A stretch of 64,000 bases of DNA. It comes from an uncultured Candidatus Saccharibacteria bacterium (GTDB lineage: Bacteria > Patescibacteriota > Minisyncoccia > Phycocordibacterales > UBA6899). Location of the stretch: NCBI GenBank assembly GCA_964515375.1, contig CAZERF010000001.1:45777-109776 (forward strand). Reading direction: 5' to 3'. Within the stretch, counting starts at the first letter, position 1, and every line of letters begins with the position of its first letter. Of the stretch, positions 1 through 64,000 are shown piece by piece. A program made the position numbers and the translations under genes. The notes under the pieces are model-generated. The model was not told where the DNA came from, did not search any database, and saw nothing but the letters and a program-made list of their open reading frames with translations.

Positions 1-583
1 GTAGTCCGGTCACTTCCGCGACCATGTGTGTTAATAGCGCGTATGACGCGATATTGAAAGGGACTCCCAAGAACGAATCACAACTGCGTTGCGTCAGTTT
101 GCAGGAGAGCTTTCCATTTGCGACATAGAACTGGAAGAAACAGTGACAGGGAGGGAGCTTCATCGTCGGAATATCCGCGGGGTTCCACGCGGAAACAATG
201 AGCCTCCGTGAATCGGGATCTGTTTTGATCGCACAGATGAGCTCCTCGATCTGATCGATCGATCCACCGTCGTACGTTCTCCAGTTTCGCCATTGTTTTC
301 CATAGACGGGTCCAAGGTCTCCGTTCTCATCGGCCCATTCGTCCCAGATCGTGACCCCGTTTTCCTTGAGGTAGCGGGTGTTGGTGCTTCCGGAAAGGAA
401 CCAGAGGAGTTCGTGTACGACCGACTTCCAGTGGACGCGCTTGGTGGTAAGGAGCGGAAATCCTTCCGCGAGGTCAAAGCGCATCTCATAGCTGAAGACA
501 CTCAGTGTTCCGGTTCCCGTGCGGTCTGTCTTTTTGATGCCGTGGGTACGGACATGGCGTAAGTAGTCGAGGTATTGCTTCAT
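1..583 (-). CDS. thyA: Thymidylate synthase ThyA (partial; C-terminus runs off the window edge)
   Basis: Manual reverse translation from the CAT start codon at 581-583 gives [30 protein letters not shown]...[17 protein letters not shown]...[21 protein letters not shown]...[10 protein letters not shown] with no stops. These are canonical ThyA motifs. The gene is missing from the ORF track because the stop lies outside the window. Confidence 0.9.
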
Positions 584-719
584 GTTCTTCCTCCTTGTGT
601 TGTGAACAGTGTGGTGTGTCCGTCACAACTATATCACGGAGAGAAGTCTGTTTGCTCCCCCGGTACCACATTGCAGCGTTTTGTTCTGTCCTTGTCAATC
701 ATTCACGCTCTGTTATACT

Positions 720-1068
720 TGATGCGCACTGTATCAGGCGACCGCGTTTGACTGTTATTGGTCGAATGAGGAAAGTCCGAACTCTCACCCTGTTCAAGGG
801 TCAAAAGGGTAGCGGGTAACGCCCGTCGCGGGTGACCGTAGAGGTGCGAGCAGTGACGCCGATGTCGAAAGACTAGGGTCCCACGGGTTTCCGCGGGATA
901 ATCTCGTCGGAAGGCGAGGGTGAAACGGCTAAATCCTTACCCGAGTGCAAGGCCGTGCCGGAATATCCGGAGTGCCGCTCGAACGACGGAGTGATCCGCC
1001 GTCCAGATAAATGGTCGCCCCTCATGTTTCATGAGGACAGAATTCGGCTTATCGATACAGTGCAAAAG
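720..1068 (+). ncRNA. rnpB: RNase P RNA (bacterial type A-like)
   Basis: Universally conserved GAGGAAAGTCCG is at ~768-779. AGGGTAGCGGGTAACGCC resembles the P4/CR-II region. GGTGAAACGGC is present. The 3' motif ACAGAATTCGGCTTATCG is at ~1037-1054 (E. coli ACAGAACCCGGCTTATCG). A P1 helix forms between GCACTGTATC (725-734) and GATACAGTGC (1054-1063). The exact ends are approximate. Confidence 0.7.
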
Positions 1069-1231
1069 AATGCGCCGTTCCTTCATGGATGTGGCGCATT
1101 CTTTTGCATAATGAGAATTTTGTTGTCTTGTGTGTCTGTGTGTTCAAAACTGTCGCAGAACTTTATGCTATCGTGTTATAATCCAGGCATATTACCCATG
1201 ACTCTTTGAACGGAGGAAGAGTCTCTTAATC

Positions 1232-3757
1232 TTGTTCAATAACGTTATGAACGAAGAACAGCACTATCAGGAGGGAACTCAGGAAGAAAAGCGGTCTTCT
1301 CTCTCACGTTTATTGCTCGGCAAGATCGTCGGTCATCGTATTTTCTCGGACCGGGTCTTGTTCTGGATCGTTTTGGGGGTCTCGTTCTTGCTCCCCATAT
1401 TCTTTGTTCCGGGTCAGTTTGCGACTCCCGAGTTCGCAAAGATACTCCTCCTTGAGGTTGCGGTACTTTTTGGTGTTTTTGCGTGGGCGATGGGACGTTT
1501 ACGAGACGGACATGTCGAGACGCCGAAGAGTCTTTTGCTGCTCATTTCTTTCTTGCTCGTCCTCCAATTTGTTGTCTCGGCGTTGTTCTCACCGTCTCCG
1601 ATCGTTTCGTTCCTTGGTACAGGTTATGATATTGGTTCGGCAAGTATCTTTGTTGTGCTCTTCCTCCTCATGTTCCTCGCGTCACTTGTCTTCCGCGATC
1701 GCGATCGGGTGCTCATGCTCTTTGCGTCATTCTTGTTGAGTGGATTGATCGCAATGCTCTATCACCTTGCTCGCCATCTCTTTGGTGCAGATCTTCTTGA
1801 TTTTGGTATATTCACAAGCCCTGTGGCAACTCCTGTTGGAAAATGGAACGACCTCGCGGCGATCACCGGCGGAGTTCTTGTACTCACGCTCTCCACGCTG
1901 TACTTCTTTCCGGACAATAAGTCGTTGCGTTTTCCGGCAGGTATCATTCTTGCCCTCGGCCTCTTTTTCCTTCTCATCATCGATTTTACTGTTCTCTGGT
2001 TCATTCTGCTCGTGGTTGTAGGTTTCTTGACCGTTCTTTCAGTGTATGAAGGCGAGCGCGCTCATCGCAGATCTCTCGCCGAAGCGGAAGCTTCCGGTGC
2101 GGAGCATCCTCGTCATCCTGTGCACCGTAGGGTGATCCGCCATCTTCCTGTTTTTGCGAGCGTTCTTCTTGTTGTATGTGCAGTTTATGCGAGCGGACTT
2201 GCCACGCTTCCTTGGGGAAGTGAGCGTGCGACCATCGCCGGAGTCATCGCCCGAACACTCAATGCTTCTCCGTATTCCGAGGTCGTGCTTACCCCTAGGA
2301 CAACTTTTGAGATCGTGAGCGCGACACTCCAAGATTCTCCCGTCTTTGGTTCCGGACCAAACCGTTTTGGAAGCAGCTTCTTGCTCCACAAGTCTTCAGA
2401 AATGAATCTTACTCCTTTTTGGGATTCGTCTTTTGATTATGGTGTCGGGCGAATACCGACCTACTTTGGCACAACGGGCATGATCGGCATGTTGCTTTGG
2501 CTCGTCTTCATTGTGGTGCTCCTCATGAAGTCAAAGAAGATCTTTCGTTTGTTTGAACAAGATCGTATTGCTTCATATCTTGCTTTTACACTTTTCCTCA
2601 TGACGATCTATCTTTGGGGGCTTGCATTCTTCTACCTTCCAAATATCGCAATATTCTCACTCGCCTTCGTCTTCACTGGTGCACTCGTTGCGTTTCTTGT
2701 GCACGAACGAGTGCTTGGAGTCCATACCGTCTCGTTCGGGAGTTCGCGCATTTCCATGGTTGTCACGCCGGTCTTGATCGTTGTTCTCGTTGGTATCACC
2801 GCTTCCGGGGTCCTTTTGTATCGACAGGTTTCTTCTCTTGTTTCATTCCGTGAAGCACAACTCGCATTGAATTCAGGGGACCTTGATACAGCGGAGACAG
2901 CGATCAGGCGTGCGGTCGGATTCTCTTCACATGATATCTATTATCGCACGATGAGTAATGTCGCGTTGGTTAGACTTTCACGTCTTGCAAGTGCGACCGA
3001 CATCCCGCAAGAAGAACTTGCAGAGCAGGTAAAGAGTCGCATCAATGATGCCCAGGTGTATGCGCGCCGCGCCATCGAGATCGATCCTGAGAATTTTGAG
3101 AATCATCTCCAGCTTGGAGGAGTATTTGATACACTTGGCTCATTGGGAATCCAGGATACGGGAGAAGCGGCGAGAGCAAGCTATGAGCAAGCGCTCCGCT
3201 TGAATCCCAAAAGCCCGCGGATCCTCTTTGTCCTTGGTCGTTTGGAGTACGTTTCTGGCAATCAGACTAAGGCGAAAGAATATCTCACTCGCGCGCTTCT
3301 TGAGCGTCCGAATTACCTCGAAGCGATCTCTTTTGTTGTTCAGCTCGATCTGCAAGAAGGGAAGACAGAGGACGCTATTGCGGTGCTTTCGAATGGTGTC
3401 GCGGCGGAGCCCACCAACTTCTTGCTCCGCTTTGCCCTTGGCTACCTCCATTACTCGAATGCGAATTATAGTTCCGCGATTCCGGAGTTTGAAATGGCGA
3501 TCATGTTGAACCCCGTCTACTCTGATGCGAAGTACTTTCTTGGCCTTTCCTACGCGCAAATTGGCCGTCGAGACGATGCGATACTCCAATTTACCGACAT
3601 ACAAACATTGAATCCCGATAATGCGGAGGTCATCAAGATTCTCGACAACCTTAAGGCAGGTCGAGATCCGTTCTCCCCGCCTCTTTCTCTTTCCACTACT
3701 CCGATCGAGGATGCTCTCGGAGATCTTGATCAAGGTGAGGGTTCTGTTGAAGAATAG
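1232..3757 (+). CDS. Polytopic membrane protein with an O-antigen ligase/Wzy_C-like core and C-terminal TPR repeats
   Basis: The 841-aa ORF has ~10 predicted TM helices in its N-terminal two thirds. The C-terminal ~250 aa consist of TPR-like repeats (EAISFVVQLDLQEGKTEDAI..., YFLGLSYAQIGRRDDA...). The architecture is typical of Wzy_C/O-antigen-ligase family proteins. Confidence 0.65.
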   Translation: MFNNVMNEEQHYQEGTQEEKRSSLSRLLLGKIVGHRIFSDRVLFWIVLGVSFLLPIFFVPGQFATPEFAKILLLEVAVLFGVFAWAMGRLRDGHVETPKSLLLLISFLLVLQFVVSALFSPSPIVSFLGTGYDIGSASIFVVLFLLMFLASLVFRDRDRVLMLFASFLLSGLIAMLYHLARHLFGADLLDFGIFTSPVATPVGKWNDLAAITGGVLVLTLSTLYFFPDNKSLRFPAGIILALGLFFLLIIDFTVLWFILLVVVGFLTVLSVYEGERAHRRSLAEAEASGAEHPRHPVHRRVIRHLPVFASVLLVVCAVYASGLATLPWGSERATIAGVIARTLNASPYSEVVLTPRTTFEIVSATLQDSPVFGSGPNRFGSSFLLHKSSEMNLTPFWDSSFDYGVGRIPTYFGTTGMIGMLLWLVFIVVLLMKSKKIFRLFEQDRIASYLAFTLFLMTIYLWGLAFFYLPNIAIFSLAFVFTGALVAFLVHERVLGVHTVSFGSSRISMVVTPVLIVVLVGITASGVLLYRQVSSLVSFREAQLALNSGDLDTAETAIRRAVGFSSHDIYYRTMSNVALVRLSRLASATDIPQEELAEQVKSRINDAQVYARRAIEIDPENFENHLQLGGVFDTLGSLGIQDTGEAARASYEQALRLNPKSPRILFVLGRLEYVSGNQTKAKEYLTRALLERPNYLEAISFVVQLDLQEGKTEDAIAVLSNGVAAEPTNFLLRFALGYLHYSNANYSSAIPEFEMAIMLNPVYSDAKYFLGLSYAQIGRRDDAILQFTDIQTLNPDNAEVIKILDNLKAGRDPFSPPLSLSTTPIEDALGDLDQGEGSVEE

Positions 3758-3763
3758 CATCCC

Positions 3764-5446
3764 ATGGTTGAGCGTTTGCTCCGTGTTTTCAACAGAGAAT
3801 GGAACGGTCTTCATGAGGCCGCCTTTCTCTTGGCTGGAACGGCGGTTGTTTCTCAGGTTCTTGGCCTTGTTCGTGATCGCATGCTGGCGCACCATTTTGG
3901 AGCGGGGAGGGAGCTGGATATCTACTATGCGGCATTTCGGATACCGGATCTCCTCTACGCATCCATTGCCTCCTTCGTGGCGGTGACAGTACTCATTCCT
4001 TTTCTTTTGGAACGCACCAAAGATGGTCACCCGACTTCCGAAGGAAGGACATTCATCAACTCGGTGTTTTCTGTGTTCCTCTTTGCGATCACCACTATTT
4101 CTCTCGCACTCTTCTTTCTTATTCCGACCATCGCGCGGCCACTGGTTCCCGGTTTTACAGAAAGTGAGTTCGATCTCTACGTGCTTCTTACACGGCTCCT
4201 CCTCCTTTCTCCTCTCTTGCTCGGGATCTCAAACCTCTTTGGTTCGATCACTCAATCTTTGCGAAGGTTTGTTGTTTTTGCGGCAGGTCCCATCCTCTAC
4301 AACATCGGCATTCTTTTCGGTATCTTTTTTCTTCTCCCGACTCTTGGCATTGAGGGGGTCGTGTGGGGTGTGATCTTGGGAGCATTGCTTCATGTGCTTA
4401 TTCAACTTCCCGTACTTTTCGCCGAGCGTTTTGTTCCGCGGTTGACCTTTCGCATTGATCGTGCTGCGATATTTCGTGTCATTACACTCTCAATACCACG
4501 TACGGTCGCGCTTTCGGTCGGGCAGGTCGCTACGATCATTCTTGTTTTCTTTGCCTCGGGGATGACGGCGGGATCGATCGCTGTCTTTACTCTTGCGATG
4601 AACTTGCAAAGCATCCCGCTTTCGGTTGTGGGTATGAGTTATTCGGTTGCCGCATTTCCTACGCTTGCGCGGCTTTGGACGAATGGGAACAGAGAACAGT
4701 TTGTCGACCAGATCCTCTCAGCATCGCGGCATATTATCTTTTGGTCACTCCCGGCAATCGTTCTCTTTATTGTTCTGCGCGCGCAGATCGTGCGTACGAT
4801 CCTCGGTTCTGGAGCCTTCGACTGGACGGCGACCCGATTGACGGCGGCTGCGCTCGCATTGTTTGCGTTTTCGGTCATTGCGCAGAATCTCGTTCTCCTC
4901 TTTACTCGCGCATTTTACGCGATGGGGCGAACAACATTTCCCCTCATTGCGAATCTCGCGGGCGGATTCGCGATCGTCTTTCTTTCTTTCTTTTTACTCG
5001 CACAGTTCACGCTTCACGATACTTTTCGCTATTTCATTGAGTACATCCTCCGTGTTGAGGGAACTCACGGTACTCAAGTGCTGATGCTCCCACTCGGATA
5101 TTCGCTCGGAATGTTCGCAAATGTTGCCTTCTTGCTCTTCTTTTTGCGTCGAGAATTTCCGTCAATCAGTAGCGGTGTCAAAAGAGCTTTTCTTCATAGC
5201 TTCGCGGCTTCGGTCTTTCTCGGTTTTGTTTCGTACCATGCTCTTCAAGTCTTCGCGTTCATCTTTGATCAGAATACATTCTTGGGAATATTTTTGCAGG
5301 GCCTCTTGGCGGGATTGGTCGGGCTTGTTGCATGGGTCTTTTTGTTGCGTGTCCTTCAGAATCGCGAGCTTGAAGAGGTACACAGCGCGCTCCGCCACAA
5401 GTTCTGGAGGGCGAAGCCGATCGCCGCGGAACCCGAGAGTTTTTGA
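3764..5446 (+). CDS. murJ: Lipid II flippase MurJ/MviN
   Basis: The 560-aa ORF has ~14 TM helices. Its N-terminus VVSQVLGLVRDRMLAHHFGAGRELDIYYAAFRIPDLLY matches the MurJ signature LSRVLGFVRD...FGAG...DAF..AFRIPN. Confidence 0.85.
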   Translation: MVERLLRVFNREWNGLHEAAFLLAGTAVVSQVLGLVRDRMLAHHFGAGRELDIYYAAFRIPDLLYASIASFVAVTVLIPFLLERTKDGHPTSEGRTFINSVFSVFLFAITTISLALFFLIPTIARPLVPGFTESEFDLYVLLTRLLLLSPLLLGISNLFGSITQSLRRFVVFAAGPILYNIGILFGIFFLLPTLGIEGVVWGVILGALLHVLIQLPVLFAERFVPRLTFRIDRAAIFRVITLSIPRTVALSVGQVATIILVFFASGMTAGSIAVFTLAMNLQSIPLSVVGMSYSVAAFPTLARLWTNGNREQFVDQILSASRHIIFWSLPAIVLFIVLRAQIVRTILGSGAFDWTATRLTAAALALFAFSVIAQNLVLLFTRAFYAMGRTTFPLIANLAGGFAIVFLSFFLLAQFTLHDTFRYFIEYILRVEGTHGTQVLMLPLGYSLGMFANVAFLLFFLRREFPSISSGVKRAFLHSFAASVFLGFVSYHALQVFAFIFDQNTFLGIFLQGLLAGLVGLVAWVFLLRVLQNRELEEVHSALRHKFWRAKPIAAEPESF

Positions 5447-5491
5447 TCCTCCTCTTTTGTCGCACTCCACATATTTTGATTTTGTGTTAGT

Positions 5492-7306
5492 ATGACCGAA
5501 CCTATGGACGCACGACATATTCGAAATTTCAGCATTATCGCGCATATCGATCACGGCAAGTCAACGCTGGCCGACCGCATGCTTGAACTCACGCAAACGA
5601 TTGAGAAGCGCAAAATGCACGAGCAAGTGCTCGATTCGATGGAGCTCGAGCGGGAGCGTGGGATTACGATCAAGATGCAGCCCGTCCGCATGTCACATCG
5701 TCACAATGGCGAGGAATATCTTATCAACCTCATCGACACACCGGGGCACATTGATTTTTCGTATGAAGTTTCGCGCGCGCTTCAGGCCGTCGAGGGAACC
5801 CTTCTTTTGGTTGACGCGACACAGGGTGTCCAGGCGCAGACGCTTACTACACTCCAAATGGCTCGCGATCACGGACTTACGATCATTCCCGTCCTCTCAA
5901 AGATCGATTCTCCGCTGGCGCGCACCGAAGAAGTACGCGATGAGGTGGTGCTTCTTCTCGGGGTCAGACCGGAGGAAGTGCTTTTGGTGTCCGGTCGGAC
6001 AGGTGTCGGTGTTCCCGAACTCCTTACCGCGATCATTGAGCGTATTCCGCCTCCCGAGGCGGAGTACGAAGGGCGACCGGGAGCTCGAGCGCTCATTTTT
6101 GATTTCGCGTATTCAAATCACCGTGGAGTGATCCTTTATGTCCGTGTTTTGGATGGGACAATAAAAAAGGGAGCCGAACTATTTTTTACCGCCGCAAGAG
6201 AGCGATTCTTTGGAATAGAGACCGGGTATTTTTCTCCGGGAGAAGTTGAGAAGCCGGAATTATCCGCGGGAGAGATCGGATATATCGTGACGGGGATCAA
6301 ACGTCCCGGCGTTGCGGGTGTTGGTGATACCGTCACGCTGTTCAAAGATCAACTCCCCGCGCTTCCTGGGTATCAAAAACCTCGCCCTGTCGTTTGGGCA
6401 TCTGTTTTTCCCGAGAGCCAGGACGACCTCGCATTGTTGCGGCAAGCATTAGAACGTCTTCAGTTGTCAGACTCGTCTCTTTCTTTCGATGAAGAGTCTT
6501 CGGGAAATCTTGGCCGCGGATTTCGTTGCGGTTTTCTCGGAATGCTTCATCTTGAGATCATTACCGAGCGTCTCAAGAGAGAATTCGGTCTTGAGTTGAT
6601 CGTTACAACGCCGACCATCACCTACGAAGTGACACAGGCACGGACAAAAAAGACTGAGATTATCTATTCCCCGGCGCTTTTCCCTGATGACGGACTTTTA
6701 AGTGCGGTGCGTGAGCCGTGGATCGAGGGGGCGATCATCACGCCGCCCGAGTATATGGGCTCGATCACGCAGCTACTTTTTGATCATGAGGCTGAGACGG
6801 GCGATACCGATATTTTCGGAGACAATCGCTTTAAGGTTGTTTTTCGCATGCCTCTTCGTGAACTGATGCGTGGTTTCTTTGATAAGTTAAAGAGTGTTTC
6901 CTCGGGATTCGCTTCGCTTTCTTATGAGATCGAAGGGTATCGCGATGCCGATGTTGTACGCCTCGATGTACTTGTCGGAGGGGAAGTGGTTCCGGCCTTC
7001 ACTCGTGTTGTTTCGAAACGGAGAGTCGCCGAGGAAGCGGAGACGGCCGTTGAGAAGCTCTATAAGACACTCCCGAGACAAATGATCGTCATCAAGATCC
7101 AAGGGAAGGCATTGGGAAGGATCATTGCCTCACGCTCTCTTTCGGCACTCAAGAAAGACGTGACCGGATATCTCTATGGTGGAGATATTACGCGCAAGAT
7201 GAAACTTCGCGAGAAGCAGAAAAAGGGTAAGAAAAAGATGCAGGAGATCGGAAAGGTCAACATCCCGCCTGAAGTATATGTGAAGATGATCCGAGCCGAT
7301 GCGTAG
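5492..7306 (+). CDS. lepA: Elongation factor 4 (LepA)
   Basis: IRNFSIIAHIDHGKSTLADRMLE G-domain and DTPGHIDF motifs are present. The length (604 aa) and the C-terminal LepA-specific domain fit. Confidence 0.95.
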   Translation: MTEPMDARHIRNFSIIAHIDHGKSTLADRMLELTQTIEKRKMHEQVLDSMELERERGITIKMQPVRMSHRHNGEEYLINLIDTPGHIDFSYEVSRALQAVEGTLLLVDATQGVQAQTLTTLQMARDHGLTIIPVLSKIDSPLARTEEVRDEVVLLLGVRPEEVLLVSGRTGVGVPELLTAIIERIPPPEAEYEGRPGARALIFDFAYSNHRGVILYVRVLDGTIKKGAELFFTAARERFFGIETGYFSPGEVEKPELSAGEIGYIVTGIKRPGVAGVGDTVTLFKDQLPALPGYQKPRPVVWASVFPESQDDLALLRQALERLQLSDSSLSFDEESSGNLGRGFRCGFLGMLHLEIITERLKREFGLELIVTTPTITYEVTQARTKKTEIIYSPALFPDDGLLSAVREPWIEGAIITPPEYMGSITQLLFDHEAETGDTDIFGDNRFKVVFRMPLRELMRGFFDKLKSVSSGFASLSYEIEGYRDADVVRLDVLVGGEVVPAFTRVVSKRRVAEEAETAVEKLYKTLPRQMIVIKIQGKALGRIIASRSLSALKKDVTGYLYGGDITRKMKLREKQKKGKKKMQEIGKVNIPPEVYVKMIRADA

Positions 7307-7489
7307 TCGCGAAGACTAGGCGAAGATCGGAAGATAGAGCAATATCATGCTCGCCGCGACAAGGAGTGCGATTCCTGTCCATATCACATTAAAGATCTTT
7401 TTGTGCTTCTTATTTTTGAGGAAAAACATGGTAAATGGATGCCGCAGACATGTTTTGTCGACGGTTATGGCGTGTAGTATACTACAGCT

Positions 7490-7900
7490 ATGGTCCAAAT
7501 GCTAGATTTTCGGGCGCGCACGCGATTACGCAGGGCAATGTATGCAAAGCCCACGATCATGCTCCTTTTTATCGCTACCGCTTTCGTCGCCCATAGCGCA
7601 TGGTCCATGTATCAAAAAAGTGTTCTCGCGAAGGAAAAATATTCCACATCACAAGAGAAATTAGACAAGACTGAACAATATGAGGCCGAACTTGCTCGTG
7701 ACATTGCGGCATTATCTTCCGTGCGCGGACAAGAGGAGGAGATCAGAGAGCGATTCATGGTTGCTCGAGAAGGGGAGAAGGTCATTGTGATCACCGATCC
7801 TGAAAAGGATAAAGTCCATACGGTGACCGTCCCTACGCAAGAGAATAGTGAGACCATTGTCAGCAAATTGAAAGCGTCGATCGGAGAGCTCGGTGAGTAA
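7490..7900 (+). CDS. Septum formation initiator (FtsB/DivIC-like) small membrane protein
   Basis: The 136-aa ORF has a single N-terminal TM helix followed by a coiled-coil segment (KEKYSTSQEKLDKTEQYEAELARDIAAL) and an EEEIRERFMVAREGEKVIVI C-terminal motif. The match to FtsB is weak but typical. Confidence 0.45.
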   Translation: MVQMLDFRARTRLRRAMYAKPTIMLLFIATAFVAHSAWSMYQKSVLAKEKYSTSQEKLDKTEQYEAELARDIAALSSVRGQEEEIRERFMVAREGEKVIVITDPEKDKVHTVTVPTQENSETIVSKLKASIGELGE

Positions 7901-7968
7901 CTCCTTTGGTTGCGCGAAATACGGTTCGTGCATATACTAGGTTCATTCCCGACAAAAGGGACATCGAA

Positions 7969-8042
7969 GCGGGTATGGTTTAGTGGCAGAATGCGACCTT
8001 CCCAAGGTTGAGATCGGGGTTCGATTCCCCGTACCCGCACCA
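7969..8042 (+). tRNA. tRNA-Gly (anticodon CCC)
   Basis: A cloverleaf was folded by hand. The acceptor stem is GCGGGTA/TACCCGC. The anticodon stem is CGACC/GGTTG with loop TTCCCAA. The T arm is CGGGG-TTCGATT-CCCCG. CCA is encoded. Confidence 0.8.
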
Positions 8043-8143
8043 AAAAGCAAACAGCCACCTTTTCTGAGGTGGCTGTTTGCTTATTTCGAGGCCAACCATC
8101 GCTCTCTGTTGCCTTGCGCTCCATGGGTGTATAATTAGGGTAT

Positions 8144-9328
8144 ATGGAACAGAAAAACTCTATGGATCGCTATGTTTCGGAGCGTCTTGCACGCGGAGAC
8201 GCGCCGGAATCGATCAGTCGAGACCTTTTGCTTGTTGGGTGGAACGAGTCTGACGTAAAAGATTCGGTTGCCCGTGGTCTCATCGCTCACGGTGTCCCGA
8301 CTCCCGAGGCGTATCGCATGGGGGGCGGACGTACTGCATCTACGGTCGACGTTGTTGTTAATTTCTTCTCCTTTATCCTCCTCGCTATCGTCGCGACCGC
8401 GTTTGGTGTACTTTATTATCAGATCATCAATGCATTTTTTCCTGACCCTCTTCAGGTTACGTACGGATCGTATGATGCTTCTCGAAGTGCGATGCACTAT
8501 GCAATGGCAGCTCTTTTTATCGGGTTTCCGATCTTCGTCCTTGTCGTGCGATTGTGGTTCCGTCGTTTTCTTTCTGAGGAAGGTAGGGTCGAGTCAAAGT
8601 TATCGAAGTGGCTTACTTATCTCGTTCTTCTTGTTGCGGCAGTAGGTCTTGTTGGTGACCTCATTACTACCATATTCTTCTTGCTCCAGGGTGAGGTCAC
8701 GATCAGGTTTTTCTTGAAGGCGTTGACTGTCTTCGTGATCTTTGCGACGATTTTCGGATTTTACTTCATTGAGCGTAGGGTTGTGCAGTATCGTGATCCT
8801 CTTCCTCCATTGTTCCTCCGCTCATTCTTCTTTGGTGTCTCGGTCCTCGTTCTCCTTGGTGTTGTGTTGGGATTTGTTGTTGGCGGTTCCCCTTCGACTG
8901 AACGCGCGCGAGGGCTTGATACTCAGCGTGCGCAAGATCTGATGACCCTGTCGGGCTGTGTTGCCGAGTATTCCCGTACGTACGCGCGTCTTCCTGAGAC
9001 GCTTGACGACCTCAATAAAAGCACGGGGTATGTTTATTGCGCGAGTAACATGCTCGACCCTGAGACACGTGTTCCTTATGAGTATAGGGTCCTTGTTCCG
9101 TCGCGTGAACGCGACACGGTTACTGAGGCGGAATTTGAACTTTGCGCGGTCTTCACGCTTGATTCTACAAAAGAGGATGCTTTGCCTGCGAAGGCATACT
9201 CAAGTCCGAAGTCCAAATGGTCACTACATGCGGCGGGAAGAGAGTGTGATCCGGAAACAGTCGTTTTGAAGAGCGCTCTCCCGTTTGTGTCAGAGGGAGG
9301 GAGTATTACACCTATCCCTGTTTATTAA
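8144..9328 (+). CDS. Hypothetical membrane protein (4-5 TM helices with a C-terminal soluble Cys-containing domain)
   Basis: The 394-aa ORF has a hydrophilic N-terminal ~70 aa, then hydrophobic helices, then a C-terminal ~150-aa soluble region. No function was recognised. Confidence 0.55.
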   Translation: MEQKNSMDRYVSERLARGDAPESISRDLLLVGWNESDVKDSVARGLIAHGVPTPEAYRMGGGRTASTVDVVVNFFSFILLAIVATAFGVLYYQIINAFFPDPLQVTYGSYDASRSAMHYAMAALFIGFPIFVLVVRLWFRRFLSEEGRVESKLSKWLTYLVLLVAAVGLVGDLITTIFFLLQGEVTIRFFLKALTVFVIFATIFGFYFIERRVVQYRDPLPPLFLRSFFFGVSVLVLLGVVLGFVVGGSPSTERARGLDTQRAQDLMTLSGCVAEYSRTYARLPETLDDLNKSTGYVYCASNMLDPETRVPYEYRVLVPSRERDTVTEAEFELCAVFTLDSTKEDALPAKAYSSPKSKWSLHAAGRECDPETVVLKSALPFVSEGGSITPIPVY

Positions 9329-9340
9329 CATTAGCATCTA

Positions 9341-9589
9341 TTGCATATGAAACCGGTATCCATCTATACAACTGAGACGTGCGGTTATTGCAAGATGGCG
9401 AAGGAGTTCTTCGTCAAACACAACATCTCGTACGAAGAGTATGACGTGGGGAAAGATCTTGCGCGACGTCAAGAGATGATCGAAAAAACGGGGCAGATGG
9501 GCGTCCCTGTGATCACGGTTGACGGAGAGTTGGTCGTCGGATTTAACAAAGCGCGCCTTTCTGAACTCCTCGATCTTCCCGTTGCGTAA
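9341..9589 (+). CDS. Glutaredoxin-like protein (NrdH/YruB family)
   Basis: The 82-aa ORF has a CGYC active-site motif after the first beta strand (IYTTETCGYCKMAKEF) and a thioredoxin-fold length. Confidence 0.75.
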   Translation: MHMKPVSIYTTETCGYCKMAKEFFVKHNISYEEYDVGKDLARRQEMIEKTGQMGVPVITVDGELVVGFNKARLSELLDLPVA

Positions 9590-9611
9590 GCTCTAGGAAA
9601 TGGGTATCATA

Positions 9612-9647
9612 AAAAGGTTCTTGTGCAAACAAGAACCTTTTGTTTTG
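9612..9647 (+). terminator. Rho-independent terminator downstream of the glutaredoxin-like gene
   Basis: Hairpin AAGGTTCTTG-tgcaaa-CAAGAACCTT followed by TTGTTTTG. Confidence 0.6.
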
Positions 9648-9656
9648 TACTACATC

Positions 9657-9729
9657 GGTACGGCGGTGATGGTGGTTCCTTTGAGGAATCGAACCATGAT
9701 GAGATGTGAATGTTATTTTTGCTCCCGTA
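9657..9729 (+). repeat. Direct repeat copy 1 (73 bp), followed by a degenerate tRNA-like sequence up to ~9783
   Basis: It is identical to 9866-9938. The copy ends in GCTCCCGTA, the first 9 nt of the tRNA-Arg gene. The downstream 9730-9783 retains the GCTCC-GTCCTGA anticodon-arm-like and GGGAGCC acceptor-like segments but is otherwise diverged. Confidence 0.8.
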
Positions 9730-9865
9730 TGAAGTGGATAGTGGAGCTCCGTCCTGAGGTGAGGTGCGGCGTTGGGAGCCCATTCTGATGGGAGCCGCAC
9801 CGCAAGACCTTTTGAGATATTTTGTGAACAATGTGATGCAAAATATCCAAAAGGTGTACTGCGCC

Positions 9866-9938
9866 GGTACGGCGGTGATGGTGGTTCCTTTGAGGAATCG
9901 AACCATGATGAGATGTGAATGTTATTTTTGCTCCCGTA
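9866..9938 (+). repeat. Direct repeat copy 2 (73 bp), overlapping the 5' end of tRNA-Arg
   Basis: Exact copy of 9657-9729. Confidence 0.8.
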
Positions 9939-10001
9939 GTTCAATGGATAGAACAGCTCCGTCCTAAGGAGTTGATGGTGGTTCGATTCCTCCCGGGAGC
10001 A
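9930..10001 (+). tRNA. tRNA-Arg (anticodon CCT)
   Basis: Hand-folded. The acceptor stem is GCTCCCG/CGGGAGC. The D arm is GTTC-AATGGATA-GAAC. The anticodon stem is GCTCC/GGAGT with loop GTCCTAA. The T arm GGTGG-TTCGATT-CCTCC has one U-U mismatch. No CCA is encoded. Confidence 0.65.
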
Positions 10002-11515
10002 CAAAACAAGACTTCTGACGAAGTCAACGAGCGCGGCGAAGCCGCGCGAGAAAAAGAAAAAGGAGAAATACGCCGTCGCTCCGCGACGAAATGGCTGGGC
10101 GAGGACACGGAAAAGTGGGCGGCTTTGTCACGAACTGCATGGTTCGTTCCAATTTTTTGGACGAAGTCGGCAATTTCGGAGAAATTGTCAGACGAGGACA
10201 AAAAAGTGGCTTGTTTCGTATCTTTTACCCACTCCCGCAATGGTTCGATCCAAGTATTTCCCCGACGTTCACAATCTTTCTTTTTCTCGTTCAAAGTTGC
10301 GAGAGAGCGCATGGTAGCATCCTTCTTTTTCAGATAAATCTCTTTGGGTATGTCTCCATCCAAGTATGTTGAAACGAGTTTGTCCATGCGCTCCTCGTCC
10401 GCTTTGATTTTTTCGGAAAGATTGCGAACCTCGCTCCCTGAAACGGAAGTAGCTTCTTGCTCCCATGTCTCAACTTGCTCCAACATCCAATCGGTATAGC
10501 GATCAGGGAGCGAGATTGTTTGAAGCCGTACTTGCAACTGCTCTGCGAGGTTTCGCTCTTGCACGTACCCTTGCGAGCAAGTGCCGTGCTTTTTGGTACA
10601 GCGATAGTAGCGATAGATACCACCATTGCCTTTGGCGTGTTGCGCCGTGAACATGCCACCGCACTCCCCACAGCGAAACAAGCCAAGAAACGGAAAGTCA
10701 TGCCTGTTCCTTCGCTTCGGCGCACGCGCCTTGCTCGCAAGAACTTTTTGCACGGCTTCAAACAATGTCGGTGAAATAATTGGTTCAAATGTGCCATCAA
10801 ACCATTCACCATTGTGGCGAACAAAACCGAGATATGCTCGATTGCTCAAAAGGTGCCTGACGGCACATTTGGCAAGTGGCTTTCCTTTCGAACTGGTAAC
10901 GCCTAAATCCGCCAAAAACTGCGACAAACTAACAAGACCATGCGTGCCTTTGGCATATTCCTCAAAAGCGCAAGCAACAATCTTTGAATTAGTCGGATGA
11001 GGTTCGATGTTTCTCGTTTTCTGATTGTTCACATACCCAAACGGCGCTTTGGTGAGCCATTCGCCACGGCGCAGTTTTTGGCGGATGCCTCTTTTCACAT
11101 TCTGTACCAAATTGTCCGAGTAGTATTTAGATTGCCCAAAAGCCACTTGCAACATAAAGAGCCCTTGCGGAGTGGGTTCAAACCAAAAGGTCGGAAAGCG
11201 CAAAGACACAATACGCTCGGTATCCACCGCATAGATGACGCGGCCTCCATCAATACTATTTCTAGCCAGACGGTCGGGGTGCCATGCGAGTATCCCCGAA
11301 GCTTCTCCCGTTTCAATGCACGTCATCATCTCATTAAAAATAGGACGACCGGGTGTCTTTGCGCTTTTCGACTCTTGAAACTCCGACAGAATTTCAAGAT
11401 TTTCTTTACGTGCAAATTCATGTAGTTCAAACAACTGCGCTTCTATACTCATGACTTGTTTATCGTCATCTTCGGTGCTTTTTCGAGCGTAAAGAAAATA
11501 TTTTGGTTTGATCAT
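9941..11515 (-). CDS. Large serine recombinase (resolvase/invertase N-terminal domain + recombinase domain + zinc ribbon)
   Basis: The N-terminus YARKSTEDDDKQ carries the catalytic Ser in the resolvase motif. DRLARN and a recombinase domain follow. The zinc ribbon is CGECGG...YYRC. The C-terminal ~60 codons of the ORF are encoded by IR1-left and end inside the tRNA-Arg gene. The true stop may therefore differ. Confidence 0.85.
   Translation of the reverse strand: MIKPKYFLYARKSTEDDDKQVMSIEAQLFELHEFARKENLEILSEFQESKSAKTPGRPIFNEMMTCIETGEASGILAWHPDRLARNSIDGGRVIYAVDTERIVSLRFPTFWFEPTPQGLFMLQVAFGQSKYYSDNLVQNVKRGIRQKLRRGEWLTKAPFGYVNNQKTRNIEPHPTNSKIVACAFEEYAKGTHGLVSLSQFLADLGVTSSKGKPLAKCAVRHLLSNRAYLGFVRHNGEWFDGTFEPIISPTLFEAVQKVLASKARAPKRRNRHDFPFLGLFRCGECGGMFTAQHAKGNGGIYRYYRCTKKHGTCSQGYVQERNLAEQLQVRLQTISLPDRYTDWMLEQVETWEQEATSVSGSEVRNLSEKIKADEERMDKLVSTYLDGDIPKEIYLKKKDATMRSLATLNEKKKDCERRGNTWIEPLREWVKDTKQATFLSSSDNFSEIADFVQKIGTNHAVRDKAAHFSVSSPSHFVAERRRISPFSFSRAASPRSLTSSEVLFCAPGRNRTTINSLGRSCSIH
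9999..10129 (+). repeat. Inverted repeat IR1, left copy (131 bp); it starts inside the 3' end of tRNA-Arg
   Basis: Its reverse complement is identical to 11567-11697 (checked base by base at both ends). Confidence 0.85.
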
Positions 11516-11566
11516 AATTTTTTCCCATTAAAAAGATTGATAAAAATCATGCGATACGAAACAAGA

Positions 11567-11697
11567 GACAAAGCCGCCCACTTTTCCGTGTCCTCGCCCA
11601 GCCATTTCGTCGCGGAGCGACGGCGTATTTCTCCTTTTTCTTTTTCTCGCGCGGCTTCGCCGCGCTCGTTGACTTCGTCAGAAGTCTTGTTTTGTGC
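11567..11697 (+). repeat. Inverted repeat IR1, right copy
   Basis: Reverse complement of 9999-10129. Confidence 0.85.
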
Positions 11698-11935
11698 AGA
11701 AATACTGACCTTTGCTCGAACCCATTTCGAGAAAGGACAATGATCGTGCCGCGCGGAGCGCGTGGTGATGCGAACGCGAAGCGTACGCATTCGGAAATGT
11801 CTGCGCGCCTCGCTGCCTCGCCAGCTCGGCTCCCAAAACCAAAGAAATATCCTTACAATCATTTTTTCGGTGGAGGGGTGTGGGGAGGAGCCGACAGAAA
11901 AAGGAAAGGATATTTCTTTGGTTTGGGATCGCCGC
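11695..11935 (+). repeat. Inverted repeat IR2, left copy (241 bp), abutting IR1-right
   Basis: Its reverse complement matches 13643-13884 with a single mismatch. Confidence 0.85.
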
Positions 11936-12028
11936 AATGAGTTCTTAAAAATCATTTCCCCACCATTACCCTAGTATATTATACTATAATAGTCGTGTAT
12001 AATGTAATAGTTGGGTATAATTGTGGAT

Positions 12029-12232
12029 ATGAATGAGTCCGCAATGCTCGGCAACAATTTGAAAAGGATTCGCGAAGCGAAAAATATGTCTCAAGGTGAC
12101 ATCATGCGCTCTTTGGGATGTAGTCGTAGTTACATAAGTAATATAGAGAACGGAAAAACTAATCCAACACTTTCAACTATCGCTAAGTTGGCAAAAGCGG
12201 TTGGTGTTCCACTTAATAAGTTATTGCAATAA
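12029..12232 (+). CDS. XRE-family helix-turn-helix transcriptional regulator
   Basis: MNESAMLGNNLKRIREAKNMSQGDIMRSLGCSRSYISNIENGKTNP is a canonical HTH_3 motif. It lies in an AT-rich segment. The TTG at 12011 is an alternative start. Confidence 0.8.
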   Translation: MNESAMLGNNLKRIREAKNMSQGDIMRSLGCSRSYISNIENGKTNPTLSTIAKLAKAVGVPLNKLLQ

Positions 12233-12236
12233 GTTT

Positions 12237-13199
12237 ATGAAATCGAAAGCCATCATTATAATTTTTATACTTTTTGTTCTGTTATTTTTAGGTGGCAGAT
12301 ACATTTACTATGGTTCTGTAACGCGCGATTGTATTTATACTGAAAACAAGTTACCCGTACCTGGAGCACTCGAAGCCGGTACTGTAGTTGTGGCAAAGGA
12401 TGCCTACTTAGCTATCGGCATAGACAAAGAGCATGAATGCTTGGACTCGTTTGGAAAAATAGACAGGGAGATTGTAGGACCAGACACAATCAACAACCTT
12501 ACGATAGGAAGGCAATATTTTACTAACAGAGGACTATCTGTACAGACACTTAAAAAGGGAAATGAGTTCAAAGTTGTTGATATTATCTCCGTCACTAAAC
12601 ACGGTCTGTCAACGATAGATTCTGGGCCAGGGCCTATCTATTATCTTATTTTGCAAAGTAGCGACGGGTTACTTTACCAAATTGCAACAGTATCACTCGG
12701 ACTTAATAAACAAGACTTGTTTCTTGCTTTTGTTGACGGTACCCAGAATTACGATCCATCCGCTCCCCAGCTATTAAGTCCAGACAGTTTTAACGAGACT
12801 TATAGTTATGAAGGAGCAGATTCACTCACGTATACTGGAAAACTAACTCAATTAACAGACGATTATCTTCAAAGTACAGAACCACAGTGGAAAAAGTTAG
12901 CAGACCGACTTGAGCGTGGTGAAAAATTTCTCATCATGGTAGATATTGACTTACGAGATGATGCTTTCAGACCGATTATCCTCTCTGAAAACTCAGAAGC
13001 AAGATACAATCAAGTAGCTCAAATACAAGACGAGTTTCTTAAAAAGATACCAAATAATATTGTCCTGAACGGACTTGAAAAAAACCAATCTTGGCCATAT
13101 ATCTCTATGGAGGCAAATCTAGATTTATTGAATTACTTGGTTGATCATCAGGTAGAGTTAAAAATTAAGTCAATATCTGAACTACAAAAAGTGCAGTAA
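12237..13199 (+). CDS. Hypothetical membrane-anchored protein (AT-rich cargo gene)
   Basis: The ATG is 4 nt after the XRE stop. The N-terminal TM anchor is KAIIIIFILFVLLFLGG, followed by a ~290-aa soluble domain. No family was recognised. GC content is far below the flanks. Confidence 0.55.
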   Translation: MKSKAIIIIFILFVLLFLGGRYIYYGSVTRDCIYTENKLPVPGALEAGTVVVAKDAYLAIGIDKEHECLDSFGKIDREIVGPDTINNLTIGRQYFTNRGLSVQTLKKGNEFKVVDIISVTKHGLSTIDSGPGPIYYLILQSSDGLLYQIATVSLGLNKQDLFLAFVDGTQNYDPSAPQLLSPDSFNETYSYEGADSLTYTGKLTQLTDDYLQSTEPQWKKLADRLERGEKFLIMVDIDLRDDAFRPIILSENSEARYNQVAQIQDEFLKKIPNNIVLNGLEKNQSWPYISMEANLDLLNYLVDHQVELKIKSISELQKVQ

Positions 13200-13642
13200 A
13201 AACGTCCGTCTCGCTATCCCCGCGGCAAGCCGACGGGGCATTACGCGGGCGGAATCGGGCGTTTTTGCTAGTTAAGGAATCCCCTCCGGTGATACTTTGT
13301 TTAATGTCGCATTCATCCTCGAGGCAAGCCCACGAGGCATTCTGCGACGTTCTAGTAAAAGACATTCGAGTGTCACGAAAAAGATTGGTTTGTATAGCAG
13401 GTTTTTGAAATCGTAATACACTCAACCGAAGCCACTAAGCTCACACACGGAAGCACCGCAGCAGCTCGCGCGAGCGGAGCGAGCGAGCTGTGCGGAGGTG
13501 CTGGAGTGTAGTGAGCGAACGTTAGAATCACCACGCAGGTTCGCTACGGGAGAGCGCCTCGCACGCCGCGAGTACGGAGAAAAGCGAAGTGGAAGACTCT
13601 CAAATAAAATGGGAACTGAAACAAAGCTTTTTGGAGGACAAA

Positions 13643-13884
13643 GCGGCGATCCCAAAACAAAGAAATATCCTTTCCTTTTTCTGTCGGCTCCTCCCCACAC
13701 CCCTCCACCGAAAAAATGATTGTAAGGATATTTCTTTGGTTTTGGGAGCCGAGCTGGCGAGGCAGCGAGGCGCGCAGACATTTCCGAATGCGTACGCTTC
13801 GCGTTCGCATCACCACGCGCTCCGCGCGGCACGATCATTGTCCTTTCTCGAAATGGGTTCGAGCAAAGGTCAGTATTTCTGCAC
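13643..13884 (+). repeat. Inverted repeat IR2, right copy
   Basis: Reverse complement of 11695-11935. Confidence 0.85.
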
Positions 13885-13918
13885 TTTTTCTTTCTTTCCC
13901 TCATGCTATAATAAACAG

Positions 13919-14216
13919 CATGGCGATATCAGAAGAAAGCGCGCATGACAAGCTCGACGAGGTGCTTGAGCTCGTTCGTGAGAACAACAAAATCCTCCGC
14001 ACAATGCATCGCCGTATGTTGTGGAGTCAGGTCTTTACTTTTGTATACTGGATCATCATTCTCGGCGTTGCGGGTTGGGCGTATTACTATTTCCAGCCGT
14101 ATGTTGAGCGTTATGTGAACACGTATCAGGCGATCGTCGGCAATCTTGAGAATCTTGATAGTCAAGGGACGGATTTCCCCAGTGAGCTCAAGTCGCTTCT
14201 TGATAAAGTAAGGTAA
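13919..14216 (+). CDS. Small membrane protein, hypothetical
   Basis: The ATG is at 13919, just past IR2-right (MAISEESAHDKLDEVLELV...). There is one TM helix, VFTFVYWIIILGVAGWAYYYF. The longer track ORF from 13716 would read through the repeat. Confidence 0.5.
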
Positions 14217-14241
14217 ATAAGGTATCCTTGAGGACATCGCA

Positions 14242-14317
14242 GTTGCGATATGCCGAGGTAGCTCAGTTGGTAGAGCGCTCGCCTGAAGAGCGATAGGTCA
14301 CCAGTTCGACCCTGGTC
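14242..14317 (+). tRNA. tRNA-Phe (anticodon GAA)
   Basis: Hand-folded. The acceptor stem is GCCGAGG/CCTCGGC. The D arm is GCTC-AGTTGGTA-GAGC. The anticodon loop is CTGAAGA. The T arm is ACCAG-TTCGACC-CTGGT. CCA is encoded. Confidence 0.85.
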
Positions 14318-14320
14318 CTC

Positions 14321-14505
14321 GGCACCACAATAGGCTCAGTTGGTGAGCAAAGTCTGCTTCTGAAAGCAGACACCAGGTTTGCTTTTTGGACAAGGTGTCC
14401 GCCACCGCGGACGCCAGCCACCACTCGTCTTCTTCGCCTTGCTGCGAAGTCGATCACCAATAGAGCGCATGCCTTTCGAGCGACGGGTCACCAGTTCGAC
14501 CCTGG
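14321..14505 (+). repeat. Scrambled tRNA-Phe-derived sequence: D-arm copy + 110-nt insert with three hairpins + copy of the tRNA 3' two-thirds (14451-14505)
   Basis: TAGGCTCAGTTGGTGAGC matches the Phe D arm with one inserted G. 14451-14505 (TAGAGCGCATGCCTTTCGAGCGACGGGTCACCAGTTCGACCCTGGTCCTCGGCAC) matches the tRNA-Phe 3' portion except in the anticodon arm. No 5' acceptor strand is present. Confidence 0.7.
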
Positions 14506-14512
14506 TCCTCGG

Positions 14513-14541
14513 CACTGTCAAATCAAAACCGCCCATGAATG
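14513..14541. terminator. Bidirectional rho-independent terminator
   Basis: Perfect palindrome AAAACCGCCCAT-GA-ATGGGCGGTTTT, lying between the tRNA cluster and the convergent Hsp20 gene. Confidence 0.65.
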
Positions 14542-14572
14542 GGCGGTTTTGATTATAGGAAAGAAGGGTTTG

Positions 14573-15124
14573 TTACACTGATTTCACCTTCAATTCCTGA
14601 ATGCGTTTGGTGTCAAATTTTGAGAGTCGAATGATGAGCAGTCCGTATCTTTCGACGGCGTCAGCCTTGTCTGGATCGACTTCATGCGGAAGTTCGATCT
14701 CGCGACGGAACGGACCCCAATAGAGTTCTCGAATGGCATAATTTTCATCAGGGATTCCTTCCGGCTCATTGCGCCTACCCTCTATGGTGATCGTTTTTCG
14801 TGTGATCGAAATATGAAGATTCTCGGGCATGACCCCCGCGATCATACACTGAACGATGATCTCGTTGTCTACCTCATAGAGGTCAACTGCCATTCCGGGA
14901 ACTTCGCTCTCGTCTTCTTCCTCAGGATCCTCGTCCGACTCTTCTTTTGCCTCGTCTTCTTTGTGCTCATCTTGAGACAAAAGGAGCTCCTCATCGTGTT
15001 CGGTGAGTTCCTTTTCAGGCTGGGAAATTTTGCGTTCTTGGTATTCCTCCTCTTCAAGCTCGTCCGGTACAAAGGGGCGTGACCCTGTCAGATGTTCGAG
15101 AAATGATGGTTTGCGTCCTTTCAT
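14573..15124 (-). CDS. Hsp20/alpha-crystallin family small heat-shock protein with an acidic N-terminal extension
   Basis: There is an alpha-crystallin domain (VDLYEVDNEIIVQCMIAGVMPENLHISI...AIRELYWGPFRREIELP). The N-terminus is rich in E/D. Confidence 0.8.
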   Translation of the reverse strand: MKGRKPSFLEHLTGSRPFVPDELEEEEYQERKISQPEKELTEHDEELLLSQDEHKEDEAKEESDEDPEEEDESEVPGMAVDLYEVDNEIIVQCMIAGVMPENLHISITRKTITIEGRRNEPEGIPDENYAIRELYWGPFRREIELPHEVDPDKADAVERYGLLIIRLSKFDTKRIQELKVKSV

Positions 15125-15888
15125 AGATGAGAAGAGATATTATTGGGTAAGAATACAGTGACCGTTCCTGTGTTCGAGTATTCGACATGACTCCGTGGTG
15201 GCATCCGTTTGATCCGCTCGCAAGCAAGAAGGAGTCCCAAGACAAATACCCAAAGCACAATGAAGATCTCATAGATATATGAACCCTCACTTACAATTAT
15301 AGAGAAGTTGAAGAGGGTATGCAACACGATCGCACTTATGAGTCCGATCCCCGCAACGATCTGTCGCATGGAACGCTTTTGATAGAACGCGAGCGCAAGC
15401 ATGACACCGATCGTTCCGCTTGCGGCGACATGAAGTAGCGTCGCACCAACAAAGCGGAAGTTCCCGAGCATGATCGCGGCAAGAGTATCCCCACCGGAAA
15501 GGGGGTTGTAGAGGAAGAGTGCGTTTTCAAGTGCTGAAAAACCAAGCGCGATCGTCACAAGATAGATGACCGCGTCGATCGGTTCGTCGAAAAATCGTGT
15601 ACGTAAGGCGACGATGTAGATGCCGAGGAACTTGAGCGTCTCTTCCGCAACAGCCCAAAGGAACAAGAGGGAAAGCTCGCTTCCTTGTACATGTGTCGCA
15701 ATGAAGCGCTCGACCGGATACGCAAGCGCGGTCGCCAGCATTCCGACAAGAAACGAGAGGAGGATCAGCGCCCGAGGCTCCGGGTGTAGGCGGTCTTCCT
15801 TGAGCCAGAACCAAAGCCAAAAGACGGCGGGAAGCAGTCCTCCCAGTAACGCAAAAAAGATAATCGTTGGTGTCATGCTGTCGGCCAT
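15121..15888 (-). CDS. PrsW/CPBP-like intramembrane metalloprotease
   Basis: The 255-aa ORF has ~7 TM helices. AEETLKF (EExxK), FSALEN and two conserved His residues in TM helices fit the PrsW protease family. It overlaps the Hsp20 start by 4 nt. Confidence 0.55.
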   Translation of the reverse strand: MADSMTPTIIFFALLGGLLPAVFWLWFWLKEDRLHPEPRALILLSFLVGMLATALAYPVERFIATHVQGSELSLLFLWAVAEETLKFLGIYIVALRTRFFDEPIDAVIYLVTIALGFSALENALFLYNPLSGGDTLAAIMLGNFRFVGATLLHVAASGTIGVMLALAFYQKRSMRQIVAGIGLISAIVLHTLFNFSIIVSEGSYIYEIFIVLWVFVLGLLLACERIKRMPPRSHVEYSNTGTVTVFLPNNISSHL

Positions 15889-18119
15889 GCGGTCACCAGA
15901 AGTGGCTCCTTATGCTCAGGGAGCGATTGCCAGATCTCTTCGGTCACGTAGGGGATGAAGGGGTGCTGTAGTTTAAGTAGAGTGATAAAGAGGTGTCGTA
16001 GTGTCCATTGCGCGGAGCGTTTCTCGGGAGAGTCGGGGCCGTTTAGGAGCGCTTTTTCTTGCTCAATGATCACGTCCGCGAATTCGTTCCATGTGTAGTG
16101 ATAGAGTCGCTCTCCCGCAAGGTGGAGTTTGTATTCCTCGATATGTTTGGTCACAAAACGAGTGAGCTCATTAAGATCATCGATCAATTTTTTGTGCGCG
16201 GGAAGAATCTCAGGTTTGGCGTCTTCGGGAAGGTCTTCTGTGGTACTGATGACAAATCGAGCAATGTTCCAGATCTTGTTGGTGTATTTTTTGTAACCGC
16301 GGATCTTTTCTTCGGAAAGATTGATGTCGGATCCGGGTCCGGTACCGATGAGGAGCGAAAGGCGAGTGGCGTCCGCGCCATATTTTACGATCATGTCGAG
16401 CGGGTCGATCGCGTTGCCTTTTGATTTCGACATCTTTTGACCCTTGCTGTCGTGGACAAGTCCGTGGAGGTAAACCTTTTCGAATGGGATCTCTCCGAGG
16501 TGGTACGTAGACATGAGGACCATACGTGCAACCCAAAAGAAGAGGATGTCGTACCCTGTTTCAAGGAGCTGCGTCGGGTGGTATGTCTGCAAGTCAGTTG
16601 CATCTTCGTCTGGCCATCCGAGTGTCGAGAACGTCCAGAGTCCCGACGAGAACCATGTATCAAGCGTGTCGGGGTCCTGCTCCCATCCGTCTCCTTCCGG
16701 CGCCTCTGTTTCGACAAGAACCTCTTCCTGCTCGCCGGTCTTTTTGTACCAGACGGGAATACGATGTCCGTACCAGATCTGTCTCGAGATGCACCAATCA
16801 CCTAGATTGTCGATCCACTGGAAGTAGGTCTTGTTGAATCGCTCAGGAAGGATCTCGACTTGTTCATTCTCGACCACTTTGCCCATTAGCTCTTTAAGGG
16901 TTACTTGGTCACCCGCTTCGAGTCCTTTGATGTTTGAGCGTTTGAGTGTGAAGGGTTTGTTGACCGCGATGAACCATTGGAGTTTGGGGAGGGGCTCGAT
17001 GACTGCGCCGGTGCGTTCCGCAGTTGAAACATTTTGTTTGACATCTTCCTCGCCCGTCAAGAGTCCTTCCTCTTTGAGCCAGGTTACGATCGCCTCGCGC
17101 GCTTCATTGACCTTCCTTCCGAGTATGCGTTCATCTCCGACCGTTATCTTTGCATACTCGTTGATCACCGGTTTCACCTCAAGATGGTGACGCTGCGCGA
17201 TATCCCAGTCGATGCGGCTGTGCGCGGGGGTGACCCCAAGCGCCCCGGTCCCGAATTCTTTGTCCACGGTGTGATCGGCAATCACCTTGATCGTGAGGGG
17301 GACACCACAAAAGGTCACCTTGTATTCCTTTCCAACATACGCCTTGTAGCGTTCATCGTCGGGATGCACTGCGACCGCAGTATCCCCGACCTTTGTTTCC
17401 GGTCGAGTCGTGGAGATGGGAATAGGGAAGTCCTTTGCGTAGGTGAAAGTATAAAGCTTCGCGCTTCGTTCTTCGTAGACGATCTCGTCATCTGAGATCG
17501 TTGTCTGTCCTTTGGGGTCCCAGTTGATGACACGGTATCCGCGATAGATGAGACCGTCATCGTACATGCGTTTGAAGGCAGTGCGGACAGCAAGGGAACG
17601 TTCATCGTCGAGTGTGAACGCCTCGCGAGACCAGTCGACCGATGCCCCCATTTTCTTGACCTGATGTACGATCGTGTCGTGACTCTCTTGAGCAAATTGC
17701 CGTACCCGAGCGAGAAACTCTTCTCGTCCAAGATCGTGTCGTGATAGACCTTTTTCCTTTTGAAGGATCTTTTCCACTTTTGATTGAGTGGCGATGGCCG
17801 CATGGTCGGTACCCGGGATCCACAATGTACGTTTTCCCGACATGCGGTGGTATCGCACGACGGTGTCTTCGATCGCAAGCATCGCGGCGTGGCCCATATG
17901 AAGGACTCCCGTTACATTTGGAGGGGGGAGTACGATCGCGAAGGTTTTTGCATCGGGTTTCGTGTGACCCTTTGCAACAGAGGTGTCGGGGTTAAAATAT
18001 CCCGAATCAAGCCAATCCCGATAGATCCTATCTTCGGTCTCTTCGGGTTTGTAGGGAGAAAGAAACTTGTTGTCCATGTTGCCCATCATACCACAGATTC
18101 TAAAAACGTGAGTGTTCAT
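15873..18119 (-). CDS. valS: Valyl-tRNA synthetase (short form lacking the C-terminal coiled-coil)
   Basis: PPPNVTGVLHMGHA is the HIGH-type motif. GTDHAAIATQ is present. KMSKSKGN is the KMSKS motif. Similarity to ValRS extends throughout. Confidence 0.95.
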   Translation of the reverse strand: MNTHVFRICGMMGNMDNKFLSPYKPEETEDRIYRDWLDSGYFNPDTSVAKGHTKPDAKTFAIVLPPPNVTGVLHMGHAAMLAIEDTVVRYHRMSGKRTLWIPGTDHAAIATQSKVEKILQKEKGLSRHDLGREEFLARVRQFAQESHDTIVHQVKKMGASVDWSREAFTLDDERSLAVRTAFKRMYDDGLIYRGYRVINWDPKGQTTISDDEIVYEERSAKLYTFTYAKDFPIPISTTRPETKVGDTAVAVHPDDERYKAYVGKEYKVTFCGVPLTIKVIADHTVDKEFGTGALGVTPAHSRIDWDIAQRHHLEVKPVINEYAKITVGDERILGRKVNEAREAIVTWLKEEGLLTGEEDVKQNVSTAERTGAVIEPLPKLQWFIAVNKPFTLKRSNIKGLEAGDQVTLKELMGKVVENEQVEILPERFNKTYFQWIDNLGDWCISRQIWYGHRIPVWYKKTGEQEEVLVETEAPEGDGWEQDPDTLDTWFSSGLWTFSTLGWPDEDATDLQTYHPTQLLETGYDILFFWVARMVLMSTYHLGEIPFEKVYLHGLVHDSKGQKMSKSKGNAIDPLDMIVKYGADATRLSLLIGTGPGSDINLSEEKIRGYKKYTNKIWNIARFVISTTEDLPEDAKPEILPAHKKLIDDLNELTRFVTKHIEEYKLHLAGERLYHYTWNEFADVIIEQEKALLNGPDSPEKRSAQWTLRHLFITLLKLQHPFIPYVTEEIWQSLPEHKEPLLVTAWPTA

Positions 18120-18133
18120 AACGTTTTCACGAT

Positions 18134-18190
18134 ATGTCCTTTATGTCTTATAAAGGACATATGTATAAAGGACATCATGATGTCCTTTAT
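18134..18190. promoter_or_regulatory. Cluster of four 11-mer half-sites (ATAAAGGACAT / ATGTCCTTTAT) in the divergent valS / surface-protein intergenic region
   Basis: The arrangement is ATGTCCTTTAT-gtct-TATAAAGGACAT-atg-TATAAAGGACAT-CATG-ATGTCCTTTAT. The last two half-sites form a perfect 26-bp palindrome. Confidence 0.5.
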
Positions 18191-18492
18191 ACGGCTGTGT
18201 AGAGCCATAAAAAGAAACACCACATATTGACATTTTTGTAAAATTCGCTTACACTTAGGTTTAATCAACTCTGGTTCTTAACAGCATTGCAACGACAACG
18301 CGAACAAGATCGAGTCTCGATCATTGTCCTCGCAGATTGCTAGGGTGTCTCCTGTTTTTATTTGATCCTTGTTTCTTTGTGATCTCTGTATTGCTTTGTT
18401 TTGGATGCAAGATCTCCGTGCATTTTTGCATGTCTTTTATTACCAAATAGTATCGTTATTTCTCGCTATCTTATAAATCATCATTCTCGCTT

Positions 18493-21400
18493 ATGAACTC
18501 CGTATACCCATCTTATAAACGTCCATTCTACCTCATGCTTCGCCCGGTCTTCGTGTGGATCATGACCTTTTCTTTGCTACTCCAAACGAGTGCTGTTCTT
18601 CCGCTTGTCGCGGATGCGAACGTACTTGTGAATGTGTCACATTCGGACGGCACAACATCGACCTACGATCTGAAGGAAACCGAGGACGACATCATTGTTT
18701 CGTACTCCATGGGGGAAACGGATGGATCGGGCGCTCCGACTCTCGATGCGCTCTCCGGCCTGCTTGGCCTTTTGGATTCTTCCCTTACGGAGGTGAAGGC
18801 GGAAACGTCCTGCACGGGGAACGGAACTGCGACGGCAAGTGCGAGCGTGACGGATACAGTCACGATCGAAGGCGAGACGGTTGTTGCGACAGCGAGCGCG
18901 CAATCGACGGTGACCTGTTCTGACGGCGAAACAACCCCCGTCAACACTCCTCCCTCCGTGACGCTTCTTGGCGGAACCCCGATGTCCGTGACGCTTGGTA
19001 CATCCTTTGTCGATCCAGGTGCGAACGCCACCGACGCGGAGGATTGTGTCGGACTCACACAGAGCGCGTGTAATACGGCGTTGTCCTTGACGGCGACGGG
19101 TGTCGTGAACACGAATACTCTTGGAACCTACACGATCACCTACACTGCACGCGATTCGAGTGGAGCATTGGCCGTTCCTGTCACTCGTACGGTTATTGTG
19201 ATCGCTCCGTCAACGACAGAGTGTCGTGCTCCGAGTGATATTATGCTTGCGATCGATCGTTCGGGAAGTATGAATGATGATGGGACAAATCCTGATCAAC
19301 CGATGACCTTTGCGAAGGATGCGGCAAAGAACTTTATTGATAGTCTCTCTGCAACAGATGATCGTGTTGGAGTGGTGTCTTTTAGCACTCTCGCGCGACT
19401 CGATGTGTCTTTGACGAATGATTTCCCTCAAGCAAAATCGGCGCTCACCGGACTCATCGCGGAGGGGTGGACAAATATTGCTGAAGCGCTTCTTTTCTCC
19501 TCGAACGACCTTACTGCGAACGGACGAACCAACGCTCGTCAGATCATTATTTTGCTCTCCGACGGAAGACCGGAACCTGACACGAACGCTGGCACCGTTG
19601 CCGCGATCCAGAACGAAGGGGTATGTCATCTACACGATCGGGCTCGGTTCTGGAATTTCTGCTCCGCTTATGCAGGAGATCGCCACGAGTCCCGCGCACT
19701 ACTTCTTCGCGGCATCCGGTACCGACCTCGACGCCATCTATCAATCCATCTTGAGTGTTGAATGTGCACTTCCGAAAGGTTCCGTTTCGGGCCACAAGTA
19801 TCATGATGTTGACGCAAACGGTTCCTTTGGAGACGGCGACACTGTCGTATCGGGATGGGGGATCACCCTTACTCCGAACTCGAGCACTCTTGGCTCTCCT
19901 CGTACGGTGACCACCGACTCTTCCGGCGCGTATACATTCACTGACGTTCAAGCCGGAGACTATACATTGTGTGAGGCGTCGCGAAGCGGATGGACGCAGG
20001 TGGCACCGACCGCGAATAACGGTTGTTACCTTGTCTCTGTTGTCGACAACGTGGATCTGACCGGAAAGAATTTTTACAACAAAGAGCAGGTGACTCCGCC
20101 CGTCAACACTCCTCCCTCCATCACGCTTCTTGGTGCGAACCCGCTCTCGCTGACTGTTGGTGCATCATTCACCGATCCGGGTGCGAACGCTACCGACGCG
20201 GAGGATTGTGTCGGACTCACACAGAGCGCGTGCAATACGGCGTTGTCCTTGACGGCGACGGGTGTGGTTAATACCGGTTCAATCGGCACTTATACTGTTA
20301 CCTATACCGCTCGTGACTCACAGGGTCTTCAGGCGATTCCGGTGACTCGCACGGTAAATGTGATCGCGCTTCCTCCTCCCGACAACACTCCTCCGGTGAT
20401 CACCGTACTTGGGAACAACCCGCTTTTGGTTCGCATCGGTACTATCTTCACCGACCCGGGTGCGACCGCTGCTGATGCTGAAGATGGCAACATTACCGAC
20501 GATATTGTGAAGACCGGCACCGTGAACACGGCGCAGGTGGGGAACTATACGATCCGCTACAACGTCACTGACTCCGACGGGGCAGCGGCAACGGAGAAGA
20601 CCCGCACGGTCACCGTGTTCTCCGCATGTTCCGACGGTCTCGACAACGATGGCGACGAAACGATCGACTTGAATGATGAAGGATGCACTGATCCGAACGA
20701 CGACAGCGAGAACGAGAAGCCGGTCATTGAACTCATTGGCGAGACTCCCATGTCCGTGACCCTTGGTGCAACCTTTACCGATCCGGGCGCCAACGCGACC
20801 GATACGGAAGATTGTATCGGGCTCACACAGAGTGCGTGCAACACCGCACTTCAATTGACAGCGACGGGTGTTGTGAACACGAATACTCTTGGAACCTACA
20901 CGATCACCTACACGGCACGCGATTCGGAAGGTCTTGAGGCGACTCCGGTCACGCGTACTGTGAACGTGGTCTCCACACCTCCGCCCGCCAATACACGCCC
21001 CGTTATTACGCTCCTTGGCGCGGACCCGCTTTTGGTTCGCATCGGTACAACTTTTGCTGATCCGGGTGCGAACGCCACCGATGCAGAGGATTGTGTCGGA
21101 CTCACACAGAGCGCGTGCAACACCGCACTTCAATTGACAGCGACGGGCACCGTGAACATCGCGCAAGTGGGGAACTATACGATCACCTACACGGCGAAGG
21201 ATTCTCGGGGACTCGAAGCGACTCCGGTCACGCGTACGGTCACCGTGTTCTCCGCATGTTCCGACGGCGTCGACAATGACGGCGATGAAACGATCGACTT
21301 GAATGATGAAGGATGCACTGATCCGAACGATGACAGTGAGAACGAGAAGCCGGTCATCACGTTGCTTGGAAATGTCGCCATGCAACTCATCTTGGGCACG

Positions 21401-23086
21401 ACCTTTACTGATCCGGGTGCGAACGCCACCGACGCGGAGGATTGTGTCGGACTCACACAAGCGGAATGCAACGAGATCCTTGACCTTACCGCAACAGGAA
21501 CGGTCAACACCACGCAGCTTGGCACTTACACTATTACGTACACCGCACGCGATTCGGAAGGCCTTCAGGCTGACCCTAAGACGCGCACCGTGAGTGTGAT
21601 TCAGCAGAGTATTCCGGGATGCACGAGCAACTGTGGTGGAGGTGAGACAAATACTCGCCCGGTGATCACCATGCTCGGCAACAACCCGATCTCTGTTCAA
21701 CAAAACACGACCTTTACCGATCCGGGTGCGACGGCGTGGGACTCGGAAGACGGAGATATCACCAGCAAGATCATTGTCTCGGGTACGGTCGACACTACTC
21801 GCCTCGGTTCCTACAACATCGCGTACAACGTGACGGATTCGAAGGGACTTCCCGCACAAGAGCGCACACGCACGGTCAACGTTGTTCCGTGTACAAGCAA
21901 CTGTGGTGGAGGTGGGGGCGGTGGTAGTGTGACCCTCTCGATTTACAACGAGCGCCTCGCGGTGACCGGCACGACAACTGTTGTTGTGACCTGGAATACC
22001 AACATCCCCGCGGATAGTCGCGTGGTCTACGGACTCAATTCTGTTACTTCGCCCGCGTCTGCCCCGTACTACGGATACCCTCTGACCACGGCCACATCGA
22101 CGACCTATACCACCACACACTCGATGACGATCACCGGAATTCCGTCCATGATCGCGACGTACTATCGACCTGTCTCGACGAACGGCGCACTTGTTGCGGT
22201 GGGGCGTGAGCTTACGCGCGCACCCGAGGTGCCGACCGTGATCGGCGGTTCGTGTGAATACTTGAAGGAATATCTCCGCATCGGGTACAACAACAACCCG
22301 ACCGAGGTCTTGAAGCTCCAGCTTTTCCTCAAGAACTTTGAAGGATTTGCCAACATCTCGACCAGCGGATTCTTTGACGAAGTGACTGATCGCAGTGTCC
22401 GCATCTTTCAGGATCGCTACGCGGCCGACATCTTGACCCCGTGGAACCTTCCCGGCAACACTGGCTATGTCTACTATACGACCAAGAAGAAGATCAACGA
22501 GATCTATTGTCAGCGCGAGTTCCCGCTCACCCCGGCACAGTTGGCCGAGATCGCGGAGTTCCGTGAATTGATCCGTCGCATCGGCGCTCCGGTCTCGGGC
22601 GGTGAAACGGTTACGGTCCCGACCTCAACCGGCGGCACGGCGGTGGTCACTGTTCCCGTCGTTGGTCGCAATGACACACAGTCTTCGACGCAAGGTGCGG
22701 TCGCGGGGGCGGCAACCGTCTCCAATGTTCCCGGTGCGGCAACTTCCACTGCGACAGGGACACAAGCATCGAGTGGTCGCAACGGCATCGCGCTTGCCGA
22801 CCTCCTTGCTACTTCTCCTAGTGTCGGACGGGAACTTCAAAATGGTGAAGCCGCATACGACACCGGGGTGGCCACTTCCGTCTCGGGTGACCCGAGCGCG
22901 CTCTTGAAGCAGAACGCCATTCAGGCGGCGATCGGAGCAATCTCCGACGCGACCCACATCTCGGAAAAGGTTTTGCTCGCAGGACTCCTCTTCCTGATCA
23001 TCCTCATCATCGTTGCGGTCGTGATCGTGTGGAGAATGATCGCACGTCGCAAGCAAAATGAGATGAAACTCCCGAAGCAACTCTAA
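18493..23086 (+). CDS. Giant cell-surface protein (signal peptide, repeated Ig-like DUF5011-type domains, vWA domain, Cys/Asp-rich Ca-binding-like linkers, peptidoglycan-binding domain, C-terminal TM anchor), interrupted by a +1 frameshift near 19615-19625
   Basis: Track ORFs 18493-19761 and 19418-23086 are contiguous parts of one reading frame. The vWA domain starts in the first ORF (MIDAS DRSGSM, LSDG) and continues in the second (GYVIYTIGLG...YFFAASGTDLDAIYQSI). Removing one G from the GGGG run at ~19617-19620 restores AIQNEGYVIYTIGLG. Confidence 0.7.
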
Positions 23087-23100
23087 CGACTACACAAACA

Positions 23101-23140
23101 AAAAGAAATACGCCTCACTCGAGGCGTATTTCTTTTTGTT
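23101..23140. terminator. Bidirectional terminator between the convergent surface-protein and tsaD genes
   Basis: Hairpin AAAAGAAATACGCCTC-actc-GAGGCGTATTTCTTTT followed by TGTTG. Confidence 0.65.
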
Positions 23141-23163
23141 GCTTCACTTTGCGTCGCGCGTAT

Positions 23164-24342
23164 TTATTTTTCATTGGCACTCTCCGAGATCTTCCAGTTG
23201 CCTTTCGCGCGCATCGTCCGCGCTTTGGGGTCGGGAGTGTTGAAGCATGCCGCGATCGCGATCATGAGTGCGTTGTCGGTAGAGAGTCCGGGTTTGGGAA
23301 TTTCGAGTGAAACATCGGGGAAGCGCGCGCCGAGGTCATGCGCTATCCGTGCTCTCAATGAGGCGTTCGCCGAGACCCCGCCGCCTACGATAACGCTCCT
23401 TGCTCCAAATTCCTCCACCGCGCGGAGTGTTTTTGCGGTGAGGACATCGACACAGGCGTCTTCGAATTCGCGCGCGATATGGGCCTTCTTTTCCTCGCTC
23501 AGCGTGTCGATCTTTTGTACCGTATAGAGCACAGCGGTCTTGATCCCGGCAAAAGAGAAATCGTAGTCTCCCGAGTGGAGCATCGGGCGGGGAAGCGGGT
23601 AGGACCCAGGCGTTCCCTTTTGAGCAAGGCGCGCGATCTCCGGACCGCCGGGGTAGGGGAGTCCGAGCATGCGCGCGACCTTGTCGAACGCTTCGCCCAC
23701 CGCATCGTCGCGTGTCGTTCCGATCACTCGATACGCCCCCCATCCTTCCATGAGTACCAACTCCGTATGTCCTCCCGAGACGAGGAGTCCGATAGCGGGG
23801 AATGCGTCGTGCGCGAGGTGCGTCGCCCCATCCTCTTTGCGCTTGAGAAGGGGAGCGAGGAGATGCCCCTCCATGTGGTTGACGGGAACAAGCGGAAGGT
23901 TCCAGAGGTGTGCGAGTGCTTTTGCAAAATTGATACCGACCCACAGCGCCGGTTCGAGCCCTGGTCCGCGCGTGACCGCGATCATGTCGATATCGGGCGG
24001 TGTGATGTCGGGGATCTTGGTCACGAATTGCGTGAAGAGTTCGGGCTCCTTTTCGAGGATATCCTGAAATTCCGCGCGGAGGGGACTTTCGATCACGTGG
24101 CGACTTGTTTCTCGTTTGAGTCCCGCGTCGTCGAGTGTCTTGATGAGAAGCGGAACAAGCGCGCGCGCATGCTCTCGTTTGGCAAGCATGGGGAAGACCC
24201 CGCCGTATTCTTTGTGGATGTCGATCTGGGAAAGCGTGTTGTCGGCGAGGACGCGCAGTGTGATGGAGGGCAATTCACCTTCCGTCTCCACGATCGCGAT
24301 CGCGGTCTCGTCGCAGCTGGTCTCGATAGCAAGGATACGCAT
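23164..24342 (-). CDS. tsaD: tRNA N6-adenosine threonylcarbamoyltransferase TsaD (Kae1/Gcp family) with a ~45-aa C-terminal extension
   Basis: MRILAIETSCDETAIAIVE N-terminus. HMEGHLLA and a GGVSAN-like motif are present. Confidence 0.9.
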   Translation of the reverse strand: MRILAIETSCDETAIAIVETEGELPSITLRVLADNTLSQIDIHKEYGGVFPMLAKREHARALVPLLIKTLDDAGLKRETSRHVIESPLRAEFQDILEKEPELFTQFVTKIPDITPPDIDMIAVTRGPGLEPALWVGINFAKALAHLWNLPLVPVNHMEGHLLAPLLKRKEDGATHLAHDAFPAIGLLVSGGHTELVLMEGWGAYRVIGTTRDDAVGEAFDKVARMLGLPYPGGPEIARLAQKGTPGSYPLPRPMLHSGDYDFSFAGIKTAVLYTVQKIDTLSEEKKAHIAREFEDACVDVLTAKTLRAVEEFGARSVIVGGGVSANASLRARIAHDLGARFPDVSLEIPKPGLSTDNALMIAIAACFNTPDPKARTMRAKGNWKISESANEK

Positions 24343-24482
24343 ATGTCTTGCAATACTAACGTATTTTGTGTTTCGCGCAACGTGTGGCCTTGTGTGGGCA
24401 TTTTTTGAATCTGTACAATATCTTTATTCGTGATATAATTAAAGTATATTGATCTTTCCCACCACTCCCTACGGAGGATATC

Positions 24483-24788
24483 ATGTTGGTCTATGAATGT
24501 GGCGGATACGATCCGCCCCGTGTGATGCAAGCGTATGTTTCCGGGTTCTGGAGCTCGCTCCTTCTGCCTGGAATCATGAGTGATCCTGAGCGTGCGTGCG
24601 TGCACACGATCGTCGCACGGCTCAACGTGGTCCGCTCCGGGACCAAACACTATCATCGCTTCATCGAAGACGTGCGCAAGATGTGTGCCGCGCGCGATCT
24701 CGAGCTTGCGGATGTTGGGACCTCCGAAGCGGAGCTCCGACTTCTGGAGCTGATGGGAAACTCGCTCTTCCGTCGTACGCTCCACTGA
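24483..24788 (+). CDS. Hypothetical protein
   Basis: The 101-aa ORF is preceded by GGAGGA 6 nt upstream and followed by a strong terminator. No family was recognised. Confidence 0.5.
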   Translation: MLVYECGGYDPPRVMQAYVSGFWSSLLLPGIMSDPERACVHTIVARLNVVRSGTKHYHRFIEDVRKMCAARDLELADVGTSEAELRLLELMGNSLFRRTLH

Positions 24789-24811
24789 GCGTCTCGTCCA
24801 CCTACAACACA

Positions 24812-24839
24812 AGACCCGCCTCGGCGGGTCTTTTTTTTG
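24812..24839 (+). terminator. Rho-independent terminator
   Basis: AGACCCGCC-tcg-GGCGGGTCT followed by TTTTTTTTG. Confidence 0.7.
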
Positions 24840-24873
24840 TTTTGGAAATGAGAACGTGGAGCAGATGAGCCGC

Positions 24874-25137
24874 TCATCGGTGGGAACACCCCGGCCAGCA
24901 GCATGGCCGTCGTTTTCCCTTGAGCAATTCTTCTTTTGTGCGTTCAATTCTTCTCGCGCGTGTCTCGGGCTTCTTGGCGTCTTCAACCCTGCATATGAAT
25001 TCATTCTGCGCGAGTGGAGTAAGGGTTTTCCATAGTTCATGAACGCGAGGGTCGTTTGCTATCGCTGTGCGAAGATCTTTTGGTGTGCGGTGGGGGAGTT
25101 TGTGGTCCCTGCGAGGAGCAGCTTTTGTCATGTGCAC
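24874..25137 (-). CDS. YdeI/OmpD-associated family small protein (bacteriocin-protection-like domain)
   Basis: The 87-aa sequence ...DPRVHELWKTLTPLAQNEFICRVEDAKKPETRARRIERTKEEL matches the conserved C-terminal YdeI domain pattern (W..L.P....E...W...AK..ETR.RRI). Confidence 0.5.
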   Translation of the reverse strand: MHMTKAAPRRDHKLPHRTPKDLRTAIANDPRVHELWKTLTPLAQNEFICRVEDAKKPETRARRIERTKEELLKGKRRPCCWPGCSHR

Positions 25138-25320
25138 TTCATTATACGCCTACCCGATCGCTAAAGAAAAAACGGCCCCGGGGGGGTGGAACCCTGTGAG
25201 AAGTGTGGAGTGTTACACTTGAAGGTTGAATGTACCTTGCCGTTGCTCGAAAATTTTCCAGCCCCGGACTGGCGATGCAGACGGCTCCTTTCGTAACGCT
25301 CTATCTTCACCAAAGCGAAA

Positions 25321-25342
25321 GGAAGTGGACTGCTCCACTTCC
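25321..25342. terminator. Hairpin (9-bp perfect stem), possibly a bidirectional terminator
   Basis: GGAAGTGGA-ctgc-TCCACTTCC with T-rich flanks on both strands. Confidence 0.4.
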
Positions 25343-25358
25343 TTTACGCTTCACGCTT

Positions 25359-25430
25359 TGTGACCCCACGGGGAGATCGACCCTTACAGAGGGTCAGTAC
25401 ACCTTTGCGATTTACTCAGAGCAAAGCTCC
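25359..25430 (-). repeat. Degenerate tRNA-like remnant sharing the 3' end CCCCGTGGGGTCAC with tRNA-Glu
   Basis: The minus-strand reading ...GGGTCGATCTCCCCGTGGGGTCAC parallels the tRNA-Glu T arm/acceptor GGGGTTCGATTCCCCGTGGGGTCAC. The upstream stem-loops are not a valid cloverleaf. A further fragment TTGGGGTCACA is at 25486-25496. Confidence 0.5.
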
Positions 25431-25540
25431 TCGTAAATATCGCAAAGCTTTCGATTTCCCGACGTGAGCAAAGCAGTTTGCTCACTTGGGGTCACAGACA
25501 AAAATGGCAATGCTTTCGCATTGCTCATGTTTTGTATCTG

Positions 25541-25612
25541 TGACCCCACGGGGAATCGAACCCCGATTTACGCCGTGAAAGGGCGCTGTCCTAACCGTTA
25601 GACGATAGGGCC
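25541..25612 (-). tRNA. tRNA-Glu (anticodon TTC)
   Basis: Hand-folded on the minus strand. The acceptor stem is GGCCCTA/TGGGGTC. The anticodon stem is GCGCC/GGCGT with loop CTTTCAC. The T arm is CGGGG-TTCGATT-CCCCG. Confidence 0.85.
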
Positions 25613-25727
25613 AAAATGATCGACAAGATCGCGCTTTTTGCGAGGTTTTGCCGATGTGTCAGATATTAGCATATTCACTGGAAAAATCTAGCGGGGTATG
25701 ATAGATTTCTACAGTATCATTCGCAAA

Positions 25728-25814
25728 GGAGATGTGGCTGAGTGGTTGAAGGCAGCAGTTTCGAAAACTGCCGTAGGGGAAACCCTACCAGAGGTTCGAA
25801 TCCTCTCATCTCCG
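25728..25814 (+). tRNA. tRNA-Ser (anticodon CGA), type II with long variable arm
   Basis: The acceptor stem is GGAGATG/CATCTCC. The anticodon stem is GCAGT/ACTGC with loop TTCGAAA. The variable arm is CGTAGGGGAAACCCTACC. The T arm is AGAGG-TTCGAAT-CCTCT. Confidence 0.85.
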
Positions 25815-25849
25815 CAATCGACCCAAGAGGAAGCAACGCGCTTCCGGTT

Positions 25850-26000
25850 GGTTTGTCGTTGCGCGAGATGAGAAAGTGCCCTGCGGCACTTTCGGAGAGG
25901 ATTCGAAACCGTTCTCCAGTATTTGTGAGGAGCTATGCTCCGAATAAATCGGAAACGGGTACTGCGGCTGTAAGCCGAGAAATTCCTCTCATCTTCGCCA
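25850..26000 (+). repeat. Degenerate tRNA-Ser-derived sequence (T-arm-like GGAGAGGATTCGAAACCGTTCTCC and 3'-end-like GAAATTCCTCTCATCTTCG)
   Basis: It shows partial identity to the tRNA-Ser T arm and 3' acceptor (GGTTCGAATCCTCTCATCTCCG). It overlaps spurious ORFs 25709-26023 and 25742-26038. Confidence 0.45.
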
Positions 26001-26119
26001 AGACAATTTATTATCGAAGTCAACCCATTTGTCTATGACGAATGTGCGACCCGAGTACTTAAAAAAAGCTCTTTGAGCGATCTTTTTTGGTATAATACTA
26101 TTAGACTACAAGCGCATTT

Positions 26120-26476
26120 ATGGAAAACAAAACAATAGTAAAATATAATCAAAAAACATATTTACAGATAATAACATCCGCAATCTTGTTGTTTGTTTTT
26201 TATAAATTAGGTTTCTCATTCTATTTTATTATTGGAATGGGATTTTTTATTTTATTGCTTGTTTTATTGAAAGGTAAGCTCTTTAATGGGCTGGATACTT
26301 TTCTGACTGCCCAATTACCATTTCTTTCCAAACAGAGTCCTCGCGTTAAAAAATTATTCATCGTAATTGCTTTCATTCTCTCGTATATTATTTTGAAACA
26401 AATCATCTTTTTCATTCTGTTGCAATCTGGGATAGATGTCCAAAAGATAATATTAGACAGTGTTAATAATCATTAA
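26120..26476 (+). CDS. Hypothetical small membrane protein in an AT-rich islet
   Basis: The 118-aa ORF has 3 predicted TM helices. The surrounding 26040-26700 is roughly 30% GC, against ~55% in the flanks. Confidence 0.4.
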   Translation: MENKTIVKYNQKTYLQIITSAILLFVFYKLGFSFYFIIGMGFFILLLVLLKGKLFNGLDTFLTAQLPFLSKQSPRVKKLFIVIAFILSYIILKQIIFFILLQSGIDVQKIILDSVNNH

Positions 26477-26820
26477 ATAGAAGAAAAAGTGATGTGTCGT
26501 TTTGTTAATCACGGTTCATGCAAATTTTTAGGGTTTGAAAAGTATGACATTACAGTTTTACGAGGTAGCAAGCAGAGAATTGAAAATTATTTCAATGTAA
26601 TTAAAAGCGTGGATAAGGACCACTACAATACCTTTGGAATTTAATAAAGGGAGCCGCTCGCGAGAGTGAGTGATTTTCTGTGCGCGCATTGGGTGGGCGG
26701 GGCAAGCGCAATACAATTTAGGACTCGCCATTCTTTCTCAAAAAATGAGCCGTGTTCTGAAATGCACGTTTTTGGAGTGTCACATATTCTCTAAAATATG
26801 TCGCTAATACGTGCTATAAT

Positions 26821-27510
26821 GTGTGTATGGAAAATTCCGCACCTATTTTGACCGTTTCGGATGTGAGCAAGCGCTTCGATACTCCGGAAGGTCCTGTTTC
26901 GATCCTCGAGCACCTTTCATTTTCCGTGAAGAGGGGAGAGAAGGTTGCCATCATCGGACCTTCGGGCTCGGGCAAGTCCACACTCCTTTCGCTTATCGGA
27001 CTACTCGATACTCCGACAGAAGGACGCATCACGATCGATGGAAAGGACGTTGGCACGCTCTCCGAGTCGGAGCAGGCGCGCGTGCGCAACGAAAAGATCG
27101 GCTTTGTCTTTCAGTCCTTCGAGCTTATCGCGCCCTTTACCGCGTTCGAGAATATCACGGCGCCGCTTGATGTGGGCGGAGTATTGGTCGCGAACTCGCG
27201 CGCCGAAGAACTGCTCGAAGATATCGGGCTTGCTTCGCGTCGTGACGCAATGCCGTTCATGCTCTCGGGTGGGGAGAAGCAGCGCATTGCGATCGCGCGG
27301 GCGCTCGTGCGTGAGCCGGCGATCCTTTTGGCCGATGAGCCCACGGGGAGTCTCGATCGCGCGACTGGGATGCACGTGCTCTCTATGCTTCTTGATGTCG
27401 TCGCAAAGAAAGAGACGACACTGCTCCTTATCACGCACGATGAAAGTATCGCCGAGCGGATGGATCGTGTCTTTGTGATCAGCGACCGAACGCTTCATGA
27501 ACGCCACTGA
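26821..27510 (+). CDS. ABC transporter ATP-binding protein (MacB/LolD/FtsE-type)
   Basis: Walker A is GPSGSGKST. The ABC signature is LSGGEKQRIAIARAL. Walker B is ILLADEPTGSLD. The ATG at 26827 is an alternative start. Confidence 0.9.
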   Translation: MCMENSAPILTVSDVSKRFDTPEGPVSILEHLSFSVKRGEKVAIIGPSGSGKSTLLSLIGLLDTPTEGRITIDGKDVGTLSESEQARVRNEKIGFVFQSFELIAPFTAFENITAPLDVGGVLVANSRAEELLEDIGLASRRDAMPFMLSGGEKQRIAIARALVREPAILLADEPTGSLDRATGMHVLSMLLDVVAKKETTLLLITHDESIAERMDRVFVISDRTLHERH

Positions 27511-29983
27511 ACTCATCATCACATATAGCATGCGTCTTGTACGCCGAGAGTGGCGGCGTTTTGCACTTCCATTCGCATCACTTGCGATCACGGGCGTGGT
27601 GCTCATGCTCATTTTGTTGTTGACGAACGCGGGGGAGCTGCTTCTTCGAGAACAGGCGCGCGAGATCGCGGGTGGGGATGTTGTCGTGGAGTCTCCGTCT
27701 CCGATCGACACACGCGGTTTGTGGGAGAGGGCGGGGGTCTTGCCTGAGCGGACATCCGAGCAGGTCACCTTCTCCGGGACGTTGCGCGCGGGCGACACGA
27801 CCGCACCCTTCACGATCAGGGCAGTCGACGGGGCGTATCCCTTGTATGGCACCTTTGTGCTTCAGGATGGAGCATATCGCGATCCGGGCGCGGATGGGGT
27901 GTATCTCGACGAAGCGGGAAGTGAGCGACTCGGGGTGAGTGTGGGCGACCGTGTCTCCTTTGGAAATGCCGAGTATGTCGTGCGGGGAGTCGTGCTTGCC
28001 GAGCCGACCTCGCTCTTTGGTGGATTTCGGTTCTTCCCGCAGGCGATCATTGGACTTGAGGGGTTCGCGCGCGCGGAGGTGGAGCCGTCGCTTTTGCGCG
28101 CGGAGTATGTGCTTGCCGCGGCGATTTCTACGCTTTCCGAAGAATCAATTGCGACACTCCAAGCCATTGAGGAAGAAGAAGGTCTTGATATTGATCTGCC
28201 GGGATCGGGCGGGCAGGGGCTTCAATTCGGACTCGATGTGGTGTCGGATTTTCTTGTTGTCGCGGTCTTGGTGACGGCGGTGCTCTCTGCGGTCAATGTC
28301 TATGCAAGCACGCTCTACTTGGTAACGGTTGAGCGCAAAAGTCTCGCGGTCTTCCTCGCGCTTGGTATGCGCAAACGGACATTGATCGCGGTGTTGGGAT
28401 TCGCGCTTTCTTTTGTCGTCATTGTTTCGGGTCTTGCTGGAGTATTCTTTGGCGCGGGAGTCTTCATGGTGCTTCGCGATATCCTCGCGACTCGTCTTTT
28501 TATTGATCTTCCGATTCCCGCATTCCTTCCGTACGCGCTGCTCGCACTCCTTCTTTTGGCGACGACCGCGTTTGATGCGTTCGTTCCCGCGGTGCGACGG
28601 ATCATCACGCTTTCTCCCAAGCGCGCGCTTTCGGGTGTCGACGATGAGGCGTTGCGCAGGACATCGTCTGGAACACTCTTTGTTATTACGATGTCGACAC
28701 TTGTTCCGCTCCTCGTGCTTGCGATCGTTCTCTTTGGGAATATTCGCGACGGGGCGATCGTGATGTTTGGAATCCTCGGTGTCTATCTCGTCGTGGGAGC
28801 ACTCTTCTCGTTCATTCTTCATGCGTTGTATGTGCGCCGCGCGCGATTTGGTTTCTTTGTGCGAAACATCATCAGTCACAAAAAGGCGGATGGACTCTTC
28901 GGGATCGTCTCGTTCACCTCGCTCTTTGTTGCGCTCACCGCGCTTTCGACGCTCGTCTTGCTCCAGGTGGCGCTCGAGCGCTATCTTGTGAACGATCTCG
29001 CACGGACGGTCCCGACAACGTACGTGCTTGATATCCAGCCCTCCCAAGAAGACGCGCTTCTTGAGCGGTTTCCCGAGTTGACCCTCTTTGCCAATACTCC
29101 CGCGCGTATCGTGGATATCGACGGGGTCCGTATCCAAGACGAGCTTGCACGAGACTCTGGAGCGGTCGATCGTGAGCTTGGGCGTGAGTTCAATCTAACG
29201 GCACGCACAAATCTGCTTGAGAGTGAGACGCTCGTCCAGGGAGAATTCTTTGGGTCACGACGCGGGGAGATCTCTGTCGATCGAGAGTTTGCGGAGCGGG
29301 CAAATATTCGGATGGGTTCGCGTGTCGAATTTCTCATCCAGGGGTTTCCCGTCTCTGGGGTGGTCACGAGTTTGCGCGACACAGACTCGCGTTCGGGGCT
29401 TCCGTTCTTCTACTTTGTGCTCCATCCCGACGATCTCGCGCGATTTCCGGGAATCTCTTTCGGCTACGCGTACTACGAGTCTTCGGCGCAAGATGAACTC
29501 GGACGTTTCTTGGCGTCCTCGATGCCCAATGTGTCGATGATCGAAACACAAGCGATCGGACCGCTTCTTCTGCGGATCGTCGGGCTTCTTCTCACACTCG
29601 TGCTTGTGGTGACCATTCCACCACTTCTGATCGCGACACTGCTTATCGCAACGCTCGTCGTCTCGTCGTATGCGTCACGGCGCAGAGAGGGCGGACGTCT
29701 CCGTGCGATCGGGGCGACACGAGCGTCGGTCCTTCGGTCGTATCTGGGTGAGTCGGTGACACTCTCGGCACTCGCGACGATTCTCGCGTACTTACTCTCG
29801 ACACTGATCGCCTACGGAGTGAGTATGTATTTTCTCGATCTTGAACTGTTCGTATTATTCGATACGGAGCTTCTGATGGGGTCGGGGCTCGTTCTCCTCT
29901 TTGTTGCGGGGATCAGTCTCTTTCTTTTCGTGCGGGATACTATGCCGCTCCGTGAACTTCTTTCGCATGAATCAGACCGTTAA
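27497..29983 (+). CDS. ABC transporter permease, FtsX-like family (duplicated FtsX domains, MacB/YbbP-like)
   Basis: The 828-aa ORF has a 4-TM FtsX-like module at both the N-terminal and C-terminal ends, with large extracytoplasmic loops. It overlaps the ATPase gene stop. Confidence 0.8.
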   Translation: MNATELIITYSMRLVRREWRRFALPFASLAITGVVLMLILLLTNAGELLLREQAREIAGGDVVVESPSPIDTRGLWERAGVLPERTSEQVTFSGTLRAGDTTAPFTIRAVDGAYPLYGTFVLQDGAYRDPGADGVYLDEAGSERLGVSVGDRVSFGNAEYVVRGVVLAEPTSLFGGFRFFPQAIIGLEGFARAEVEPSLLRAEYVLAAAISTLSEESIATLQAIEEEEGLDIDLPGSGGQGLQFGLDVVSDFLVVAVLVTAVLSAVNVYASTLYLVTVERKSLAVFLALGMRKRTLIAVLGFALSFVVIVSGLAGVFFGAGVFMVLRDILATRLFIDLPIPAFLPYALLALLLLATTAFDAFVPAVRRIITLSPKRALSGVDDEALRRTSSGTLFVITMSTLVPLLVLAIVLFGNIRDGAIVMFGILGVYLVVGALFSFILHALYVRRARFGFFVRNIISHKKADGLFGIVSFTSLFVALTALSTLVLLQVALERYLVNDLARTVPTTYVLDIQPSQEDALLERFPELTLFANTPARIVDIDGVRIQDELARDSGAVDRELGREFNLTARTNLLESETLVQGEFFGSRRGEISVDREFAERANIRMGSRVEFLIQGFPVSGVVTSLRDTDSRSGLPFFYFVLHPDDLARFPGISFGYAYYESSAQDELGRFLASSMPNVSMIETQAIGPLLLRIVGLLLTLVLVVTIPPLLIATLLIATLVVSSYASRRREGGRLRAIGATRASVLRSYLGESVTLSALATILAYLLSTLIAYGVSMYFLDLELFVLFDTELLMGSGLVLLFVAGISLFLFVRDTMPLRELLSHESDR

Positions 29984-30689
29984 GATCGCTCTTCTTTTAC
30001 TGCTCGCCGCGACCATGCTCGCCGCGCTTGTCTTTGCACTGTCTTTGCGCTCTCCTGCCCGCACGACTGGGGAAGGAGGAAACATTTCAGAAGGGGAAGT
30101 GTTGGATGTCGAGCTCAAGGATGCCCCTGAAAAGCTCATTATTGCCTTTGGTGACAGTTTGACGGCCGGGTACGGATTACCCGCGAGTGAGGCCTATCCC
30201 GCGCTTTTGGAGGCACTTTTGCGGGAGAAAGGAGCGTCGGTGCGAGTCGTCAACTCCGGTGTGAGCGGCGAAACGACTCGAGGTAACCTTGAGCGCGCGC
30301 CGTTCATCCGCTCCCAGGACCCTGATCTCGTGCTCCTTGGTATTGGTGGGAACGACATGCTTCGCCAGCTTCCTGTTTCCGAGACGCGCGCGAATATCGA
30401 CGCCACACTTGCCGTGTTGAGAGGGGGTCTCGACGCGCCGAAGGTCGTCTTGCTTCGCATCCAAGCTCCCGCAAATGCCGGACCTGAATACAAGGCGGCA
30501 TTTGATAGTATCTACGACGATCTTGCTCGCGCGTATGATATTCCGATCGTCCCCTTTGTTGTTCCTGAGGTATTTCTCGACCCCGCGCTTCTCCTGTCTG
30601 ACCGGGTTCATCCCAACAAGACGGGGTATGAGCGGATCGTACGGGAGTATATCCTTCCCGCAATTGCCACATCTTTTCCCGCGCAGTGA
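29967..30689 (+). CDS. SGNH/GDSL-family hydrolase (TesA/arylesterase-like), secreted
   Basis: Block I is GDSLTAGYG, block III GGND and block V DRVHPN. There is a signal peptide. The start was chosen at ATG 29967 (MNQTVKIALLL), which overlaps the permease stop. The track ORF begins earlier at 29901. Confidence 0.8.
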   Translation: MNQTVKIALLLLLAATMLAALVFALSLRSPARTTGEGGNISEGEVLDVELKDAPEKLIIAFGDSLTAGYGLPASEAYPALLEALLREKGASVRVVNSGVSGETTRGNLERAPFIRSQDPDLVLLGIGGNDMLRQLPVSETRANIDATLAVLRGGLDAPKVVLLRIQAPANAGPEYKAAFDSIYDDLARAYDIPIVPFVVPEVFLDPALLLSDRVHPNKTGYERIVREYILPAIATSFPAQ

Positions 30690-30795
30690 ACATTTTTTGA
30701 ATGGTCATTGTGCGATCTCTTCTCTTCTCGTTGAGATGCGCGCACGGAGCACCGTTCAAACAAAAACCTCGGCATGATGCCGAGGTTTTTTGTAC

Positions 30796-32217
30796 TTACT
30801 GTTCGATGACCTTGAATGATTGCCTTATTCCTCCTCCGGTGAGGATGATCGTGCTACGAGAGAAATTGCTGAGAGTTGCGGTTTTTTCGGTCGTTCCCAA
30901 TGTTGTGGGGGTGAAGGCAATGGTGAATTCCTGCGAACTGCGCGGGGGAAGGTTGTATGTGCAGACGCCAACGCAGGCGAAGGGAGCCGGGATGATCAGT
31001 GTTCCCACGCCGGCATGGGTCACGAAGCTCGGGTTGTTGATACGAAGGGTGAGCTTTTCTGTTTTTCCGACTACAGTGGGAGGGAAGTCGAGTCGTTCAT
31101 TGATCGACAACAGCTGTCCCTCTCCGTTCACGAATCGCTCTGCGTCGCCGCCTCCCGAAAAGTTGACAGTGGCGATGCGTGTTCCGACACTTCCGGTCGG
31201 TGCAAAGCGGATAACAACCTCCTGTTCGTGATCGCGTCCGATGTTTGCATATCCGCACGAGACACACGAGAAGCCCATTCCCGCCTGCACTACCGCGGAT
31301 CCAGAGAGGAGTGTCCCTTCTGGTCCGACATTTTTGACTCGAAAGACTCCTTCAAGTGTGTCGCCAAGCTCGACTCCATAGAAAAAGAGTGTCGGGTTGG
31401 GGGAGACCGCAATGATGGGGGTCGGTGCGGAAGGAGTGCCGGACGGGGGAGTCACTCCGGTTCCGTTCCCGGGCACGGTCACATTTCCTCCCCCGGAGAA
31501 TCCTATGTCTGTTGTTTTCGACCCTTCGGTTGTGGGAGTGAAGGAAATCGTGACCGGATGTTCGGTTCCGGGGGTGATGTTGTTGTACGTGCATCCGGTG
31601 ACGCAGGTGAAGGAGGGGTCTCCCGCGAGTGTGACGCTTCCAGTGAGCTCTGATGATGCTCCGCCGGTGTTGGTGACCGTAACGGTAAGGGTCTTTGTTT
31701 CATTGACGGTCACTTCGTTGTAGTGAAGTGGGGAAGGCGAAACAGTGATGACAGGGATGGTTGCGGGGTCAGGGTTGGTGACCGATCCAACTACGCCGTC
31801 GATAACGTTTCCGAGGAGGTCGGTTACGTCATCAATGAACGAACCGGTGTCTCCCGAGATGCTCACGCTGACTGTGGCGAAGTAGGTGATCCCCCAGTCG
31901 CCGACACAGGTGAACTGCCATTCGTAGACCGCCGGGCCTGCCCATCCGGAAAGTTCTCCCGAGTCATAGGAGGTTCCCGAGGGAAGCGGTTGGTCTTTCC
32001 ACTCCCATGTCGTTCCGTTGTTCAAACGTGACCATGTGCAGGAGTTCACCCCGTCTGAGGTCATGGTGACGCGAAACTTATCCAATGAGTCAATGGAGTT
32101 GGACGAAGCCGTTGCGCTGATCGACCCCGCAAGGGCGGCAAAGGGGAGCGACGCTCCAAAAATAAGAGTAATAAAAAAAGTTGAGATGTGGGATGAAATT
32201 CTCTTCATGAGAGCCAT
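30796..32217 (-). CDS. Secreted protein with three repeated ASH/choice-of-anchor-D-like beta-sandwich domains
   Basis: A signal peptide is followed by three ~100-aa repeats with the pattern V.V.P..L.F..V..G.T......V.N.G...L.GS....G..F.C..C...I.....E..V.I.F.PT..G. Confidence 0.65.
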   Translation of the reverse strand: MALMKRISSHISTFFITLIFGASLPFAALAGSISATASSNSIDSLDKFRVTMTSDGVNSCTWSRLNNGTTWEWKDQPLPSGTSYDSGELSGWAGPAVYEWQFTCVGDWGITYFATVSVSISGDTGSFIDDVTDLLGNVIDGVVGSVTNPDPATIPVITVSPSPLHYNEVTVNETKTLTVTVTNTGGASSELTGSVTLAGDPSFTCVTGCTYNNITPGTEHPVTISFTPTTEGSKTTDIGFSGGGNVTVPGNGTGVTPPSGTPSAPTPIIAVSPNPTLFFYGVELGDTLEGVFRVKNVGPEGTLLSGSAVVQAGMGFSCVSCGYANIGRDHEQEVVIRFAPTGSVGTRIATVNFSGGGDAERFVNGEGQLLSINERLDFPPTVVGKTEKLTLRINNPSFVTHAGVGTLIIPAPFACVGVCTYNLPPRSSQEFTIAFTPTTLGTTEKTATLSNFSRSTIILTGGGIRQSFKVIEQ

Positions 32218-32579
32218 TATGCATAAAAAAACAATTCTGTCAAGAGTTTTTCCTGCGAATATAAGGCCATGTTGAGGGGTCTTGCACTCTGAAGGATCCT
32301 TTCATTGCGTGGACGGTACACCCCGACGGTTTCGCAAAGCCGAAACATCGGCGGGGTCTTCGAATCCTCCGCGCGGGCAAGCAAGTTGCCTGTTTGGCCG
32401 CCTGTTATTTGCTTGGTCACAAGTTACTAAGCAAATGCGGAGGCGGAGCTCCTTATTTGCTAAGTACTTTCGACCCCGCCTCGTATTGTTCCGCGCCCAG
32501 GCAAAACAGGGCGCTCACAATATACTCCGGCTCACAAAAGCTAAAACTCCCATAAGGGGGAGTTTTTTTTACGCTTTTG

Positions 32580-32653
32580 TGCACCCTGGAGGATTCGAAC
32601 CTCCGACCCCTGCAATGTGAATGCAATGCTCTAACCAACTGAGCTAAGGGTGC
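32580..32653 (-). tRNA. tRNA-Val (anticodon CAC)
   Basis: Minus-strand fold. The acceptor stem is GCACCCT/AGGGTGC. The anticodon stem is TTGCA/TGCAG with loop TTCACAT. The T arm is GGAGG-TTCGAAT-CCTCC. Confidence 0.85.
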
Positions 32654-32699
32654 AATAATGAGATACTAACATATCCCGGTCTTCCGCTCAATGGGGACT

Positions 32700-32898
32700 C
32701 ACCAAATGAAAACACGACACTTCTTTCGAAGTGCCGTGTTCATTGGTGGGCGATAAGGGGGATTCGGTCACAAGTCACTAAGCGGAATGCGGAGCAAAGC
32801 TCCTTATCCGCTAAGTGCTCGCGACCCCGACTCGGCCACGCCACTTGAGGACAAGTGTCGGCTTCGCGGCCTCCGTCTTTCGAATCCCTTATCATCCT
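32700..32898 (+). repeat. Tandem repeat unit 1 (199 bp) carrying tRNA-Val(GAC) 3'-end fragments in both orientations, a terminator-like hairpin and a small conserved stem-loop element
   Basis: Unit 1 (32700-32898) and unit 2 (32899-33097) are identical as far as can be checked by eye. Each contains TTCATTGGTGGGCGATAAGGGGGATTCG (direct copy of the tRNA 3' end) and TTTCGAATCCCTTATCATCCTCACCA (inverted copy). Confidence 0.85.
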
Positions 32899-33097
32899 CA
32901 CCAAACGAAAACACGACACTTCTTTCGAAGTGCCGTGTTCATTGGTGGGCGATAAGGGGGATTCGGTCACAAGTCACTAAGCGGAATGCGGAGCAAAGCT
33001 CCTTATCCGCTAAGTGCTCGCGACCCCGACTCGGCCACGCCACTTGAGGACAAGTGTCGGCTTCGCGGCCTCCGTCTTTCGAATCCCTTATCATCCT
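32899..33097 (+). repeat. Tandem repeat unit 2 (199 bp)
   Basis: See unit 1. A third, partial unit (33098-33141) runs directly into the genuine tRNA-Val(GAC). Confidence 0.85.
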
Positions 33098-33141
33098 CAC
33101 CAAACGAAAACACGACACTTCTTTCGAAGTGCCGTGTTCAT

Positions 33142-33218
33142 TGGTGGGCGATAAGGGATTCGAACCCCTGACCTACCGCACGTCAAGCGGTCGCTCTAGC
33201 CAACTGAGCTAATCGCCC
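33142..33218 (-). tRNA. tRNA-Val (anticodon GAC)
   Basis: Minus-strand fold. The acceptor stem is GGGCGAT/ATCGCCC. The anticodon stem is ACCGC/GCGGT with loop TTGACGT. The T arm is AGGGG-TTCGAAT-CCCTT. CCA is encoded. A hairpin plus T-run terminator sits immediately downstream (33096-33134). Confidence 0.9.
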
Positions 33219-33378
33219 AAAAGCATTACTGCTTGGGATGAGGAAATACTAGCAAAACTCGATGAAAACAACAAGTGCACAAGACGGCTATTTTGTTGCC
33301 GGGAGCATTGACCAGATGGGTATTTTTGTGTTACAATAGAATAAGGTAGTTTGTACAACCTTGAATAAGGAGAGATTC

Positions 33379-33927
33379 GTGAGTCATTTCGACCCCCATG
33401 GTTTTGGTGCTCCGGAGGTTTGTCGGGAGATCATCATTCCTGACTCGTATGAGCCCACACTGCGCGTTCAGCAGTTTTTTGACGGCCTGCGTGAGGCGGA
33501 GCGTCAGGGTGAGGCTAAATACTCCTTGGCCTATGAGGACCTCGGAGGGCCTCCTCATGTCACTTTCGCTACGGCGAACAAAGAGATCACTCCGGGAGTG
33601 TACACTCTTGAACTTGTTCCACTCTTGAAGACGATGAGTACCAAGGCGGTACTCGAGTATCTTCGCTCGAGACGTGCGGCACTTCTCGGAGTGCATGGGT
33701 TGATTCTTCTCATTGAGGAGGGTGTCCAATTCTCGGGAGAGATTGCTTCGTTTGCCCCAAGGCAGAAGAAGCTCAGTGCAGCAAGCGGTCCGAATCCTTC
33801 CCAAAAGGAATCCCTGGCTGCGCCGACTCTGTTTCATCGCGATGGGCTCTATTTTATGAGTACTGCGCGCGCCGCACAGTCCTTGTGGACACGGCAACAT
33901 ATGCTCGCCGTCTTCGTGCGGCAGTAG
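33379..33927 (+). CDS. Hypothetical protein
   Basis: A GTG start lies 6 nt after AAGGAGA. The track uses the TTG at 33361. No family was recognised. A terminator follows. Confidence 0.5.
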   Translation: MSHFDPHGFGAPEVCREIIIPDSYEPTLRVQQFFDGLREAERQGEAKYSLAYEDLGGPPHVTFATANKEITPGVYTLELVPLLKTMSTKAVLEYLRSRRAALLGVHGLILLIEEGVQFSGEIASFAPRQKKLSAASGPNPSQKESLAAPTLFHRDGLYFMSTARAAQSLWTRQHMLAVFVRQ

Positions 33928-33944
33928 GTATCGCGGTATTTCAA

Positions 33945-33975
33945 AAACCGCCGAGATCATTCTCGGCGGTTTCTT
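33945..33975. terminator. Bidirectional terminator between the convergent hypothetical gene and trxB
   Basis: AAAACCGCCGAGA-tcatt-CTCGGCGGTTTCTT. Confidence 0.6.
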
Positions 33976-33988
33976 CATTCGGGAAAAG

Positions 33989-34912
33989 TTACTTTGCTCG
34001 GAGGTGCATGTAGATATCTTCGAGCGCTCGGACGGCGTCTCCCGCCGCGATGTTGTTTTGGTGGTAGAGAATGTCGGTGCAGTCTCCCGCAGCCCAGATG
34101 CCTGGCGTACGTGTTTGCTGGGTTCGGGGGTCAATGACGATCTGGCCGGCGCCGTTGCGTTCGACAACATCCTTCACAAAATCAGTCGAAGGGATGAGTC
34201 CGATCTCGACAAAGATGCCTGCGGTTGGAAGGGTGGCCGTTTCTCCTGTCGCTATGTTTTTGTAGACGATCGCTTCGACAAATTTCTCACCCTTCACTTC
34301 GACGAGTTCGATGTTGGTGAGCGCTTTCATGTTGGGGTGCTCGAGGACGCGGGTGACCGTGACGGGGTCTGCGCGAAACTCAGGTCCGCGCTGAAGCAGG
34401 GTTACGCTTTTGGTGTACGCGAGAAGTTGTGCCGCGCTCTCGAATGCGGCGTTGCCTCCGCCGATCACGACGACATCTTGTTTACCAAAGAGCGGTCCGT
34501 CGCAGGAGGCGCAGTAGGTGATTCCCTTGTTCTCAAAGAGGTCCGCTCCCGGGATAGTGAGTTTGCGTCGCGTACTCCCGACGGTAATGAGGACGGTCTT
34601 TGTCTCGTGGATCACCCCATCGCTTGTGCGGACAACGAAACTCTCGCCCTTTTTCTCGACATGGTCCGCGCGTTTTCCGACCATGATGGTCACGATATCC
34701 GTTGCATATTCTTCGAGGTGTTTCTTGAGACTCTGTGCAAGTTCGAGCCCGGAGATGTGGGGTGTGCCGATCCAGTTTTGAATATCGTCGGAAACGGTCG
34801 ATTGCCCGCCCCATTCGTCGGTGATGAAGAGTGTCTTTAGTTGTTTGCGAGCGGCATAAACTCCGGCGGCAACACCGCCCGGGCCCCCGCCAATGATGAT
34901 GAGGTCGTACAT
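33989..34912 (-). CDS. trxB: Thioredoxin-disulfide reductase
   Basis: YDLIIIGGGPGG is the FAD-binding motif. CASCDG is the redox-active disulfide. GGGNAA is the NADPH-binding motif. Confidence 0.95.
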   Translation of the reverse strand: MYDLIIIGGGPGGVAAGVYAARKQLKTLFITDEWGGQSTVSDDIQNWIGTPHISGLELAQSLKKHLEEYATDIVTIMVGKRADHVEKKGESFVVRTSDGVIHETKTVLITVGSTRRKLTIPGADLFENKGITYCASCDGPLFGKQDVVVIGGGNAAFESAAQLLAYTKSVTLLQRGPEFRADPVTVTRVLEHPNMKALTNIELVEVKGEKFVEAIVYKNIATGETATLPTAGIFVEIGLIPSTDFVKDVVERNGAGQIVIDPRTQQTRTPGIWAAGDCTDILYHQNNIAAGDAVRALEDIYMHLRAK

Positions 34913-34938
34913 ATTTGTAGGTGACTAAGGATTAATTT

Positions 34939-36213
34939 TTAGCGCAATTTTGAGCGACGGAGGAAGGAAGGGATAACACCGAGGTCGTCGTCATCGTCGT
35001 CAAAAGAAGGTGTTTCGGGACGCTTCTTTGTGTCGGTGTGTTCTTCGGGGAGTGTGTTGAAAATCGCGTGCTCGACATCCTTGCTCGTGCGCTCTTCTTT
35101 TTTTGGTGTGTCTTTCTTTGCAAAGAGTGTTCCGGTATCTTCCTCGACTTCTTCCTCGACCTCTTCGTATTCCTCATCTTCCTCTTCGTTGTCGGCGATG
35201 ACCGCGGCAACAGGAGTATTGCGATCGTCACGGTGAAGTTTTTTGACGGTACGGCCGGTTGCGTCCGGGAATCCCGACGCGATGACCGTGATCTTGACCT
35301 CGCCTTTGCGGAGCTTTTGGTCGATGATCGTTCCGAAGATGACCTTTGCGTTCGTGTCGACGGACTCCGTGATGACCTTTGCCGCTTCCTGAATCTCGTT
35401 CATGGTCATGTCTTCTCCTCCCGCGATGGCAAAGAGTACTCCGCGCGCGCCATTGATCGAGACGTCGAGGAGGGGAGAGTTGATAGCCATTCGGGCCGCT
35501 TCGGTCGCGCGATTCTCTCCGGAGGCGATACCGATACCCATGAGTGCTGTTCCCGCGTTGGCCATGATCGCCTTGATGTCGGCAAAGTCGACATTGATAA
35601 GTCCCGGCGTGGTGATAAGGTCGGAGATCCCTTCTACCGCCTGGCGTAACACTTCGTCACACTGCGCAAAAGCGGAAAGAATAGTGGTGTCTTTGGTGTT
35701 GTTCAGGAGTTTGTCGTTGGGAATGATGATAAGCGCATCCACTTCATCCTCGAGAGACTCAAGTCCTTTTTCGGCGAGCATCATGCGTTGTGAACCTTCG
35801 AAGAAGAAAGGTTTGGTAACAACACCGATCGTGAGCGCGTTTTGTTCGCGCGCGGTCTTTGCGATGACCGGTGATGCGCCTGTCCCCGTGCCTCCGCCCA
35901 TGCCTCCCGCAATGAAGACCATATCCGCACCCTTGAGTGCTTCTTGGATCTCTTCTTTTGTTTCTTCCGCAGCGCGCCGACCGAGATCCGGATTCATTCC
36001 CGTTCCGAGTCCGCGGGTGAGGTTCTTACCGATGTGGATCTTGCGACTTGCGAGAGAGTTGTGGAGATCTTGCGCGTCGGTGTTCACAACAATGAACTCG
36101 ACACCGGTTACCTTCGAGCGAACCATGTGGTTGACCGCATTGCGACCGGAGCCACCTGCACCGACTACTTTGATGCGTGCGAATGCTTCGATCTCGGGAT
36201 TTATTTTTGGCAT
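34939..36213 (-). CDS. ftsZ: Cell division protein FtsZ
   Basis: GGGTGTGASPVIA is the tubulin signature. NTDAQ is present. The C-terminal tail is acidic. Confidence 0.95.
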   Translation of the reverse strand: MPKINPEIEAFARIKVVGAGGSGRNAVNHMVRSKVTGVEFIVVNTDAQDLHNSLASRKIHIGKNLTRGLGTGMNPDLGRRAAEETKEEIQEALKGADMVFIAGGMGGGTGTGASPVIAKTAREQNALTIGVVTKPFFFEGSQRMMLAEKGLESLEDEVDALIIIPNDKLLNNTKDTTILSAFAQCDEVLRQAVEGISDLITTPGLINVDFADIKAIMANAGTALMGIGIASGENRATEAARMAINSPLLDVSINGARGVLFAIAGGEDMTMNEIQEAAKVITESVDTNAKVIFGTIIDQKLRKGEVKITVIASGFPDATGRTVKKLHRDDRNTPVAAVIADNEEEDEEYEEVEEEVEEDTGTLFAKKDTPKKEERTSKDVEHAIFNTLPEEHTDTKKRPETPSFDDDDDDLGVIPSFLRRSKLR

Positions 36214-36404
36214 GATAATGAGATTGCGTTAGGCGTTCCGTGGGAACACGGTATGGACTGATATATCGAGAAGTATACCAGAAACTCATGACAATGAAAG
36301 CGGTGTTTTTGTGTGAAGGAACACAGAGAACATCATGTGGAAATGTCAAAAACCCACCTCGGGGAAATAAGGGGGAATGGTCACCCGGAGCACAAAAATG
36401 AGCA

Positions 36405-37634
36405 TCAAGGGAGGAGTTGACGCAAGAGGTTTGAGACAGTCTCTTTGATTCGCGACCACACCCCTTGACCCTGTGGTCGGGAGGAACGGTCGTTGGTGAC
36501 ACCCCAGATCGCGAGACCATATGCGACGAACCACGAGGTGTCGTTGAATTGTTTCTTCGTGCGTGCGGGAGTGTTTGGTGCCGGGATATCGAGGTTGATG
36601 GCAGGAATCTTGGAAGGGAGTTTCATTGCGGCTCGCGCGAAGTCTTCGATCGTCTCGATCCCAGACCCCCCTCCGGTGAGTACGATCCCGGCGGGAAGGA
36701 GCTCGTGTTTGCCGATTTTCTTGAGGTGGGCGATCACCAAACTGAACATGTCTTCGAGTCGGGCAAGCATGATGTCGTTTAATTTCTTTCGCGGGTACTG
36801 CTGGCCTCCTTTTCCGAGCTTGATGCTCTCGGCCTCTTCGAGCGGGATCTTGAGTCGCAGCGCGATGTCGTTGGTGATGTCGGTTGAGCCGATCGGAAAG
36901 ACTTCGAGCGAGATCGGGATGTTGTCTTCGTAGACGACGATCGAAACGGTCTCCGCGCCGATATTGGCGAGCACACATCCCGCCATCCGCTGTGCCTTGG
37001 TGAGCGCGACAAAGGATGCCGCGATCGGAGATGCACACGCGTCGATCACTTCGACCCCGGCTTCTTCAAGGGCACGAATGAGGTCGTTTAAGTGTTGATC
37101 GAGACAGGTGACGACGAGGCATTTTGTTTCGAGTTTGAGCCCCTTCATTCCCGACGGGCGTCCGTATATCTCGCGGTTGTCGATCTTGTATGAGATGGGA
37201 ATGGTGTGCAGAATACGTTTGTTCGCGGGGAAGGTTAGGTTTCCTTCGCATGCGCGATGCGCGCGCTCCACGTCACTCTCGGTGATCTCTCCGTCCGCGC
37301 GCGAGATGATCGCCGCGCCTTCTGTTTGAGTACCTTCAAGTCCTACACCTCCGACAGAAAGAAATGCTTCGCGGATCTTTGTTCCGGAGGCGCGTTCCGC
37401 TTCGTCGACGGCAATGCGCACACTTTTGACCGCATCGTTGATGTTGATGATATAGCCGTGACGCAATCCTCGCGATTCGGCTCGTCCGATTCCGATGATG
37501 TTGGGGAGCCCTGTTCCGGGTGTGTATTCCGTGATCACCACCCTGATGGAGTGTGAGCCGATGTCGATGCCTGTAATGATGCGTTTTGACATATAAGGAA
37601 AGATGCGCATCGATGCGCTTTCGTCGACGAGCAA
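36405..37634 (-). CDS. ftsA: Cell division protein FtsA
   Basis: ITGIDIGSHSIRVV N-terminus with an actin-like fold pattern. It lies immediately upstream of ftsZ. Confidence 0.9.
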   Translation of the reverse strand: MLVDESASMRIFPYMSKRIITGIDIGSHSIRVVITEYTPGTGLPNIIGIGRAESRGLRHGYIININDAVKSVRIAVDEAERASGTKIREAFLSVGGVGLEGTQTEGAAIISRADGEITESDVERAHRACEGNLTFPANKRILHTIPISYKIDNREIYGRPSGMKGLKLETKCLVVTCLDQHLNDLIRALEEAGVEVIDACASPIAASFVALTKAQRMAGCVLANIGAETVSIVVYEDNIPISLEVFPIGSTDITNDIALRLKIPLEEAESIKLGKGGQQYPRKKLNDIMLARLEDMFSLVIAHLKKIGKHELLPAGIVLTGGGSGIETIEDFARAAMKLPSKIPAINLDIPAPNTPARTKKQFNDTSWFVAYGLAIWGVTNDRSSRPQGQGVWSRIKETVSNLLRQLLP

Positions 37635-37648
37635 CGGTCGGTGTCCGT

Positions 37649-38071
37649 TCAGCTCGTTTTTCCGTTCAGCTCGTTTGTGATACCGAACCGGGAAAGCACT
37701 CTTCGCTCTTGTGCTTCCATTGTACTCCCGTGTGTCATTCCTTTCAAATGGAGCATTCCGTGGACAACGAGCAGTGCGACAAAGTATTCGAAGGATTCCC
37801 CCCGAGCTTTGTGTTCGCGGCGGGCCTGGCGGAGGTTAAGAAAGATCTCCCCATGCTCGTTGTCGAGCGGGAAGGAGAGGACGTTTGGGGTATAGGTTTT
37901 TCCGCGGTAGGTTTTGTTGAGTGTTTGAGTGCGCTTGTCTCCAGCGAGAACAATAGAAAGTTCATACTTCTTGCCAAGCACCGCCTCTTTCATGCGCAAA
38001 AAAGGGAGAGTAGGAACTCTCTCTTTTGTTGTTGCTGTTATTGAGAAATTGTGTTCAGCGGCGGCCATCAC
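37649..38071 (-). CDS. ybeY: rRNA maturation endoribonuclease YbeY
   Basis: HGMLHLKGMTH is the zinc-binding H3 motif. Length is 140 aa. Confidence 0.85.
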   Translation of the reverse strand: MMAAAEHNFSITATTKERVPTLPFLRMKEAVLGKKYELSIVLAGDKRTQTLNKTYRGKTYTPNVLSFPLDNEHGEIFLNLRQARREHKARGESFEYFVALLVVHGMLHLKGMTHGSTMEAQERRVLSRFGITNELNGKTS

Positions 38072-38309
38072 TTCCGTGGGTCTTCTCGGGAATCTTGCCG
38101 AGTTTCTTCATACGCTCATAGTGCGCGCGTTTCTCGAGGGAGACGAGGGCACGGCGCTTCATCTTGAGCTTAGAAAGCGCACGGGTGTGGTAGCGGTCCT
38201 CGCGCACGCGGCTCAATGCCTGGGTGCTTTGGACACGCTTGGTAAAACGACGAATGAGCGCCGCAGCGGATTCGTTTCCTTGTTTCTTGACTTCAGCGAT
38301 GATTTTCAT
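38055..38309 (-). CDS. rpsU: 30S ribosomal protein S21
   Basis: MKIIAEVKKQGNESAAALIRRFTKRVQ...REDRYHTRALSKLKMKRRALVSLEKRAHYERMKKLG matches the S21 pattern. An internal ATG was chosen. The track ORF begins 26 codons upstream. Confidence 0.75.
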   Translation of the reverse strand: MKIIAEVKKQGNESAAALIRRFTKRVQSTQALSRVREDRYHTRALSKLKMKRRALVSLEKRAHYERMKKLGKIPEKTHGSDGRR

Positions 38310-38359
38310 AGGTGGAGCTATCCTAGCATGGGTGATAAAAATAGGCAATATGTGGTCTC

Positions 38360-39688
38360 CTACTTCATCTGTTTGAGATAATCGCACAGTTTTTCGATCT
38401 TGACCGTCTCTTGTGAACGTGTGGTCATGTTGCGCACAATAACGGTACCGTCGATCGCTTCTTTTTGTCCGTAGATGATCGCGTGAGGGATCTGAAGCTT
38501 TTCCGCAATGGCAAGTTGCGCGGAGAGTGAGTCTTTGTTGAGTGAGTGCGTGACCGGGATGCGTGCACTACGGAGGATCTCAATGATCTCAAGTGCGCGC
38601 AATTTTGCTTCAAATCCGAACTGAATGAAGTAGACTTTGGGTTTCTTTACGATACGCGGTGAAACGGCTTTGTAGTTCGGAGAAAGAAGAATGCGATCGA
38701 CTCCGAGCCCTGCGCCGACAGCGGGAACATCTTTCTTTGAGCCGAGTCGTTTGGCAAGGTAGTCGTAACGCCCTCCTCCTGCAAGGGAAAGCGGCGCCGG
38801 AGGTGTCGCATCTTCCTCACCTTCTTTTGGCTTGTCGTCGGGGACCTCGCTGATCTCAAAGACGGTGTGGGTATAATAGTCGAGCCCGCGTACGAGGTTG
38901 GTGTTGATACGATAGGTGAGTCCCAGCGCGTCGAGGTACTCCAAGACTTCCTTGAAGTGCTGTTTTGCGGCCGGAGTGAGATGTGCGATGGACTGCGGTG
39001 CTTTCTCTTTGAATGGTTGGCACTCCGCCTTTTTGCAGTCGAGAAGACGCAACGGATTGGTCTTGATGCGTTGTTTGCAGTCCGCACACATGTGGTTGAT
39101 GTGTTTGCGGTAGTAAGAGGTGAGCTCGCGGATGTAGGGCGCTCGAGATTCTTTGTCTCCGATCGAGTTGATCTCGATCATGATGTTCTCGATACCGACC
39201 TCGCGGAGGATCATTGCGGTCAAATAGATGATAGTCGCGTCACCAACGGACTTGGGTGAGCCGATCATCTCCATTCCGAAGGATTTGAACTCACGATAGC
39301 GTCCGCGTTGAGGGTTTTCATGACGGAAGAAGGAGCCGTAATAGTAGAGTTTGACCGGCTGAGGGAGCGCTTGCATGCCGTGTTCGAGGTATGCGCGCAT
39401 GACTGGAGCGGTTCCTTCGGGGCGTAGCGCTAATTTTTCTCCGCTCTTTGTCTTGAGGGTGTACATTTCCTTTCCCACAATGTCTGTATCTTCGCTTTGT
39501 GTGGAAAGGAAGACCTCTTCACGTTCGAGTACTGGGACCTCGATGGGCTGAAATCCATAGTAGAGCGCGACCTCCGCGGCCTTTTCGAAGAATCCCTGAT
39601 ACTTGTGATGTTCGTCGCCGATGAAGTCCCGCATGCCCTTGAGCGCGGTGGGGATCTCTTTCTTCTCTTTATTCTCTTGTTTTGCCAT
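38360..39688 (-). CDS. hisS: Histidyl-tRNA synthetase
   Basis: GMRDFIGDE is the class II motif 1 context. A HisRS-specific region and a C-terminal anticodon-binding domain are present. Confidence 0.95.
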   Translation of the reverse strand: MAKQENKEKKEIPTALKGMRDFIGDEHHKYQGFFEKAAEVALYYGFQPIEVPVLEREEVFLSTQSEDTDIVGKEMYTLKTKSGEKLALRPEGTAPVMRAYLEHGMQALPQPVKLYYYGSFFRHENPQRGRYREFKSFGMEMIGSPKSVGDATIIYLTAMILREVGIENIMIEINSIGDKESRAPYIRELTSYYRKHINHMCADCKQRIKTNPLRLLDCKKAECQPFKEKAPQSIAHLTPAAKQHFKEVLEYLDALGLTYRINTNLVRGLDYYTHTVFEISEVPDDKPKEGEEDATPPAPLSLAGGGRYDYLAKRLGSKKDVPAVGAGLGVDRILLSPNYKAVSPRIVKKPKVYFIQFGFEAKLRALEIIEILRSARIPVTHSLNKDSLSAQLAIAEKLQIPHAIIYGQKEAIDGTVIVRNMTTRSQETVKIEKLCDYLKQMK

Positions 39689-39741
39689 ACGTAACTATCG
39701 GTGATGAATATTTTATAAATAATGCGAGAATGACCGTGTGA

Positions 39742-40401
39742 TCATTGATAGGTGACCCCGAAGCTTTCAACGGAACCGGGATGGAGCGCGACCGAGGAAA
39801 TGGGGAAGAGACGCAAGAGTGCTTCGCCGTTCATGAGTCTTGTGGGGACGGGGCCCCAGATACGTGAATCGGAGCTTTGCGCGCGATTGTCTCCCATCAC
39901 AAAGAACTCATCATTGTCGAGCGTGCGGGAGAGGTTGTCGTTCTTGCGATTTTGCACATATGGTTCTTCGAGGACAAGCGGGGTGGTTCGTGTTGCGCTA
40001 GTGATCGAAACGACACCGTTTCTGATCGTGACCGTTTCGCCGGGGAGTCCGATCACGCGTTTGATGAAATATTTTGACGGGTCGTTTGGATAGCGAATGA
40101 TCACGACATCTCCGCGATGGTATTCGCCAAAGTATTTAATGGTCTCGTTGACGATGAGGTACTCCCCGTTGTGGTAGGTGGGGTACATAGAGTTCCCCGA
40201 CACAATGAAGGGTTGCGCAATGAAGATGCGGACCGGCACGATGATCACAAGGGCGACGAGCGCGTATTTGATCGTTTCCCATACGACTTCGAGCCATGAT
40301 GATTCTCCTGCCGGGTCATTTTCGTTGTGGTGCCCGCTCCCGGTCTTGGAAGGCAGCGAAGTGTCGCGGAGATTCTCAGTCTCGTTATTGTGCGCGTTCA
40401 T
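39742..40401 (-). CDS. lepB: Signal peptidase I
   Basis: There is an N-terminal TM helix. GNSMYPT is the Ser box. GDNR and the other conserved boxes are present. Confidence 0.9.
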   Translation of the reverse strand: MNAHNNETENLRDTSLPSKTGSGHHNENDPAGESSWLEVVWETIKYALVALVIIVPVRIFIAQPFIVSGNSMYPTYHNGEYLIVNETIKYFGEYHRGDVVIIRYPNDPSKYFIKRVIGLPGETVTIRNGVVSITSATRTTPLVLEEPYVQNRKNDNLSRTLDNDEFFVMGDNRAQSSDSRIWGPVPTRLMNGEALLRLFPISSVALHPGSVESFGVTYQ

Positions 40402-40473
40402 ATTTGCGCTCCATCATACGCCAAAAAATCGTTTGACACAATAGAATATTTCATGATCAAGAATTGTCGTACG

Positions 40474-41994
40474 CTAGATTCCGTAGATGGTTGGAAGCAT
40501 GGAAAGTGAAGTTGCAATAATGAAGATGATCGAAAGGATGAAGAGGACACGAGGAAGGAGGCGGTCCTTAGTGAGTAGGGTCAAGCAGCGCAACAGTCGT
40601 GGCGCGGCGTAGGGTAAAAGGAGGAAGAGAAAAAGTAGCGCTGTAAAGTAGTGATAGAGGAACATTGAACGATCAATGAGGAAGAAGGGAACATAGTTGG
40701 CGAGGTATCCAACAATGAGAAGTGTTTCATTGCGTCCGATAGGCCACTTTTTTTGTATCATCACGACCGCCCCGATCCAGAGGATGTTGAAGATGAAACA
40801 TAGGAGCGCAATGTTCCAGAGAAATGCGTTTCCGCGAAAGATGATCTGCGCGGGGCGATCGTCGGGAAGCCATGTGAACAATTGCGCCTTTGCAATCGAC
40901 CATGAGAGTGGGTGTGGGGCCTTCGGAAGGAATGCTGACGCGTTGGGGTCCGTATTTGCTTCCCATATCGCACGATGGAGGTCACCCACAAAGAGGATCT
41001 TCTCGTACACTCCCGCATCTCTCGGGAGTGAAAGCGACTCAACGTACGAGAAACGATACGTATCAAGTACGGGGTCGACGGGTCCTCCTTTGGGGAAATA
41101 ATCAAGGAAGTAAAAGAATGACAAAAAGTAAATGAATATCGTTATGACCCCGATCGCGACCGCTTCGCCGATCTTGCGCTCCGAAAGGAAAAAGAGTCCG
41201 ATCACGCCAAGCATGCCGAGCGCGACCCATTTGACACTCACTGCTGCGCCGATCAGAATACCTGCCAATATGACCAGGAGGTAACGCACGGTCTTCTTTT
41301 TTTCTCGCAAGGCGAGGACGGCGACGAGAAGGGCGGAAAATTCAAGGAGAATCATGAGCGAATCCGGAAGGATCGTTCGTGAGTAGACAATGAGCGCCGG
41401 TTCGAGTGCGACAAAAAATCCGATGAGTCCCGCGACCATGCGTGACGAGCCGAGTGCGCGCGCGAGCGCGAAGAGTACGAGAGGGATGAGAATACCGAGT
41501 ATCGCCGTTCCTGTACGTAATGGGACGTAGGGGAAGTCTAGGAATGTTTTTGTTTCCGCGACTGTGCGCGTGAATGCGAGCGTGTATGGGGATAGGTCTT
41601 GTGTAAGGAATATCTCGGTCATCATGATCCGAGCAAGTGGCGGATGAATGTCGAAATAGACATTCCCCCCCGCGGAGAGCAGAGTGAACGCGGAATAGAT
41701 CCGCTCGTCAAAGATCGGTTCGTTGGGATGGTCCAGTGCGGGGAAACGGAGAAGTATGCTGACGAGAAGCAGTGCAAGGATCAGGAGTAGGTCTTTCTTT
41801 CTCTCGGAAAAAGGGGGGGAATGTTGCAGGGTGTGACGGGCGAAATGCTTACCGGTGCTTAGGCTGTGCCGTATTCTCGCAAGTATACGATCTGAGAACT
41901 TCTTCTTGTGTGTGGTCATGTAAAGAGATTTGCTATAATGGAGCGTGCCTGTATTTGCGTTCATCATAACAAACCTGGACGATCTTGGCATCAT
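40474..41994 (-). CDS. GT-C fold glycosyltransferase, family 39-like (protein O-mannosyltransferase/ArnT-like)
   Basis: The 506-aa polytopic ORF has a DERIY (DE motif) in the first periplasmic loop and HPPL shortly after, the hallmark pair of PMT/GT39-type enzymes. Confidence 0.65.
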   Translation of the reverse strand: MMPRSSRFVMMNANTGTLHYSKSLYMTTHKKKFSDRILARIRHSLSTGKHFARHTLQHSPPFSERKKDLLLILALLLVSILLRFPALDHPNEPIFDERIYSAFTLLSAGGNVYFDIHPPLARIMMTEIFLTQDLSPYTLAFTRTVAETKTFLDFPYVPLRTGTAILGILIPLVLFALARALGSSRMVAGLIGFFVALEPALIVYSRTILPDSLMILLEFSALLVAVLALREKKKTVRYLLVILAGILIGAAVSVKWVALGMLGVIGLFFLSERKIGEAVAIGVITIFIYFLSFFYFLDYFPKGGPVDPVLDTYRFSYVESLSLPRDAGVYEKILFVGDLHRAIWEANTDPNASAFLPKAPHPLSWSIAKAQLFTWLPDDRPAQIIFRGNAFLWNIALLCFIFNILWIGAVVMIQKKWPIGRNETLLIVGYLANYVPFFLIDRSMFLYHYFTALLFLFLLLPYAAPRLLRCLTLLTKDRLLPRVLFILSIIFIIATSLSMLPTIYGI

Positions 41995-42000
41995 TCACTC

Positions 42001-43386
42001 ATGAAGTTTTCTCTCATTATTCCTATACACAACGAAGTTGCGGTGATCGGACGTACGATCGGTTCATTGCGGGACGTGTTTGACGAATATGTTCCCGAAG
42101 GAGACTCGTGGGAGATCATCGTTGTTGATAATGCGTCGACCGACGGTTCTGTTGAGGTGATACGCGAATACTCCGACCCACGCGTGCGTATCGTGGAACT
42201 TTCTGAAAAGGGGAAAGGACGTGCGGTGCGTGCGGGTTTTTATGCTGCAACGGGTGACGTGATCGGTTTCACCGATGCTGATCTTTCTGTTTCCCCGGAG
42301 ACACTTCTTGCTGCGTTCTTTGCGTGTGCAACGGAGGTCCCTGTTGTCGTCGGCTCGCGTGCTCATCCGGCGAGTGCTCTCCCTGAACGCGAGTGGTGGC
42401 GGACAACCAGCTCTCGCGTCTTCAATCTCATGACACGCGCAATCGTTGGTGTGCGTGTTTCTGATACGCAGTGTCCGCTCAAGGTTCTTCGGCGAGAACA
42501 TCTTCCGTTCATTCTTCTTTCCGTTGATCAGACTTGGTATTTTGATATTGAATTCTTTGCCTTACTCGAGCGTTCCAGTGTCCCCTTTGCGGAAATTCCT
42601 GTTCAGTGGGAGGAACATCGGTATCCCGAACGCAAGAGTAAGTTGAGTACAGTGCGCGACGGTGCTCGGTCGATACCGGCGATGATGCGTATTCGACGGA
42701 GACTCCGGGGACAGCTGGCGGAACTTGCAAAAACACACCATAATGATGCTCATATGCAATGGATCATTGTTGGGTTGGGAAATCCGGGAGGAGAATACGC
42801 GCGCACTCGTCACAATGCGGGGCGGATCGTTCTTGAAGCACTGCGACAACGAATGGGGTGGGGTCCGTGGGAATATCGAAAGACTCATGACGCGCTCATC
42901 GCGCACGGGGACCTTGCGGGACACTCGATACTTTTGGTTGAACCCGAGACGTACATGAACGCATCAGGGAAAAGTTTGGTTTCGCTCGTGAAGGATCCCG
43001 ACCATGCGACACGGCTTGTCGTTATTCATGACGATGTGGATCTTCCGTTGGGGGAATGGCGATTTGCGTATGAACGAGGATCGGGAGGGCAGAAAGGCAT
43101 TGAGTCGATCATGTCCACATTGCGCACTCGCGCATTCGTTCGTGTGCGTATCGGTGTTGCGCCGACATTGGAAGAGGGAAAAAAACGGAAGAAGGCGGGG
43201 GATATGGTCTTGGAGAAGTTTCGTGAAGAAGAGCTGGCGCGCATCGAGCATATCGGTAAGGGGGATCAGCTTTCCGAAGCCCTCACATCGCTTGTTGTTG
43301 ACGGGCTCGAACTCTCCCGAAGCAAATGGAAGAAGTGGAAAGACAACCCTTCCGCTCATGAGGGGAAGGGGCTCAATCTTCTTTGA
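42001..43386 (+). CDS. pth: In-frame fusion: GT2 polyprenyl-phosphate sugar synthase (DPM1/GtrB-like) + peptidyl-tRNA hydrolase
   Basis: The N-terminal ~250 aa has IPIHNE, VVDNASTDGS and FTDADLS (DxD), a GT2 DPM1-like domain. The C-terminal ~190 aa has MQWIIVGLGNPGGEYARTRHNAG...VIHDDVDLPLG, the Pth signature. There is no stop between them. The start was taken at ATG 42001 (MKFSLIIP). The track begins at 41908. Confidence 0.8.
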   Translation: MKFSLIIPIHNEVAVIGRTIGSLRDVFDEYVPEGDSWEIIVVDNASTDGSVEVIREYSDPRVRIVELSEKGKGRAVRAGFYAATGDVIGFTDADLSVSPETLLAAFFACATEVPVVVGSRAHPASALPEREWWRTTSSRVFNLMTRAIVGVRVSDTQCPLKVLRREHLPFILLSVDQTWYFDIEFFALLERSSVPFAEIPVQWEEHRYPERKSKLSTVRDGARSIPAMMRIRRRLRGQLAELAKTHHNDAHMQWIIVGLGNPGGEYARTRHNAGRIVLEALRQRMGWGPWEYRKTHDALIAHGDLAGHSILLVEPETYMNASGKSLVSLVKDPDHATRLVVIHDDVDLPLGEWRFAYERGSGGQKGIESIMSTLRTRAFVRVRIGVAPTLEEGKKRKKAGDMVLEKFREEELARIEHIGKGDQLSEALTSLVVDGLELSRSKWKKWKDNPSAHEGKGLNLL

Positions 43387-45343
43387 CCCGACTACCTTCT
43401 TCAAGTTTGTAGATGAATATCGTCGTTCCTACCCGATAGTCGGGCAGAGGTACCCCTCCTGTTGTATTTTCTTTTGGTCGCAACGAGAGGAGCCATGCGT
43501 AGGAGTCATGTGTGCGGTGTTTGTAGAGATGACTATACATTGGATCGGCATGAGCGAGTGCGTATTCCAGTGAAAATATCGAACTCGCAAACCACTTGAT
43601 CCCGAAATCGCGAGGATCTCCCATCAAAGAATTCCATCGGATCACTTGCCCTGGGAGAAAATACTCGGGGTTGCCTGAGCCAAAATAATCCATCGCGATC
43701 TTCTCGCCATCCAAATGCTCATTCGCCCAGTCCCTGAATCTCAAAACGTCTTGACCCCAATCGTAGTTCGAGTCGCTCATATAACGGTATCCGCCAAAGA
43801 CTCCACCACCTAGTTGGTTTGTATATGAAAGGAAATATGGAGCACTCAATATCGTTTCGCTTATGTGCCATATGATCATGACGACGATCAGTGCGTTTTT
43901 TACGTCGATACGCCTTTCGTTCACGCTCCATTTTCGTAGTGCGGCCGTGATGAGGATGTAAAGGGGTGGAATAATGGGAAGCAAATGCCGCACCCCGAGC
44001 TGAAGCGGACTTCGCAAGGTTATTATTATGTATAGGTATACAAACAACCCAAGCGCATAAAGGAGGAAATGGTTCTGCAGTGAATCTGATACTCGTTGCG
44101 CAAAATTCTTTTCTTGCGCCGATCGGACGAACACACCGAGGGAAACAAAAGCGGCGAGCATGAGGAAAAGGAGTGCCGGGATGCTTTCCTTCAGTGAAAA
44201 GACAACAGGGAAATAGAGTGCGATCCTGTCGTTCGTTAGTTCTCCAAAGAAATATTTCGGATTTCCCGACCTTATTCGCTCTTGTACTTCTTGGATACCA
44301 AGTGCGTATTGCGCAAAAGGCCGGAGTGCATCGTTCCCTGCGGCAATGATCGTTGCCTCCGCGACACATCGCAGTGGAACGCAGTTTTCTCCTGATTTTG
44401 TTGGTCCTCCTCGAACGTTTTGGAGCGATAGTTCCGTATCAGAAACTTGTTTTTCGATCGGATAGTTTCGGGTGAATAAAAAATAGAGTGGGTAGATCAC
44501 AAGTGCGTACCCAATGAGAAATACGCATACGGTTGTTGTCAGGCTTTTCGAAAAGAACGCGAGAGCGGATCGGTATTCCTTTCTTGTGGAAGGACTTGCG
44601 ATGACTGCCCATGCGCCGGCAAGCACTAAAAAGAAAGGAATCAAAAGTATTGACGAGAACTTGATTGCCTGAGCAAGACCAAACGCAAGTCCCGCAATGA
44701 TGAGTCTTTTTTGTGAGGGTTCTTGTAATGCCTTCACGAAGAGGGTGATCGCAAGTAGTACCCCGAATGCACCCGGAAGGTCGGTGGCCACATAGTGTCC
44801 GTGCGCGAGCACGGTAGGAGAGAGGGCAAAGAGTGTTGTGGGGAAAAGCGCCCACGTCGACCCAAAGAGACGTCGTGCGACAAAGAAGATAAGGAGAGTA
44901 ACGAGGAGTGTAATGAGGATGGGGATAAGTCGCGCCAAAAACAATAGCTGATGCGGATCATTCCCGGACTCGTAGAGGAATATCCGACCTATTTCCCATT
45001 GTTTTTCTTCTCCATTTTCCCATTCCGGTGCGTCGGAGGGGAAGAAGGGGTCGATGAAGACAAGGGGGAGTGCGGAAAGTGCCTTGATGAGTGGGGGATG
45101 TTCGGGATTGAGTCTACTGTCGCGCTCGTGGATATATCCATATCCTGCGGCAATATGAGGCGGTTCATCTGAGGTTGCGGAGTCGGTCCATGCCGCAAAG
45201 AGCATGAGTGATGTCGAGACAAGAATGACTACACCTAATGCTATCGGCGCAAAAGCGGCATGTGCCCCGACGTGAAATAAGTTTTTAATATGACTCCGCA
45301 TGAACTTTAGGTATCGATCACTCTTTCGGTAATTGCTCCCCAT
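43373..45343 (-). CDS. GT-C fold glycosyltransferase, family 39/83-like (second paralog)
   Basis: The 656-aa polytopic ORF has DEPPH...Y and HPPL motifs near the N-terminus, as in PMT/ArnT enzymes. Confidence 0.6.
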   Translation of the reverse strand: MGSNYRKSDRYLKFMRSHIKNLFHVGAHAAFAPIALGVVILVSTSLMLFAAWTDSATSDEPPHIAAGYGYIHERDSRLNPEHPPLIKALSALPLVFIDPFFPSDAPEWENGEEKQWEIGRIFLYESGNDPHQLLFLARLIPILITLLVTLLIFFVARRLFGSTWALFPTTLFALSPTVLAHGHYVATDLPGAFGVLLAITLFVKALQEPSQKRLIIAGLAFGLAQAIKFSSILLIPFFLVLAGAWAVIASPSTRKEYRSALAFFSKSLTTTVCVFLIGYALVIYPLYFLFTRNYPIEKQVSDTELSLQNVRGGPTKSGENCVPLRCVAEATIIAAGNDALRPFAQYALGIQEVQERIRSGNPKYFFGELTNDRIALYFPVVFSLKESIPALLFLMLAAFVSLGVFVRSAQEKNFAQRVSDSLQNHFLLYALGLFVYLYIIITLRSPLQLGVRHLLPIIPPLYILITAALRKWSVNERRIDVKNALIVVMIIWHISETILSAPYFLSYTNQLGGGVFGGYRYMSDSNYDWGQDVLRFRDWANEHLDGEKIAMDYFGSGNPEYFLPGQVIRWNSLMGDPRDFGIKWFASSIFSLEYALAHADPMYSHLYKHRTHDSYAWLLSLRPKENTTGGVPLPDYRVGTTIFIYKLEEGSRVKED

Positions 45344-45478
45344 GATACATCATTTTGTGTCGCTCAGTCGAATAGAACTTTTGCGCGCTCTTTTGTGTTG
45401 ATCAAAAAATACGAGATACAAAAAGCGACCATCGTGGCCGCTTTTTGTGTGTTGCTCTTGAATACTCTTGAACAGAGG

Positions 45479-46600
45479 TTACGCTTTCTTTTCTCCCGAG
45501 AATGACAGTGTCATGCGCTGATCCTTGGGCTCAAAGAGTGTGATCGTGAACGGATAGGTTTTTCCGAGCTCAAGTGTTGAGCGAAGTTTTTCCTCACTTC
45601 CGAACTCCGAGACGTGAACAAGTCCCGCGACACCCTCTTCGATCGAAGCGAGGGCCCCGTACTTGTTGAACTTGATGATGACCCCACGGATCACGTCGCC
45701 CTTCTTGTACTTCTTCTCGGCACCCTTCCATGGGTTCTCCTTGAGCACTTTGACCGAGAGAGAGACCTTGTTGTCCTTGATCTCAATGATCTGGGCCTTG
45801 AGCTTCTCTCCGACCTTGAAGAGTTTGCGCGGATCTTCGACGAGTCCCCAGTCCATCTCGGAGATGTGAATGAGTCCTTCGAGTCCGTCTTCGATCTTCA
45901 TGAAGGCGCCAAAGTCGACGATACCAGTGATCTCTCCTTCGACGATGTTGCCCAAGCGATATTTTGAAACGATCTCCTCCTTCTCTTTTTGGTTGTGTTC
46001 CTTTTCCGAGAAGATGAGCTTGCCCTCCTTGGGGACGGCGGTGATCATGATGACGGAAAGTTTCTCGCCGGCAAGCTTCTTCAGCTCGTCGAGGATCTTG
46101 TCCTTATCACCATCTTCCACGCGCGGGTAGTGCTCTCCCGAGAGTTGAGATGCCGGAAGGAAACCGGAGATTCCTTGCCACTCGAGAATAAGTCCGCCCT
46201 TGTTCGCATCCTTGACGGGGAGATCGAGAACGGTCTTCTTGCGCACGAGCTCCTCGGCTTCCGCCCAGATGAGTGATTGACGCGCCTCCTTGAGCGAGAG
46301 TTCGATATATCCGTCCTCATTCTCACTCTCGACGACCTTCGCGGTGATCACGTCACCGATATTCATGTGCTTGATAAGGTCGCGTGCGTTCATGTACTCA
46401 CGCCCGTAGATGATGCCGACTCCGAACGGAGGAACATCGACAAAGACCGCGCGTTTGTCTACGCGAATCACGGGAGCCTCGACGATCGAACCCGGTTCCG
46501 GGCGCGTGCCGATCTCGGTCATAAATTTGGCCATCGCGTTGTCGGGCGAGAGAATATTCTCCGCTCCTTCCACGATAACCTCTTCTGTCGTTGTGGTCAT
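45479..46600 (-). CDS. rpsA: Ribosomal protein S1-like protein with four S1 domains
   Basis: Repeated S1 OB-fold modules are present (GSIVEAPV..., GDVITAKVV..., GEKLSVIM..., GNIVEGEI...). The start was chosen at the internal ATG (MTTTTEE). The track ORF extends 60 codons further upstream to 46780. Confidence 0.75.
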   Translation of the reverse strand: MTTTTEEVIVEGAENILSPDNAMAKFMTEIGTRPEPGSIVEAPVIRVDKRAVFVDVPPFGVGIIYGREYMNARDLIKHMNIGDVITAKVVESENEDGYIELSLKEARQSLIWAEAEELVRKKTVLDLPVKDANKGGLILEWQGISGFLPASQLSGEHYPRVEDGDKDKILDELKKLAGEKLSVIMITAVPKEGKLIFSEKEHNQKEKEEIVSKYRLGNIVEGEITGIVDFGAFMKIEDGLEGLIHISEMDWGLVEDPRKLFKVGEKLKAQIIEIKDNKVSLSVKVLKENPWKGAEKKYKKGDVIRGVIIKFNKYGALASIEEGVAGLVHVSEFGSEEKLRSTLELGKTYPFTITLFEPKDQRMTLSFSGEKKA

Positions 46601-46835
46601 ACAAATAAAAACTGCCTCACGAGGCAGAATGACTTCCACCCCTAGGGGTCGGTCACGGGTTTTCGCATTGCTACTGCATGCAAACGCCTTGTGTGATCGG
46701 TTTAGCCCTAATAGGAACGAATAAAGAAGTTGTAGATGCAATCTAACAGAACGAAGGCGTTTCGGCAATGTGCGCCACATTTACCGTACGGGCGGCTCCC
46801 CGTGTGTCTAAAAAAGTATTGTAAAATATAGTTTT

Positions 46836-46867
46836 CATAAAGGACATTCTGTGAATTGTCCTTTATG
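46836..46867. promoter_or_regulatory. Second copy of the ATAAAGGACAT operator-like inverted repeat (9-nt spacer)
   Basis: CATAAAGGACAT-tctgtgaat-TGTCCTTTATG lies in the divergent intergenic region between the S1 protein gene and the MBL-fold gene. Confidence 0.5.
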
Positions 46868-46977
46868 AAAACGGTGCACGCACGATCTGCGGCATGGGGA
46901 ACGTTATCTTGTTATTGTGCAATCGTTGGGCGATCATTCAAGTTTTCATTTCGACATTGAGCTGGTATACTGCGCCC

Positions 46978-47619
46978 ATGATCATCACATATCATGGAGG
47001 ACAATTCATCAAGATCGCTCAAGGAGATACGGTCATCGCAGCCAATCCGTTCGGTAAGGGTTCTCAATATAAACCGATCCGTTTTGGCGCCCGTCTCGGA
47101 CTCATTTCGGTGAATCATCCTGATTTCAATGGTGCGGAAAATCTTGCTCATGGGGAGAAGACCCCTTTCGTCATTTCGGGTCCCGGTGAGTATGAGGTCG
47201 GAGGTATCTCGGTTTCAGGTACCCTTGCGCCGAAAGGTTTTGGAAAAGACGAACTCCTTAATACGATCTATGCGGTTGAAATGGAGGGCGTGCGTTTGTG
47301 TATGCTTGGTGCGCTTTCTTCTATCGACCTTACGAGTGAGCAGATCGAGGGAATCGGTGAAGTTGATATTCTTTTTGTTCCCGTTTCGGGGGAGGGTATC
47401 CTTTCACCCGCCGATGCGGGCAAGATCGCGGTCTCGCTCGATGCCAAGATCATCATTCCGGTTGGGTGGTCCGATCCTTCCGACAAACAACTCCTACTCT
47501 TTCTAAAGGAGGCCGGGGATGAGGGTATCGCCTCGGTGGAGAAGCTGACACTCAAGAAGAAAGATCTTGAAGGGAAGGAGGGTCAAGTTGTTTTACTGGA
47601 ACCTCTTTCGCACGCATAA
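46978..47619 (+). CDS. MBL-fold metal-dependent hydrolase (UPF0173-like)
   Basis: MIITYHGGQFIKIAQGDTVIAANPF... matches the N-terminal pattern of UlaG/UPF0173 beta-lactamase-fold proteins. The start was chosen at ATG 46978. Confidence 0.6.
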   Translation: MIITYHGGQFIKIAQGDTVIAANPFGKGSQYKPIRFGARLGLISVNHPDFNGAENLAHGEKTPFVISGPGEYEVGGISVSGTLAPKGFGKDELLNTIYAVEMEGVRLCMLGALSSIDLTSEQIEGIGEVDILFVPVSGEGILSPADAGKIAVSLDAKIIIPVGWSDPSDKQLLLFLKEAGDEGIASVEKLTLKKKDLEGKEGQVVLLEPLSHA

Positions 47620-47628
47620 CAATTTTCC

Positions 47629-48081
47629 ATGTGGGAGTTTTTGGACAATTTGCGCAAGAAGCCGGAGCACGTGCGACATCAAATCGCCTTTTTCGTCAGC
47701 TCGGGAGTTTTTGGGCTCATTGTGTTTATGTGGTATGCCGCGGGAGGTATCGCCCCTGCAAGTTCGCGTGCCTTTTCCGAGGTGAGCACGCCGCTTTCAG
47801 TTGTCGCCAAGACGCTGGGTGGGGTAAAGAATGAAACACAAATGATGGCATCAACCTTCCGTGCCGACCTGGAAGAACTTCTCCTTCAAAATGCCTCAAC
47901 CTCCCTCTCTGATGTTGATACGATCACTGAAACAAGAGAACACATAGCGGACATTCTTGATTCGCCGCCGGAAGGATCATCCGGAACTTCCTCCGGTCTT
48001 GGGACCACCGCCCCGCCTTGGAGTTTTGAAGAGGAACAAGAGTACAACCAGGTAACCGATATAAGCGAAGAAACACTATGA
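47629..48081 (+). CDS. Hypothetical membrane protein
   Basis: The 150-aa ORF has one N-terminal TM helix. It overlaps the gyrA start by 4 nt. Confidence 0.45.
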
Positions 48082-50561
48082 CCAAGAAGACCAAAACACA
48101 ACCCGAAATTCCTCCCGAGACGAACAGTGCTCCGTCCGCCAATGTCGTACCGGTAAACATCTCAAAAGAGATGCGTGATTCGTATCTCAATTACGCAATG
48201 TCGGTCATTGTGCAGCGTGCACTCCCGGACGTGCGTGACGGGCTGAAGCCGGTCCATCGTCGTATTCTCTTCGCGATGCACGAGATGGGGCTTGTCCCCG
48301 GCGCGCGTTTCAAGAAATCCGCTGCTGTTGTCGGTGATGTGCTCGGAAAATATCATCCCCACGGCGATTTCGCGGTTTATGAATCGATGGTCAAGATGGC
48401 GCAAACATTCTCGATGCGCTACCCGCTTGTGCTTGGCCAGGGAAACTTCGGTTCGATCGACGGCGATTCCGCGGCGGCCATGCGTTATACGGAAGCAAAG
48501 ATGGCGCGCATTTCGACTGAAGTGCTCAAGGACCTCGAAAAGGAGACGGTTCAATTCACTCCGAACTATGACGGTTCGCGCAAGGAACCAACCGTTCTTC
48601 CGTCGGTTGTCCCCAACCTTCTCTTGAACGGTACGCTCGGTATTGCGGTCGGAATGGCGACCAACATCCCGCCCCACAATTTGACCGAGGTGATCGACGC
48701 ACTTACGCATTTGATCGACAATCCGGACGCGACCACAGATGATCTGCTTGAGTTTGTTCAGGGTCCGGATTTTCCGACCGGAGGGCTTGCTTACGGAAAG
48801 ACAGAGATCCAGCACGCCTATGCGAGTGGGCGCGGCGGTGTCGTGTGTCGCGGCGAAGCGGAGATCGTGGAGACCAAAGTCGGCCAAAGCGAGATCATCA
48901 TTACGTCACTCCCGTATCGCGTCAACAAGGCGGATCTGCTCTCCAAGATCGCGGAGATGGTGCGTGAAAAGAAACTCGAAGGCATCAAAGACCTGCGCGA
49001 CGAATCCGCAAAAGGCGATATTCGTATCGCAGTCTACTTGAAGTCTGGGGTGCCACCGCAGAAGGTTCTGAACTATCTGTATCGTCACACGGAACTCGAA
49101 TCGACTTTCCACTACAACATGCTTGCGCTTGTCGACGGCATTCCGCAGACTCTTTCGCTCAAGACGATGCTCGAGGAATTCGTGAAGCATCGCAAGGTTG
49201 TTGTGCGACGTCGCACTGAGTTTGACCTTACAAAAGCGAAGGATCGTGAGCACATTTTGCTCGGTCTCAAGAAGGCGCTTGATCACATTGACGAGATCAT
49301 CAAGATCATCAAGGCGTCAAAAGATACACCGACCGCGCAGGTAAACCTCATGAAGGCGTTCAAGTTCTCGGAACGTCAGGCGACTGCTATTCTTGAAATG
49401 AAGCTGCAAAAGCTTGCCGGCCTGGAGCGCAAAAAGATTGAAGATGAACTCAAGGCGGTACAGGCCACGATCAAAGAGCTTGAATCCATTCTGGAAAGTC
49501 CCAAGAAGATGCTTGGTGTCATTAAGGATGAGTTGGCGACACTCCGTGAACGCTATGGGGACGAGCGTCGAACCAAGATCATCAAGGGTGGAGTAAAGAT
49601 GATCTCCGTTGAGGACACGATTCCGGAGAAAGAAACGGTCCTTGTGTTCACGGCAGGCGGGTATATCAAGCGAACTGATCCGAGTGAATATCGCACACAA
49701 CGTCGTGGCGGTGTTGGTGTTGTCGACCTGGACACAAAAGAGGAAGACTTCGTCCAAATGTTCCTGACGACATCCACGCATGCGGATATTCTCTTCTTCA
49801 CCGACAAAGGCAAGGCCTATCAGATCAAAGCGTATGAACTTCCCGAAGGCAAACGCGCGACCAAGGGGAAATCCATCATGAACTACCTTTCCTTGGATGG
49901 TTCTGAGTCGGTGACCTCGATGCTCGCGATGCCCAAGGAGGCCAAGGCGAGCACCAAACTTTCATTGCTTATGGTGACAGGGAAGGGGGTGGTCAAGAAA
50001 GTTGCGGCAAGTGATTTCCGCGATGTGCGCCGCTCTGGTTTGATCGCTATTAAGCTTCAACCCGGCGATCAGTTGCTTTCCGCGCGCTTTGTGGAAGGGA
50101 AAGATGATGTGTCTTTGGTGACCGCGATGGGGCAGTCGATCCGTTTCAGACATACCGATGTACGTGAGATGGGGCGGAGTGCCGGTGGGGTGCGCGGTGT
50201 GACCCTCAAGGGGAACGACCGCATTGTGACCGCCGATGTGATCAAGGAGGGTCACGAAGATTCATTCTTGATCGTGATGAGTGAACAGGGCTACGGAAAG
50301 ATGAGCAAGGTTTCTGAATATAAGGTCCAAAAACGGGGTGGTTCCGGAATCAAGACTGCCAACGTAACAGCAAAAACAGGAAAGATCATGACCGGACTCG
50401 TCCTCCTTGATCGTGAAGGAGAAGTGGTCGCGATCTCAAAGAACAGCCAAGTGATCCGCGTTCCGCTTTCTGATATCCCCGTGCTTGGTCGCCAGACACA
50501 AGGGGTGCGTATCATGAAACTCCGTGAAGGAGATGCGATCGCGTCTATTATTGCGCTTTGA
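48078..50561 (+). CDS. gyrA: DNA gyrase subunit A
   Basis: [23 protein letters not shown] is present. The active-site Tyr region is AAMRYTE. C-terminal beta-pinwheel repeats are present. Confidence 0.97.
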
Positions 50562-50657
50562 TTTCATCGTGCCCGTTGACTGCTTCAAAAATTCATGACA
50601 TGGTGAGAGTTATCCACTATTCTCTGTGTGATAGGGGGGTGGTATACTGAAGAAACC

Positions 50658-51242
50658 ATGTTTTCAGCTCCTGAGAAAAACGTAGAGCAGCTTCATCTTG
50701 AACCGCATCAGATCGTCGCTGATTTTGGCGCGGGGAGTGGCGCCTACACGATCGCGGCCGCTCAAGCGCTCGGGGGGACAGGGAAGGTCTATGCGATTGA
50801 TGTTCAGAAGGACCTCTTGACTCGCCTTGCTTCGACGTGCAAGGAGGCACATTTAGGTAATGTCTCTTTTATTTGGGGAAATCTCGAAAAACCGGGCGGC
50901 ACCAAATTGCGCGAACAATCTGTTGACGTGGTCATTGTTTCCAATGTTCTCTTCCAGTCTGAGGATAGAAAGGGTCTTTTAGATGAGGCGCGTCGAGTGT
51001 TACGTCAAGGAGGCACACTCCTTATTGTTGACTGGACGGCGTCATTTGGGAATTTGGGACCCGAACCTTCACAGGTGTTTCCGGAACTCGAAGCACGGAA
51101 GCTTGCGGAGTCATTGAACTTTTCTTTAGATCGTACACTGAATGCCGGGAATTTTCATTATGGACTTATTTTTCGTAAAGGACTCTTTACTACCGCCGCT
51201 TCACATGCAACTCCATCGGTAACCAGTTATTCTCCACGCTGA
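50658..51242 (+). CDS. Class I SAM-dependent methyltransferase
   Basis: Motif I is VADFGAGSGAYT. Motifs II/III follow. The ATG at 50658 was preferred over the GTG at 50628. Confidence 0.75.
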   Translation: MFSAPEKNVEQLHLEPHQIVADFGAGSGAYTIAAAQALGGTGKVYAIDVQKDLLTRLASTCKEAHLGNVSFIWGNLEKPGGTKLREQSVDVVIVSNVLFQSEDRKGLLDEARRVLRQGGTLLIVDWTASFGNLGPEPSQVFPELEARKLAESLNFSLDRTLNAGNFHYGLIFRKGLFTTAASHATPSVTSYSPR

Positions 51243-51270
51243 ATTTAAAGCGATATCATCATTTTAGATC

Positions 51271-52581
51271 ATGAATTTTCAATATATCCTTCTTTCGATC
51301 TTTGCGGTTATGGGGGTGATCGCCGTGATCGTTTTCGCAAACCCCCCGGAAAAGGAAGGAAGTGGTGCTATTGCCGGAGCGAAAGGGGAGGTGGTGATAT
51401 GGGGCACGTATCCTGAGAATCAAGTTTCGCAAGTACTGAATAACTTCAACAAAGAGTACGAGGATTCGTTCAAGGTATCTTATAAATATTTTGACTCGAG
51501 TCGTTTTGATACGAGTATCGTTGAGTCGCTTGCGAGCGATCGTGGTCCTGATATTCTCCTTCTCCCGAACGATCTTATCTTGCGTCATTCCGACAAGATC
51601 GAGCTTGTTCCGTATACCGCAATACCCCAGCTCACTTATCAGTCTACCTTTATTGAGGGTGGTGAGATCTTTATGCGTAGCCAAGGTATTGTTGCTATTC
51701 CGTATGCGATCGATCCGATCGTTATGTATTGGAACCGTGACCTCTTCAATAATGCTTCCATAACCCTCCCCCCGAAGTATTGGGAGGAATTGTTGGTCCT
51801 TGCGCCAAAGCTGACCAAACGTGATCTTCGCACACAGAACATCCTGCAGAGCGCCGTTGCCTTTGGTGAATATGAAAATATCACCAACGCAAAGGATGTG
51901 ATTTCTATGCTTTTCTTGCAGACGGGTGTGCAGATCGTTGGAGTAGAGGACGGGGATGTTGTTGCTGATCTTGAGGTGAGTAAGGGGGAGCAGTTGGTCC
52001 CCAACCAGGATGTTGTTTCGGCGCTTCGTTTCTTTATGGACTTCTCTGATCCGCGTAAGGCGAACTACTCATGGAGCCGTGCGTTGCCGTCTTCCCGTGA
52101 ACAGTTCCTGAAAGGGGAACTTGCCATTCATTTTGACTACGCAAGCGCATACGGCACCCTGAAGGAACGCAATCCGCATCTCAATTTTGCGGTTGCAATG
52201 GTTCCTCAAGCAAAAGGAAATACGGTCGAAGTAACCTTCGCGCGCATGCACGGTCTCGCGGTGCTAAAAAGTTCTCAAAACAAACAAACAGCGATGATTG
52301 CTGTGCAGCAACTCCTTCGCTCTGAACATGCCCGTGCGTTTGCAGAGGTGTTTAATCTCCCTCCAGTGCGGCGTGATCTCTTGAATGTTTCTCAGACTGA
52401 TGCATCACGCACAGTTTTCTATGATTCGGCAATACGTGCTCGCACCTGGCTCGACCCTCGGCCTGAAGTTACAGCGACGGCATTTTTGGATATGGTTGAG
52501 GGGGTGTCGTCGGGGAGGTTGAGGGCGGATGACGGTGTTACACTCCTTTCTTCGCGATTGAGAGCTCTTTTGAAACGTTAA
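51271..52581 (+). CDS. Extracellular solute-binding protein (ABC-type, family 1-like), membrane anchored
   Basis: The 436-aa ORF has an N-terminal signal anchor and a periplasmic-binding-protein-like fold pattern. The match is weak. Confidence 0.55.
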   Translation: MNFQYILLSIFAVMGVIAVIVFANPPEKEGSGAIAGAKGEVVIWGTYPENQVSQVLNNFNKEYEDSFKVSYKYFDSSRFDTSIVESLASDRGPDILLLPNDLILRHSDKIELVPYTAIPQLTYQSTFIEGGEIFMRSQGIVAIPYAIDPIVMYWNRDLFNNASITLPPKYWEELLVLAPKLTKRDLRTQNILQSAVAFGEYENITNAKDVISMLFLQTGVQIVGVEDGDVVADLEVSKGEQLVPNQDVVSALRFFMDFSDPRKANYSWSRALPSSREQFLKGELAIHFDYASAYGTLKERNPHLNFAVAMVPQAKGNTVEVTFARMHGLAVLKSSQNKQTAMIAVQQLLRSEHARAFAEVFNLPPVRRDLLNVSQTDASRTVFYDSAIRARTWLDPRPEVTATAFLDMVEGVSSGRLRADDGVTLLSSRLRALLKR

Positions 52582-52592
52582 CCTCAAAAATC

Positions 52593-53000
52593 ATGCGTAC
52601 TGTAAATAGGAAATTGATCATATTCTTTCTCTCGTTGGGGTTTGTTTTTGCCCCCTTGGTCTTTGCTGAGGATTCAGGATTAATCCCATGCGGAAATGAT
52701 GTTAAGAATGGTAAGGTAACGGATCCTTGTGGTTACGACGATCTTGTCACACTAGCAAAGAACGTCATTGATTTCCTCATTTTCAAGATCGCTGCACCGC
52801 TCGGGGCTGTTATGTTTGCGTACGCCGGGTTCTTGTATCTCACAAATGGAGGAAACGAATCAAAAATCAAGGAAGCGCACACAATATTCCTCTATGTCTT
52901 TTGGGGGCTTGTTGTCGCACTGGCCGCATGGCTCATTGTGAATTTTGTGTTGACGTTCTTCCTTGGAGAAAGTTCTACCTTTAACTTCCTTGGTGTATGA
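52593..53000 (+). CDS. Small secreted two-helix membrane protein, VirB2/TrbC-pilin-like paralog 1
   Basis: A signal peptide is followed by ~35 aa, TM helix 1 (IAAPLGAVMFAYAGFLYL), the loop TNGGNESKIKEA, and TM helix 2 (IFLYVFWGLVVALAAWLIVNFV). This core motif is shared with the next seven genes. Confidence 0.7.
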   Translation: MRTVNRKLIIFFLSLGFVFAPLVFAEDSGLIPCGNDVKNGKVTDPCGYDDLVTLAKNVIDFLIFKIAAPLGAVMFAYAGFLYLTNGGNESKIKEAHTIFLYVFWGLVVALAAWLIVNFVLTFFLGESSTFNFLGV

Positions 53001-53350
53001 ACCTCTTTTCTCGCCCGGTATTTCGAACTGTCGTGAGTGTGGGTACTTTTTCTTTCCTCTTTGCTCCGCTTGCTCATGCCGGCTCATATACGAATCCGAT
53101 CAAGTATGGTGACATTGAGACTGTTCCTGAATTCCTCTTCGCCTTGGTCGATCTTGTCTTCTTGATCGCAGTACCGCTTATTGTGATTTGTATCATTTAT
53201 TCCGGCTTTCTTTTTGTGACCGCGGGAGACAATGAGTCTCAGATAGGAAAGGCTCGTACGGTCTTTCTTTGGACCCTTATTGGTGCGGCTGTCCTCCTTG
53301 GCGCAAAAGCGATCGCAATGGCGATCCAAAACACGATCGACTCTCTATGA
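52997..53350 (+). CDS. VirB2/TrbC-pilin-like paralog 2
   Basis: It has the same architecture. The loop is TAGDNESQIGKA and TM helix 2 is VFLWTLIGAAVLLGA. There is an ATGA overlap with the neighbouring gene. Confidence 0.7.
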   Translation: MNLFSRPVFRTVVSVGTFSFLFAPLAHAGSYTNPIKYGDIETVPEFLFALVDLVFLIAVPLIVICIIYSGFLFVTAGDNESQIGKARTVFLWTLIGAAVLLGAKAIAMAIQNTIDSL

Positions 53351-53676
53351 AGTGGTACACCCATACAGCACTTGCGCTCTCCCTCTTCCCGCATCTTGCA
53401 TATGCGACGAAGCTTGGACCACCGACAGCTTCACTTGGTGGAACACTTCAGGATTTCATCTACCTGCTGATCAACATCATACAAGCGGTCGGCATCCCGA
53501 TTTTGGTTATCTGCATCATCTATTCGGGGTATTTGCTTGTTTCAGCCGGTGGGAATGAACAGCAGGTAACCAAGGCAAAGTCGTGGATAATCTGGACGCT
53601 TGTAGGTGCCGCGATCATCCTTGGAGCGGAGGTGATCGCAAATCTCATCTTTACTACCGCCGAAGAATTTGAATGA
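53348..53676 (+). CDS. VirB2/TrbC-pilin-like paralog 3
   Basis: The start is ATG 53348 (MKWYTHTALAL). The loop is SAGGNEQQVTKA and TM helix 2 is WIIWTLVGAAIILGA. Confidence 0.7.
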
Positions 53677-53679
53677 TCC

Positions 53680-54027
53680 ATGAATAAAACAAAAAACATC
53701 ATTTACGCAGTGGCAGCACTCTTTCCTTTTGTTGCTCTCGCCACTTCACCATCAACATTTCGAGAGCTCGCTGAGCTTATCGTTGGACTAGTGAAGGGTT
53801 TCGTCGCGATCCTCTTTGCTTCGTTCTCTGTGGCAATGGTGTATGGTGTTGTTGTGTATCTCATGAACGCCGACAATGAGCAAAAGCGTTCGCAGATCAA
53901 GGGGTATTTGTTGTGGGGGATTATCGGTATTACCGTTGCGTTTGGCCTTTGGGGTATCTTGCAGATCATGTGTAACACGCTTGGTTGGGGTCTCTGCGGC
54001 ATTCCGATCATTGAACCCCCCGAATGA
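53680..54027 (+). CDS. VirB2/TrbC-pilin-like paralog 4
   Basis: The loop is MNADNEQKRSQIKG and TM helix 2 is LLWGIIGITVAFGLWGIL. Confidence 0.7.
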   Translation: MNKTKNIIYAVAALFPFVALATSPSTFRELAELIVGLVKGFVAILFASFSVAMVYGVVVYLMNADNEQKRSQIKGYLLWGIIGITVAFGLWGILQIMCNTLGWGLCGIPIIEPPE

Positions 54028-54046
54028 TTACTCACTGTACCACTTC

Positions 54047-54415
54047 ATGATATTTATGAAATCTTTTTTCTTGCTATTATCTCTTTTTGTGCCTTCGTTT
54101 GCCTCTGCCGGAGTGACGGACGTCGAAGATATCTTTTCTTTTCAGGAGCTTCTCTTTCGTCTTCTTATCGCCCTCAATTACTTTCTCTGGGTACTAGCGA
54201 TCGTTGTGTTCATGTGGGGGGTGGTACGTTTTATTGCAAATGCGGACGATGCCGAAGAGAGGGAGAAGGGGAGACACCTTATCATTTGGGGTATCATTTC
54301 TTTTGTTGTATTGCTTTCCTTGTGGGCATTCGTTTCGTTTATCCTTGTGGACACCTTCGGCATTTTTTCGGTTGAAGTTCCTTATGTGAACAAAGACGGA
54401 TTTGTTGTTGAATGA
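54047..54415 (+). CDS. VirB2/TrbC-pilin-like paralog 5
   Basis: The loop is ANADDAEEREKGRH and TM helix 2 is LIIWGIISFVVLLSLWAFV. Confidence 0.65.
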   Translation: MIFMKSFFLLLSLFVPSFASAGVTDVEDIFSFQELLFRLLIALNYFLWVLAIVVFMWGVVRFIANADDAEEREKGRHLIIWGIISFVVLLSLWAFVSFILVDTFGIFSVEVPYVNKDGFVVE

Positions 54416-54522
54416 CCTCAGCTCACTCTCGGCTCACAACACTTTTTCGGGCTTCTTGTGCTGCACCAGCTTTATCTCCGAGCTTTTAAGCTTACCTCAA
54501 ATGAAGGTGCACATGTTTTACG

Positions 54523-54655
54523 TCATCGTTCGGTCGAAGAGCGCATGCGGACATGGCTCTTCTTCCTCACTCGACGTAGTAACCCGTTGTCCACGTCGTC
54601 GTTCGGTCGAAGAGCGCATGCGGACATGGCTCTTCTTCCTCACTCGACGTAGTAA
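54523..54655 (+). repeat. Two tandem ~60-bp repeats, each forming a GAAGAGC...GCTCTTC hairpin
   Basis: TCGTTCGGTCGAAGAGCGCATGCGGACATGGCTCTTCTTCCTCACTCGACGTAGTAA occurs twice, about 72 bp apart, in the paralog 5/6 intergenic region. Confidence 0.7.
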
Positions 54656-54769
54656 TCCACACCCACCCCTTGCGGTGCATTGCTACTTGTTATCTTTAGG
54701 AGTATCATTAGGGAGTAGTTTGGTAAGTGTTCGTTTTAATATTATTAATTATCCAATTTACTTCGGTAT

Positions 54770-55129
54770 ATGAAGAAATTTATTGCAATAGCAATGCTCT
54801 TGGGTCCGACAGCGGCCTTTGCTACCCCGCTTGAGTCGACCTATACGCTTGTTAGTAACTTCCTTAACGCACTGATCCCACTCCTGATCACCCTCGCGGT
54901 CGTTGTCTTCTTCTGGGGTTTGGTCAAGTACATCATGAGCGCCTCTGACGAGGCAGCAAAGGAAGGCGGAAAGAATCTCATGATCTGGGGCATGATCGCC
55001 CTCTTCGTGATGGTGGCGTTCTGGGGTATCATCGGATACTTCCAGCAGTCGCTCGGTCTCTCCGGTTCGATCACGAGCACTGCACCTCCGATGATCGAGC
55101 TCCCGACCTCTGAAGACTTCCAATTCTAA
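54770..55129 (+). CDS. VirB2/TrbC-pilin-like paralog 6
   Basis: The loop is SASDEAAKEGGKN and TM helix 2 is LMIWGMIALFVMVAFWGIIGYF. Confidence 0.7.
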   Translation: MKKFIAIAMLLGPTAAFATPLESTYTLVSNFLNALIPLLITLAVVVFFWGLVKYIMSASDEAAKEGGKNLMIWGMIALFVMVAFWGIIGYFQQSLGLSGSITSTAPPMIELPTSEDFQF

Positions 55130-55211
55130 GGGAACGTTTTGCGGTCTGAAAAACCCCGCCTCCTGCGGGGTTTTTCTTGCTTGCATGTACGAAAGAGGAT
55201 ATAATTCTTTC

Positions 55212-55529
55212 ATGTTACAATTATTTTTCTCCATCGCACATGCCTCTGACACAGAGATACCCTCTAGTGTGAAAGAATTTATCGGTAAGATAAGCACCGA
55301 GATATTGAACCCGATCATTGCGGTCTTGTTTGTCTTGGCAACGTTGTATTTCTTTTATGGTGTTGCGAAGTATCTTTGGGATCCCGAGAATGAGGAGGCG
55401 CGCGAGGGTGGTAGGCGAAGTATGCTTTGGGGTATCGTTGGAATGTTCATTATGGTTTCTGTCTTTAGTATCATGCGATTCCTCATTAGTTCGATCGGCG
55501 CAGATGAGGCATTGATGGACTACGTTTAA
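55212..55529 (+). CDS. VirB2/TrbC-pilin-like paralog 7
   Basis: The loop is WDPENEEAREGGRRS and TM helix 2 is MLWGIVGMFIMVSVF. The ATG at 55185 is an alternative start. Confidence 0.6.
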   Translation: MLQLFFSIAHASDTEIPSSVKEFIGKISTEILNPIIAVLFVLATLYFFYGVAKYLWDPENEEAREGGRRSMLWGIVGMFIMVSVFSIMRFLISSIGADEALMDYV

Positions 55530-55549
55530 TTCTTTTTATTTCAACGCTT

Positions 55550-55849
55550 ATGGACATGGTCGAAGTATTTCAATATCTCATAAAGATGGTTGCGATGCTG
55601 ATCCCGATATTGGTGGGATTTGCGATTGTCGCTTTCTTTTGGGGTATCGTTAAATTCATTGCACACGCTGATGATGAGCGTGCGATTGCGGAAGGGAAGC
55701 TCTTCATCGTCTGGGGGTTGGTCGGACTTTTTGTTCTTGTTTCTTTTTGGGCTCTTGTCGGTTACATTCAAGAAACGATCGGGGTTGAGGAGGCACTTTC
55801 GCTCGGAAATCTCTCACAGCAAAAAACAGAGATTCCCGTCCCTGATTAG
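55550..55849 (+). CDS. VirB2/TrbC-pilin-like paralog 8 (core-only form)
   Basis: TM helix 1 is MVAMLIPILVGFAIVAFFWGIVKFI, the loop is AHADDERAIAEGK and TM helix 2 is LFIVWGLVGLFVLVSFWALVGY. It lacks the N-terminal pre-domain. Confidence 0.65.
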   Translation: MDMVEVFQYLIKMVAMLIPILVGFAIVAFFWGIVKFIAHADDERAIAEGKLFIVWGLVGLFVLVSFWALVGYIQETIGVEEALSLGNLSQQKTEIPVPD

Positions 55850-55875
55850 TACTTTTTCCTAGATTTCAAAAAAAG

Positions 55876-55910
55876 AACGCCGAGGTATTGCCTCGGCGTT
55901 TTCGAAAAGA
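55876..55910. terminator. Bidirectional terminator
   Basis: AAAAAAAGAACGCCGAGG-tatt-GCCTCGGCGTTTTCGAAAAG. Confidence 0.65.
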
Positions 55911-55918
55911 ACTTGGTT

Positions 55919-57412
55919 TTAGTTGACGATGACCTTGTACATGGCGTACAGCTCTTGATCCTTGAATAGCTGGATCCAGCGTACGCCATTTTGGTCGGTA
56001 AGGAGATTGGCGGGACCACGCACTCCGGGGTCGTGCTCGAAGAATCCGGGCCGAACCTCTTTTTGGGCATAGTGCTGCCTCCATGTGGTGCCGCAGCCGC
56101 GCATCCCATCGGGAAACTCGGTGTCGCAGGGGTAGGGGATCTCGATGATGAAATCCTTGTATTCTGCATCCGGGTCCCTGGCGATGATGATCGTCGGTTT
56201 GGTGCCGTCACCTCGGGCGATCCCAAGGAAGGGAATTGGGCGTTTGCCTTGTGCCGATCCTTGCATGATTTCAAACCCAAGACCGAGCGTTCCGGTCTCG
56301 CTCACCTCCTTTGCGGTAAGGTGTCCCCATTCGTCCCGAGTGATGAAACTCGATCTGAACTGGGAGACGTTGCCACGTGTCGCGTTTTGTTGCGGTTGCT
56401 CAACGGAGCTCATTCCCGTCATTGCAACCTCGGTGTTGGTGCCGAGGAAATACCACGCACCATAACCGATCGCGATGACGAGGAGGACACGCCCCAGGAT
56501 CTTGTGCTTGATGGCGTACCACAGCACGAGCAGAGCAAAGAGCACCGCACCCGCCCAGATGAATGTCTCTTTTTCAACCCCATCGAGACTCTCGGCACCT
56601 TTCTTTGCAACTTCACCGATCTGAGTCGGCGGAAGTTTGGGTACTCCTTTCCGCACCTCCTCTTCAAGTTTGATCATGGTCTCGAGTTCTTCGCTCGAGA
56701 GCACTTGACCCTTCTCAACTTTCTCCTTGAGACTCTCAAGCGCATCCGCTTTTTGGGTATCAAGGTTTCGCCAAGATTGTTCCCGGATCACTTGTGCTTG
56801 CGTCGCAGTTTCCGACATCTTGAACCAGACCGGATTGATTCCGACACTGGTCCACAGGGTGTGTGGGATTGCAGCGACCACGATCGCGATCAGTAGTGCG
56901 ATACACACGCCGAGCACAGGTTTGTGCCACGGACCACTCGCCATCTTGTTTGTTGCGACCGCATAGATCACGGTCGGAATGATCACAAGCATGACCGCGA
57001 CGGCTGATCCCGCTTGCGCCCATGTGTTCGCCAGGGCGGGGAAGTGGAAGTAAACCGCCATGTAGAACTCTGCCCAGATGAGCACGAGGAATACGATCTT
57101 GGCGACCGCTGCTAGTACTTTTCCGGCATACTTGCCGAAGTCTCCTTCAGCAGGAACGCCGTAGACGGCTCCAGCGATCGCCAGTACTGCTTGATGCTTC
57201 AGCTGGAACCATACCACAAGCCAGAGAATAAAGAATCCGACCTGTGTCACTAAAATGAGCCCTGTGAGCTCGAAATGTGCCATGATCGGCACGCCAACGA
57301 GGATGATGAGGAATGCAGTGAAGAATCCCTCAGTGATCCGGATCCACGCGCGGTCCGCTTCGTGTGCGGTCCATGTGGCAAGTCCGGGGATAAGTCTAAC
57401 GAGTGCTTCCAT
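55919..57412 (-). CDS. Large polytopic membrane protein (VirB6/TrbL-like topology?), hypothetical
   Basis: The 497-aa ORF has ~5 N-terminal TM helices, a central coiled-coil-like hydrophilic segment, 2 further TM helices and a ~150-aa soluble C-terminal domain. No motif was recognised. Confidence 0.55.
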   Translation of the reverse strand: MEALVRLIPGLATWTAHEADRAWIRITEGFFTAFLIILVGVPIMAHFELTGLILVTQVGFFILWLVVWFQLKHQAVLAIAGAVYGVPAEGDFGKYAGKVLAAVAKIVFLVLIWAEFYMAVYFHFPALANTWAQAGSAVAVMLVIIPTVIYAVATNKMASGPWHKPVLGVCIALLIAIVVAAIPHTLWTSVGINPVWFKMSETATQAQVIREQSWRNLDTQKADALESLKEKVEKGQVLSSEELETMIKLEEEVRKGVPKLPPTQIGEVAKKGAESLDGVEKETFIWAGAVLFALLVLWYAIKHKILGRVLLVIAIGYGAWYFLGTNTEVAMTGMSSVEQPQQNATRGNVSQFRSSFITRDEWGHLTAKEVSETGTLGLGFEIMQGSAQGKRPIPFLGIARGDGTKPTIIIARDPDAEYKDFIIEIPYPCDTEFPDGMRGCGTTWRQHYAQKEVRPGFFEHDPGVRGPANLLTDQNGVRWIQLFKDQELYAMYKVIVN

Positions 57413-58149
57413 TATTTCCTCCGATCACGAAGAGCGCGAATGCCGTTCTTAACGGCTTGTGCGCCGTAGAGTTCGACATCAACACCACTCCCCATAACCT
57501 TTGCGAAAAGGTAACCGAGCGGTCCAACTTTCATGACTTCCCGTTCGTGCGGAAGAGAATTCAGTATCTTCTCCGCTATTGCGTCGGGTGTGAGCCCGGT
57601 CTTTTTCTGGTACTCTTTCCACTCCTTGACGAGGCGATCTTTTGCCGTGTCTTCGATAAGTCCTCGTGTATGGAGGAGCTCGATCGTTTGCTCGGGTGTG
57701 AGGTCGCTACTTGATGTAATGTCCTTCACAAACACGACCGCCGGATTGTCCTCCGAAAGAGGAGAACGTCCTGTGGTGTGCTCTTCTTTTCCATCTGAGC
57801 CCTTCGAAGAGACTTTCGTCTCTCTCTGGTACTTGTGGGCCCACAGAGCAAGGAGGGCACTAAAGAAACGTTTCTCATTGCGATCCATGGTACCCATGAT
57901 CGCATCAAAGCGCTTCTGCTCCTCTTTGCTCAAAAAGTGATAGATCTCGCCGACGATGATGTTGTCGGCCTTGGACTTCCCGTCGTCCCTTGGCATGAAG
58001 CGTTCGAGCGCTTCAGTCAGCCCTTTCTTTGCGGCACCGCCCGCAGCGGCGACACCAGCCGGGTTTTGGTTCATGCTCTTGAAGAGTAGACCCAGAACGC
58101 CAGCACCTGTTGCGATGTCAGTGATCACTTCACCAAATGACCATCCCAT
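57412..58149 (-). CDS. Hypothetical protein
   Basis: The 245-aa ORF has an N-terminal hydrophobic segment. It is likely translationally coupled with the upstream gene through a 1-nt overlap. Confidence 0.5.
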   Translation of the reverse strand: MGWSFGEVITDIATGAGVLGLLFKSMNQNPAGVAAAGGAAKKGLTEALERFMPRDDGKSKADNIIVGEIYHFLSKEEQKRFDAIMGTMDRNEKRFFSALLALWAHKYQRETKVSSKGSDGKEEHTTGRSPLSEDNPAVVFVKDITSSSDLTPEQTIELLHTRGLIEDTAKDRLVKEWKEYQKKTGLTPDAIAEKILNSLPHEREVMKVGPLGYLFAKVMGSGVDVELYGAQAVKNGIRALRDRRK

Positions 58150-58397
58150 GATCTTTCTCCTTGCAATTGATTGTCAACGATTTTGACCTGGTACCATTGT
58201 AGCATAAAACAACATGAAAGTCAAGTTTTTGGGCACCAAAAATACATTATGAAATAAGGATTTTTTACCAAAAGTAGCAATATTTCAAGCTGGCACAGAA
58301 TCTATCAAAACACCCGAAATGTTTGCTTGCGGTCTATCAGACCCTCTTTTCTCGAGTGAGGCGCTCACGCTCGCTCACTTCGTTGCATTGTTTTACT

Positions 58398-58482
58398 TGG
58401 TGCCCAGGACTGGACTTGAACCAGCACGCCTTTCGGCATCAGCTCCTAAGGCTGACGTGTCTACCAATTTCACCACCTGGGC
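58398..58482 (-). tRNA. tRNA-Leu (anticodon TAG), type II
   Basis: Minus-strand fold. The acceptor stem is GCCCAGG/CCTGGGC. The anticodon stem is TCAGC/GCTGA with loop CTTAGGA. There is a long variable arm. The T arm is GCTGG-TTCAAGT-CCAGT. CCA is encoded. Confidence 0.85.
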
Positions 58483-58743
58483 AATAGCTGCATGGTACCC
58501 GATTGCGCGCAAAAATGGAACAGGGAATCGTCGTTTGAGGTGAGGTGAGGTGCAGGAGGGTGTGTTTCCCGTTCCGGAATCTCTTTGCTCATTCTGTGAA
58601 TTTTCGCGATCACCACAAGAGTACTTCCATTTTTCTAAGCACGCAGACGTGCAAAGAAAAATTGGTCGCCGCGTATCCTACATGGAAGCACGCAGGTGCT
58701 TCCTCGGGTGCACAAACAAAAAACCGCAGAGCGGTTTTTCTTG

Positions 58744-58816
58744 TGCCCCCGGTAGGATTCGAACCTACGACCGTCTCGTTAAGAGCGAGCTGCTCTACCA
58801 ACTGAGCTACGAGGGC
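58744..58816 (-). tRNA. tRNA-Lys (anticodon CTT)
   Basis: The acceptor stem is GCCCTCG/CGGGGGC. The anticodon loop is CTCTTAA. The T arm is GTAGG-TTCGAAT-CCTAC. A hairpin plus T-run sits downstream at 58720-58738. Confidence 0.85.
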
Positions 58817-58864
58817 AATTTCTGAACCATGCCATTCTAACAAATCAATATTGAAATGCAAGAG

Positions 58865-58945
58865 TGCCCGGGGCCGGACTCGAACCGGCAAGCCTTGCGG
58901 CGGGAGATTTTAAGTCTCCTGTGTTTACCATTTCACCACTCGGGC
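58865..58945 (-). tRNA. tRNA-Leu (anticodon TAA), type II
   Basis: The acceptor stem is GCCCGAG/CCCGGGC with one mismatch. The anticodon stem is GGAGA/TCTCC with loop CTTAAAA. The T arm is GCCGG-TTCGAGT-CCGGC. Confidence 0.75.
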
Positions 58946-59089
58946 GCACACGTTCTTCCCATCATTGCCGTGCTCTGAAGACGGGCGAGAATCTTGACTG
59001 CCGTTGCGAGAAGTCTTCGAGCATGGAGACTCAGCAACGAAAGCACGCTTGATCCTCATTGGAATTGAAGCGGTTCAGTTCCTCCCGTG

Positions 59090-59161
59090 AGGCACGGGCG
59101 GGAATCGAACCCGCGCATGTCGGTTTTGCAGACCGAAGCGTTACCACTTCGCCACCGTGCC
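59090..59161 (-). tRNA. tRNA-Cys (anticodon GCA)
   Basis: The acceptor stem is GGCACGG/CCGTGCC with discriminator U. The anticodon stem is TCGGT/ACCGA with loop CTGCAAA. The T arm is GCGGG-TTCGATT-CCCGC. Confidence 0.85.
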
Positions 59162-59261
59162 ATTGGTCACTTGAATTACCGAGTCTGCCTCTTCTACACG
59201 AAGCGTTCCGGTTTGTGTAGGGGAAATGTATTCCGCTACAGCAAGCACTATAGCAGTTTCC

Positions 59262-59585
59262 TTACTTTGTTTCCAGTAGTTCGTCGATGCGTTGGCGATT
59301 GTGTTCGCCGATATCCGCCGCAAAGGTCACATGCGGGAGAAAATGCATCTTGCTTTTTTTCTTTATGTGATCCATGAATTCCGCGCGATGACGATTGGCA
59401 AAGTCGACGGCACCATGTTCCTTGTCTCTCGGCATGACAGAAAGCAGTATCTTCACGCTCTTGCGATCCGTAGAGATCTCAACATTGGTCACAGTGAGAA
59501 GCGCCGCGCGTGTGGATTCGCGGTTCAGAAATCCCGCGGCAAGTTCGCGGATACGCTCTTTCATTCGTTCGTCTTTTACGTTCAT
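59262..59585 (-). CDS. rbfA: Ribosome-binding factor A
   Basis: The 107-aa ORF has a KH-like RbfA pattern (LLTVTNVEISTDRKSVKILLSV...HFLPHVTFAAD). It lies immediately downstream of infB. Confidence 0.85.
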   Translation of the reverse strand: MNVKDERMKERIRELAAGFLNRESTRAALLTVTNVEISTDRKSVKILLSVMPRDKEHGAVDFANRHRAEFMDHIKKKSKMHFLPHVTFAADIGEHNRQRIDELLETK

Positions 59586-59590
59586 GATCG

Positions 59591-61135
59591 TTACTGCTTT
59601 TCCACTGTGATGTAAGGGATGAGTACATCACGTTCGGCGATGGTGAATTTCGACTCGACCATCATGCCACATTCCGCGCCTTCGCCGATCTCTGCCGCGC
59701 GGATCTTTTGTTGTTGAAGTTCGATAACGCGACCTTCGCCGATCTCGGCATCTCGACGCATGATCTTGAAGCGTGCACCGCTCGCGATCTTGCCATTCTC
59801 CACGCGTCCTCCGATGACCTGCTTTTCTTTTTGTTGGCTAAAGAAGCGCATGACACGTACTTCGCCTAAGTTTTCGTTCACTTCGATATGCGGAGCGCGC
59901 TCTTTGATGATCTTTTCGATCCACTCCGTGAGTTTGTAGATGATATTGAATTGCGCGATGGTGATGTTGTTGCGTGAGGCAAGGTCGGCGGCAAGTGCGT
60001 CGGCTTTTGTGTTGAAGCCGATCACAAGTGTGTCAGAAGAACCGCACGCGAGTTTGATGTCACTTTCGCCGATCGTCCCGACGCCCTTTTGGATGATCTT
60101 TAGTTTGACTCGTTCGTGTTTGAGTTTTTTGAGTTCATGTTCGATCGCTTCAAGAGTGCCGGCAACATCGGTCTTTATAACCATGGGAATGGTCACAATA
60201 CCGTCTTTTTCTCGTTCGTGCGTGACCTGTTGGATAGGGGCGCGTTTGTAGGCAAGGACCGCCTCTTCCGCGCCTTTTTTATCTTTGTAGGCACGCACTT
60301 GCGCGCCGACGGGAGGTATCTCGGTCCAGCCCGTGAGACGGATCGGTGAGGAGAATGAGGCGCTGTCGATCGGCTTGCCCATGAAGTTCTCGACGATGCG
60401 TACGGGGGTCATCGCCCCCTCGGCGACCGCAAACATTCCTTTTGCGATCGTTCCGTTGAGAATAACAACGGTCGCGGTAATTCCTTTTTTGGTATCCATG
60501 CGGGACTCAATGACCACGCCTTCTCCAGGTAATGTGGCGTCTCCGTGGAGCTCTTCCATCTCAGCAAGAAGAAGCATGGTGTCCATAAGTTCGGGGATAC
60601 CGGTTCCTATCTTTGCGGAAATGCCGACCCATGAAATATCCCCGCCGTATCCTTCGACGTAGATACCCGCTTCGGCGAGTGAGAGTTTGGTTTGTTCGAT
60701 GTTGGCGTTTGGTTTATCGATCTTGTTGATCGCGACAAGGAAGGGGACACCGGACTCTTTGATGGCATTGTACGCTTCCAGTGTTTGAGCCTTTACTCCG
60801 TCTTCCGCCGAGACAACGAGTACCGCGATATCAGCAACGCCCGCACCGCGTGCACGCATTCCTTGAAATGCTTCGTGTCCGGGTGTATCGAGAAAGGTGA
60901 TCCGCTTCTCCTTTCCCTCCGCGGTTTTGTGGGTGACTTCGTAGGCAGAAATGTGTTGTGTGATCCCTCCCGCTTCCGTGTCAACGATGTTGGTTTTGCG
61001 GATATAGTCAAGAAGCGTCGATTTTCCGTGGTCGACATGTCCCATGATAACGACAATAGGAGCCCGCTCACTCAGTTGTTGGGTGATCTTTTCTGGCATA
61101 GAGGTTGATAGGTCGGATACTACCACAACTTTCAA
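59591..61135 (-). CDS. infB: Translation initiation factor IF-2 (short form lacking N-terminal domains)
   Basis: The G-domain has VVIMGHVDHGKSTLLD, DTPGHEAF and NKID. IF2 C-terminal domains are present. Length is 514 aa. Confidence 0.95.
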   Translation of the reverse strand: MKVVVVSDLSTSMPEKITQQLSERAPIVVIMGHVDHGKSTLLDYIRKTNIVDTEAGGITQHISAYEVTHKTAEGKEKRITFLDTPGHEAFQGMRARGAGVADIAVLVVSAEDGVKAQTLEAYNAIKESGVPFLVAINKIDKPNANIEQTKLSLAEAGIYVEGYGGDISWVGISAKIGTGIPELMDTMLLLAEMEELHGDATLPGEGVVIESRMDTKKGITATVVILNGTIAKGMFAVAEGAMTPVRIVENFMGKPIDSASFSSPIRLTGWTEIPPVGAQVRAYKDKKGAEEAVLAYKRAPIQQVTHEREKDGIVTIPMVIKTDVAGTLEAIEHELKKLKHERVKLKIIQKGVGTIGESDIKLACGSSDTLVIGFNTKADALAADLASRNNITIAQFNIIYKLTEWIEKIIKERAPHIEVNENLGEVRVMRFFSQQKEKQVIGGRVENGKIASGARFKIMRRDAEIGEGRVIELQQQKIRAAEIGEGAECGMMVESKFTIAERDVLIPYITVEKQ

Positions 61136-61183
61136 AAAATGCCAACCTTGCGAATCGCGAAAGGAGCGGGGTGAACGAGGAGT

Positions 61184-61627
61184 TTAGCGGAGCACCTCTT
61201 GTTCCTCGTCGGTGAGTTCGAACTCTGAGGTACGATGTTTGACCGGCTTCGCAAAGATGCTGACCTTCTCGCGTGAGTAGAGGGTCGAGAGGACCACGCC
61301 GTCTCCTGTTTCATCGAGGAGTGCGGTCGCGAAGCTTTGGTTGCCGCCGGTGCCTGTTCCTGCAAAGGGGTTAAAGCGTTTTGTGCGGGCGGTCTCCATC
61401 TTCCTTTTGATGCGCGCGTCAAGTTTGGCGAGCTCGCCCTCGATCACGGCGCGAGAATGAAAAAGTTCCTCAAGCGATTCCGCGTGGCGCGCGATGACCT
61501 CTTCGAGTGATGCCCCGGACTTTCCCGAGAGAAGCTTTGTGATACGACGTTCAAGCGTGATCACCCAGACAACAAGGAGGACAACTGCCACACCCATAAG
61601 GATGATGCTAATGATGAATGGATCCAT
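61184..61627 (-). CDS. Hypothetical membrane protein (DUF4446-like)
   Basis: There is an N-terminal TM helix. ...RFNPFAGTGTGGNQSFATALLDETGDGVVLSTLYSRE resembles the DUF4446 conserved block. Confidence 0.45.
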   Translation of the reverse strand: MDPFIISIILMGVAVVLLVVWVITLERRITKLLSGKSGASLEEVIARHAESLEELFHSRAVIEGELAKLDARIKRKMETARTKRFNPFAGTGTGGNQSFATALLDETGDGVVLSTLYSREKVSIFAKPVKHRTSEFELTDEEQEVLR

Positions 61628-61684
61628 ATCGATATACTAACGCAGCTTGCGTCTTTTGCAAAATACCCGTTAGACTGTGGATAT

Positions 61685-62905
61685 ATGCATAAACGTGTCT
61701 ATCTTGACCATGCCGCCGCAACCCCGGTCGACCCGGGCGTGCTTCGCGCAATGGAGCCGTATTGGACGCTGTGTGCGGGTAATCCCAGTGCGGTACACGC
61801 GGAAGGAGTTGCCGCGCAAAAGGCCGTTGCGTCGTCACGTGCTCGGATCGCGACACTTCTCGGCGCGCGCCCCGACGAGATCATCTTTACCTCGGGTGCG
61901 ACCGAGTCGGCCAACCTCGCGCTTGTGGGAGCTGTTCGTGCTTGGCGTGTCGCACATCCCAACCGCACGCCGCATCTTGTCATCTCTGCGATCGAGCATG
62001 CGGCAGTCATCGAGGCGGCGGAGATGCTTCGTGCAAAGGGTGCTCGTGTCGATATTCTTCCGTGCAATGCAGAAGGTGTGGTTTCTCCGGAAATGCTCGC
62101 CCCTCTTCTTTCGGTCGACACGGTGCTTGTTTCGGTCATGCTCGCGAACAATGAGATAGGAACGATACAGCCTCTCGCGCAGTATGCCAAGGTGATCCGA
62201 AAATGGAAAAGGGATATCCGGCAGGTAACGCGTGATATGCGTGCACGTGACGACGATCGGTACCCGCTTCTCCATTCAGACGCGACACAGGCGATGAACT
62301 ATCTTCCCGTCGAGATTCCTTCGCTTGGAGTAGACATGCTCACGTGGAACGCCGCAAAGATCTATGGGCCGAAGGGCATCGGCGCGCTTTTTGTCGCGCG
62401 AGGGACACCGCTCACCCCGCTCATTGTCGGAGGCGGTCACGAACGCGGAGTGCGTGCCGGCACCGAGAATGTTCCCGGTATTGTCGGGTTTGCCGAGGCA
62501 CTTGCGCAGGCGGTGGACATGCGTGATGGGGAAGCGGAACGTTTGCGCGAGTTGCGGGATGAATTTTTGCGCGAGTTGCAGGCTCGTTTTTCCGACATGA
62601 TCGTGAACGGAACTACCCGTGAACGTTTGCCGAACAATATCAATATCTCATTTCCCGATATCGATCATGAATTCCTCGTTCTCGCTCTTGATGCGCGCGG
62701 ATTTGCCGTCTCCGCGAAGAGTGCGTGCGGGGAGCAAGAGTTTGATGTTTCACATGTGCTTGTGGCGCTTCGTGAAGCGGAGCAGTCCGACGCTCCTCGG
62801 AGTGGTTTGCGGATCACACTCGGTCGAGGAAGCGATCGCCATGTCATCCCCCCTTTTGTTGAGGCGCTTGTCGAGATCCGCGCGACAATGTCCTTTGTCG
62901 CGTGA
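61685..62905 (+). CDS. Cysteine desulfurase (NifS/IscS family, class V aminotransferase)
   Basis: VYLDHAAATP N-terminus. SGATESANLAL is present. The PLP-lysine region is SADAHK-like HSDATQAMNYLP. The active-site Cys is near SAKSACGEQE. Confidence 0.9.
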   Translation: MHKRVYLDHAAATPVDPGVLRAMEPYWTLCAGNPSAVHAEGVAAQKAVASSRARIATLLGARPDEIIFTSGATESANLALVGAVRAWRVAHPNRTPHLVISAIEHAAVIEAAEMLRAKGARVDILPCNAEGVVSPEMLAPLLSVDTVLVSVMLANNEIGTIQPLAQYAKVIRKWKRDIRQVTRDMRARDDDRYPLLHSDATQAMNYLPVEIPSLGVDMLTWNAAKIYGPKGIGALFVARGTPLTPLIVGGGHERGVRAGTENVPGIVGFAEALAQAVDMRDGEAERLRELRDEFLRELQARFSDMIVNGTTRERLPNNINISFPDIDHEFLVLALDARGFAVSAKSACGEQEFDVSHVLVALREAEQSDAPRSGLRITLGRGSDRHVIPPFVEALVEIRATMSFVA

Positions 62906-62961
62906 GATGGTATACTCAAGTGGTGCGTGGAGGTCATTAGTTTTTCAATTTTTCAACACAT

Positions 62962-63555
62962 ATGTTTACCGCAAAGAATTTTGGGCATTTGCTCGGCACT
63001 CCCGGTATGAGTGCGGCGCTCTTGAATAATCACTTCACACTGTATGAGGGGTATGTCAAGAACGCGAGCGCGCTTCACGTGCGACTTCGGGAGCTCATTG
63101 CAGGAGATGGGCCAACGGGGGTCGAGTACAACGAGCTCAAGCGTCGTTTTGGGTGGGAGTACAACGGTATGCGTTTGCATGAGTTGTATTTTGGCAACAT
63201 GAAGAATGGGGGAACGCCCCATGACACCGACTCCCTCTTGTGCACGAAGATGAAAGAGGTATGGGGTTCGTGTGACGCATGGGCAAAGGACTTTCGTGCT
63301 ACTGCGGCGATGCGTGGGATCGGGTGGGTCATTCTTGCTTACGACAAGGAAACCGACACGCTCTTCAACGTGTGGATCAACGAACACGATGTCGGGCATT
63401 TGGTGGACGCGGCTCCGATTCTTGTGATGGACGTGTTTGAGCATGCGTTCATGCTTGATTACGGTCTAAAGCGCGCGGATTATATTGACGCATTTTGGAA
63501 GGCGGTTGATTGGCAGGTGGTCATGGAGCGCTTTGTGGTCGCGAAGGGGAAGTAG
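62962..63555 (+). CDS. Fe/Mn superoxide dismutase family protein
   Basis: The C-terminal signature DVFEHAFMLDYGLKRADYIDAFWKAVDW matches D-x-W-E-H-[AS]-Y-Y-L-x-Y-x-N-x-R-x-x-Y. WVILAYD resembles the GSGWxWL block. Confidence 0.8.
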   Translation: MFTAKNFGHLLGTPGMSAALLNNHFTLYEGYVKNASALHVRLRELIAGDGPTGVEYNELKRRFGWEYNGMRLHELYFGNMKNGGTPHDTDSLLCTKMKEVWGSCDAWAKDFRATAAMRGIGWVILAYDKETDTLFNVWINEHDVGHLVDAAPILVMDVFEHAFMLDYGLKRADYIDAFWKAVDWQVVMERFVVAKGK

Positions 63556-63818
63556 TTAAGGAGGCTTCATTAATACAAAGCGGAGAGTGCGTTTGTCTTA
63601 GCGTTACGCAATGATCGTTGATCGTTACGAAATGTTATTGTTTCGTGCGAAAACTTTTTCTGAAACAAGGCGTGTAAGGTATATGCTACGCTCTCGTTTT
63701 GGAAAAATATTTTGTAGCCAAAACCACAAGATCGCAGTAGGTCAGGGATGATTGAACAGACTCTCGTGAGGCAATGCACTTTCTCTTCGCGCGAATGTCG
63801 TGATAGAATGGATGTGTC

Positions 63819-64000
63819 TATGGAAGAACTCAATAATCGACAGATGGTTTTGTTGACCATGTTCACCTCGTTTGTTGTGTCGATCGCGACCGGCATCATT
63901 ACTGTCGCCATGCTCGAAGAGGCGCCGCCGACGATCACGCAAACCGTCAATCGTGTAGTTGAACACACTATTGAGCGGGTTGTTACAGGAACGACCACCG
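63819..64000 (+). CDS. Hypothetical membrane protein (partial; runs off the window)
   Basis: The ATG at 63819 begins [32 protein letters not shown]..., with a TM helix. There is no stop within the window. Confidence 0.4.

Follow-up and report, generated by a model that had tools for sequence, protein, structure and literature searches.

A 17-nt deletion beside a G4 run, probably genuine and recent, splits the gene of a giant vWA/Ig-repeat surface protein in a Lloydbacteria-like bacterium

In the window, i.e. the whole 64-kb stretch of DNA that was analysed, a gene for a giant vWA/Ig-repeat protein is split between two reading frames inside its vWA domain. Most probably, a conserved adhesin gene of a Lloydbacteria-like bacterium has lost its function here through a 17-bp deletion that is genuine, recent, and irreversible. 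What has the appearance of a homopolymer slip would thus be a deletion abutting a G4 run, which becomes visible only by comparison with close relatives.

Under this explanation the window would represent a null allele of a cell-surface adhesin gene of ~1535 codons. A single 17-bp deletion between 2-nt CG microhomologies would have removed the A-N-S-A-K-A codons immediately ahead of the vWA strand YTIGLG, and the loss of 17 bp would have moved the reading into the +1 frame. As the sequence stands, translation from the native start ends after 374 correct and 48 nonsense residues, and the other 1156 codons are intact but have no export signal; a functional adhesin would presumably not be made. 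The allele may be a pseudogene of recent origin or a loss-of-function variant for which the population is polymorphic; in both cases it would be irreversible and would not act as a switch. Spontaneous +1 slippage on GGG-G, at a low rate, might nevertheless produce the full-length protein in trace amounts. A 17-bp deletion is, in itself, an ordinary kind of event.

The window is part of a bacterial chromosome, as seen from its genes for RNase P RNA, 11 tRNAs, LeuRS, TsaD, and FtsA. Its LeuRS is 68–73% identical to those of Candidatus Lloydbacteria and other Parcubacteria metagenome-assembled genomes (MAGs). The split gene lies between tsaD and the divergently oriented leuS, and a gene of the same Pfam architecture occupies the same locus in related Lloydbacteria-like genomes.

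The features of the gene are listed in Table 1. The first open reading frame, ORF1, encodes 422 residues, whose last 48 lie beyond the frame change; in its frame, positions 19606-19630 of the window read ATC CAG AAC GAA GGG GTA TGT CAT. An open +1 frame extends between 19418 and 23086, and from 19616 it reads KGYVIYTIGLGSGISAPLMQEIATSPAHYFFAASGTDLDAIYQSI..., which is a textbook continuation of the vWA domain. When one base is removed, a single protein of 1530 aa results. Its Pfam VWA match scores 81.6 bits and covers profile positions 1-172 of 174, vs 56.3 bits and positions 1-119 for ORF1 alone, as the preliminary description of this DNA had anticipated in proposing that the domain resumes downstream after the removal of one base. 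Membership in the vWA family was taken to mean a full-length PF00092 match above the gathering score together with the metal-site residues DxSxS...T...D. The repaired reading alone has both, with the motifs DRSGS, GWTNI, and LLSDG; as encoded, the domain is truncated. The MIDAS motif is found where it had previously been placed, at ~19255.

Two further observations concern the junction. The residues G-x-x-YTIGLG at this place are invariant in homologues, and the alignment with a metagenomic homologue of 428 aa and 37% identity (P0001) runs straight across it. ORF1 and the long frame ending at 23086 are the two halves of one gene of ~1530 codons, far beyond what chance would produce. In an annotation, both ORFs are best joined and marked as a single disrupted gene.

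Table 1. Features of the split gene in the window (all on the + strand).
Feature	Position	Strand	Remarks
ORF1, truncated N-terminal product	18493..19761	+	422 aa, TGA stop
N-terminal hydrophobic signal or anchor	18532-18618	+	within ORF1
PF16403 Ig-like module, single N-terminal copy	18961-19200	+	within ORF1
vWA domain PF00092, interrupted by the frame change	19237..19741	+	Pfam
MIDAS motif DRSGS	19255-19269	+	within the vWA domain
Deletion junction	19613..19615	+	17 nt (CGCAAATAGCGCCAAGG or equivalent placement, A-N-S-A-K-A) missing vs L039 and L040
48-codon out-of-frame tail of ORF1	19615-19758	+	after the first two-thirds of the vWA domain
Downstream part, +1 frame, KGYVIYTIGLG... to stop	19616..23086	+	1156 codons
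GGGG run	19618..19621	+	within GAAGGGG 19615-21; AAG GGG in frame in intact L039
SdrD_B-like domain (SdrD_B / Cna-B-like)	19799-20014	+	downstream part
C-terminal TM helix, followed by a short basic tail	22970-23032	+	downstream part

In the repaired protein, a Ser/Thr-rich stretch separates the N-terminal signal or anchor from the first PF16403 module. Besides the features in Table 1, the downstream part holds the C-terminal third of the vWA domain and six more PF16403 modules with Cys/Asp-rich linkers between them. On its C-terminal side are a conserved domain with a weak PG_binding_1-like match and then a Ser/Thr/Gly-rich low-complexity stalk. The full-length protein would be of ~160 kDa. 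The peptide that spans the frame change would be ...AIQNEGYVIYTIGLG..., and the trans-frame peptide would be AIQNEGYVIYTIGLGSGISAPLMQEIATSPAHYFFAASGTDLDAIYQSILSVECALPK.

The closest solved relatives of the vWA domain, all of low identity (best E = 2e-16), are mussel PTMP1, BatB, CMG2, and a Gram-positive pilus adhesin. Together with the eukaryotic vWA proteins PTMP1 and CMG2, the Gram-positive MIDAS vWA adhesins (pilus tip adhesins, e.g. PDB 3txa, and proteins with SdrD-type B domains) resemble the window protein in having a DxSxS vWA domain followed by an SdrD_B / Cna-B-like domain, as well as Ig-like repeats and a membrane or cell-wall anchor. In contrast, the window protein has a C-terminal TM helix instead of an LPXTG sorting signal, and seven PF16403 modules with Cys/Asp-rich linkers. 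From these domains, it is plausible that the repaired protein is a metal-dependent adhesin of the cell surface.

The linkers, CSDGxDNDGDETIDLNDEGCTDPNDDSENEKP, are conserved and recur between the Ig-like modules, at 20700-21700 in the window and in three orthologues (L005, L039, and L041); they have no Pfam assignment and resemble calcium-binding motifs. At the DNA level, exact repeats of 31-53 nt are common to the Ig-like modules (19018-19145 and 20192-21459), and these could also support gain or loss of modules through recombination.

The nature of the lesion is seen from two metagenome contigs that were found by a metagenome scan using an alignment of the orthologue proteins and that are far closer to the window than any other orthologue. 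JACCDV011208646.1 (L039) has one intact ORF of 1535 aa and is 93% identical to the window at the amino acid and 85.5% at the nucleotide level; JACCDV010755295.1 (L040), 91% identical in amino acids, is in frame over residues 1-790, to the contig end. At the site L039 reads CAG AAC GCA AAT AGC GCC AAG GCG AAG GGG TAT ATC (Q N A N S A K A K G Y I), and L040 is the same except for GGT as the Gly codon (AAG GGT). The window has CAGAAC-G-AAGGGGTATGTC, with the flanking AAGGGGTAT identical to L039. In the MAFFT alignment of the window DNA with L039 and L040 there is exactly one 17-nt gap in the window, directly 5' of CGAAGGGGT. The junction sequence in the window is CAGAACGAAGGGG, the placement of the gap being ambiguous over the 2-nt CG microhomology, and the version with the 17 nt restored is CAGAAC GCAAATAGCGCCAAGGCG AAGGGG-like.

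On this comparison the GGGG run dates from before the lesion, as the intact L039 has the same AAG GGG in frame; it is ancestral, and the mutation lies elsewhere. The tract is not conserved either, since L040 carries GGT at this codon. The deletion is derived in the lineage of the window, because at this place the segment of the more distant orthologues is of equal or greater length. The preliminary description had placed a +1 frameshift in the G4 run itself, within GAAGGGG at ~19614-19620. That a single large vWA protein is split by a +1 shift is borne out, and so is the presence of the run, which begins one base later than described; the lesion, however, lies beside the run and not in it.

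The repair proposed earlier, the removal of one G, is arithmetically equivalent to the restoration of the 17 nt (17 = 18 - 1), but, judging from the relatives, it is historically wrong. The ancestral protein would read AIQN-ANSAKA-KGYVIY, which has six more residues than the repair gives, and the peptide AIQNEGYVIY derived from it is to be replaced accordingly. A two-step history, in which an in-frame deletion of 18 nt was followed by an insertion of 1 nt in the G run, is less likely, though it may have taken place, and was rejected as the primary model: no contiguous 18-nt deletion of L039- or L040-like sequence gives the required intermediate. Since no such deletion plus a G insertion yields the sequence of the window, the one-event model is clearly more parsimonious.

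Intact genes are found in other lineages at the same locus. The tsaD-gene-leuS loci of Lloydbacteria RIFCSPHIGHO2_02_FULL_50_18 (L005, identical to L042 and L043; 1542 aa), of the metagenome contig Ga0209515_10002018 (L041; 1640 aa), and of L039 contain uninterrupted ORFs in the range of 1535-1640 aa. A partial gene in Lloydbacteria GFS_13726 (L007) is intact through the vWA domain to the contig end. The comparison with orthologues, which had been proposed as a check, thus both established an intact gene at the same locus and exposed the 17-nt gap beside the G4 run. With a single 17-nt gap, a VWA profile cut at 119/174, a +1 frame kept to the natural stop, and intact relatives, a genuine pseudogene is the best supported of the three origins that had been offered for the split.

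With a derived out-of-frame lesion in a conserved domain, intact orthologues, no compensating change, an otherwise pristine gene, and a small deletion flanked by microhomology, the case most closely resembles the ordinary frameshift pseudogenes, or null alleles, of large bacterial surface proteins. Nothing material differs, and only the host and the uncharacterised adhesin family are unusual.

The age of the lesion may be judged from the constraint on the two halves of the gene, as measured by dN/dS (Nei-Gojobori, on codon alignments). Between the window and L039, dN/dS is 0.045 in the 374 codons upstream of the lesion and 0.049 in the 1154 codons downstream, with a range of 0.035-0.06 among four downstream sub-blocks of 200-356 codons each, at a dS of ~0.7. 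For the intact pair L039 and L040, the values are 0.06-0.07 in the segments before and after codon 380, which together comprise 796 codons. No relaxed constraint was detected, and there is no second frameshift or stop in the 3.4 kb. Therefore, either the deletion arose very recently by comparison with the split from L039, or it is absent from the real organism. These values also document, at a fixed tsaD–leuS locus of Lloydbacteria-like Patescibacteria, a conserved giant vWA/Ig-repeat surface protein under strong constraint (dN/dS ~0.05).

The second of these two possibilities is that the gene is intact in the organism and that the gap arose in assembly or polishing, or from a rare variant path chosen by the assembler. 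This explanation is unlikely, but it is the most serious of the alternatives, and the perfectly intact and strongly constrained 3.4 kb downstream are what an artefact would likewise leave. On the other hand, a 17-nt deletion with only 2 nt of microhomology is no homopolymer miscall and is atypical of the errors of any platform; it is also atypical of de Bruijn misassembly, since the junction has no repeated k-mer. Moreover, no other broken gene was noticed in the 64 kb, where reading frames were scanned by codon usage and overlapping ORF pairs on the same strand were checked with Pfam, with no other frameshift found. Homopolymer runs are frequent in the window: 237 are five bases long, 59 six, 13 seven, and 2 eight. 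As no other broken gene was seen despite these hundreds of runs of at least five bases, the assembly does not appear to be systematically prone to indels.

Public short-read data bear on the same question. In the runs SRR35539484 and DRR784957 there are contigs that match the window at 100% identity as far as 19047 (on the leuS side), and SRR35539484 has a further contig, also 100% identical, from 21430 onward (on the tsaD side). The three Logan contigs concerned (L001, L002, and L003) match the window over 3.3-4.7 kb, and all of them end at exact repeats between the Ig-like modules, short of the frame change. Contigs of complete identity in two unrelated public runs indicate that the same strain has been sampled repeatedly.

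A simulation of unitigs at k=31 predicted a contig of 19116-20221 for the vWA region. The prediction for the 3' fragment, which served as the positive control of the boundary prediction, was confirmed by recovery of that fragment. In contrast, the ORF1 fragment of the deletion allele was not on record in the gene index for SRR35539484 and DRR784957 at any of four guessed left boundaries (19117, 19105, 19075, and 19042). This absence is weak evidence for an artefact, as the actual contig boundaries or gene calls may differ from the guesses. The populations behind the two runs may carry the intact allele or be polymorphic, in which case the allele of the window would be a minority variant or an artefact.

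Other searches concerned the wider record. Exact look-ups of the products of ORF1 (422 aa) and ORF2 (1222 aa) found neither on record. A search of genome_contigs and metagenome_contigs with a DNA pattern around the site, in which GGG or GGGG was allowed, gave no match; the 17 nt and the SNPs of the relatives preclude their matching it. The protein search with the vWA-SdrD segment returned only distant homologues (≤ 43% identity), and the 93%-identical protein of L039 was absent from the matches. Since L039 was missed and the partial Logan products are outside the collection searched, the protein search is uninformative on close relatives.

A genuine deletion, the preferred reading, might still be decoded or tolerated, either by programmed or efficient +1 ribosomal frameshifting on GGG-G or by termination and reinitiation at the TTG at 19751. 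This is very improbable. GGG G is formally slippery for a +1 shift, in which tRNA-Gly(CCC) can re-pair without mismatch, and a gene for tRNA-Gly(ccc) was found; the downstream frame is wholly uninterrupted, and a second lineage also has its adhesin gene split in the vWA domain (see below). However, the intact frame is equally explained by recency, and the lesion of the second lineage is a distinct deletion elsewhere in the domain. L039, L040, L041, L005, and L007 are all in a single frame across the site, so that the shift is common to no orthologue. The site also has no 0-frame stop or obvious stimulator, the next 0-frame codon being GTA (Val). Programmed frameshifting of the prfB/RF2 type was taken to involve a two-frame organisation conserved among orthologues, a slippery P-site codon, a stop or slow codon in the A site, and a stimulator upstream. 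It shares with the present case the need for a +1 shift and a P-site GGG followed by G that permits re-pairing; it differs in that the shift here is unconserved in orthologues and has no in-frame stop and apparently no conserved stimulator at the shift site. With regard to reinitiation, the downstream part has no signal peptide and no start preceded by a Shine-Dalgarno sequence, its nearest in-frame starts being ATG 19670 and TTG 19751. Without a signal peptide, separate expression could not place the downstream part on the surface.

Hardly credible at all is the insertion of one G by slippage in the G4 run, whether as a homopolymer error of sequencing or as reversible slipped-strand phase variation, both of which the preliminary description had offered. 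It is true that the frame becomes open, and the VWA match complete, once a G is taken out, and that phase variation typically acts on genes such as those of large surface adhesins (PMC1891110). However, AAG GGG TAT is identical and in frame in the intact L039, the difference being the 17-nt gap beside the run, and a G insertion would require an additional, non-contiguous in-frame deletion. These facts speak against a homopolymer consensus error. The same facts, and the length of the tract, speak against phase variation. A contingency locus was expected to have a hypermutable tract, either a homopolymer of at least some 7-9 nt or short tandem repeats in several copies; the site has only GGGG, of the same length as in the intact L039, and TRF found no tandem or simple repeat there. 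Four-base runs are commonplace in the window (181 of G4 and 107 of C4, with longer runs reaching T8, G7, and C7) and fall far below the lengths of known phase-variable tracts. In Bordetella, for example, homopolymers are called phase-variable from a length of ~9 C/G upward, and none shorter than the C6 in bvgS is known in that genus (PMC1891110). The known homopolymer contingency loci (Bordetella fim, bapC, and tcfA; the poly-G tracts of Neisseria and Campylobacter) are alike in that a large surface adhesin-like gene changes frame beside a G run. They differ in that the tract here is of 4 nt and unchanged vs an intact relative, and in that a 17-nt deletion is irreversible and cannot be reverted by slippage.

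The split in the second lineage belongs to Parcubacteria GW2011_GWA2_47_7 (contig LCOM01000023; L006, also L044), where the orthologue is independently disrupted in the vWA domain at 6400-6760. The lesion is an out-of-frame deletion of ~112 nt nearer to the MIDAS motif; the gene is thereby split into ORFs of 356 aa and 1126 aa, and is otherwise intact. The vWA domain is therefore disrupted in 2 of the 7 independent orthologues that cover it. Two breaks in the same domain may reflect chance, the picking up of variants by MAG consensus sequences, or recurrent loss.

The stronger proposition, that natural Lloydbacteria-like populations repeatedly generate null alleles of the giant vWA adhesin and keep them at appreciable frequency, is improbable at present. 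If it were true, the nulls could reflect recurrent selection for the loss of a function in host attachment or as a phage receptor, with irreversible 'off' variants being maintained through population heterogeneity in an episymbiont. As a plausible, putative host-attachment factor that appears inactivated in two lineages, the adhesin gene offers a modest lead for population-level studies.

Three other regions of the window deserve mention. At 52593-55849 (+) there is a tandem array of at least eight small paralogous membrane proteins (99-135 aa) with matches to PF18895 T4SS_pilin / TrbC-VirB2, adjoined on the opposite strand by a multi-TM protein of 497 aa (55919-57412). The multi-frame appearance of this stretch (52.6-55.9 kb) was considered as a possible frameshifted gene, which was rejected in favour of an array of separate small pilin genes.

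The stretch at ~9600-13900 has a low GC content (0.43-0.48) and a low coding score. Within it, a large serine recombinase gene (9941-11515, -) abuts tRNA-Arg(cct) (9930-10002), and the low-GC stretch ends near tRNA-Phe at 14252; it is probably an integrated mobile element. Finally, a protein of 473 aa encoded at 30796-32217 (-) has Ig-like domains of the ASH / Cep192 / HYDIN type, and its gene overlaps an unsupported plus-strand ORF at 30701-31231.

What the first reader, a model, noticed from the sequence alone, without database searches (positions are those of the whole stretch)
18493..23086. Giant surface protein with near-identical nucleotide-level domain repeats, Ca-binding-like Cys/Asp linkers and a peptidoglycan-binding module
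At least seven DUF5011-type Ig-like repeats are present (consensus TPPxITLLGxNPLxVxxGxxFTDPGAxAxDAEDCVGLTQSACNTALxLTATGxVNT..GTYTITYTARDS.GL.A.PVTRTV.V). Several share long stretches of identical DNA, e.g. around 19060 and 20215, which makes them recombination-prone. They are interspersed with CSDG(L/V)DNDGDETIDLNDEGCTDPNDDSENE linkers. The protein also carries a vWA domain, a PG_binding_1-like segment (LKLQLFLKNFEGF...VTDRSVRIFQDRY) and a C-terminal TM anchor. It is likely a major adhesin or episymbiont-host contact protein.
Basis: partly seen in the sequence, partly recalled or inferred. Interest (0 to 1): 0.5.

Follow-up and report, generated by a model that had tools for sequence, protein, structure and literature searches.

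The report
Broken surface adhesin gene, Paceibacteria
This is a gene for a long, stalk-like cell-surface protein of an ultrasmall (CPR/Paceibacteria) bacterium, built from ordinary adhesin modules and tied to its own membrane and cell wall, but in this assembly a 17-base deletion splits it into two reading frames.

Summary
There are exactly seven PF16403 Ig-like repeats and two acidic Cys-bracketed linkers. There is also a vWA domain with a complete MIDAS motif, a PG_binding_1-fold domain and a C-terminal TM helix.

Two points do not hold:
- **Not one ORF.** 18493-23086 is two overlapping ORFs, 18493-19761 and 19418-23086. Compared with an intact 1521-aa ortholog (L081, 86% DNA identity), the window lacks 17 nt inside the vWA domain after position 19613.
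- **Repeats are not near-identical.** Units are 61-78% identical in DNA. Exact tracts of 32-44 nt do exceed expectation and show patchy gene conversion.

New context: the C-terminal FN3 + PG-binding + spacer + TM module is conserved across Paceibacteria. It sits at a fixed locus between valS and tsaD, while the ectodomain varies (354-2039 aa).

Best reading: a membrane-anchored, wall-tethered stalk adhesin with a vWA tip, inactivated here by a recent deletion or an assembly fault. The adhesin function is inferred. It is a new member of a known kind, of moderate interest.

The parts
18132..18192 (.). Four exact copies of ATAAAGGACAT/ATGTCCTTTAT forming two perfect palindromes in the divergent valS / surface-gene intergenic region. 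Candidate operator or leader hairpins.
   Evidence: 8 matches in the window against 0.71 expected; the same clusters in the same intergenic region of most related loci and in L081
18227..18255 (+). Sigma-70-like promoter candidate, TTGACA-17-TACACT.
   Evidence: This stretch is identical in L081 (sequence print). It is a consensus match only.
18493..19761 (+). ORF-A (422 aa): signal peptide, N-terminal family-specific region, Ig repeat 1 and most of the vWA domain, then about 47 out-of-frame residues and a stop.
   Evidence: Identical to the NCBI CDS P0108.
18493..18618 (+). Sec-type signal peptide (basic n-region, hydrophobic core, A-D-A motif).
   Evidence: Hydropathy and direct reading of the sequence. 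The cleavage site is inferred.
18619..18942 (+). N-terminal region of about 108 aa with one Cys pair (C107/C142), shared with P0002-P0005 and P0109. No family match.
   Evidence: no NCBIfam hit; no Pfam hit
18952..19200 (+). Ig-like repeat R1 (PF16403, Cys-insert type).
19222..19765 (+). vWA domain bracketed by C244 and C424. MIDAS residues are D255, S257, S259, T327 and D357. The domain is interrupted by the frameshift.
19613..19614 (+). Junction of a 17-nt deletion (CGCAAATAGCGCCAAGG in the ortholog L081). It shifts the frame from 1 to 2.
   Evidence: The intact ortholog P0109 reads AAIQNANSAKAKGYIIYTIGLG.
19418..23086 (+). ORF-B (open from 19418; NCBI calls 1111 aa from TTG 19751): rest of the vWA domain, the SdrD_B-like domain, six Ig repeats, linkers, FN3, the PG-binding domain, spacer and TM anchor. 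It has no signal peptide of its own.
19775..20083 (+). SdrD B-like / prealbumin-like domain.
   Evidence: PF17210, 33.8 bits against cut-off 29.7; SdrD chain hit
20114..20617 (+). Ig-like repeats R2 (20114-20362, Cys-insert type) and R3 (20393-20617, standard type).
20627..20716 (+). Acidic Cys-bracketed linker 1 (C712-C731) with the loop DNDGDETIDLND.
   Evidence: NF033662, sub-threshold; no Pfam hit
20720..21247 (+). Ig-like repeats R4 (20720-20968) and R5 (20999-21247), both Cys-insert type.
21257..21346 (+). Acidic Cys-bracketed linker 2 (C922-C941).
   Evidence: Concerted evolution with linker 1 is shown.
21350..21883 (+). Ig-like repeat R6 (21350-21598, Cys-insert type), a CTSNC-Gly connector (21620-21634) and R7 (21659-21883, standard type).
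21926..22225 (+). FN3-like beta-sandwich domain, preceded by the CTSNC-Gly7 hinge at 21890-21925.
   Evidence: AF2 model with pLDDT 91. The top Foldseek PDB hits are FN3 domains.
22238..22585 (+). PG_binding_1-fold helical domain with an extension and conserved cysteines C1254 and C1339.
22586..22969 (+). Ala/Thr/Ser/Gly/Val-rich spacer with conserved motifs (LPLVG, GAVAGAAT, RGxIALADLLA).
22970..23086 (+). C-terminal transmembrane helix (22970-23041), basic cytoplasmic tail and stop codon.
   Evidence: No LPXTG motif.
23097..23140 (.). Hairpin with a 20-bp stem between the convergent surface gene and tsaD. Candidate bidirectional terminator.

Best explanation
The region holds one gene for a modular cell-surface protein of about 1535 aa. 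The host is a Paceibacteria (Patescibacteria/CPR) bacterium related to Candidatus Lloydbacteria.

**Shown by the domain analysis, in order along the protein**
- Sec signal peptide, then a family-specific N-terminal region.
- One Ig-like domain, then a vWA domain with a complete MIDAS motif clamped by a Cys pair.
- An SdrD_B-like domain.
- A stalk of six more PF16403 Ig-like domains. Two acidic Cys-bracketed loops and two CTSNC-Gly hinges punctuate the stalk.
- An FN3-like domain, then a PG_binding_1-fold domain.
- A low-complexity spacer of about 128 aa, then a C-terminal TM helix with a basic tail.

**Inferred mechanism**
- After export the C-terminal helix stays in the membrane.
- The spacer crosses the wall zone and the PG-binding domain grips the cell's own peptidoglycan.
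- The disulfide-stabilised, probably Ca-stiffened Ig stalk projects the metal-dependent vWA tip outward to bind a ligand on a partner cell or surface.

**Shown about this copy and its family**
- In this assembly a 17-nt deletion in the vWA domain shifts the frame. The signal peptide and tip (ORF-A) are uncoupled from the stalk and anchor (ORF-B), so this copy cannot make the full protein.
- The anchor module and the locus (valS - gene - tsaD) are conserved across Paceibacteria, while the ectodomain is swapped freely.
- The repeats exchange short tracts by gene conversion.
For: **Domains**
- Pfam hits. NCBIfam LapB_rpt_80.
- The vWA domain aligns with its flanking cysteines to mussel PTMP1. It also hits the GBS pilus adhesin and CMG2.
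- The MIDAS residues are present.

**Topology**
- Hydropathy shows an N-terminal signal and a single C-terminal TM helix followed by RRK.
- All 26 Cys fall in 13 local pairs, as expected for an exported protein.

**Frameshift**
-. The intact ortholog is P0109 in L081.
- All other indels inside the CDS are multiples of 3.
- dN/dS is 0.043 before and 0.049 after the lesion.
- The window lineage shows no excess of amino-acid changes.

**Family and locus**
- 264 relatives of the module were found in GTDB species representatives, all named as Patescibacteria lineages.
- valS lies upstream in 38 of 48 loci with enough flank, and tsaD downstream in 48 of 66.
- Ectodomains range from 354 to 2039 aa, with 0-8 Ig repeats and a vWA domain in 6 of 80 loci.

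**Gene conversion**
-.
Against: - No experiment or expression data bear on function. The adhesin role rests on analogy with vWA-tipped, Ig-stalk surface proteins.
- PG_binding_1 is below Pfam's threshold for this sequence (17.3 bits against 23).
- Ca binding by the linkers is inferred from a DxDxDxxxDxxD pattern only. There is no Pfam hit and the NCBIfam hit is below cut-off.
- The gene is disrupted here, so in this organism it may do nothing.
- I could not decide whether the deletion is biological or an assembly fault. No reads were available, and no independent contig carries either allele.
- PF16403 arrays can also build S-layer-like proteins.
Confidence: 0.6

Rival explanations
1. The family is the S-layer or main envelope-coat protein of Paceibacteria. 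A conserved wall/membrane anchor would carry a fast-evolving self-assembling ectodomain, rather than a ligand-binding adhesin.
For: - The anchor is conserved and the ectodomain hypervariable, at a fixed housekeeping locus.
- Tandem PF16403 domains form an S-layer-like protein in Intestinibacter bartlettii (bioRxiv 10.1101/2025.04.02.646754).
- S-layers are reported for some Patescibacteria (PMC13293708).
Against: - The protein has 26 cysteines and a MIDAS vWA tip, which is adhesin-like. From my own knowledge, S-layer proteins are usually Cys-poor.
- The ectodomains use very heterogeneous domain types: cadherin-like, DUF11, F5/8 type C.
- There are no SLH or CWB2 hits.
- The gene is broken in this genome, which would be odd for a main coat protein.
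Confidence: 0.12
2. The split is an assembly or consensus artefact, or a minority allele. The organism actually makes the intact protein of about 1535 aa.
For: - There is only one lesion, and all other indels are in frame.
- dN/dS is about 0.05 on both sides.
- There is no excess of lineage-specific substitutions.
- The locus is conserved across the class.
Against: - A 17-nt loss in non-repetitive, non-homopolymer sequence is not a typical sequencing error.
- The public record of the 239,949-bp contig carries the same split.
- The junction shows 2-nt microhomology (CG), as real deletions often do.
Confidence: 0.35
3. The PG-binding domain targets the peptidoglycan of a bacterial host, so the whole protein would be a host-wall grappling device.
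For: Highly expressed secreted proteins with PG-binding domains in three Paceibacteria were proposed to act in host attachment (PMC10936435).
Against: - The domain is the most membrane-proximal folded module, behind the FN3-like domain and a stalk of six Ig-like domains. It sits about 128 residues from the TM helix.
- The module is the conserved part of the family, while the distal parts vary. That is the reverse of what a host-specific binder should show.
- I could not test whether the published proteins belong to this family.
Confidence: 0.1
4. The two ORFs are expressed as one protein by programmed +1 ribosomal frameshifting or transcriptional slippage.
For: The two frames overlap over 19418-19761, so a +1 shift anywhere in that stretch would join them.
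Against: - There is no slippery or prfB-like site at the junction.
- The lesion is a deletion relative to an in-frame ortholog and removes conserved residues (ANSAKA).
- All full-length homologs are in a single frame.
Confidence: 0.03

Closest known systems
vWA-tipped Gram-positive surface and pilus adhesins with Ig-like stalks (for example GBS104/RrgA-type tip adhesins, and SdrD with its B repeats)
   Same: A MIDAS-containing vWA domain is presented distally on a stalk of Ig-like or prealbumin-like domains. The SdrD_B-like domain is present. PDB sequence hits include the GBS cell-wall surface anchor protein 3txa and SdrD.
   Different: There is no LPXTG sorting signal. Anchoring is by a C-terminal TM helix plus a non-covalent PG_binding_1-fold domain. 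There is no evidence of pilus polymerisation. The host is a CPR bacterium.
Listeria LapB / PF16403 (Bact_surface_Ig-like, formerly DUF5011) repeat proteins
   Same: There are seven repeats matching PF16403 (E 6e-123) and NF033932 LapB_rpt_80 (E 2.4e-26).
   Different: Five of the seven repeats carry an 8-residue Cys...Cys insert (CVGLTQSAC). Among the loci examined, that insert appears only in the closest relatives. The anchor is different.
Mussel proximal thread matrix protein 1 (PTMP1) and VWF-A-type domains
   Same: PTMP1 is the best solved-structure match to the vWA domain (E 3e-18). The DxSxS motif aligns, as does the pair of cysteines flanking the domain.
   Different: PTMP1 is a eukaryotic collagen-binding matrix protein, so only the domain is shared. 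The ligand here is unknown.
PG_binding_1 domains of cell-wall enzymes (SleB N-terminal domain, phage endolysins, L,D-transpeptidases, Zn DD-peptidase 1LBU)
   Different: No catalytic domain is attached. The domain carries a conserved extension (PWNLPGNTGYVYYTTKKKINEIYC) and a conserved Cys pair. Its sequence score is below Pfam's threshold.
Thrombospondin type-3-like / EF-hand-like DxDxDG calcium loops, and NCBIfam NF033662 acidic double-disulfide repeat
   Same: The linker loop DNDGDETIDLND has Asp at positions 1, 3, 5, 9 and 12 and Ile at position 8, and it is bracketed by cysteines. There are weak NF033662 matches (E 1.9e-7 for the whole protein, 3e-5 for a single linker).
   Different: The scores are below the NF033662 cut-off (30.7 against 41). 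There is no Pfam TSP_3 or EF-hand hit. Each unit has two Cys. Ca binding was not tested.

Membership tests
PF16403 Bact_surface_Ig-like (DUF5011) | HMM score above the Pfam gathering threshold (27 bits) | tested here: met
   401.5 bits, E 6e-123, seven stretches. Seven units were recovered by the six-frame scan.
VWA (PF00092) | HMM score above the gathering threshold (23.8 bits) | tested here: met
   81.6 bits over aa 249-416 of the frame-restored protein.
VWA (PF00092) | MIDAS motif DxSxS...T...D | tested here: met
   D255, S257, S259, T327 and D357. The DxSxS motif aligns to PTMP1.
VWA (PF00092) | Domain encoded in one continuous reading frame | tested here: not met
   A 17-nt deletion after 19613 shifts the frame before the last beta-strand.
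PG_binding_1 (PF01471) | HMM score above the gathering threshold (23 bits) | tested here: not met
   17.3-18.3 bits, E 0.003-0.006 for this sequence. 29 of 31 family members match at E <= 0.01, with a best E of 6e-8.
PG_binding_1 (PF01471) | Helical-bundle fold of solved PG_binding_1 domains | tested here: met
PG_binding_1 (PF01471) | Binds peptidoglycan | not testable with these tools
   Needs a sacculus pull-down assay.
Sortase-anchored LPXTG surface proteins (MSCRAMM type) | LPXTG-like motif immediately before the C-terminal hydrophobic segment and basic tail | tested here: not met
   There is no LPxTG anywhere. The only loose matches (VPCTS at 1131, VPGAA at 1412) are far from the TM helix.
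SdrD_B (PF17210) | HMM score above the gathering threshold (29.7 bits) | tested here: met
   33.8 bits, aa 436-507.
Fibronectin type III | FN3 beta-sandwich fold | tested here: met
   The top 11 Foldseek PDB hits are all FN3 domains, and nearly all the rest are too (prob 1.0, E from 2e-4) for residues 1-100 of the model. Pfam fn3 itself was not hit for this sequence. There is only a weak Pur_ac_phosph_N match.
NF033662 acidic double-disulfide repeat | HMM score above the NCBIfam cut-off (41 bits) | tested here: not met
   30.7 bits for the whole protein and 23.7 bits for a single linker.
S-layer proteins | Known S-layer anchoring domain (SLH or CWB2), or lattice formation | tested here: not met
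   No SLH or CWB2 hits in Pfam. Lattice formation cannot be tested with these tools.
Paceibacteria valS-tsaD locus anchor-protein family (defined here) | C-terminal FN3 + PG-binding + spacer + TM module, located between valS and tsaD | tested here: met
   The module is 40-69% identical to 80 loci. The window has Hsp20-PrsW-valS upstream and tsaD downstream, as most of those loci do.

The most novel reading that the evidence does not exclude
The valS-tsaD locus would be a class-wide 'host-range cassette' of Paceibacteria. An invariant membrane/wall anchor (FN3, PG-binding domain, TM helix) would be placed under a conserved operator motif, and ectodomains would be exchanged onto it and remodelled by intragenic gene conversion to match different hosts. 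Under this reading the 17-nt deletion is a natural off-state of that determinant in a subpopulation.
Probability: 0.15. Interest if true: 0.6.

Novelty: new member of a known kind. Interest (0 to 1): 0.35.

Why it matters
**Why it is ordinary.** Every module is a known one, and the overall design of tip, stalk and wall anchor is standard for monoderm surface adhesins. The finding itself is therefore not surprising.

**What is useful for people working on CPR bacteria:**
- The gene belongs to a family with a conserved anchor at a fixed chromosomal position across Paceibacteria. Its exposed part is highly variable. That makes it a concrete candidate for a host-contact or host-specificity determinant in a group where such factors are almost unknown.
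- The anchoring solution is a TM helix plus a non-covalent PG_binding_1 domain, without sortase. This says something about envelope organisation in these cells.
- This particular copy is broken. Anyone annotating or expressing it should start from the intact ortholog instead.

Tried and rejected
- **Homopolymer error.** I first took the frameshift for an extra G in the GGGG run at 19618-19621. Alignment to L081 showed a 17-nt deletion instead.
- **Programmed frameshift.** Rejected. There is no slippery site, and conserved residues are missing.
- **Exact look-ups of ORF-B and P0001 in the contig index.** Nothing was found.
- **Exact/gapped search across the deletion junction in metagenome contigs.** It gave 0 hits, so there is no independent evidence for either allele.
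- **Pfam scan of the isolated linkers at E <= 10.** No hits.
- **Library-wide profile search with A1**. The profile kept Ig-repeat columns, so the counts (25,038, 10,503 and 2,898) are inflated by unrelated Ig-array proteins. They are not a family size.
- **Antisense ORF 20318-22120 (600 aa).** Treated as a by-product of a GC-rich repetitive coding region. The plus frame has dN/dS of about 0.05 and carries all the domain hits.
- **Literature searches for a description of this family.** Nothing specific was found.
- **Link to the PG-binding proteins of Kuroda et al. 2024.** The supplement holds no sequences, and the neighbouring genes there differ, so the link could not be verified.
- **Foldseek on the two-domain model.** It returned only FN3 hits. 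The helical domain had to be modelled and searched on its own.
Full report
**1. What is at 18493-23086**

The interval is not a single ORF. ORF-A runs 18493-19761 (422 aa, frame 1). ORF-B is open over 19418-23086 (1222 aa, frame 2). The two overlap by 344 nt.

The sense of each frame changes at about 19610-19620, inside a vWA domain. Frame 1 reads ...IIILLSDGRPEPDTNAGTVAAIQN and then nonsense. Frame 2 reads nonsense and then KGYVIYTIGLGSGISAPLMQEIATSP....

I first assumed an extra G in a GGGG run and rebuilt a 1530-aa protein for the domain work. That assumption was wrong in detail. The 90%-identity cluster of the public CDS contains three proteins:
- the 422-aa ORF-A (P0108);
- the 1111-aa CDS from the same 239,949-bp NCBI contig (P0001);
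- a 1521-aa intact protein from another NCBI assembly (P0109).

The DNA encoding P0109 (L081, GCA_013565675.1) aligns to window 15319-23480 at 86% identity. It shows that the window lacks 17 nt (CGCAAATAGCGCCAAGG) after position 19613. Every other indel inside the CDS is a multiple of three. The intact protein reads AAIQNANSAKAKGYIIYTIGLG.

The lesion is therefore a frameshifting deletion in unique sequence, not a homopolymer slip.

**2. Is the gene otherwise alive?**
- Against L081, dN/dS is 0.043 upstream and 0.049 downstream of the lesion, with dS of about 0.7.
- With P0002 as outgroup, the window lineage has no excess of private amino-acid changes: 5 against 5 upstream, and 7 against 11 downstream.
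- There are no other stops or frameshifts.

The lesion is thus either very recent, a minority allele, or an assembly fault. I could not tell which. No reads were available, and an exact/gapped search across the junction found no independent metagenome contig. As assembled, the signal peptide, tip and most of the vWA domain are uncoupled from the stalk and anchor. ORF-B has no signal peptide.

**3. Domain anatomy (frame-restored protein)**

| Residues (aa) | Feature | Evidence |
|---|---|---|
| 1-42 | Sec-type signal peptide | hydropathy, |
| 43-150 | family-specific region with no library match | |
| 249-416 | VWA, 81.6 bits | |
| 436-507 | SdrD_B, 33.8 bits | |
| seven units | PF16403 Bact_surface_Ig-like, E 6e-123; also NF033932 LapB_rpt_80 | |
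| 1145-1244 | FN3-like | |
| 1249-1364 | PG_binding_1 fold | |
| 1365-1492 | Ala/Thr/Ser/Gly/Val-rich spacer | |
| 1493-1516 | only other hydrophobic segment, followed by RRK | |

- *MIDAS:* residues D255, S257, S259, T327 and D357 are all present.
- *vWA relatives:* cysteines C244 and C424 bracket the vWA domain. The best solved relative is mussel PTMP1 (E 3e-18), and it aligns including those cysteines. The GBS pilus adhesin, SdrD, collagen VI and CMG2 follow.
- *Ig units:* the seven units lie at 18952-19200, 20114-20362, 20393-20617, 20720-20968, 20999-21247, 21350-21598 and 21659-21883. Five of them carry an 8-residue insert, CVGLTQSAC.
- *Linkers:* two 30-aa acidic linkers (20627-20716 and 21257-21346) are bracketed by cysteines. 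They contain DNDGDETIDLND, which has Asp at positions 1, 3, 5, 9 and 12 and Ile at position 8. From my own knowledge this is the spacing of EF-hand-like and thrombospondin type-3 Ca loops. The only library match is NF033662, below its cut-off, and Pfam finds nothing.
- *Hinges:* two CTSNC-Gly connectors follow repeats R6 and R7.
- *No sortase signal:* there is no LPXTG motif.
- *Cysteines:* all 26 sit in 13 local pairs.

**4. The C-terminal module**

An AF2 model of aa 1145-1381 has pLDDT 91.
- Residues 1-100 of the model are an FN3 sandwich. The top 11 Foldseek PDB hits are all FN3 domains, and nearly all the rest are too.

By sequence this copy scores only 17-18 bits against PF01471, whose cut-off is 23. 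However, 29 of 31 family members match at E <= 0.01.

**5. Family and locus**
- The module has 264 relatives among GTDB species representatives. The 80 loci kept are Patescibacteria: Lloydbacteria, Zambryskibacteria, Gribaldobacteria, Paceibacterota and 'Saccharibacteria'-labelled MAGs. The best identity is 65-69%, to Lloydbacteria.
- The window's neighbours are Hsp20, PrsW and valS (all on the minus strand) upstream, and tsaD (minus strand) downstream.
- The same arrangement holds in most loci. valS lies upstream in 38 of 48 loci with enough flank. tsaD lies downstream in 48 of 66.
- The proteins carrying the module range from 354 to 2039 aa. They have 0-8 Ig repeats and 0-5 acidic linkers, and only 6 of 80 have a vWA domain. 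Other members carry cadherin-like, DUF11 or F5/8 type C domains.

The anchor and its chromosomal slot are conserved, and the exposed part is exchangeable.

**6. The repeats at DNA level**
- Whole units are 61-78% identical in DNA, so they are not near-identical.
- Ten exact tracts of at least 30 nt exist, the longest being 44, 44, 41 and 41 nt. Shuffling synonymous codons while keeping the protein gives a mean longest tract of 18 and a maximum of 32 in 300 trials.
- Comparison with L081 shows concerted evolution. The two linkers are 92% identical within each genome but only 87-88% identical between orthologs, with 7 concerted-pattern sites against 2 orthology-pattern sites.
- Two 44-nt tracts are 44/44 identical within the window and 42-43/44 within L081. 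Between orthologs they are only 37-39/44.

Short-tract gene conversion between repeats is therefore ongoing. Large identical units that would drive frequent unequal crossing-over are absent.

**7. Mechanism**

The architecture and topology signals above are shown. The following is inferred:
- the protein is a type-I, C-terminally membrane-anchored protein;
- the spacer spans the wall zone and the PG-binding domain holds the cell's own peptidoglycan;
- the disulfide- and probably Ca-stiffened Ig stalk projects a metal-dependent vWA tip that binds a ligand on a partner.

The rivals are an S-layer/coat protein, a host-PG binder, an assembly artefact and programmed frameshifting. Each is weighed in its own section of this report.

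**8. Literature**

I found no description of this family. Kuroda et al. 2024 (PMC10936435) report highly expressed secreted proteins with PG-binding domains in three Paceibacteria and propose a role in host attachment. I could not test whether those proteins belong to this family. A preprint shows that PF16403 tandem arrays can form an S-layer-like protein.

**9. Verdict**
- It is a new member of a known kind (a modular surface adhesin). Two context points are useful: the conserved anchor at a conserved locus in Paceibacteria, and the disruption in this assembly.
- Interest: 0.35.

Noticed in passing
18132-18192, 18430-18440, 46837-46866; also L081 2816-2872 and most of L001-L080: An 11-nt motif, ATAAAGGACAT, occurs four times in alternating orientation just upstream of valS, in the region shared with the surface gene. 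The copies form two perfect palindromes. It occurs once more as an inverted pair, between an S1-domain protein gene and an MBL-fold gene. That makes 8 matches against 0.71 expected. Clusters of the same motif sit in the same valS-side intergenic region in most related Paceibacteria loci, although the proteins there are only 40-70% identical. It may be a conserved operator, a promoter element or leader-RNA hairpins.
   Followed up: partly
9930-14330: A serine recombinase gene (9941-11515, minus strand; Resolvase + Recombinase + Zn_ribbon_recom) overlaps tRNA-Arg(cct). It is followed by ORFs with no family match and by the lowest GC in the window (0.43 at 12-14 kb), up to tRNA-Phe at 14252. This looks like an integrated mobile element or prophage remnant.
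   Followed up: no
14573-18119 and 23164-24342: The gene order Hsp20 - PrsW-family protease - valS - [surface gene] - tsaD is conserved across many Paceibacteria species. The surface gene is the only strongly variable member of the block.
   Followed up: yes
15873-18119 (minus strand): valS encodes only 748 aa and matches positions 4-697 of the 860-position ValRS model. It appears to lack the usual C-terminal extension.
   Followed up: no
23097-23140: A hairpin with a perfect 20-bp stem lies between the convergent stop codons of the surface gene (23086) and tsaD (23164). It is probably a bidirectional terminator.
   Followed up: no
20318-22120 (minus strand): A 600-aa antisense ORF lies inside the repeat region. 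It is most likely a by-product of GC-rich repetitive coding sequence, since all domain hits and the purifying selection are on the plus frame.
   Followed up: partly
22586-22969: The otherwise low-complexity spacer before the TM helix holds short motifs that are conserved across distant family members: LPLVG, GAVAGAAT and RGxIALADLLAxxP. Their role is unknown. They could be a processing or sorting signal, and a PrsW-family protease gene lies two genes away.
   Followed up: no
726-1067: A bacterial RNase P class A RNA (128 bits) and 11 tRNA genes are scattered through the window. This is consistent with a chromosomal, housekeeping-rich region.
   Followed up: no

What the first reader, a model, noticed from the sequence alone, without database searches (positions are those of the whole stretch)
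32380..33220. 199-bp tandem repeats built from tRNA-Val(GAC) 3'-end fragments in both orientations, with a covarying stem-loop element
Two full units and one partial unit precede tRNA-Val(GAC). Each unit contains a direct copy of the tRNA 3' end (TGGTGGGCGATAAGGGGGATTCG), an inverted, diverged copy (TTTCGAATCCCTTATCATCCTCACCA), a 12-bp-stem terminator-like hairpin, and a small nested stem-loop (GCGGA-A-TGC-GGAGC-AAA-GCTCC-TTA-TCCGC). The nested stem-loop reappears upstream at ~32420-32460 with compensatory changes (GCAAA...TTTGC), which suggests a structured RNA or protein-binding element. The pattern looks like repeated integration and excision at the tRNA 3' end, or a tRNA-derived MITE-like repeat family.
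Basis: seen in the sequence. Interest (0 to 1): 0.6.

Follow-up and report, generated by a model that had tools for sequence, protein, structure and literature searches.

The report
RtT-like folded repeats behind tRNA genes
Two tandem copies of a 199-base, tightly folded non-coding cassette lie just after a valine tRNA gene, and the cassette belongs to an apparently undescribed family, laid out like E. coli's poorly understood RtT repeats, that follows more than twenty kinds of tRNA gene and the tmRNA gene in Parcubacteria-group bacteria.

Summary
There are 2.3 tandem units of 199 bp at 32698-33157. All features read on the minus strand, so the repeats lie downstream of tRNA-Val(GAC), not before it. 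Each unit reads: copy of the tRNA 3' end from T-loop C56 to CCA (X), a terminator-like hairpin, an inverted complement of X (X'), and a 113-nt core.

The core is not local. An exact motif and a covariance model find it in about 30 Parcubacteria-group loci. In 41 of 43 assessable cases it lies 46-300 nt (one 773 nt) downstream of a co-oriented tRNA or tmRNA gene, and X and X' match the local tRNA where present. Covariation supports folding of the tRNA-sense strand (97% paired, 10 pairs changed on both sides, 0/500 shuffles).

A 100%-identical contig carries one unit instead of two. Both extra X copies share a derived CC insertion, so the array is a duplication of an existing unit, not two integrations.

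No Rfam family matches. The layout is that of E. coli RtT (tyrT repeats): same plan, no sequence or model match. The best reading is an RtT-like cassette inserted at tRNA 3' ends. Whether it acts as RNA or as a single-stranded DNA recombination substrate is unresolved.

The parts
33142..33218 (-). tRNA-Val(GAC) with encoded CCA. Its last 21 nt (33142-33162, from T-loop C56 to CCA) are sequence X, which is repeated in each unit.
   Evidence: ARAGORN; Rfam tRNA 68.8 bits; regex mapping
33109..33138 (-). Hairpin 1 (13-bp stem, GAAA loop) followed by the tail UUUUCGUUU. Terminator-like. X + hairpin + X' form one long imperfect palindrome.
   Evidence: not flagged by the simple terminator scan
33078..33104 (-). 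X' copy 1: the inverted, diverged complement of the tRNA 3' end (TTTGGTGAGGATGATAAGGGATTCGAA).
32965..33077 (-). Conserved core, copy 1 (113 nt). It comprises a 3-bp helix, a G-A-rich internal loop, arm 1, CGGGG, and arm 2 (ACUUAGC...GCUUAGUGACUUGUGACC).
32943..32965 (-). X copy 2: the tRNA 3' end with a derived CC insertion (23 nt). It closes unit 1 and opens unit 2.
32910..32939 (-). Hairpin 2, identical to hairpin 1.
32879..32905 (-). X' copy 2.
32766..32878 (-). Conserved core, copy 2.
32744..32766 (-). X copy 3, with the same CC insertion as copy 2.
32711..32740 (-). Hairpin 3. It is followed by only the first 9 nt of X' (32698-32706), where the array ends.
   Evidence: (D7)
32579..32653 (-). 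tRNA-Val(CAC). By eye it is preceded by its own promoter-like TTGAGC-17-TAGTAT, and it is followed by a terminator at 32543-32566.
32415..32541 (-). Third, diverged cassette behind tRNA-Val(CAC). A short X' (GCTTTTGTG, 32533-32541) is complementary to the tRNA end plus trailer. It is followed by a 118-nt core (32415-32532).
   Evidence: covariance-model hit 66.5 bits
32283..32392 (-). Decayed second-type ('type D') module. It has a small hairpin, a T-arm mimic CGGAGGATTCGAAGA, a long hairpin, and then a diverged copy of the tRNA-Val(CAC) 3' end (GGATCCTTCAGAGTGCA).
   Evidence: comparison with L001, L002, L011 and L015

Best explanation
The 199-bp unit is one cassette of an RtT-like family. 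Read on the tRNA-coding strand, a cassette is: X (a copy of the local tRNA's last 21-23 nt, from T-loop C56 through CCA), a terminator-like hairpin, X' (the inverted complement of X), and a conserved ~110-nt core with two hairpin arms. The next X closes the cassette.

Shown:
- As a single strand of tRNA-sense polarity, X' pairs with X and the core forms a three-way junction whose helices covary.
- The same core lies co-oriented behind more than 20 tRNA species and behind tmRNA in Parcubacteria-group bacteria.
- In the T-loop-type cassettes, X and X' are tailored to the local tRNA. In other copies a shorter X' matches the tRNA end plus its trailer.
- Arrays of two units recur, and the copy number differs between two assemblies of this very strain.

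Inferred:
1. The cassette entered by recombination inside the tRNA's 3' end and brought its own replacement 3' end and terminator, so the tRNA stays intact. The outer X is the displaced original end.
2. The second unit here arose by unequal crossing-over or slippage between the 62-nt X+hairpin repeats.
3. The cassette acts as RNA. It would be made by read-through from the tRNA promoter and released by the enzymes that trim tRNA 3' ends at each X. This is what is reported for the 171-nt E. coli RtT RNA, which ends at the CCA of the next X copy. The invariant core would be the working part, binding an unknown partner.
For: - Anatomy and repeat.
- Fold: the sense unit folds at -81.4 kcal/mol (z = -6.8) against -65.3 for the antisense.
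- Family: 13 genome loci and 18 metagenome loci carry the exact arm-2 motif. Covariance model R1 gives 49 sense hits, of which 41 of 43 assessable have a same-strand tRNA or tmRNA 46-300 nt upstream, with one at 773 nt.
- No recurrent neighbouring protein.
- X and X' match the local tRNA. Of 61 tRNA genes in these loci, 28 have an inverted copy of at least 9 nt of their own 3' end downstream, against 1 of 61 upstream.
- Covariation: 97% of cells paired, 10 pairs with changes on both sides, 0/500 shuffles, and slid controls at 27-41% paired.
- Strand: the sense strand is more stable in 25 of 25 cores. In the variable arms it is more stable in 34 against 9.
- Duplication rather than re-integration: both extra X copies share a CC insertion. 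L020 shows the same pattern, two 176-nt units with identical diverged X.
- Copy-number polymorphism: L004 has 0 mismatches over 3,039 bp and one 199-bp unit fewer.
- RtT parallel: 178 bp x 3.1 after tyrV. Each unit has GGGGAAGGAU pairing with AUCCUUCCCC of the tRNA-end copy, and the annotated 171-nt RttR ends in CCACCA. E. coli genomes carry 1-10 units.
- Literature: rttR is encoded by one repeat unit of the tyrT operon (PMC3318445), and its mode of action is unknown (bioRxiv 10.1101/2024.07.17.603846).
Against: - A terminator-like hairpin with a U-run lies between the tRNA and the core in 15 of 19 family members, so transcription of the core would depend on read-through. E. coli RtT has no such hairpin.
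- No expression data exist for any member.
- Rfam RF00391 (RtT) does not hit these elements even at E <= 10, so homology with RtT is unproven.
- The X':X helix shows no excess of G-U over A-C mismatches (9 against 7). It could therefore be a product of DNA-level copying rather than an RNA helix under selection.
- In several loci X' also complements the trailer next to the tRNA-side copy (by eye). This favours the long X-hairpin-X' palindrome over the closing helix.
- Some copies lack a flush X (the 'A2' flanks), and two lie in an array after ftsZ with no tRNA.
- How X' comes to match each new tRNA is unexplained.
Confidence: 0.5

Rival explanations
1. A purely selfish, non-autonomous integrative mini-element that works as DNA. 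The free form is a unit-length circle or single strand. In it, X-hairpin-X' folds into a long hairpin whose stem reproduces the double-stranded 3' end of the tRNA gene. A recombinase encoded elsewhere exchanges strands between that stem and the gene, as XerCD does with the forked hairpin of CTXphi or IntI does with attC. The folded core would be a recognition or replication signal, not an RNA.
For: - The order X-loop-X'-cargo-X is what insertion of a hairpin attachment site predicts.
- X' complements X plus the trailer on the tRNA side (by eye), and the long hairpin is the predicted fold.
- CTXphi has two dif-like sites in opposite orientation about 90 nt apart that form a 150-nt forked hairpin (PMC3089051).
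- The direct repeat starts in the T-loop, a classic integrase crossover site (my own knowledge of Williams 2002, not checked here). Partial tRNA copies commonly mark integration of mobile elements (PMC9897764).
- Both tRNA and tmRNA genes are targets.
- A terminator inside the element would keep it silent and harmless.
- Relatives differ by presence or absence with clean 23-nt repeats: the type D module at Val(CAC) is in L001 and L002 but not in the window.
- A NUDIX gene is inserted in one module in L002.
- GCGAAGC, known as a very stable DNA mini-hairpin (my own knowledge), recurs in the arms.
Against: - No recombinase, Rep or transposase lies in or near any of about 30 loci.
- The only recombinase in this window is a large serine recombinase at another tRNA.
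- There are no hits in viral contigs.
- The clean presence/absence cases are equally explained by deletion between the direct repeats, and L001's 'empty' Val(GAC) site still keeps an X' remnant.
- About 35 core positions are invariant across distant lineages.
- The model does not explain how an element whose X must match one tRNA moves to another.
Confidence: 0.27
2. A cis-acting appendage of the tRNA gene. The hairpin and X' would serve termination, 3'-end processing or quality control of read-through pre-tRNA, because X' can pair with the tRNA's own 3' end. The core would be a protein-binding insulator.
For: - X' is specific to the adjacent tRNA and extends the terminator stem into the tRNA 3' end.
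- Many tRNA genes in one genome carry such an appendage. In this window they are Val x2, Glu, Ser and Lys.
- A terminator-like hairpin is present in 15 of 19 members.
Against: - Many tRNA genes in the same genomes lack it, for example Gly, Leu(TAG) and Cys here.
- It does not explain the outer copy of X, the tandem arrays, or the copies after ftsZ.
- Pairing of X' with the tRNA's 3' end would unfold the tRNA.
Confidence: 0.13
3. Leftover attachment sites of ordinary prophages or genomic islands that integrated into the tRNA and were later deleted. On this reading there is no element family of its own.
For: - Direct repeats of tRNA 3' ends are the usual scar of island integration (PMC9897764).
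- This window does have an island with a serine recombinase next to tRNA-Arg and a 55-nt partial copy of tRNA-Phe.
Against: - The same roughly 110-nt core, with covarying helices, sits behind more than 20 different tRNA species in many genomes.
- The cassette has no coding capacity.
- There are no viral matches.
- Random deletion scars would not share an invariant core or a tailored X'.
Confidence: 0.04
4. The two-copy array is an assembly artefact, and the true genome has one unit, or some other number.
For: A contig from another assembly, identical at all 3,039 aligned bases, has one unit. Short-read assemblers mishandle 199-bp tandem repeats.
Against: - The two units differ from the partial third by a SNP placed consistently in both assemblies.
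- Two-unit arrays recur in unrelated samples (L020; L012).
- E. coli RtT arrays vary from 1 to 10 units in complete genomes.
- The cassette itself is real in either case.
Confidence: 0.06

Closest known systems
E. coli RtT RNA / rttR: the 178-bp repeats of the tyrT-tyrV operon (Rfam RF00391)
   Same: - Tandem units of about 180-200 bp lie directly downstream of, and co-oriented with, a tRNA gene (178 bp x 3.1).
- Every unit ends with a copy of the tRNA's 3' end from the T-loop through CCA.
- Every unit also holds an inverted T-arm mimic (GGGGAAGGAU) that pairs with that copy and closes a branched fold (Rfam consensus).
- Copy number varies between strains, 1-10 per genome.
- Function is unknown (bioRxiv 10.1101/2024.07.17.603846).
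- By eye, the 11-mer GGATGAGAAGC of the RtT mimic recurs at the same place in the type D module of L001 and L002.
   Different: - There is no sequence or model match: RF00391 gives no hit at E <= 10, and the core is unrelated in sequence.
- Here a terminator-like hairpin separates the tRNA from the core, whereas RtT has none.
- Here X' can also pair with the acceptor part and with CCA.
- RtT was examined here only at the tyrT-tyrV locus of E. coli, whereas this family serves more than 20 tRNA species and tmRNA.
- The host phylum is different (Parcubacteria group).
Integrative elements that target tRNA and tmRNA genes (tyrosine-integrase islands and prophages)
   Same: - The insert is flanked by a direct repeat of the tRNA 3' end, and the gene is rebuilt by the element's own copy.
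- The crossover region is in the T-loop.
- Both tRNA and tmRNA genes are targets (PMC9897764).
   Different: - The insert is only 130-200 nt.
- It has no integrase or any other gene.
- It has an inverted copy of the target and a conserved folded core.
Folded single-strand attachment sites: the CTXphi attP(+) forked hairpin and integron attC
   Same: Two copies of a target-like site in opposite orientation, separated by a short spacer, can fold into a hairpin that mimics the duplex target (PMC3089051). Only one strand folds well.
   Different: - The target is a tRNA 3' end, not dif or attI.
- No Xer-type or IntI-type dependence is known.
- No phage or cassette gene is attached.
- A single-stranded DNA stage is purely hypothetical here.
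Structured intergenic repeats of bacteria (MITEs, REP/BIME, pneumococcal BOX)
   Same: They are short, non-coding, modular, strongly folding, multi-copy, and sometimes tandem.
   Different: - These copies are not dispersed; they lie almost only behind tRNA or tmRNA genes, in one orientation.
- The repeat of the target is 20-60 nt, not a 2-10 bp duplication.
- The flanks are tailored to each target.

Membership tests
RtT RNA (Rfam RF00391) | Lies directly downstream of, and co-oriented with, a tRNA gene | tested here: met
   tRNA-Val(GAC) is at 33142-33218(-) and the units are at 32698-33141(-). In E. coli the RtT units follow tyrV.
RtT RNA (Rfam RF00391) | Tandem units, each ending with a copy of the tRNA's 3' terminal segment including CCA | tested here: met
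   X copies lie at 32943-32965 and 32744-32766. E. coli units end in AATCCTTCCCCCACCACCA.
RtT RNA (Rfam RF00391) | Closing helix between an inverted T-arm mimic and the 3'-end copy | tested here: met
   Predicted fold. The X':X helices are 8-21 bp in 13 members. The Rfam consensus structure shows the same helix.
RtT RNA (Rfam RF00391) | Match to the family covariance model | tested here: not met
   No RF00391 hit at E <= 10 in 31900-33500 or 25150-26100, nor at the gathering score in 13 related loci. The model scores 134-138 bits on E. coli.
RtT RNA (Rfam RF00391) | A stable RNA processed out of the tRNA operon transcript | not testable with these tools
   No transcript data. In E. coli the annotated 171-nt RttR ends at the CCA of the X copy (PMC3318445).
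tRNA-targeting integrative element (island or prophage) | Direct repeat of the tRNA 3' end on both sides of the insert | tested here: met
tRNA-targeting integrative element (island or prophage) | Integrase or other recombinase gene inside the insert | tested here: not met
   The unit is 199 nt. No recurrent protein lies within 4 kb in about 30 loci.
MITE | Short target-site duplication (2-10 bp) and terminal inverted repeats shared with an autonomous IS | tested here: not met
   The duplication is 21-62 nt of the target. The 'inverted repeat' is target-derived and differs at each tRNA. No IS relative was seen, and this was not searched exhaustively.
MITE | Many dispersed copies in a genome | tested here: not met
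   In the 64-kb window the model finds cores only at 32415-33042, behind the two Val tRNAs. Elsewhere the copies follow tRNA or tmRNA genes.
Folded single-strand attachment site (CTXphi attP, integron attC) | Two inverted target-like sites with a short spacer that fold into a hairpin on one strand | tested here: met
   X-hairpin-X' folds into one long hairpin. The sense strand folds better.
Folded single-strand attachment site (CTXphi attP, integron attC) | A single-stranded DNA stage and recombination by Xer or IntI | not testable with these tools
   No data. No such gene is linked.
tRNA / tmRNA gene | Cloverleaf, or tRNA-like domain plus tag, recognised by ARAGORN or the Rfam tRNA clan | tested here: not met
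   The units are not called by ARAGORN or by Rfam.
Group I introns of Patescibacteria tRNA genes | Intron inside the anticodon loop (position 35/36) with a group I core | tested here: not met
   The element lies after the complete tRNA. There is no Rfam group I hit. The paper describes anticodon-loop introns only (PMC13011429).

The most novel reading that the evidence does not exclude
These cassettes, and E. coli RtT as a distant or degenerate relative, are a general and so far unrecognised class of self-propagating structured elements that copy the 3' end of a tRNA or tmRNA in both orientations. A unit-length, Y-shaped, about 77% base-paired single strand (RNA or DNA) would be the active form. 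It would use mimicry of the tRNA end either to be cut out by tRNA-processing enzymes or to recombine with the tRNA gene, without encoding any protein.
Probability: 0.2. Interest if true: 0.85.

Novelty: new variant of a known kind. Interest (0 to 1): 0.62.

Why it matters
E. coli's RtT repeats have been known for decades, yet their mode of action is still described as unknown, and they have been treated as a curiosity of one operon. This window shows the same building plan in a distant, genome-reduced lineage, and there it is a real family. It has a core with about 35 invariant positions and covarying helices, and it sits behind more than 20 tRNA species and tmRNA.

This turns a one-off into a class. 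It also supplies what was missing to study that class: an alignment, a covariance model, natural variation, and copy-number polymorphism.

It poses a concrete mechanistic puzzle, namely how an element without genes acquires both a direct and an inverted copy of each new tRNA's 3' end. The answer bears on tRNA-end processing, on recombination at tRNA genes, and on how much non-coding 'baggage' very small genomes tolerate.

There is a practical side too. Such cassettes produce partial tRNA copies and collapsible tandem repeats that can mislead tRNA annotation and the assembly of these genomes.

Tried and rejected
- Known RNA families. Rfam at E <= 10 on the region, and at gathering score on 13 related loci, gave only tRNA and tmRNA. 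No ribozyme, tmRNA-like, Y-RNA or group I model matched.
- Group I introns of Patescibacteria tRNAs. These are inserted in the anticodon loop, so they are not this element.
- Protein coding. The ORFs across the array (76 and 86 aa) were dismissed by my own reasoning: the 199-nt period shifts the reading frame from unit to unit, the invariant motifs carry stop codons in two frames, and substitutions are compensatory in stems.
- A linked protein. All-against-all comparison of ORFs within 4 kb of about 30 loci found only synteny between close relatives.
- Phage origin. Two pattern scans of viral contigs gave 0 hits.
- A guide-RNA reading (scaffold plus a 3' guide equal to the tRNA end, as for TnpB omega-RNA, Cas12k homing or IS110 bridge RNA). 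I considered it and set it aside because there is no nuclease or recombinase nearby, the sequence next to the core end is not constant across flank types, and the guide would also match the resident tRNA gene.
- G-U against A-C bias in the X':X helix as a test of RNA-level selection. The result was inconclusive, 9 against 7.
- Presence/absence among relatives as proof of mobility. This was weakened: L001's 'empty' site keeps an X' remnant, and the clean cases can be deletions between repeats.
- Literature. Searches for a prior description in Parcubacteria or the candidate phyla radiation found none.
Full report
**1. What is in the sequence**

Tandem Repeats Finder reports a 199-bp period, 2.3 copies and 99% matches at 32698-33157. 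The repeat finder agrees (D4 and D7). ARAGORN and Rfam place tRNA-Val(GAC) at 33142-33218 and tRNA-Val(CAC) at 32579-32653, both on the minus strand. The repeats therefore lie downstream of tRNA-Val(GAC) and upstream of tRNA-Val(CAC).

Read on the minus strand, the order of features is:
- tRNA-Val(GAC), ending in ...CGAATCCCTTATCGCCCACCA. I call this segment, from T-loop C56 to CCA, X.
- A hairpin with a 13-bp stem and a GAAA loop, followed by UUUUCGUUU.
- X' (TTTGGTGAGGATGATAAGGGATTCGAA), a diverged inverted complement of X.
- A 113-nt core.
- X again.
- Hairpin, X', core and X once more.
- A final hairpin and the first 9 nt of X'.

The 'third, covarying stem-loop' near 32420-32460 is part of a complete third core (32415-32532) behind tRNA-Val(CAC).

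**2. Is it more than chance, and which strand matters**

- The minus-strand unit folds into a three-way junction at -81.4 kcal/mol (z = -6.8). Its complement reaches only -65.3.
- A unit-length circle is 77% paired at -103.8 kcal/mol (z = -10.2). The antisense circle gives -81.1.

**3. The same strain with one unit**

The flanking hypothetical protein (33379-33924) has three homologues, and their contigs give syntenic loci.

- L004 (JGI 3300049811) is identical to the window at all 3,039 aligned bases. It lacks exactly one 199-bp unit (window 32708-32906) and has a 3-bp indel elsewhere.
- Both non-tRNA copies of X in the window carry a CC insertion that the tRNA's own X lacks.

The array therefore arose by duplication of an existing unit, through unequal crossing-over or slippage between the 62-nt X+hairpin repeats. 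It did not arise by two separate integrations. Alternatively, one of the two assemblies has miscounted the units.

**4. Relatives at about 80% protein identity**

- L002 has one diverged unit behind tRNA-Val(GAC). Arm 1 carries compensatory changes, arm 2 has a swapped tip, and the hairpin changes keep pairing through G-U.
- L001 has no core there, but it keeps its own terminator followed by a short X' remnant (TGGGCGA). That site looks like a deletion derivative rather than a virgin site.
- Behind tRNA-Val(CAC), L001 and L002 carry a second kind of module, which I call type D. It has a small hairpin, a T-arm mimic, a long hairpin, a small GUAA-type hairpin and then X. It is bounded by a clean 23-nt repeat of the tRNA end, and it is absent from the window. 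In L002 a NUDIX-like gene is inserted in its small hairpin.

**5. A family**

- The exact arm-2 motif ACTTAGC-N(12-42)-GCTTAGTNACTTGTGACC occurs in 13 loci of one-per-species genomes. These are labelled Campbellbacteria, Lloydbacteria, Paceibacteria, Parcubacteria-group and some 'Saccharibacteria'-labelled MAGs. It also occurs in 18 metagenome loci. There are none in viral contigs.
- Every motif hit with upstream sequence and a tRNA has a same-strand tRNA or tmRNA gene 105-145 nt before the motif, or a multiple of that in arrays. This covers 17 tRNA species plus tmRNA.
- A covariance model of the core (R1) finds 49 sense-strand copies in 300 kb. Of the 43 with enough upstream sequence, 41 have a co-oriented tRNA or tmRNA 46-300 nt upstream (one at 773 nt, across an island). 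This adds Lys, three Gly species and Leu(TAG).
- The two exceptions are in L021. There, cores and core fragments form an array directly after ftsZ, each followed by a different short repeat.
- No protein recurs near the element.
- Several tRNAs of one genome carry it, for example three in L008 and three in L005.

**6. Anatomy of the family**

The core reads R-G-N-C-G-S-A-G, then arm 1, then C-G-A-G-N'-C-G-G-G-G-U-C-G-C-G-A-G-Y-ACUUAGC, then arm 2 tip, then GCUUAGU-R-ACUUGUGACC.

On 22 members the proposed helices behave as follows:
- 97% of cells are paired.
- 10 of 26 pairs change on both sides. N:N' is C:G, A:U or G:C. Y:R is U:A in 13, C:G in 8 and U:G in 1.
- None of 500 shuffles reaches any of the measures.
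- Slid controls give 27-41% pairing.
- Caveat: I trimmed the variable arm interiors before alignment.

The tRNA-sense strand is the better folder in 25 of 25 cores. It is also better in the variable arms alone, 34 against 9 (p = 4e-4). The two invariant G-U pairs of the arm-2 base become A-U in variants.

The flanks come in two forms:
- 'A1', 13 of 25 members. X' ends in the complement of the local T-stem and T-loop plus AA, and X starts flush with the core at C56. The X':X helices are 8-21 bp, and the T-arm part is always kept.
- 'A2'. The core follows X-terminator-(small hairpin)-X', where X' complements the tRNA's last few bases plus its trailer. The direct X comes later, after a type D 3' part.

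Further points on the flanks:
- In several A1 loci, X' also complements the trailer of the tRNA-side copy (by eye). X-hairpin-X' is therefore one long palindrome.
- In 15 of 19 members the hairpin looks like an intrinsic terminator.
- Across 61 non-redundant tRNA or tmRNA genes in the fetched loci, 28 have an exact inverted copy of at least 9 nt of their own 3' end within 170 nt downstream. Only 1 has one upstream.
- In this window, tRNA-Glu(TTC), tRNA-Ser(CGA) and tRNA-Lys(CTT) also carry such appendages. Gly, Leu(TAG) and Cys do not.

**7. Closest known thing**

Rfam has no match. Literature searches found no description in these bacteria. The Patescibacteria tRNA introns are a different thing.

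The plan is, however, that of the E. coli tyrT-tyrV repeats:
- 178 bp x 3.1 lie right after tyrV.
- Each unit holds GGGGAAGGAU..., which pairs with ...AUCCUUCCCC of a copy of the tRNA-Tyr 3' end and leaves a CACCACCA tail. This is the consensus structure of Rfam RtT.
- The annotated 171-nt RttR RNA starts 7 nt after the tRNA and ends at that CCA.
- E. coli genomes hold 1-10 units, with a median of 3.

The window's element therefore works like RtT in layout, but it fails the model-match test. It also differs by the internal terminator-like hairpin, by the longer X', and by serving many tRNAs.

**8. Mechanism**

Shown:
- The anatomy.
- The single-strand fold with covariation.
- The strict linkage and orientation to tRNA or tmRNA genes.
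- X and X' tailored to the local tRNA.
- Recurrent tandem arrays (L020 with two 176-nt units; L012; L006).
- A copy-number difference within one strain.

Inferred, as the best reading (0.5):
- The cassette is an RtT-like cassette inserted in the tRNA's 3' end, bringing a replacement end and terminator.
- It is duplicated by unequal crossing-over.
- It acts as a read-through RNA bounded by tRNA-end mimics.
- The invariant core is the functional part.

Main rival (0.27): the cassette acts as DNA. The X-hairpin-X' palindrome would be a folded attachment site that mimics the duplex tRNA end, as in CTXphi (PMC3089051). This would explain the inverted copy and the internal terminator. It lacks any recombinase and any evidence of a single-stranded stage.

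Lesser rivals:
- A cis-acting termination or processing device (0.13).
- Scars of ordinary islands (0.04).
- An assembly artefact for the copy number (0.06).

Unexplained under every reading: how X' comes to match each new tRNA.

**9. Context**

The window is ordinary chromosome of a small-genome bacterium. Its genes include FtsZ, FtsA, HisRS, a class I tRNA synthetase, LepA, MurJ, GyrA, IF-2, S1 and thioredoxin reductase. The relatives that carry the element are labelled Parcubacteria-group. The taxon of the window itself is inferred from that, not shown.

**10. Verdict**

It is a new, much broader variant of the RtT kind of element. Interest is moderately high, because it generalises an old unsolved oddity and makes it testable.

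Noticed in passing
window 25356-25539 (-) and 25816-25999 (+): tRNA-Glu(TTC) and tRNA-Ser(CGA) each carry a 'type D' appendage. Its order is: terminator hairpin, X', small hairpin with a CUGC-type loop, T-arm mimic ...TCGAAAG, long hairpin with a GGAGC-UUU/UAU-GCUC tip, GTAC(T)G plus a GUAA-loop hairpin, and a diverged copy of the tRNA 3' end. L001 has the same layout at tRNA-Ser with very different stem sequences.
   Followed up: partly
window 58560-58742 (-): tRNA-Lys(CTT) is followed by a terminator, X' (TTTGTGCACCCG), a small hairpin, a T-arm mimic and another module (...AAAAATGGAAGTACTCTTGTGGTG). That module resembles the extra insert in the L008 core.
   Followed up: no
window 9941-11515 (-), 9999-10129 / 11567-11697, 11694-11950 / 13628-13884: A 524-aa large serine recombinase (Resolvase + Recombinase + Zn_ribbon_recom) abuts the 3' end of tRNA-Arg(CCT). 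It is bracketed by a perfect 131-nt inverted repeat. A second 257-nt inverted repeat (97%) brackets the next segment. This looks like an integrated or invertible element between tRNA-Arg and tRNA-Phe.
   Followed up: partly
window 9646-9729 / 9855-9938 and 14461-14515: An 84-nt leader plus the 5' start of tRNA-Arg(CCT) is duplicated 209 nt upstream, and the upstream copy continues as a decayed tRNA 5' half. The last 55 nt of tRNA-Phe are repeated 190 nt downstream (87%) before the terminator, with tRNA-Phe-like debris in between.
   Followed up: partly
L021 1-330 (-) and L014 7780-7960 (-): Cores and 3' core fragments form an array directly after the ftsZ stop codon, with no tRNA. Each is followed by a variant of TGTCCCTGCATTTCT. 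This shows the core can be flanked by repeats of a non-tRNA sequence.
   Followed up: partly
L002 5640-6090 (-): A 115-aa gene, NUDIX-like by my reading and not checked against Pfam, is inserted inside the small hairpin of the type D module behind tRNA-Val(CAC). The hairpin is duplicated on both sides of the gene, like a cassette site.
   Followed up: no
L001 8231-8305 (-) vs window 33142-33218 (-): tRNA-Val(GAC) has an encoded CCA where the cassette is present (window, L002) but not in L001, which lacks the core. In L024 and L030 it is the outer X copy that has CCA while the tRNA gene itself lacks it.
   Followed up: partly
L036 (E. coli NC_000913.3 1286709-1287236) vs L001 6930-6960 (-): The RtT T-arm mimic GGATGAGAAGC recurs as an identical 11-mer at the equivalent place in the type D module of L001 and L002. 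This hints at homology rather than mere analogy.
   Followed up: no
window 54520-54658: A 73-nt tandem duplication (97%) lies in an intergenic stretch downstream of a T4SS-pilin-like gene (53876-54415).
   Followed up: no
window 18968-21750: Internal 279-351-nt repeats lie inside a 1222-aa ORF (19418-23086). The overlapping upstream ORF (18493-19761) has VWA and bacterial Ig-like domains.
   Followed up: no
L001 116-910 (+): A LAGLIDADG_3 homing-endonuclease-like gene ends right at the start of tRNA-Ser(CGA). It is absent from the window.
   Followed up: no
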